Shown here in pieces: positions 1-12,356 of a stretch of DNA of 12,356 bases (positions are counted from its first letter, which is position 1; every line of letters starts with the position of its first letter). The DNA comes from an uncultured archaeon. Its GTDB lineage: Archaea > Asgardarchaeota > Thorarchaeia > Thorarchaeales > Thorarchaeaceae. The notes beneath the pieces were generated by a model, which was given only the letters and a program-made list of their open reading frames with translations, was not told where the DNA came from and did no database searches. A program made the position numbers and the translations under genes. The stretch lies in the NCBI GenBank assembly GCA_964458565.1, contig CAYWJO010000069.1, forward strand, positions 1 to 12,356, in the 5' to 3' direction.

Positions 1-1869
1 GTTCTTAGTTACATTTACTTTGAAGTAAATGGATTAGATCCAATTGAGATTGCAACCTCCCGACCTGAGCTCTTATGTGCATGTGGTGCTGTTTTCGTGC
101 ATCCTGATGATGAAAGATACACATCATATAAAGGAAAAACAGCAAAGGTGCCTATCTTCGACATTGAAGTACCTATCATCGAAAGTCCAACTGCACAAAT
201 GGAGTTTGGATCTGGTGCCTTGATGGTATGCAGCTATGGTGATCAGGCTGATGTCATGGCTTTTCGTGATTTTGCATTACGCCCTATTGCAGCTGTTTCA
301 TCAGATGGCACAATGACCAATGCAGCTGGCTCCTATGCAGGAATGAGGATTGCAGACGCCAGAAAACAGATCATCGAAGATTTGAAACAATCAGGAGTTC
401 TCTTTAAACAGGAGGATTCCATTCAGAGAGTGCCAATGTGTTGGCGTAGTCGAACTCCAATTGAGTTCATTGCGATGGATGAGTACTATGTAAAACAGGT
501 CGAGTTCATTGATGAATTGCTTAGGATTGCATATGAAACAACATTCTTTCCAAATCATCACAGGCAAATATTGATTGACTGGCTCAATCGGGTAACTGTA
601 GATTGGCCAGTGAGTAGGCGCCGTTTCTATGGTACAGAAATCCCTATCTGGTATTGTAAATCCTGCAATGAAGCAGTTGTTCCAGAGCTTGGTAACGAAC
701 TTGAATATTATCAACCTTGGAAAGAAGATCCTCCATTTGACAAATGTCCAAAATGTGGGGCACGAGATGGGTTCAAGGGTGAAGATCGCACTTTCGATAC
801 TTGGATGGATTCTTCAATTTCAGGATTACAAGCAATTGGATATTTGAGGAATGACGAGTTCTTCAAGAAAGGTTTTGATACTGTAATGAGACCTCAAGGG
901 AAGGATATTGTACGAACTTGGCTCTATTATTCCCTCCTTCGAACTTATCAACTGACAGGAAAACCTGCATTCTTTGAAGTATGGGTATCCGGTCATGTGG
1001 TAGACGAAAATGGAGAGGCTATGAGTAAGTCCAAAGGTAACTCTCCACCTCCCATGCCCTTTGTTGAGCAATATGGTGCTGATGCTATGCGTCTATATGG
1101 TGCGCTCGAAGCGGGTCATGGAAGTGATATCCGTTTCTCCGAAGACAGACTCTCCGGTGTTTCGAAATTTATGACCAAACTCTGGAATATTGCTCGCTTC
1201 ATCTCGATGTTTCCTGTACCGAAGGAGATTGAGTTCAAGAAACTGACTCCTGTTGATCAATGGATCCTTACAGAAGCAAATGAGTTAGTTGAGAAAATAT
1301 TGCCCGAATGTGACATACTTGACTTCCATAAACCTGCGATTGAAATCAGGGGTTTCACATGGAATTTCTTTGCGGACCACATCGTTGAGATGCTGAAAGG
1401 AAGGTGTTTCAATAGTGAAGGTATGTTTGAGGAGGCTGAGCAGAAATCAGCATGGTATGTCCTTCATGAAGCGCTAAAAATCATCACTCGTGCATTAGCT
1501 CCGATTAGTCCATTTATAACAGACCGTATTTACCGTGAGCTGTATGATAAGAATGGTGTTCATGTACAGAGTTATCCATCAGTAAATAATGAATGGAAAT
1601 CCGCTCTCGTAGAATTTACTGACTTAGCCCTCCAGACAAACGCAGGATTCTGGAAGTTTAAACGTGAGAATGGTCTATCACTAAGGCAGGGGATTTCTGA
1701 GGCTTACATATCACCTTCTCTTGAACCATGGTCAAAGGATATCCAAGCCATGCATGCAATTGAAGCAATTAGGTTTGGTAAGCCTGAGGCTGATAACTTT
1801 GTAGAAATCAAGCTCCCAGAAATGGAGAATGAAGTGATTTACATCCTTTCCACATTAAATGAAGAGTAA
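1..1869 (+). CDS. valS: Valyl-tRNA synthetase (archaeal type), 5'-truncated by the window edge
   Basis: Frame 1 is open from base 1 (VLSYIYF...IATSRPELLCACGAVFVHPDDERY, editing-domain motif). Also DWPVSRRRFYGTEIP, FDTWMDSS, RPQGKDIVRTW (archaeal ValRS signature), KMSKS equivalent AMSKSKGN, YGADAMR, and a CxxC...CxxC zinc knuckle. Confidence 0.95.
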   Translation, partial: VLSYIYFEVNGLDPIEIATSRPELLCACGAVFVHPDDERYTSYKGKTAKVPIFDIEVPIIESPTAQMEFGSGALMVCSYGDQADVMAFRDFALRPIAAVSSDGTMTNAAGSYAGMRIADARKQIIEDLKQSGVLFKQEDSIQRVPMCWRSRTPIEFIAMDEYYVKQVEFIDELLRIAYETTFFPNHHRQILIDWLNRVTVDWPVSRRRFYGTEIPIWYCKSCNEAVVPELGNELEYYQPWKEDPPFDKCPKCGARDGFKGEDRTFDTWMDSSISGLQAIGYLRNDEFFKKGFDTVMRPQGKDIVRTWLYYSLLRTYQLTGKPAFFEVWVSGHVVDENGEAMSKSKGNSPPPMPFVEQYGADAMRLYGALEAGHGSDIRFSEDRLSGVSKFMTKLWNIARFISMFPVPKEIEFKKLTPVDQWILTEANELVEKILPECDILDFHKPAIEIRGFTWNFFADHIVEMLKGRCFNSEGMFEEAEQKSAWYVLHEALKIITRALAPISPFITDRIYRELYDKNGVHVQSYPSVNNEWKSALVEFTDLALQTNAGFWKFKRENGLSLRQGISEAYISPSLEPWSKDIQAMHAIEAIRFGKPEADNFVEIKLPEMENEVIYILSTLNEE

Positions 1870-1901
1870 GAGCTGGACTTGCCTAGACCAAGCCCACAAA
1901 A

Positions 1902-2342
1902 TTAGCTTCCCTTTACAATGACTTTATTGATATGCTCAGTTGGACTCTTCATGCTATTTGAAACAAGACAATATTTACCAGCAAGCTCTAAGGCGCGTTC
2001 CGCTTTTTCTTTGAGTTCTATGGAATCTACAGTGACCTCAGTAATAAGCAATAATTTTGTGAATTGAAATCCTTTCTCTAGTCGTTCCAGAGTTCCGTGT
2101 CCTTTGCATGAGAATGATTCGAACTCAAATCTCATCTTCTTAGTGAAAGTGATAAAGGTGGTCATTAAACATGATGTTGCGGCGGCAACAAAGAGATCTT
2201 CTGGTGAGATGATTCCCTCCGGCCCATCAAACTCCGGTGGTGCTGAAATCTGCACCTTTGGTTTTCCCTCTATAGTCAGATCTCCAACCCGTCCATGTGT
2301 CCAATCGACTTTGACAAGATACTCGTGTTGATATTCGCTCAT
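1902..2342 (-). CDS. OsmC/Ohr-family protein (two-Cys peroxidase-like)
   Basis: Motifs SAPPEFDG, SPEDLFVAAATSC and AGKYCLVSNS. Start moved to ATG 2342 (MSEYQ) because a GGTGA RBS lies 5 nt upstream. Confidence 0.88.
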   Translation of the reverse strand: MSEYQHEYLVKVDWTHGRVGDLTIEGKPKVQISAPPEFDGPEGIISPEDLFVAAATSCLMTTFITFTKKMRFEFESFSCKGHGTLERLEKGFQFTKLLLITEVTVDSIELKEKAERALELAGKYCLVSNSMKSPTEHINKVIVKGS

Positions 2343-2400
2343 TGACTTCACCACAAGCATGTTGTCAACATACCGAAAAAGGGTTTGGGTCTAGAGAGTA

Positions 2401-2832
2401 TTACTCCACAACGACTTGAGTTTCATGATTTATCGGACATTTCATGCTATTTCCTATGAAACAATACTTGGCTGCAAGTTCTAATGCCCTCTCAATCCTC
2501 TGTACAATCTCTTCTGATTCAACAATAACTCTCGCCATCATATCAATTCCAGTGATTTCAAAACTTCGACCTACCTTCTCAAGTTTACCAATAGCATCAC
2601 AATCAAATGATTTGAATTCTATCCGCATCTTCTTAGTGAATTCTATGAATCCGTTCATGTAGCAGACAGCCGCTGAAGCCACAAAGAGGTCCTCGGGTGT
2701 GTGAAAACTCGCTGATATATCCTCTTTTGGTGACCCGATTCTTATCACTACCTTGTTATCTATTGAAATCTCACCAATCTTGCCCCCTTTCCATACCAGC
2801 TTCACTGGAAAATAGATTGTTTCTTCATTCAT
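2401..2832 (-). CDS. OsmC/Ohr-family protein, tandem paralog
   Basis: TPEDLFVASAAVC and AAKYCFIGNS; shares FTKKMRxEFxSFxC with the neighbour. Likely start is ATG 2832 (MNEET). Confidence 0.85.
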   Translation of the reverse strand: MNEETIYFPVKLVWKGGKIGEISIDNKVVIRIGSPKEDISASFHTPEDLFVASAAVCYMNGFIEFTKKMRIEFKSFDCDAIGKLEKVGRSFEITGIDMMARVIVESEEIVQRIERALELAAKYCFIGNSMKCPINHETQVVVE

Positions 2833-2897
2833 TGATATCCCTAACAAAGTAATTCAATAATAATTGGAAAAACGTTTGGGCAGCTCAATAGACCCAA

Positions 2898-3671
2898 TTA
2901 GGACTTTCTTGATTTGAATACTACAAAGAACGGAATACGTCGTTCCCGATTGAAGAACTCGTTATCAGTAACTGGCAAGGGCTCTTCAAAGCCTGTAAGC
3001 ACAAAACCAGACTTAAGTAAAGCGTCGAAGTATGATGATAGTGTTCTGTGAAAGAAGCTGATGGGTTGGGGAAATTCAGTCCCATCTCGGTTTCTCCAGA
3101 AGCGTTGATACTCCTTTTGTTCAAAATAGTTGTCCACTTTGAAGAATAGACCCTCCGTTCTTTTGGTTTCGGGATTCTTCTCACCCATCACCCATTGTCC
3201 GGGGCCATAGAAATCGAATGCAGGATGTACAATGGAAAAGACAAGATGTCCTTCATCACATAGAATCCGATGGAACTCTCTCAGGGCATCGTTTAAGCAA
3301 GGAATATTTAGCAGAACAAGGTTGCACAACACAAGATCATACTCTGCATTATCAATTCCAAGCAAATCACATATGTTTCCGACCATGTAGTCCACATTGC
3401 TGCTTTCATTCTTTGTCAGTTCAATGCTCTTCTCTATCAGCTTACTAGAGATATCCACTCCTGTTACAATTGCTCCTTTTTTGGAATAATACCGGGAGAG
3501 ATACCCCTCACCACAACCTGCGTCTAAGAGTTTCTTGCCTTTTACATCACCAATTAAACGTTCAACACACGGATTCAAGATTTCTCGGTGGTGCGGTGTA
3601 CCTTGATCTGATATCAAGGCTGCAAAAGCCTGAGCATTTGCTTCCCATTGTTCCTGAATTGATTCGAACAT
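2898..3671 (-). CDS. Class I SAM-dependent methyltransferase
   Basis: Motif I LLDAGCGEG, post-I VTGVDIS, YDLVLCNLVL, and EFHRIL..GHLVFSIVHP. Confidence 0.92.
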   Translation of the reverse strand: MFESIQEQWEANAQAFAALISDQGTPHHREILNPCVERLIGDVKGKKLLDAGCGEGYLSRYYSKKGAIVTGVDISSKLIEKSIELTKNESSNVDYMVGNICDLLGIDNAEYDLVLCNLVLLNIPCLNDALREFHRILCDEGHLVFSIVHPAFDFYGPGQWVMGEKNPETKRTEGLFFKVDNYFEQKEYQRFWRNRDGTEFPQPISFFHRTLSSYFDALLKSGFVLTGFEEPLPVTDNEFFNRERRIPFFVVFKSRKS

Positions 3672-3736
3672 GTATACAAGCCGAGTATTTCCTGTTCTAA
3701 AACTTTAGCAAATGAAGAAAGAGGAAGGTAGATGAG

Positions 3737-4129
3737 CTAAATCTTATCCCAGATCTTGTGAACTCTCTTACCTGTTTCCTCAATCACAGGCTTCATAGAA
3801 CCTTCGGGGGCAAAACCAAGTTCGACTCCCATCTTCATGATGGATGAGTGTGACACAACCACTTTGCCTTCCTCCTCAGAAACTACGAAACTACATGGCA
3901 TTACTAAGGACATATCCGTCGATACATCCATTGCCATCTTTGCCAACTCTGCATTGCAGGCCAGAATGAATGTTGTACGTGGATATTCTATACCTAGCTT
4001 TTTCTTGAACATATCATGCATGCCTTTGGTCAAAAGGACTGTAAAACCACCCTCTTCAACGAGTGTTTCAACATACTTGACTGCATCCTCAAAGTCCAAG
4101 TCTAATTCTCTACGTAAAATCTCTGGCAT
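3737..4129 (-). CDS. DUF302 domain protein
   Basis: 130 aa with the GFTVL...KKKLG...ILACN..LA...MPCSFVV pattern typical of DUF302. Confidence 0.85.
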   Translation of the reverse strand: MPEILRRELDLDFEDAVKYVETLVEEGGFTVLLTKGMHDMFKKKLGIEYPRTTFILACNAELAKMAMDVSTDMSLVMPCSFVVSEEEGKVVVSHSSIMKMGVELGFAPEGSMKPVIEETGKRVHKIWDKI

Positions 4130-4181
4130 AGTTCTATTAGAGAAAACAATTGTTAATAGGCGTTAGCATCTGGCTGAAAAA

Positions 4182-4288
4182 TGGTGGACCGGGCGAGATT
4201 TGAACTCGCGACCTTCTGAAGATTCGAGACATTGGGAAATCCCACGTCATTGCGAATCAGACGATCTACCAGTCTGATCTACCGGCCC
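4182..4288 (-). tRNA. tRNA-Ala(CGC) with 30-nt intron at canonical position 37/38 and genome-encoded CCA
   Basis: Minus strand reads GGGCCGG-TA-GATC-AGACTGGTA-GATC-G-TCTGA-TTCGCA[intron]T-TCAGA-AGGTC-GCGAG-TTCAAAT-CTCGC-CCGGTCC-A-CCA. G3:U70 and A73 are Ala identity elements. Mature length is 77 nt. Confidence 0.96.
4221..4250 (-). other. tRNA intron (BHB type), 30 nt
   Basis: Central 4-bp helix TTCG/CGAA, 3-nt bulges CA^A and TC^T, intron stem GAC..GGGA/TCCC..GTC. Confidence 0.92.
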
Positions 4289-4316
4289 ATATTCAGCTGG
4301 CTTACCATATTGGAAT

Positions 4317-4324
4317 TCTTAAAA
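4317..4324 (-). promoter_or_regulatory. Probable TATA box of the tRNA-Ala gene
   Basis: TTTTAAGA on the minus strand, 29-36 nt upstream of the tRNA 5' end. Confidence 0.45.
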
Positions 4325-4358
4325 CCTTAACGAAGGGCATTTTCTTTAACTAACTCTC

Positions 4359-6965
4359 TCACTTCCCTTCTCTCTTCACCATTTCCTCTAATTTTGCCAT
4401 TCGATCTTTGAGATCCCGATTCTCTTTCTCCAGTTTTTCTACGCTCTTCTTTATCGAGTCAATCTCCTTTGGTTCTCGTTTTTTGCTCAGTGCTCTAATT
4501 GCTTCTCTTGAGTAACGTACAATTCGACCCTCGACTTCAGACTCAGCCAGCTTTGATAGTGCTGGTATCAGTGAAGGGTCTTCGTAGGCTTTCGCAGCAA
4601 GAAGCGCCGTCACCTGTACTCTGAATGAATTGTCGTTGAGGAGTTTCTCAAGATCCGACTTGATGTCAGGTCGATTTTTCTTGTATCTCTTGCCAAGTTC
4701 TGCAAGAAGTGTGGGTACCATCCTTCGAAGCTCATCTGATGTTCCAATAGTCAAGTAACTCATCAAAATATCAATAGCTTCCTCCTTTTCAGTTGCCGCA
4801 ATACCCTGTAGGTATCCCTGTTCAACAATGTGTTGCCAACTTGGTTGTACAGACTTGATGCCATCTTTCAAGACGTCAAGTGAACCATTATGCTGAATCT
4901 TCCCCATTGATGCTGCAGCAGAAGACACCACAAAATAGCTCTCTGTGTTCTTCAAGAGGGCTTTCAGCGCCTCATATGTACGGTCATTCTTATAGAACTC
5001 CCCAAGGGCACGTGCAACTGCTGTTAGTGCTTTGGTATTTTTCAAATCAATACCCTTCAAAAGCTCATCAAGAGCGGACTCATTCTTTACGGATCCTAGT
5101 GCCTTTGCTATCTCAGTCTGTACACCCCAAAAGCTCTCCTCTTTGAGTGCAAGCCCCAATGAAGCGAGTGCCTTAGGTGTGGCTTTCTTAGCGAGTGCTT
5201 GAGCTGCCTTGATACGCATGATTACATTACTACCATTGGTCAGCTGTTCAATCCACATCGGTTCGGGTTTGTCGATACTCCAGTCCATGAGGATGGTATA
5301 GTCTGGATCAATCATGACCATCTTCGGACAATCCTTCACTGGGAAGTAGAAGCTGTGATTACGTTCAGAGATTTGCATCTTGAAGGTACTTGTGGATTCA
5401 TCATTATGTACCAGACTGATCTTCAGTGGAAAACGAAACACTTCTGGAGTCATTCCATCGTCATACTTCTGTGTCTGCTCAATCTTGACCAATACCTGAC
5501 CAAGCTTTTCATCATGACTGACCTTGATTTTACTTTCTGGATAGCCAGCTTTGTACAGCCACTGTTCAAAGAACCAACCATAGTCCTCACCTGTCATCTC
5601 CGTAAAGATGCTCTCAAGGTCATGGGTATAAACTGATTTGAACGTGTGACGTTTGAGATACTCTGCAATGATTTTCCAGTATTTCTCCTCTCCCACAAGT
5701 TGCATCAGCATATAGTAACGCCAGGCACCACCTGGATAGAGTGTGCGATCGAATACATCCCCTCCACGCTCCCACTCATTCTGCACAACAGGGCGTCTAT
5801 ACTTGTTTTTGTCCTCGTCGAAGTATGACATTTGCTTCTGATATTGCTCGTAGAGATATTCATCGTAGCCCTTGTCGTGACGTTTCCACTCATTCTGGAA
5901 TTGAGTTGCAGCACCCTCATTCAGCCACCCATGAGACCATGTCCTGCATGTAACGAGGTCCCCAAACCACTGATGCACAAGCTCGTGACTCACAAGACCA
6001 TCTGAGTCAAAGTCCAAGTGTGCCTTTTCATCATGAAATGTTGCATCAGTTTGGGTTGTAGCACTGACATTCTCCATTCCACCAAAGATGAAATTGGCTG
6101 CAGTTACTTGAGCATACTTCACCCAGGGATACTTAACTCCAAACCTGGACTCATAGAATTTGATCATCTCGGGAGTCTTTCCATATGAACGATATATCGT
6201 GTCTTTGTCCCATTTCTTGTGCGCATAAAAACTGACCTCAAGTCCATCCAGGTCCTCCTTGTATTCCACAGCCTCACTGACCCATACTGTCATCAAATAT
6301 GCAGGGATTGGCAGTTCCTGTACCCAGTGAAAAGTTTCCGTACCATCATCATTTTTCTCTCTCTCTCTCAGTTCGCCATTACTCATAGCAAAGAATCCTT
6401 GAGGAACTGTGATGATGGCATCCAAAGGGAACTTATGACTTGGATTATCATAAACTGGAACAATATATCTTGCGTAATCATCTTGCAGCTGTGTCCATGC
6501 ACTGCTTTCTACGTCAGGAAATTCGGGTGATGGATTTGTGAAAAACAGACCGCCACGTGGCTTATTGATTTGGTAGGTAAACGTAAGTTCCACAATATCC
6601 TCTTCTTTTAATGGGGTAATTAGATAGATAGTCATGGACTCATCATCGGGTTGCATGTCAAAGGTAACCTCCTCATCACCCGCCTTGACCGACGATATGG
6701 TCAGTTCAGCAGCATGGAGATAGATTGTGGAAACCTCAGATACAATCGACTTAATCCTTAACTTTGAGATTGCATCGACACGCTCTCCTTTGAGATCCAT
6801 TTTCCACTCAAATGTAAGATGTTCTATAGAATACTCCCGTGGCGGTGCCCATTGGGGCTTAGCAGTAGGAAACGTAAACTGCTCCCTATCAGTCAATAGA
6901 ATACTCTCAGCTTCATGAGTATCTCCTCGTATTAATGCTTCTAGATAATCGTGAAAATCAGTCAT
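4359..6965 (-). CDS. M1-family zinc aminopeptidase (PepN-like) with C-terminal HEAT repeats and coiled-coil tail
   Basis: GGMEN exopeptidase motif and HELVHQWFG...WLNEG (HEXXH-X18-E). C-terminal xRxxAAxAL-type HEAT repeats and a charged heptad tail (LEKENRDLKDRMAKLEE). Confidence 0.93.
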   Translation of the reverse strand: MTDFHDYLEALIRGDTHEAESILLTDREQFTFPTAKPQWAPPREYSIEHLTFEWKMDLKGERVDAISKLRIKSIVSEVSTIYLHAAELTISSVKAGDEEVTFDMQPDDESMTIYLITPLKEEDIVELTFTYQINKPRGGLFFTNPSPEFPDVESSAWTQLQDDYARYIVPVYDNPSHKFPLDAIITVPQGFFAMSNGELREREKNDDGTETFHWVQELPIPAYLMTVWVSEAVEYKEDLDGLEVSFYAHKKWDKDTIYRSYGKTPEMIKFYESRFGVKYPWVKYAQVTAANFIFGGMENVSATTQTDATFHDEKAHLDFDSDGLVSHELVHQWFGDLVTCRTWSHGWLNEGAATQFQNEWKRHDKGYDEYLYEQYQKQMSYFDEDKNKYRRPVVQNEWERGGDVFDRTLYPGGAWRYYMLMQLVGEEKYWKIIAEYLKRHTFKSVYTHDLESIFTEMTGEDYGWFFEQWLYKAGYPESKIKVSHDEKLGQVLVKIEQTQKYDDGMTPEVFRFPLKISLVHNDESTSTFKMQISERNHSFYFPVKDCPKMVMIDPDYTILMDWSIDKPEPMWIEQLTNGSNVIMRIKAAQALAKKATPKALASLGLALKEESFWGVQTEIAKALGSVKNESALDELLKGIDLKNTKALTAVARALGEFYKNDRTYEALKALLKNTESYFVVSSAAASMGKIQHNGSLDVLKDGIKSVQPSWQHIVEQGYLQGIAATEKEEAIDILMSYLTIGTSDELRRMVPTLLAELGKRYKKNRPDIKSDLEKLLNDNSFRVQVTALLAAKAYEDPSLIPALSKLAESEVEGRIVRYSREAIRALSKKREPKEIDSIKKSVEKLEKENRDLKDRMAKLEEMVKREGK

Positions 6966-7077
6966 GGTCAGACCCCCATCACCTGTTGTATTACCGGTGA
7001 GGTATAAGTGTGAATGATTGTTAGACCCCGGTTAGTGATTAAGAATGTTCGTAAATAGACCTGCCAGAGACTACTAC

Positions 7078-7371
7078 CTAAATTTCTATTCCAAACGCTT
7101 CTGAAAATCTCTCAATTCTGACAAATTCAACTAGAAAATCACGTCCCTTTTCAGTTAGAGAGTAGATTCTAGCTTCCCCACCTTGATCTTTTTCAATTAC
7201 GAGTTCCTTTTCTACCAATTCCTCAAGATATTGAGTTAGTCGATCATGTGAAAGATTGGCTGCATAGAGCACCTTTGTTGGACCCGCACCTTCTTCGCCC
7301 TCTCCTTGAATAGCGCGCATCATATCCACTAGGATGCGCATCTTGGAGCGGTAAGGACGTTTCCGGTTCAT
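7078..7371 (-). CDS. Small archaeal winged helix-turn-helix transcription regulator
   Basis: RSKMRIL..., PTKVLYAANLS....YLEEL...LV and YSLTEKG pattern typical of archaeal wHTH regulators; 97 aa. Confidence 0.88.
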   Translation of the reverse strand: MNRKRPYRSKMRILVDMMRAIQGEGEEGAGPTKVLYAANLSHDRLTQYLEELVEKELVIEKDQGGEARIYSLTEKGRDFLVEFVRIERFSEAFGIEI

Positions 7372-7373
7372 GA

Positions 7374-7994
7374 CTATCTTCCAGCCTTTATCAGCATGAC
7401 AAGTAATGCGATTAAGCCTAGGAATTGAGACAACTGACTTAGTATATACCCTCTATATTCATTGAATGAAAATATCAGGAAAATATGACTCAATAATAGG
7501 AACAGGAAACCAATCACAACATAGAGTGCGAAACGACTTCTATTTGATGCATAGTTAATTAGTGCTTGCAAAACCACAACAAGGAGCACAATAATGGCAA
7601 TCATTTCGAGATTGGGGTCAATCAATCCCGGAAGAGCTAATAGCATCAGGGGTGCATTATTTTCGTATTCCCTTACTCCTCTTCTCGTTGAGAGAGCAAA
7701 TAGTGCATAAGCCATTATTCTGAGTGCTTCATATGCGATAATGACTATGTTTCGCAAACTCAATGCTTCTCCTGATCCACTAGCATCTGCAAGTACGAAG
7801 AAGTATATGGTTCCTATAACCCGTCCAAACATGCTAACAGAAAGCACTAGGAATCCCGTGGAGAGGTCCGAAAGCCGCTTTTCCCTAGTCAGCTTGTATG
7901 CAGTATTTGCATAGTGCGAAATGGCAAATGCGATAATCGCTCCGATTGTTTCAAGGATAAGGTCTATCCTTATGAGCATGATTTCTGTCTGCAT
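7374..7994 (-). CDS. Polytopic membrane protein (6-7 TM) with internal 3-TM duplication
   Basis: Six clear hydrophobic helices plus a short central one. The halves align (LETIGAII...Y..TR.KR....STGFLVLSVS vs LEMIAIIV...Y.SNRSR....VIGFLFLLLS). It ends 2 nt before the wHTH start. Confidence 0.8.
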   Translation of the reverse strand: MQTEIMLIRIDLILETIGAIIAFAISHYANTAYKLTREKRLSDLSTGFLVLSVSMFGRVIGTIYFFVLADASGSGEALSLRNIVIIAYEALRIMAYALFALSTRRGVREYENNAPLMLLALPGLIDPNLEMIAIIVLLVVVLQALINYASNRSRFALYVVIGFLFLLLSHIFLIFSFNEYRGYILSQLSQFLGLIALLVMLIKAGR

Positions 7995-8040
7995 GGTTGG
8001 CGCCTATCCTAGACTTGAATTTCACACACTTATTGTCAAT

Positions 8041-8121
8041 GGATGAATCATCCTTTATCAAAATTCGTAGTATTCTGTTGTATATTTCCGCGGAGAATTC
8101 TACTAGACGAATCATCTAGTA
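8041..8121. promoter_or_regulatory. Two palindromic operator-like sites, core GA(T/C)GAATCATC
   Basis: GGATGA-A-TCATCC (8041-8053, perfect) and TACTAGACGA-A-TCATCTAGTA (8101-8121, one mismatched pair) in a divergent intergenic region. Confidence 0.65.
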
Positions 8122-8138
8122 CAATCCTTCATTCTGCC

Positions 8139-8147
8139 TTTATATAA
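8139..8147 (+). promoter_or_regulatory. TATA box for the 8175 gene (likely near-leaderless transcript)
   Basis: TTTATATAA 28-36 nt upstream of the ATG. Confidence 0.7.
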
Positions 8148-8174
8148 GATTGACAATACTAATATTGAGTCAAA

Positions 8175-8720
8175 ATGCAGCACGCTAGAAAAATAACTCT
8201 CATTGCGATTGCTACGGTACTAATTGGATTGGTCACAGTACCTGCCTTTATGACCCCCGTAGATGCAGCGTCAATTTTGGAATCTGAGGTTAGAGCTCAG
8301 GTTGCTATTGGAGACTCCTTCTACATTGACGCACGTGGTGAGATATTCATTCTGAATGAAGATATGGAATCACGAGCCCTCACGAAGATGCATTTCGAAT
8401 TCACGATTGTACGAAATGGATCGAGAGGTGTGATGTTTGAAGTAAATTCAGGATATATGGTAGTAAATAACACCAGATATACCGTGGTAGATGGTATTGG
8501 ATTTGCAGGTCGACCCTCTCAAGGCCGATTCAATAGCACTATAGTCTTCGGGTTTAGGATGAATCTGACAGATGGTCTTGGAACTGAGATACAACTCAGT
8601 TTTCTTGGTGCTGTCTATCGCAATGCGAATGAACGTCCAGTCCTAATCATGCGTGGTAATCTGATACTTAATGGATTGGAGTACAACTTGCTTCAGCGTG
8701 GACTCATTCGACGAATGTAA
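8175..8720 (+). CDS. Secreted/exported hypothetical protein, beta-rich
   Basis: Basic N-terminus, hydrophobic core and VDA/A cleavage-like site; consensus TATA upstream. No family recognised. Confidence 0.75.
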   Translation: MQHARKITLIAIATVLIGLVTVPAFMTPVDAASILESEVRAQVAIGDSFYIDARGEIFILNEDMESRALTKMHFEFTIVRNGSRGVMFEVNSGYMVVNNTRYTVVDGIGFAGRPSQGRFNSTIVFGFRMNLTDGLGTEIQLSFLGAVYRNANERPVLIMRGNLILNGLEYNLLQRGLIRRM

Positions 8721-8724
8721 TTCA

Positions 8725-8815
8725 TGGTGGAAGAAACCAACTGCTGCGGGCGGATGTTAGACCACTGTCAATAATCTGCCAATGAATGGCGGGTAACACT
8801 CCCGCCCTTCCATCA
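8725..8815 (+). ncRNA. Candidate structured RNA (three-way junction), unknown family
   Basis: P1 8725-8733/8807-8815, P2 8749-8780, P3 8788-8793/8801-8806. G-U pairs favour the + strand. Followed by CCTCTTTT. Confidence 0.45.
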
Positions 8816-8881
8816 CCTCTTTTATTCGCACTACGAAACGTAATATGCGAGAAGTGTTCAATTTGGAATGAGTTGATAAAT

Positions 8882-9403
8882 TTGGCAGAAAGATGTACAT
8901 CTTGTGGAAAGAAGATCCCGCCAAAGATGGTTCCACGAATGAAAAAAGTCTCAGGAAGTCATCAGCCATTATGCAGAAGGTGTGTTCTAGATAAGGCCGA
9001 ATCTGGCGAATTGAGACGTCTTCATTGTAGGGACTGCAATAAAGATATTGAACCCAATATTGTACAAAGGATTTTACGTGCTAGGAAGAGAGGTCGTATC
9101 GTTCCTTTGATTTGCAAAGATTGTTTTGTCAAGCGTCGTGGAGGACGAGAAGCACCACTCAGGACTCCAGTTGTCAGTGGTGATACGCGAGTGGAAGTGA
9201 GATATGTAGAGCGTGAGGTTACTGCACAACCTGAACAATTGACGTCAAGAGCTCCAGAAATAATTGATCTTGATGTAGAGGAATGGGAGTGTATGACTTG
9301 TGCTGCGCCACTGGAACCAGATGAGGTCAATGAAATCCGAAAGAATAACGTTGTCCGATGCGAATATTGTGGATGCAGTATTAGTGCTGATCAATATCGA
9401 TAA
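8882..9403 (+). CDS. Basic protein with three C4 zinc fingers
   Basis: Paired CTSC/CRRC, CRDC/CKDC and CMTC/CEYC. TTG 8882 is preferred as start (GAGTTGAT upstream; avoids an unpaired seventh CxxC and overlap with the RNA structure). Confidence 0.75.
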   Translation: MAERCTSCGKKIPPKMVPRMKKVSGSHQPLCRRCVLDKAESGELRRLHCRDCNKDIEPNIVQRILRARKRGRIVPLICKDCFVKRRGGREAPLRTPVVSGDTRVEVRYVEREVTAQPEQLTSRAPEIIDLDVEEWECMTCAAPLEPDEVNEIRKNNVVRCEYCGCSISADQYR

Positions 9404-9419
9404 GAACGACAAATCAACT

Positions 9420-9454
9420 GCGTTGGGAGGAAGGGTAAAAGTTTCTCCCAATGC
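9420..9454 (+). terminator. Stable hairpin just 3' of the zinc-finger gene
   Basis: GCGTTGGGAGGAA/TTTCTCCCAATGC 13-bp stem (two G-U), 9-nt loop, then CTCTTT. Confidence 0.45.
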
Positions 9455-9659
9455 TGGCTCTTTAGGTTCTCATAAATACTGATTGATACTCATATCCATT
9501 TTGAACGAAGCTCTCCATGAAAATGGTAGAATTGCTCTCATTATGTAACTACTAGAGCAAAACCCTATATTCTTTCAAAACAAGAGAATCCTCAGATGAG
9601 GTATTTTCTTTGAGAAATACCTTGAACAAAATTAGAGGGAAGATAAAATACCGATTGAA

Positions 9660-10028
9660 ATGAGAGCTAGTAACTACAGTGTGGAATCGCTCATTGATTT
9701 TCTATCAATGGAATTTTCGAACAAACTACAACAAGTCGCTAGATTTTCAGACGGTCTAATGGCAGTGTTTGTGCGTGATAAGTTGATGCTGCGAAATATG
9801 CAGACACTCACTGTAACAGTCACTGTAGAATGGAAGGAGCTATATAATGCGGCTATAATAAGGATTGTAGCAAGTGGTGGCAGAGAGGGTATCTTTCGAC
9901 TTGATATGTGGGGCGCTGAAAATGGTGCTGAGAAGTGGGCTCAACGTGAGATACAAAAGGCGCTGGTGCACATTGATAGCAATGGCAGAACAACTCACTC
10001 AAGCCCAAGCAGACGTCCTGTCGAGTAG
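9660..10028 (+). CDS. Hypothetical protein, DUF6054-like
   Basis: TLTVTV...IRIVASGGREGIFRLDMWGAE resembles the SGG..G.F...WG.E motif recalled for DUF6054; not verified by search. Confidence 0.55.
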   Translation: MRASNYSVESLIDFLSMEFSNKLQQVARFSDGLMAVFVRDKLMLRNMQTLTVTVTVEWKELYNAAIIRIVASGGREGIFRLDMWGAENGAEKWAQREIQKALVHIDSNGRTTHSSPSRRPVE

Positions 10029-10063
10029 AAATTAATGGGTTCATAAATAGGAGATTTTCATGC

Positions 10064-10606
10064 ATGGGAATTATAGAGGCTATCAGTCGTCAAAAGCGGG
10101 CGTTTGGCTTGATTCTGATCCTTTTCATTATAGGATTATTTATCGTCCCACGTTTAGTTATGGTGTTTCAGGATATGTCAAAGCGAACAATTCTCTATCA
10201 GACACCTAGCGATGGTGAGGATATTGAAATTGGTGAGTGGATGCATGGAGCTATAATAATAGAACCACCACCTGAAGGGTTGATGAACTTTATTGCCATT
10301 TCAGTAGATGTCATTGTATGGAATGATTGCACCTATACGTTGGATATGAACTACGGGATTGTAACAATCACTCCTTCTCAATATCTCGAACTTAACTCGA
10401 CAGAGAAAGATATCATGTTCGGGAATGGATTTCGTTATATCAGTCAGAACAAATCATATACGGGAGAGTCTCAAACAAGCATTTCATCTACGGGTACTCA
10501 TGTATGGGCATTGAAATTTGTAGGTACATATGTAGATGTGCCAGCTATGACCATCAGGGTCTTTTTCACAATTTCAATTATACATGATACAGCTCCAATT
10601 TATTGA
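10064..10606 (+). CDS. Hypothetical protein with N-terminal membrane anchor
   Basis: RQKR followed by a ~22-aa hydrophobic helix and a beta-rich soluble part; AGGAGA RBS-like sequence upstream. Confidence 0.7.
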   Translation: MGIIEAISRQKRAFGLILILFIIGLFIVPRLVMVFQDMSKRTILYQTPSDGEDIEIGEWMHGAIIIEPPPEGLMNFIAISVDVIVWNDCTYTLDMNYGIVTITPSQYLELNSTEKDIMFGNGFRYISQNKSYTGESQTSISSTGTHVWALKFVGTYVDVPAMTIRVFFTISIIHDTAPIY

Positions 10607-10621
10607 AGCAAATGTATTTCT

Positions 10622-10654
10622 AGAGGTAGTTGGGGAACTGCCCACCAACTCTCT
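10622..10654 (+). terminator. Hairpin downstream of the 10064 gene
   Basis: AGAG..AGTTGG / CCAACT-CTCT stem. Confidence 0.35.
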
Positions 10655-10662
10655 TGGAAGGG

Positions 10663-10803
10663 CTTACACAACTACAGTTAGATATCCAGATCGGATGAAC
10701 ATATCTGCACATCCCATTCTTACTTTAAATGCTCATTTGTTCTTCTTGCAGCCCCTTGTGCTTTAGATGTGCGACCTTCCAAGGTGCATCACAGGAACTC
10801 TAG
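10663..10803 (+). repeat. Upstream copy (copy 1) of the rRNA promoter/5' leader/16S 5' end
   Basis: Colinear blocks shared with 11372-11791: CTTA..CAAC, CGGATGA, CA(T/C)ATCTG(C/T)ACA, a 28-mer with 27/28 identity, TGTGCTT..AGATGTG, ACCTT..AAGGT, and an identical TCACAGGAACTCTAG. Confidence 0.88.
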
Positions 10804-10813
10804 TTGAGCGTAA

Positions 10814-11230
10814 TCAAAAAGTATCATGATAGTGTTCACTATCTAAATAATCAACATAATACTCAAGCTTTTCAATCAATGATGGTTTAGGTTTGACAAG
10901 TTCTCCCTTACTCTCACTCAGCTTCTTTTCATAAATTCCAGAAAGCCTGTATAGATCCCTATCCTCCTTACGAGTTTCTTCAAGGACAAATTCAGCATAC
11001 AACGCATACCCGAGAGCTTCGATCAGCTTCTGATGATACGGTTTGCAGCCAGGATGTCTCGCATAGAGAAAGAATCCGCCCTCATATTCCTTAATCTCAG
11101 TAACCATAAGACGACTCTTATACAACTTCTCTGCTTTCCGCTTAGCCAAATACTCATTTTCAAATATGCCCCTCAGCGAGAGAAGCTTTCCGTCCTTCTC
11201 AATAGATGGGGTGATTTCATCAATTAACAT
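10814..11230 (-). CDS. Hypothetical protein (138 aa, K/E/Y-rich) between the two rRNA leader copies
   Basis: Natural-looking composition and a TTTTTAAAAA TATA-like element ~35-45 nt upstream. No family recognised. Confidence 0.6.
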   Translation of the reverse strand: MLIDEITPSIEKDGKLLSLRGIFENEYLAKRKAEKLYKSRLMVTEIKEYEGGFFLYARHPGCKPYHQKLIEALGYALYAEFVLEETRKEDRDLYRLSGIYEKKLSESKGELVKPKPSLIEKLEYYVDYLDSEHYHDTF

Positions 11231-11371
11231 ATCATATCATCTTCCGTGCTTTCTTCTTAATTCCTTTTTAAAAAAAGAGTAGGAGTCTGTATGTGGTCTG
11301 GAGTAGATGTTTGTGTAATGAGTTTCGTATAATTGAGGTGCATGTAAAATGAAACGGAATCCTTACCATAC

Positions 11372-11784
11372 CTTAAACCAACACAATTTAGGCGTATTCC
11401 CACTTCCCGGATGACAACGTTCACATCTGTACACAACACCTTCTCTCAAAAGCTCATTTGTTCTTCTAGCAGCCCCTTGGAAAGCTTTTTATGAGAATGA
11501 CGGCAGAATCTCTTCTGTTCGCACATACTCGGTAACCAGAGAAGATGCCGTCGGCGAATGCCTAGCGATGATGCTCTGGACTTCCAAGTGCGACTATAAG
11601 ATGCGGACTTGAGATAGACCAGTGCCACTGTACTGGAATCCCCTCTTGTCTAAGATACGCTCAACAGGTGTGCAGATATTAAGGGTAAGTAGAAAACCCT
11701 GCCAATCTGTTATCCTTCATACTTCCATTATAGATAATCAGTGTGCTTACAGATGTGATACCTTGCCAAGGTCACGTCACAGGA
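11372..11784 (+). promoter_or_regulatory. rRNA promoter region and 5' external transcribed leader (copy 2)
   Basis: Directly precedes the 16S gene. Long-range helix 11421-11435/11742-11758 encloses the conserved 28-mer 11452-11479 (probable 5' strand of the 16S processing stem) and several hairpins. Confidence 0.75.
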
Positions 11785-12356
11785 ACTCTAGACGTGCGCC
11801 CATATTGAGCGCATGGGAGTGTTGATCCTGCTAGAGGACACTGCTATCGGCGTTGGGGTAAGACATGCGAGTCTAAAGGGTCCGCATCCGGGCTCTTGGC
11901 GAAAGGCTCAGTAACACGTCGTTAACCTCCCGTATGGACTTGGACACCGCCGGGAAACTGGCGTTAATCCAAGATAGATGCGTTGTTCTGGAAATGATTT
12001 CGCGTTGAAATGGGTGTTCTAGGTATGCTGAACATTCCGCCATACGATGGGACGGCGTCGGATCATAGCTGTTGGGGGGGTAAATTCCTCTCAAACTTAT
12101 GACCCGTACCGGCTATGTAAGTAGTTGCCGGGAGAAGAGCACTGAGACACGGGCTCTAGCCCCACGGGGCGCAGCAGTTACGAAACCTCACCAATGCGCT
12201 AACGCGTGAGTGGGCAACGCCGAGTGACAGGGGATAACTCTGTCTGTGGCGATAAGGTAGTATCTTTCGCTAGAAAGGAGAGGGCAAGGCTGGTGCCAGC
12301 CGCCGCGGTAAAACCAGCTCTTCGAGTGGTGTCCATGATTATTGAGCTTAAAGCGT
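11785..12356 (+). rRNA. rrs: 16S rRNA gene, archaeal (Asgard-like), 5' part, runs off the window; interrupted at 11792-11821
   Basis: TTGATCCTG, CATGCGAGTC, GGCTCAGTAACACGT, GGGAAACTG, ACTGAGACACGG, ACGGGGCGCAGCAG, GTGCCAGCCGCCGCGGTAA and TTATTGAGCTTAAAGCG occur in the correct order and spacing. The 5' end is approximate. Confidence 0.98.
11792..11821 (+). other. 30-nt BHB-type intron in 16S rRNA helix 1
   Basis: Central helix CTCT/GGAG, bulges AG^A and TG^T, intron stem CGTGCGC/GCGCATG, exon stem CAGGA/TCCTG. Removal gives ACTCTAG|TTGATCCTGCTAGAG. Confidence 0.87.

Follow-up and report, generated by a model that had tools for sequence, protein, structure and literature searches.

The 16S rRNA gene of this genome is preceded by two colinear copies of a partly repeated sequence, which raises the question of whether the gene is served by two promoters and leaders or by one functional unit with a fragment of itself lying upstream. 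A sequence-only reading of the locus had described a tandemly duplicated promoter/leader/exon-1 module in front of a single 16S body and had proposed either that an integration or recombination brought a replacement promoter and leader or that two alternative leaders are functional. The window, meaning the whole 12,356-nt stretch of DNA that was analyzed, is an entire contig of a MAG of 3.7 Mb in 93 contigs. The host is, judging from a strong actin match (419 bits) and 32 Ras-family GTPase matches in the genome, an Asgard archaeon from salt-marsh sediment. The reference set has no other genome of the genus and therefore offers no close empty site for comparison. The features discussed below are collected in Table 1.

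Table 1 Features of the 16S locus and its neighborhood, in window coordinates
Feature	Position	Strand	Details
M1 aminopeptidase gene	4359-6965	-	Orthologue of the relatives' 16S neighbor
Lineage-specific extra DNA, about 4.4 kb	6966-11408		Between M1 aminopeptidase gene and 16S upstream region
Six-gene module	7078-10606		wHTH/Sso10a-like regulator, then ORFs of 206, 181, 205, 122, and 180 aa
Copy 1 patch A1	10692-10758	+	5' arm 10700-10711 and 28-mer; homologous to DNA abutting the promoter
Copy 1 arms	10700-10711 with 10757-10771		CATATCTGCACA with TGTGCTTTAGATGTG
Copy 1 patch B1	10757-10803	+	3' arm 10757-10771, hairpin ACCTT-CC-AAGGT 10774-10785, 15-mer
Copy 1 right flank	10803-10812	+	GTTGAGCGTA; perfectly complementary to leader 11656-11665
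ORF138, orphan, 138 aa	10814-11230	-	Between the two copies, convergent with ORF180
28-mer	10731-10758 and 11452-11479	+	27/28 identical
Extended 32-mer	10727-10758 and 11448-11479	+	30/32 identical
15-mer	10789-10803 and 11777-11791	+	15/15 identical
Small hairpin ACCTT/AAGGT	10774-10785 and 11760-11772
Copy 2 patch A2	11409-11479	+	5' arm 11421-11435 and 28-mer 11452-11479; upstream of promoter
Copy 2 arms	11421-11435 with 11742-11758		TCACATCTGTACACA with TGTGCTTACAGATGTGA
Putative 16S promoter	11474-11493	+	CCCTTG-GAAAGC (BRE-like), then TTTTTAT (TATA)
Single 16S leader core	11494-11741	+	All missing from copy 1
16S processing stem, 5' strand	11656-11725	+	Mapped from leader-trailer pairing in L016 and L018
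Copy 2 patch B2	11742-11791	+	3' arm, hairpin 11760-11772, 15-mer 11777-11791
16S exon 1	11785-11791	+	7 nt
BHB mini-intron, 30 nt	11792-11821	+	In 16S helix 1, after the first 7 nt of the gene
16S exon 2	11822-12356	+	Runs off contig end; Rfam RF01959, 402.6 bits, model positions 1-518

The duplicated region is present in real DNA. Two other salt-marsh runs have Logan contigs across the region, one covering 10668-11828 (0 differences) and the other 10595-11978 (1 difference). Seven more contigs that encode ORF138 (from three JGI metagenomes and four Logan runs) have the same arrangement at 99.9-100% identity; contigs of at least seven other assemblies reproduce the repeats. None of the contigs compared joined across an alternative form or skipped either copy. 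A chimeric join of two strains or another assembly artefact might be suspected from the termination of the contig within the 16S gene and from its source, a MAG with 5% contamination, but such an origin is extremely improbable: the identical arrangement recurs in eight contigs that are independent of one another and come from at least seven samples or assemblers, and assemblies made at k = 31 or larger would not be misled by repeats as short as 28 nt (with a mismatch) and 15 nt. Within the 3.7-Mb genome the 28-mer and the 15-mer are unique to this locus, the whole-genome E value of the 28-mer being 1.5e-5. A metagenome scan for the 28-mer gave 0 matches, near-identical records perhaps lying outside the scanned set. 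An Rfam search of 10550-11850 at E <= 1 gave no match, Rfam searches of the genome itself for SSU and LSU returned nothing, and motif scans of the MAG found no other rRNA piece.

The Rfam archaeal 16S match begins at 11818, and the sequence leading up to it (copy 2) has the architecture seen in relatives. In an alignment of 10 loci from about nine genera, a TTGGAAAGSTTTTTAT block is near-invariant; the TTGGAAAG(C/G)TTTTTAT block corresponds to window positions 11477-11492 and is followed on its 3' side by about 25-30 unconserved nt and then by about 200 nt of conserved leader. From the archaeal BRE/TATA consensus and spacing, we infer that 11474-11493 is the promoter, with transcription predicted to start near 11515-11520. 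In a DNA search of 40 relatives, conservation in 19 of the 24 same-family genomes was limited to 11471-11689, at 68-90% identity (70-80% in most), and in 9 of 11 loci (those with an Rfam 16S call) the 16S start follows this block at a distance of 130-250 nt. Patch A2 is unconserved in relatives apart from its terminal CCCTTG.

In two relatives with a complete 16S gene and trailer (L016 and L018, neither with a 23S gene within 2 kb downstream), the conserved leader blocks GCTCA(A/G)CAGTG, GGGGTAAGC, CCCGTCA, and CCTGTACTT pair with the 16S trailer, and the equivalent segment of the window is therefore the 5' strand of the processing stem. No canonical BHB could be placed in the relatives' processing stems from MFE cofolds. 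The corresponding 3' trailer strand is predicted to read roughly ...ATCTGCACA..CCTGTTGAGCGTA...; a BLAST search for this strand matched solely the leader itself, the genuine trailer not being part of the MAG, and 11- to 12-mers of the predicted strand occur about 20 times in the whole genome. The 28-mer is not expected to be a stem strand with a complement 3' of the 16S gene, because it would lie upstream of the promoter. The leader core of copy 2 is 77-83% identical to those of relatives, and the adjoining 16S sequence is 80-83% identical. Copy 2 is, on these comparisons, the vertically inherited functional 16S unit, and the locus would define the true promoter, leader, and processing-stem strand for 16S genes of the family.

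Exon 1 of this unit is separated from the 16S body by the mini-intron. Its fold consists of a central 4-bp helix (CUCU/GGAG), two 3-nt bulges (AGA and UGU), an inner helix of 7 bp, and an outer helix formed by CAGGA/UCCUG and one A-U pair, with a 2-nt bulge. These are the features of the hBHBh' motif as defined in PMC7714728 (a 4-bp helix, two 3-nt bulges, and outer helices of at least 2 bp), and the element is near-canonical. At the start of the 16S gene, relatives read CAACTCTAG/TTGATCCTGCTAGAGG (CAACTCTAG/TTGATCC), and the window carries 30 extra nt at the slash. Cleavage is expected after the second bulge nucleotide (AG/A and UG/U), and excision within the bulges restores both helix 1 and the relatives' CTCTAG/TTGATCC junction. 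One RNA contig (X7, depth 343) has the intron-less sequence CAACTCTAG/TTGATCC, but its terminal C matches relatives rather than the G of this genome; the contig end may have been borrowed from relatives' k-mers, because the first ~45 nt of 16S are common to the family. Among the 85 family genomes the helix-1 insert pattern matched no other one, save for a 28-nt tandem duplication in G053, and the intron is absent from every relative examined.

Copy 1 spans about 10692-10812, about 700 bp upstream of the real 16S promoter and leader, and lies between the stop codons of the convergent ORF180 (plus strand, ending at 10606) and ORF138 (minus strand, ending at 10814). The 5' part of patch A1 aligns weakly to copy 2, whereas patch B1 aligns to 11742-11791 with a few indels and is the counterpart of the final ~50 nt of the leader together with 16S nt 1-7, the closing 7 nt of its 15-mer being identical to those 16S nucleotides. 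A1 is fused directly to B1 at TTG/TG. The counterpart of the 263 nt at 11480-11742, that is, the promoter and the whole conserved leader including the equivalent of the 11656-11725 stem strand, is missing, and copy 1 jumps from CCCCTTG to the 3' end of the leader. The GAAAGC-TTTTTAT block occurs once, at 11480-11493. Because the conserved BRE/TATA sequence and the leader with its stem strand exist only in copy 2, the upstream sequence is not a second promoter/leader module. A weak TTTAAAT is present at 10722-10728 in copy 1 and has no counterpart in copy 2.

The 28-mer, 15-mer, arms, and ACCTT/AAGGT hairpin noted in the sequence-only reading are all present where it had placed them. A partial colinear duplication is thus real, and it ends exactly at the BHB intron in helix 1, even though it does not amount to a promoter/leader/exon-1 module. 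Homology stops at CTCTAG, the intron insertion point; similarity 3' of it is no better than in shuffles, save for a borderline TTGAGCG match (108/2000 shuffles), and homology 5' of the 32-mer is marginal (148/2000 shuffles). The enclosing helix had been regarded as conserved in structure but not in sequence. Pairing arms are indeed present in both copies, but the denial of sequence conservation was overstated, since the arms are homologous and differ by one substitution and one partly compensated indel. Conserved pairing beside diverged spacers had also been taken as a sign of selection on both copies; with two sequences (n = 2), this pattern is indistinguishable from chance or gene conversion.

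Copy 1 also has flanks complementary to the leader. The left flank, ATATCTGCACA at 10701-10711, is the perfect complement of leader positions 11669-11679, and the right flank is complementary to the segment just before it (Table 1). In the twelve relatives' leaders compared, which represent nine genera, no upstream arm complementary to the relative's own leader was found, so that the window alone has one. With its two flanks, copy 1 resembles the predicted trailer strand carrying a 91-nt insertion. This complementarity may reflect a mutation of the quasi-palindrome or template-switch type, loss of the 16S body by deletion between the GTTGA at its start and another GTTGA in a former trailer, or a functional anti-leader.

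The DNA around copy 1 is also peculiar to this lineage. In relatives of many genera, the M1 peptidase gene (N terminus MTDFHDY...) diverges from the 16S promoter about 200-950 nt away; a single leader is present in each of the twelve relatives compared, and the 16S gene is intron-less. The syntenic comparison that had been proposed therefore yields a one-leader, intron-less locus with the M1 gene as divergent neighbor, and the duplication is not conserved. In the window, the interval at 6966-11408 holds seven ORFs that are extra with respect to relatives. The six-gene module occurs in the same order in contigs of another organism (L029/L030), where the ORF180 homologue is 54% identical and the module adjoins a gene for a giant Ig-like protein, without a 16S gene and without copy-1-like sequence. 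ORF180 has multicopy relatives in the family genomes, 22-32% identical and located away from 16S, and viral-contig scans with ORF205 and ORF180 found no relatives. ORF138 had no match in Pfam, PHROG, NCBIfam, or PADLOC, was not found in 85 family genomes, returned only identical copies from 5.8 billion proteins, and had no usable ESM Atlas match; its AF2 model has a mean pLDDT of 54. None of the seven ORFs was recognized as an integrase, recombinase, or mobile-element gene in Pfam, PHROGs, NCBIfam, or PADLOC, the sole match being the wHTH/Sso10a-like one. The near-identical direct repeats (30/32 and 15/15 blocks) flank 10813-11408. The 4.4-kb insert showed no third repeat copy at its left edge, and no empty-site allele was found among the eight contigs, all of which carry the identical arrangement.

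We infer that copy 1 is probably a non-functional relic of a lineage-specific rearrangement or integration, lying beside a single functional 16S unit. That unit would comprise the promoter, a ~300-nt leader, the 7-nt exon 1, the 30-nt BHB intron, and the 16S body, with the leader segment 11656-11725 and the 3' trailer making up the processing stem by pairing. Copy 1 would be a patchwork paralogue, at the DNA level, of the 32 nt that abut the promoter and of the last ~50 nt of the leader with 16S nt 1-7, its two patches joined at a TG microhomology with loss of the 263 nt that hold the promoter and stem strand. An origin of this gap at the RNA level was considered and rejected on sequence inspection: its borders cannot form a BHB, and the loss is therefore placed in DNA. 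About 4.4 kb, with copy 1 inside it, would have been inserted between the ancestral neighbors, the M1 aminopeptidase gene and the 16S promoter. Foreign DNA with a 16S 5' fragment in it could have integrated, either site-specifically or by homology; equally possibly, a local duplication or template switch was followed by deletion. Because the boundary of the duplication coincides with the lineage-specific intron, a linked origin of the copy 1 fragment and the intron is suggested, as has been proposed for a Caldiarchaeum tRNA-Thr gene. The absence of copy 1 from relatives, which the sequence-only reading had named as one sign of a simple pseudo-leader, favors that outcome. Some features speak against a relic. 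Conservation of the 32-mer (30/32) and the 15-mer (15/15) exceeds that of the adjoining sequence, which is unexpected for a neutral relic, although gene conversion or chance could produce it; one arm indel is compensated; and the 11 and 10 nt of perfect complementarity between the copy 1 flanks and adjacent parts of the processing-stem strand are unexplained by a pure relic.

A functional role for copy 1 in pre-16S maturation, whether as a trailer-mimicking anti-leader or as an alternative exon 1 joined through a nested 1-kb BHB intron, is on the whole doubtful. Taken separately, an anti-leader is unlikely. Such a regulatory RNA, arising either as the ORF180 3' UTR or by transcription from the TTTAAAT, would mimic the trailer and modulate formation of the processing stem or of the BHB. 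Its flanks would pair with the stem 5' strand at 11656-11679, and the part that resembles exon 1 would pair with the intron's 3' half. In its favor are the perfect complementarity, over 11 and 10 nt, to neighboring leader segments that form the stem strand in relatives, copy 1 arms that fit the leader better than the equivalents in copy 2 itself do, and the conservation of the 32-mer and 15-mer. However, copy 1 is missing from all relatives and folds no better than shuffles (z = -1.2), its position between convergent genes suggests read-through transcription only, and the homology of the arms accounts for the 11-mer. The RNA runs (X7 and X8) are represented by assembled contigs only, none of which covers 10400-11785, and they have no bearing on transcription here. 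Use of copy 1 as an alternative first exon is less probable still. A nested outer intron of 1,018 nt (10804-11821) would be spliced out, or the exon would be trans-spliced as in split tRNA genes; the identical 15-mer does supply the outer helix (CAGGA/UCCUG) and the central helix (CUCU/GGAG) of the real exon 1, and the mature product would be identical. Yet the inner helix beside the 5' bulge would be weak, consisting of three G-C and three G-U pairs with one mismatch, the cofold energy of -19.6 kcal/mol is no better than shuffles (35/200), transcription would need to traverse ORF138 in antisense and then the promoter, and a leader from copy 1 alone would be without the processing stem. A 10803/11822 joint is absent from two RNA and two DNA runs, a weak point as it concerns contigs only. 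Two functional alternative leaders, as had been suggested, are likewise at odds with an upstream copy that has neither promoter block nor stem strand and lies between convergent ORFs.

The idea that a mobile element integrated at the 16S 5' end and supplied the leader of copy 2, leaving copy 1 as the displaced original, is about as improbable as the alternative exon. Direct repeats that end at a structured, palindromic site in an RNA gene (helix 1), an intron at their border as in the tRNA-Thr model, and orphan DNA between the copies would all fit it. Against it, copy 2 has the family promoter and leader at the family-typical position and has diverged to the same extent as the adjoining 16S, while copy 1 is without promoter and leader and is separated from the M1 peptidase gene by the six-gene module; in addition, no integrase or recombinase is present and no viral-contig relatives were found. 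Recombination or integration thus remains a plausible origin for the duplication, with a tRNA analogue (PMC3293823), whereas the notion of a replacement promoter and leader is unsupported.

That analogue is the tRNA-Thr(GGU) gene of Caldiarchaeum subterraneum, which combines a 5' fragment with intron gain (Sugahara et al. 2012, PMC3293823). In both cases, a 5' fragment of an RNA gene forms a direct repeat upstream of the intact gene (1-2 kb upstream in Caldiarchaeum), the intact gene has gained a BHB intron, and foreign-looking DNA lies between fragment and gene. The present locus differs from it in that the gene is a 16S rRNA gene, the repeat extends into non-transcribed DNA upstream of the promoter and leaves out 263 nt, no recombinase lies in the intervening DNA, which is not repeated in the genome, and no polymorphic empty-site allele was found. 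Short hairpin BHB introns occur in Thermoproteales 16S genes; Jay and Inskeep (2015, PMC4496867) list 13 loci, and those shown all lie at or beyond E. coli position 374. Those introns resemble the present one in being shorter than 50 nt and hairpin-like with a canonical BHB, and they are spliced by the tRNA splicing endonuclease; the present intron differs from those shown in its location in helix 1, its Asgard host, and the upstream pseudo-copy of exon 1. The att duplications made by pNOB8/SSV-type elements in archaeal tRNA genes are similar in that a near-identical direct-repeat core (27/28 here) flanks inserted DNA, which adjoins the end of an RNA gene that forms a symmetric stem-loop. Here, in contrast, there is no integrase, the "element" would be only about 0.6 kb long, or 4.4 kb long but lacking a left repeat, the direct repeat has an interruption, and the target is the 5' end of a gene with its promoter. 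Haloarchaeal rRNA operons have multiple upstream promoters, and each repeat contains a promoter. The repeated blocks upstream of an rRNA gene recall this arrangement, whereas the upstream copy described here is without the promoter block.

If copy 1 is a relic, the locus would be a rare footprint that ties the gain of a BHB intron to the duplication of a nearby gene fragment in an rRNA gene, and a model argued so far for tRNA genes only would extend to an rRNA gene of the Asgard archaea, in which the origins of introns are of particular interest. A new mode of rRNA expression would follow only if copy 1 were transcribed and active; a functional copy 1 would give the cell a second way of arriving at the 16S 5' end, one subject to regulation. 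The locus is also a caution that helix-1 insertions and 5' pseudo-copies can mislead 16S annotation and primer design. An origin of the intron by tandem duplication of helix 1, as in the related genome G053, was considered and rejected, the sequences being dissimilar. In G053, 28 nt of the 16S 5' end are perfectly duplicated in tandem in place of an intron, and in a metagenome scan for helix-1 inserts, near-identical records perhaps lying outside the scanned set, the G053/SMTZ1 contig was the sole match.

The leader of the 16S rRNA gene, a stretch of about 200 nucleotides lying 3' of an invariant BRE/TATA, is conserved across the family (11494-11741 in the window; relative loci L004 to L018) and pairs with the trailer in a long processing stem. 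Two relatives with a complete 16S gene and trailer, L016 and L018, contained no 23S gene within 2 kb downstream of the 16S gene, and the rRNA genes are therefore unlinked in these loci.

The mini-intron of the window was found neither in any relative examined nor in the RNA contig from run X7, which shows an intron-less 16S junction and whose end may borrow k-mers from relatives. A member of another genus in the same family carries a duplicated unit (AACTCTAG...GGGCAC, twice) that spans helix 1 together with the 5' end of the 16S gene; the duplication is either genuine or an assembly artefact. The 16S genes of two further relatives probably carry large introns, because they span 2.3 to 2.4 kb (L017, 939-3349; L019, 813-3105) against a model of 1,478 positions. 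At position 11892, the window has G, whereas all four sequencing runs compared with it (two DNA and two RNA) have A; the G is probably a consensus error of the metagenome-assembled genome or a strain variant.

Coordinates of features in the window and in relative loci
Feature	Location	Strand	Remark
Canonical BHB mini-intron, 30 nt	11792-11821		16S helix 1, 7 nt from mature 5' end
Perfect tandem duplication of 28-nt unit	L028 (G053:C47) 682-760	minus	Same as L040
Six-gene module	window 7078-10606; L029 1-3664; L030		Gene order kept, genomic context different
tRNA match, 104 nt	4185-4288	minus	Rfam, 56 bits

The six-gene module encodes a wHTH regulator together with functionally uncharacterized membrane, secreted, and zinc-ribbon proteins. 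Its divergent promoter region (8124-8144) matches the leader stem strand (11712-11732) directly at 18 of 21 positions, a level reached in 0 of 200 shuffles before multiple-test correction, and the match is possibly due to chance.

The genome encodes a strong actin homolog, whose best match (G000:C1:109551-110684) contains one in-frame TAA, and 32 matches to Ras-family GTPases genome-wide, which together identify it as that of an Asgard archaeon. The tRNA match in the window was missed by ARAGORN and probably represents an intron-containing tRNA gene.

Follow-up and report, generated by a model that had tools for sequence, protein, structure and literature searches.

A predicted 30-nt bulge-helix-bulge mini-intron within helix 1 of a Thorarchaeota 16S rRNA gene

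Introduction

In the 16S rRNA genes of Thermoproteales and Desulfurococcales, 13 intron loci have been described between positions 374 and 1391 (374, 548, 722, 781, 803, 901, 908, 919, 978, 1093, 1205, 1213 and 1391); their occupants include small hairpin introns of less than 50 nt with bulge-helix-bulge (BHB) motifs (Jay and Inskeep 2015, PMC4496867). The splicing endonuclease EndA of Asgard archaea has been reported to be an (alpha-beta)2 enzyme with an L1 loop, which accepts relaxed BHB motifs (Kaneta et al., PMC5829648).

Here we describe an insert of exactly 30 nt at positions 11792-11821 of a 12,356-nt stretch of Thorarchaeota DNA (the window), which is an entire contig of a metagenome-assembled genome (MAG). 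The insert splits CTCTAG from TTGATCC close to the beginning of the 16S rRNA gene. Like the small introns of Thermoproteales, it is a short hairpin (less than 50 nt) with no ORF, set in a strongly conserved 16S rRNA region; it has a BHB at its borders and a patchy distribution, and EndA and RtcB are presumed to excise it. It is unlike them in its Asgard host, in a first exon of only about 7 nt, in a uniform length of 30 nt that it has in common with tRNA and mRNA introns, and in its locus: it lies between positions 7 and 8 of the Rfam model, that is at E. coli 12/13 as the initial annotation of the window had it, and so at none of the 13 Thermoproteales loci. With the non-canonical tRNA introns of Asgard archaea and Thermoproteales it shares the enzyme system, the relaxed HBh' geometry and the size class (PMC5829648, PMC11291895, bioRxiv 10.64898/2026.10.13.758758), and the tRNA introns of its own genome have the same 1+9+5+9+4+2 layout; its host gene, however, is that of 16S rRNA, and its loop reads ATATT instead of xTTTC.

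Two further systems invite comparison. At the BHB motifs of rRNA processing stems, too, EndA acts on an rRNA precursor near the 16S 5' end, and the products are ligated or circularised (PMC7714728, PMC12918454). Those motifs pair leader with trailer and free a whole rRNA, whereas both strands of the motif described here lie within 51 nt (11780-11830) and enclose the 30 nt that would be removed, so that it does not qualify as a processing-stem BHB. The LAGLIDADG introns found at site 908 in relatives L002, L003 and L052 of the same taxonomic family resemble the helix-1 intron in splicing route and in their preference for sites in the functional core, but, at 740-900 nt, they include a gene for a homing endonuclease, while the helix-1 intron has neither an ORF nor a recognisable means of mobility. 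The kind of element is thus already known from the small hairpin BHB introns of Thermoproteales 16S rRNA; what is new is the locus 12/13 inside helix 1, the lineage, and the membership in a family of 30-nt introns of tRNA and mRNA genes. In a literature search of incomplete coverage, neither Asgard 16S rRNA genes nor position 12/13 turned up as a reported site of BHB introns.

Results

Position and borders of the insert

The window ends inside the 16S rRNA gene, which is the sole one found in the assembly; the remainder of the gene is missing from the MAG. The insert lies about 7 bases from the gene start, and an earlier prediction that rRNA finders would miss exon 1 is borne out by cmscan, whose match to the archaeal SSU model RF01959 begins only at 11818 (11818-12356, 402.6 bits, model positions 1-518). 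At the start of this match, cmscan flags three broken helix 1 pairs, because the sequence that directly precedes UUGAUCCUG is AGU-G, which is not the complement of CUAGAG. The true complement, CTCTAG, sits 30 nt further upstream, at 11786-11791.

For comparison, 16S 5' ends were collected first from the genomes of 41 relatives and then across the 86 genomes that make up the family. Of the latter, 52 have a 16S 5' end; none of these contains the insert, and in each the similarity to the window begins at 11821. In the 28 relatives that were read by eye, AACTCTAG directly abuts TTGATCCTGCTAGAGG, which starts with TTGATCC, and exon 1 of the window has the very letters of the AACTCTAG found in all relatives in front of TTGATCC. 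Since G11791 equals G11821, comparison leaves the border of the insert ambiguous by one base (11791-11820 or 11792-11821); of these two the BHB rule selects 11792-11821. Excising this segment yields ACTCTAGTTGATCCTGCTAGAGG, as in the 52 relatives. On re-reading the sequence, we found the letters and coordinates of the initial annotation to be correct throughout.

The best 16S identity between the window and any family representative is 83%, and the window's genus therefore stands alone in the genome collection. The insert is likewise confined to the window's own genome, being found neither in the 52 family genomes nor in scans of the collection, and within the MAG the 30-nt sequence is unique. 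A scan for CTCTAG...TTGATCCTGCTAGAG with a gap of 12-42 nt gave no comparable intron; its matches were two chance ones in protein genes and, in the genome and metagenome copies of Thorarchaeota SMTZ1-45, a probably artefactual tandem duplication of 28 nt. In a scan with HTTGATCCTGCCGGAGG, aimed at archaea with a CCGG helix 1, bacterial chance matches were among the matches listed and swamped the archaeal signal.

Fold and predicted cleavage sites

The minimum free energy (MFE) fold of 11770-11845 contains the pairing CAGGA/UCCUG, a central helix CUCU/GGAG, a 3-nt bulge AGA and the intron hairpin (Table 1). The drawing in the initial annotation stands as regards the central helix, the AGA bulge and the 7-bp intron stem; its 3-nt bulge on the 3' side is closed by a single A-U pair, and in the MFE fold, which adds the pair A11785-U11820, it gives way to a 5-bp central helix and a 3' bulge of 5 nt. 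The outer stem as drawn is weaker than had been described, consisting of one A-U pair, a 2-nt interruption and then 5 bp. Because the outer helix is weak, we assign the motif to the relaxed HBh' type and not to the canonical hBHBh' type: CUCU/GGAG, the 5' bulge AGA and the inner helix of 7(+1) bp are canonical, while the 3' side is relaxed. Compared with shuffled sequences the fold energy is ordinary for the composition (z = -0.8), and hence proves nothing on structure by itself.

The BHB cut rule, by which cleavage follows the second base of each bulge, gives exactly the borders that were set by comparison with intron-less relatives, in agreement with the earlier claim that EndA would excise 11792-11821. 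Removal of the segment restores the AACTCTAG/TTGATCC junction of the relatives next to an intact 3' strand, GCUAGAG, and helix 1 can re-form as had been proposed. Written by its layout, the intron reads A, CGUGCGCCC, AUAUU, GAGCGCAUG, GGAG and UG; it scores 4/4 for H and 8/9 for the inner stem, with a G/C closing pair at intron positions 10-16 and a C.A mismatch at positions 9-17, the latter being common to three introns at site 908. Among 2,000,000 random 30-mers with fixed borders, a fraction of 3.9e-5 reaches a central helix of 4/4 together with at least 8/9 inner pairs.

Table 1. Features of the helix-1 insert and its surroundings in window coordinates, and sites of 30-nt inserts in the 16S rRNA genes of relatives in L015 numbering. 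The E. coli equivalents of the L015 sites were assigned by conserved primer motifs.
Feature	Position	Strand	E. coli equivalent	Remarks
Leader CAGGA	11780-11784	+		Pairs with UCCUG 11826-11830, distal outer helix (MFE fold)
Exon 1, ACTCTAG	11785-11791	+		Rfam SSU model positions 1-7; includes 5' strand of helix 1
CUCU, 5' strand of 4-bp central helix	11786-11789	+		3 Watson-Crick pairs and 1 G-U with GGAG
5' bulge AGA	11790-11792	+		Unpaired in MFE fold; predicted cut 11791/11792, equal to the comparative border
30-nt mini-intron (predicted)	11792-11821	+	12/13	1 nt, 9-position stem (8 paired), loop ATATT, stem, GGAG, UG
Intron hairpin	11793-11815	+		7 bp (11793-99 with 11809-15) plus C11801-G11807
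Hairpin strands	CGTGCGC 11793-99, GCGCATG 11809-15	+		Read from the sequence
GGAG, 3' strand of central helix	11816-11819	+		Pairs with CUCU 11786-89
3' bulge UGU	11820-11822	+		Predicted cut 11821/11822; exon-side closure is A11785-U11823 alone
Exon 2, 16S body	11822-12356	+		Model position 8 to 518; cut by contig end
GCUAGAG, 3' strand of helix 1	11830-11836	+		Post-splicing partner of 11786-11791 and U11822 (Rfam consensus structure)
tRNA-Ala(CGC) intron, 30 nt	4221-4250	-		Rfam tRNA match with 33-nt gap; aragorn i(39,30)
Insert site in relatives	L015 659			30-nt insert in 1 genome; no other inserts
Insert site in relatives	L015 874		908	30-nt insert in 5 genomes (a count that includes one 31-nt case); also 31-47 nt, and 740-900 nt with LAGLIDADG
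Insert site in relatives	L015 1312			30-nt insert in 1 genome and one 31-nt case; no other inserts
Insert site in relatives	L015 1318		~1345	30-nt insert in 3 genomes; no other inserts
Insert site in relatives	L015 1359		~1386	30-nt insert in 5 genomes; no other inserts
Insert site in relatives	L015 1460		1498	30-nt insert in 7 genomes; no other inserts

Inserts of the same build in tRNA, EF-1alpha and other 16S rRNA genes

The tRNA-Ala(CGC) gene in the same window contains an intron of the 1+9+5+9+4+2 layout, with the loop ATTTC, H 4/4 and 7/9 inner pairs. In the genome as a whole, aragorn places an intron in 22 of the 32 tRNA genes, with a modal length of 30 nt, and several of these share the layout and have the loops ATTTC, CTTTC or AATTC. 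The EF-1alpha gene on contig C45 is in pieces: it has an insert of 31 nt (20259-20289, loop GATTTC) and one of 30 nt (20426-20455, loop ATTTC), both with a central helix of 4/4, and removing both restores the reading frame and a continuous EF-1alpha N-terminus. The organism must therefore excise such elements from an essential gene.

When the full 16S rRNA genes of relatives were aligned, inserts of exactly 30 nt were found in the family at six other universally conserved sites (Table 1), with four of them in the single relative L004. After register correction all have one layout, namely a single leading nucleotide, a 9-bp stem closed by a 5-nt loop, a block of 4 and a final 2, where the 4-nt block (intron positions 25-28) complements exon positions -6 to -3. 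The helix-1 intron has the length and layout of this Thorarchaeota 30-nt mini-intron family, which we define in the present analysis. The initial annotation knew of no intron at this site or in Asgard archaea; for position 12/13 this agrees with what we found, but not for the lineage, in which the family carries 30-nt introns at six 16S sites and LAGLIDADG introns at 908. The classical site 908 thus hosts both small introns and large LAGLIDADG introns in the family. Inserts at 908, 1498 and near 1400 are implausible in a working ribosome, and we therefore conclude that the 30-nt family must be spliced.

We stacked 23 of the 30-nt introns, 22 from relatives and that of the window, with 13 layout pairs each. 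In this stack 91.6% of the layout pairs form, compared with 34-41% after shifting the 3' partners by 1-3 columns, and up to four Watson-Crick pair types occur in the stem columns. The central helix follows the host exon, with the combinations CTCT/GGAG, ACTG/CAGG, CCTG/CAGG, TCCC/GGGA, CCCT/GGGG and GTCG/CGAT; 85 of 92 central-helix pairs are formed. Permuting the 3' halves of the introns among their hosts gives a mean of 55.8, and none of 5000 permutations reaches 85. As orthologous introns are related, these figures are not to be read as probabilities, and the weight of the layout argument rests on the seven independent sites. The helix-1 intron occurs in a single genome and so has no covariation of its own. 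In its loop, ATATT, it departs from the family type (A/C/G)YTYC, the loops of the 22 relatives' introns mostly ending in C; this departure weakens a claim of recent common descent and leaves the claim on the splicing mechanism untouched.

Splicing enzymes and the native rRNA locus

The genome has two genes of the EndA family (PF01974, 113 and 73 bits) and also encodes RtcB (589 bits). The product of the first EndA gene (187 aa) possesses the Tyr/His/Lys motif region and can be aligned over its full length to catalytic subunits of crenarchaeal heterotetramers (3p1z_B, 1.4e-45); that of the second (212 aa) is a divergent paralog. Together, the two genes represent the (alpha-beta)2 arrangement that has been reported for Asgard archaea.

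The leader at 11472-11690 is orthologous to the 16S leaders of relatives, to which it is 75-80% identical, and the homology extends to Candidatus Thorarchaeota SMTZ1-45, which, along with the match to SMTZ1-45 in the pattern scan, assigns the family to Thorarchaeota; at 11780-11784, where the window has CAGGA, relatives read GATCA or GACCA. No other 16S 5' end was found in the MAG, nor any intron-less junction (24-mer, up to 5 mismatches) or further copy of the leader word GGACCAACTCTA, and a search of the genome with RF01959 gave no match, although cmscan detects the partial gene. An exact copy of the 14-mer GGAACTCTAGTTGA on contig C37 lies within an ordinary ORF and was dismissed as chance. 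Family genomes mostly have one 16S rRNA gene each. Given the orthologous leader and the lack of another 16S 5' end in the MAG, the locus is therefore taken to be the native one, and it is probably single-copy.

One kilobase upstream lies a truncated spare copy of the leader and exon 1 (copy A), in which CTCTAG/TTGA is kept intact. A likeness of copy A to the 3' half of the intron (TTGAGCG, followed by CATGATAGTGTT as against CATGGGAGTGTT) is at chance level, about 0.05 by a rough estimate with a lenient aligner, and was rejected. The ORF between the two leader copies (10814-11230) matches no Pfam family.

RNA contigs

Parts of the stretch are contained in 19 metatranscriptome runs, and we compared k=31 Logan contigs from one DNA run (X1) and three RNA runs. 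The RNA contigs span 11821/22-12185 with 99.7% identity and start at 11821, 11822 or 11826; at 11892 each of the three RNA runs reads A, as against G in both the window and X1. Depth over the 16S body is 343, 12 and 50, and there is no cover at 11792-11820, a gap that in k=31 contigs does not count as evidence. Two RNA contigs have loose ends before 11821, CAACTCTA and TGGACCAACTCTA, where the window reads CACAGGAACTCTA; these ends present an intron-less junction, with ...AACTCTA before G11821, and leader letters (TGGACC) that are foreign to the window. Positions 11822-11851 are near-identical across the family and 11852 is the first lineage-specific base, so no 31-mer reaches from an intron-specific base (11820 or earlier) to 11852 or links the junction to it, and for this reason the intron-less junction with its TGGACC leader is not assignable to the window's organism. 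The junction may stem from spliced or mature RNA that was extended by pre-rRNA k-mers of another species, or from an intron-less strain of the lineage, and assembly at k=31 may have fused the RNA contigs with sequence of other Thorarchaeota. We also note a candidate intron-less allele, with a leader ...TGGACCAACTCTAG and A11892.

Discussion

We suggest, with a probability of about 0.8, that 11792-11821 is a BHB mini-intron at the new locus E. coli 12/13, which EndA and RtcB would take out ahead of 5'-end maturation. The core of the initial annotation, a BHB mini-intron in helix 1, is upheld by the matching borders, the 30-nt family in relatives and in the organism's own genome, the presence of EndA and RtcB, and the failure of cmscan to include exon 1. 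In the primary transcript, CUCU of the exon and GGAG of the intron would form the 4-bp central helix, the inner helix being supplied by the intron's own hairpin, so that each splice site follows the second base of an unpaired stretch. A two-subunit EndA would then cut at 11791/11792 and 11821/11822, and RtcB would join ...ACUCUAG to UUGAUCCUG..., the spliced junction reading CACAGGAACUCUAG/UUGAUCC. The joined exons would allow helix 1 to form (CUCUAG and U with GCUAGAG), followed by the central pseudoknot, while the 30-nt intron would be set free, probably as a circle. Because exon 1 has only about 7 nt and bases of the leader take part in the distal outer pairing, trimming of the 5' end should come after splicing; we infer that the mature 16S 5' end lies at the start of exon 1.

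This reading has to be weighed against the idea that the insert, even if derived from an intron, resides in a gene copy or allele from which the cell's ribosomes are not made (a strain variant or a decaying one), and that the expressed 16S rRNA is intron-less and has another leader. The A at 11892 in the RNA contigs of all three runs, the contig that continues upstream as TGGACCAACTCTA without the intron and with a leader unlike that of the window, and the truncated spare copy of leader and exon 1 all fit such a view. That contig may, however, be a chimera, as no 31-mer ties its junction to 11852, and the window's leader is orthologous to those of the family; moreover, neither a further 16S 5' end nor another junction occurs in the MAG, the X1 DNA contig passes through the locus unbranched at a depth of 10, the Rfam model is matched equally well by the 16S body of the window and by those of the relatives, and family genomes mostly have one 16S rRNA gene. 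We therefore consider a non-supplying allele unlikely. Still more improbable, and very much so, is that the 30 nt are absent from the organism's DNA and arose by faulty assembly or binning. Admittedly the gene lies at a contig end of a MAG, and a public Thorarchaeota MAG has at the same spot the 28-nt tandem duplication mentioned above; but an artefact would not yield a BHB built like those of the family, a separate assembly of X1 at k=31 reproduces 11600-12185 with 0 differences at depth 10 (X1 may be the MAG's own source), and three further DNA runs contain more than half of the sampled words of the stretch.

The insert might also be real and yet never be spliced. Expansion segments of ribosomes sit at the subunit periphery, while helix 1 and the central pseudoknot belong to the core. 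It is thus hard to see the 30 nt being kept in mature 16S rRNA as a small expansion hairpin that bulges from helix 1, even though the insert is a stable hairpin across which CUCUAG could still reach CUAGAG: the site is inside helix 1 beside the central pseudoknot and so within the conserved subunit core, inserts of like build in relatives occur at 908, 1498 and near 1400, places at which one cannot credit their retention, and those of EF-1alpha carry frame breaks and must be removed. We hold such retention to be highly unlikely. We give similarly little credence to the view that the BHB is a processing site only, at which EndA cuts and the exons are left unjoined, so that 16S rRNA starts at U11822. 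Archaeal EndA does mature pre-rRNA at processing-stem BHB motifs as well (PMC7714728, PMC10515664), but those motifs pair leader with trailer around the whole rRNA and not strands 30 nt apart. Here, the AACTCTAG of exon 1 has been kept letter for letter, whereas the adjoining upstream leader has diverged from all relatives, and the 3' strand of helix 1 is intact.

In our reading, the helix-1 intron is part of a family of introns of uniformly 30 nt in tRNA, 16S rRNA and at least one mRNA gene of Thorarchaeota, which are gained and lost between genera. As to origin, we can offer a more speculative scenario, which we regard as unlikely: the helix-1 intron would be a recent gain by an RNA-level mobile 30-nt family, which jumps between tRNA, rRNA and mRNA in Thorarchaeota by reverse EndA/RtcB splicing at exposed sites with four complementary bases, followed by copying into DNA. 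The helix-1 intron itself would still be polymorphic in the salt-marsh population and, as it interrupts the CTCTAG/TTGA sequence that is intact in the spare copy, could in this scenario also shield the intron-less head of the 16S rRNA gene from a site-specific nuclease or integrase.

If the helix-1 intron is spliced as predicted, then the tRNA-splicing machinery ligates the first seven bases onto mature 16S rRNA. Folding of the small subunit would depend on EndA and RtcB at a critical early point, the formation of helix 1 and of the central pseudoknot, with splicing required before 5'-end trimming. The map of rRNA introns gains a new locus with this site. In practical terms, rRNA finders truncate such genes, and 'universal' 5'-end primers of the TTGATCCTG / 8F-21F type face a disrupted site. 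Taken with the introns of relatives, the helix-1 intron indicates one uniform 30-nt type across rRNA, tRNA and protein genes of Thorarchaeota, and 30-nt introns in Asgard archaea bear on the spread of introns in the archaeal relatives of eukaryotes.

Introns of the same kind in the family and in the same genome

Exactly 30-nt BHB mini-introns occur in relatives' 16S genes at six other conserved sites (numbered here on the reference locus L015), with up to four in a single gene, and their presence or absence varies from genus to genus. In the window's own genome, the EF-1alpha gene (contig C45, 20100-21608; L178) is split by two inserts with the same BHB layout; when both are taken out, the reading frame is restored across both, with further breaks downstream, around 20577-20697. 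Large introns are also present in the 16S genes of relatives (L002, L003 and L052, with a 616-nt insert in L054), and those at E. coli site 908, a position assigned by way of conserved primer motifs, encode LAGLIDADG_3 proteins (matches at 3e-8 and 9e-10).

Coordinates of inserts and of the ORF between the leader copies
Feature	Location	Details
Mini-intron sites in relatives' 16S	L015 659, 874, 1312, 1318, 1359, 1460	
Mini-introns, L004	2369-2398, 2843-2872, 2913-2942	one more near 3' end
Further relatives with 30-nt 16S mini-introns	L007, L010, L039, L044-L047, L049, L050	
EF-1alpha insert 1	C45 20259-20289	31 nt, BHB layout
EF-1alpha insert 2	C45 20426-20455	30 nt, BHB layout
Large 16S intron, L003	2373-3221	ORF 2458-3246
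Large 16S intron, L052	about 2369-3108	ORF 2434-3114
Large 16S insert, L054	L015 position 940	616 nt
ORF between leader copies	window 10814-11230, minus	no known family

Leader and 16S-head copies, and a repeat on contig C1

A shortened spare copy of the region lies at 10725-10810 of the window, 1 kb upstream of its counterparts at 11446-11479 and 11742-11791. It comprises the rRNA promoter-like block (31/34 identical to 11446-11479) and the final 50 nt of leader plus exon 1, without the family-conserved middle of the leader; it reads ...TCACAGGAACTCTAG and then directly TTGA, the intron-less junction, and is divergent beyond.

In the public MAG Thorarchaeota SMTZ1-45 (LRSL01000047.1; L031 682-730), the 16S 5' end carries a 28-nt tandem duplication, with AACTCTAGTTGATCCTGCTAGAGGGCAC occurring twice; either misassembly or a genuine duplication at this same hotspot could account for it. 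Near an end of contig C1 of the window's genome, a repeat containing ...CCAGCAACTCTAGGTACTGTGCGAG... is present in at least four copies (about 13278, 245971, 250359 and 255018), at a spacing of about 4.5 kb; this repeat and the 16S head have the octamer AACTCTAG in common.

RNA variant and conserved leader

At window position 11892, the window and the DNA run X1 have G; in the RNA contigs of three runs the base is A. Since the substitution converts a U.G pair to U-A in the hairpin that comes first after helix 3, a strain difference seems likelier than editing.

Roughly 150 nt of the 16S leader (11544-11689) show 74-80% identity among some 20 genomes of the family; in the relatives, the segment lies some 130-280 nt ahead of the 16S start. 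A search of this segment against Rfam returned no family at the gathering threshold; the segment is possibly a conserved RNA element of the leader.
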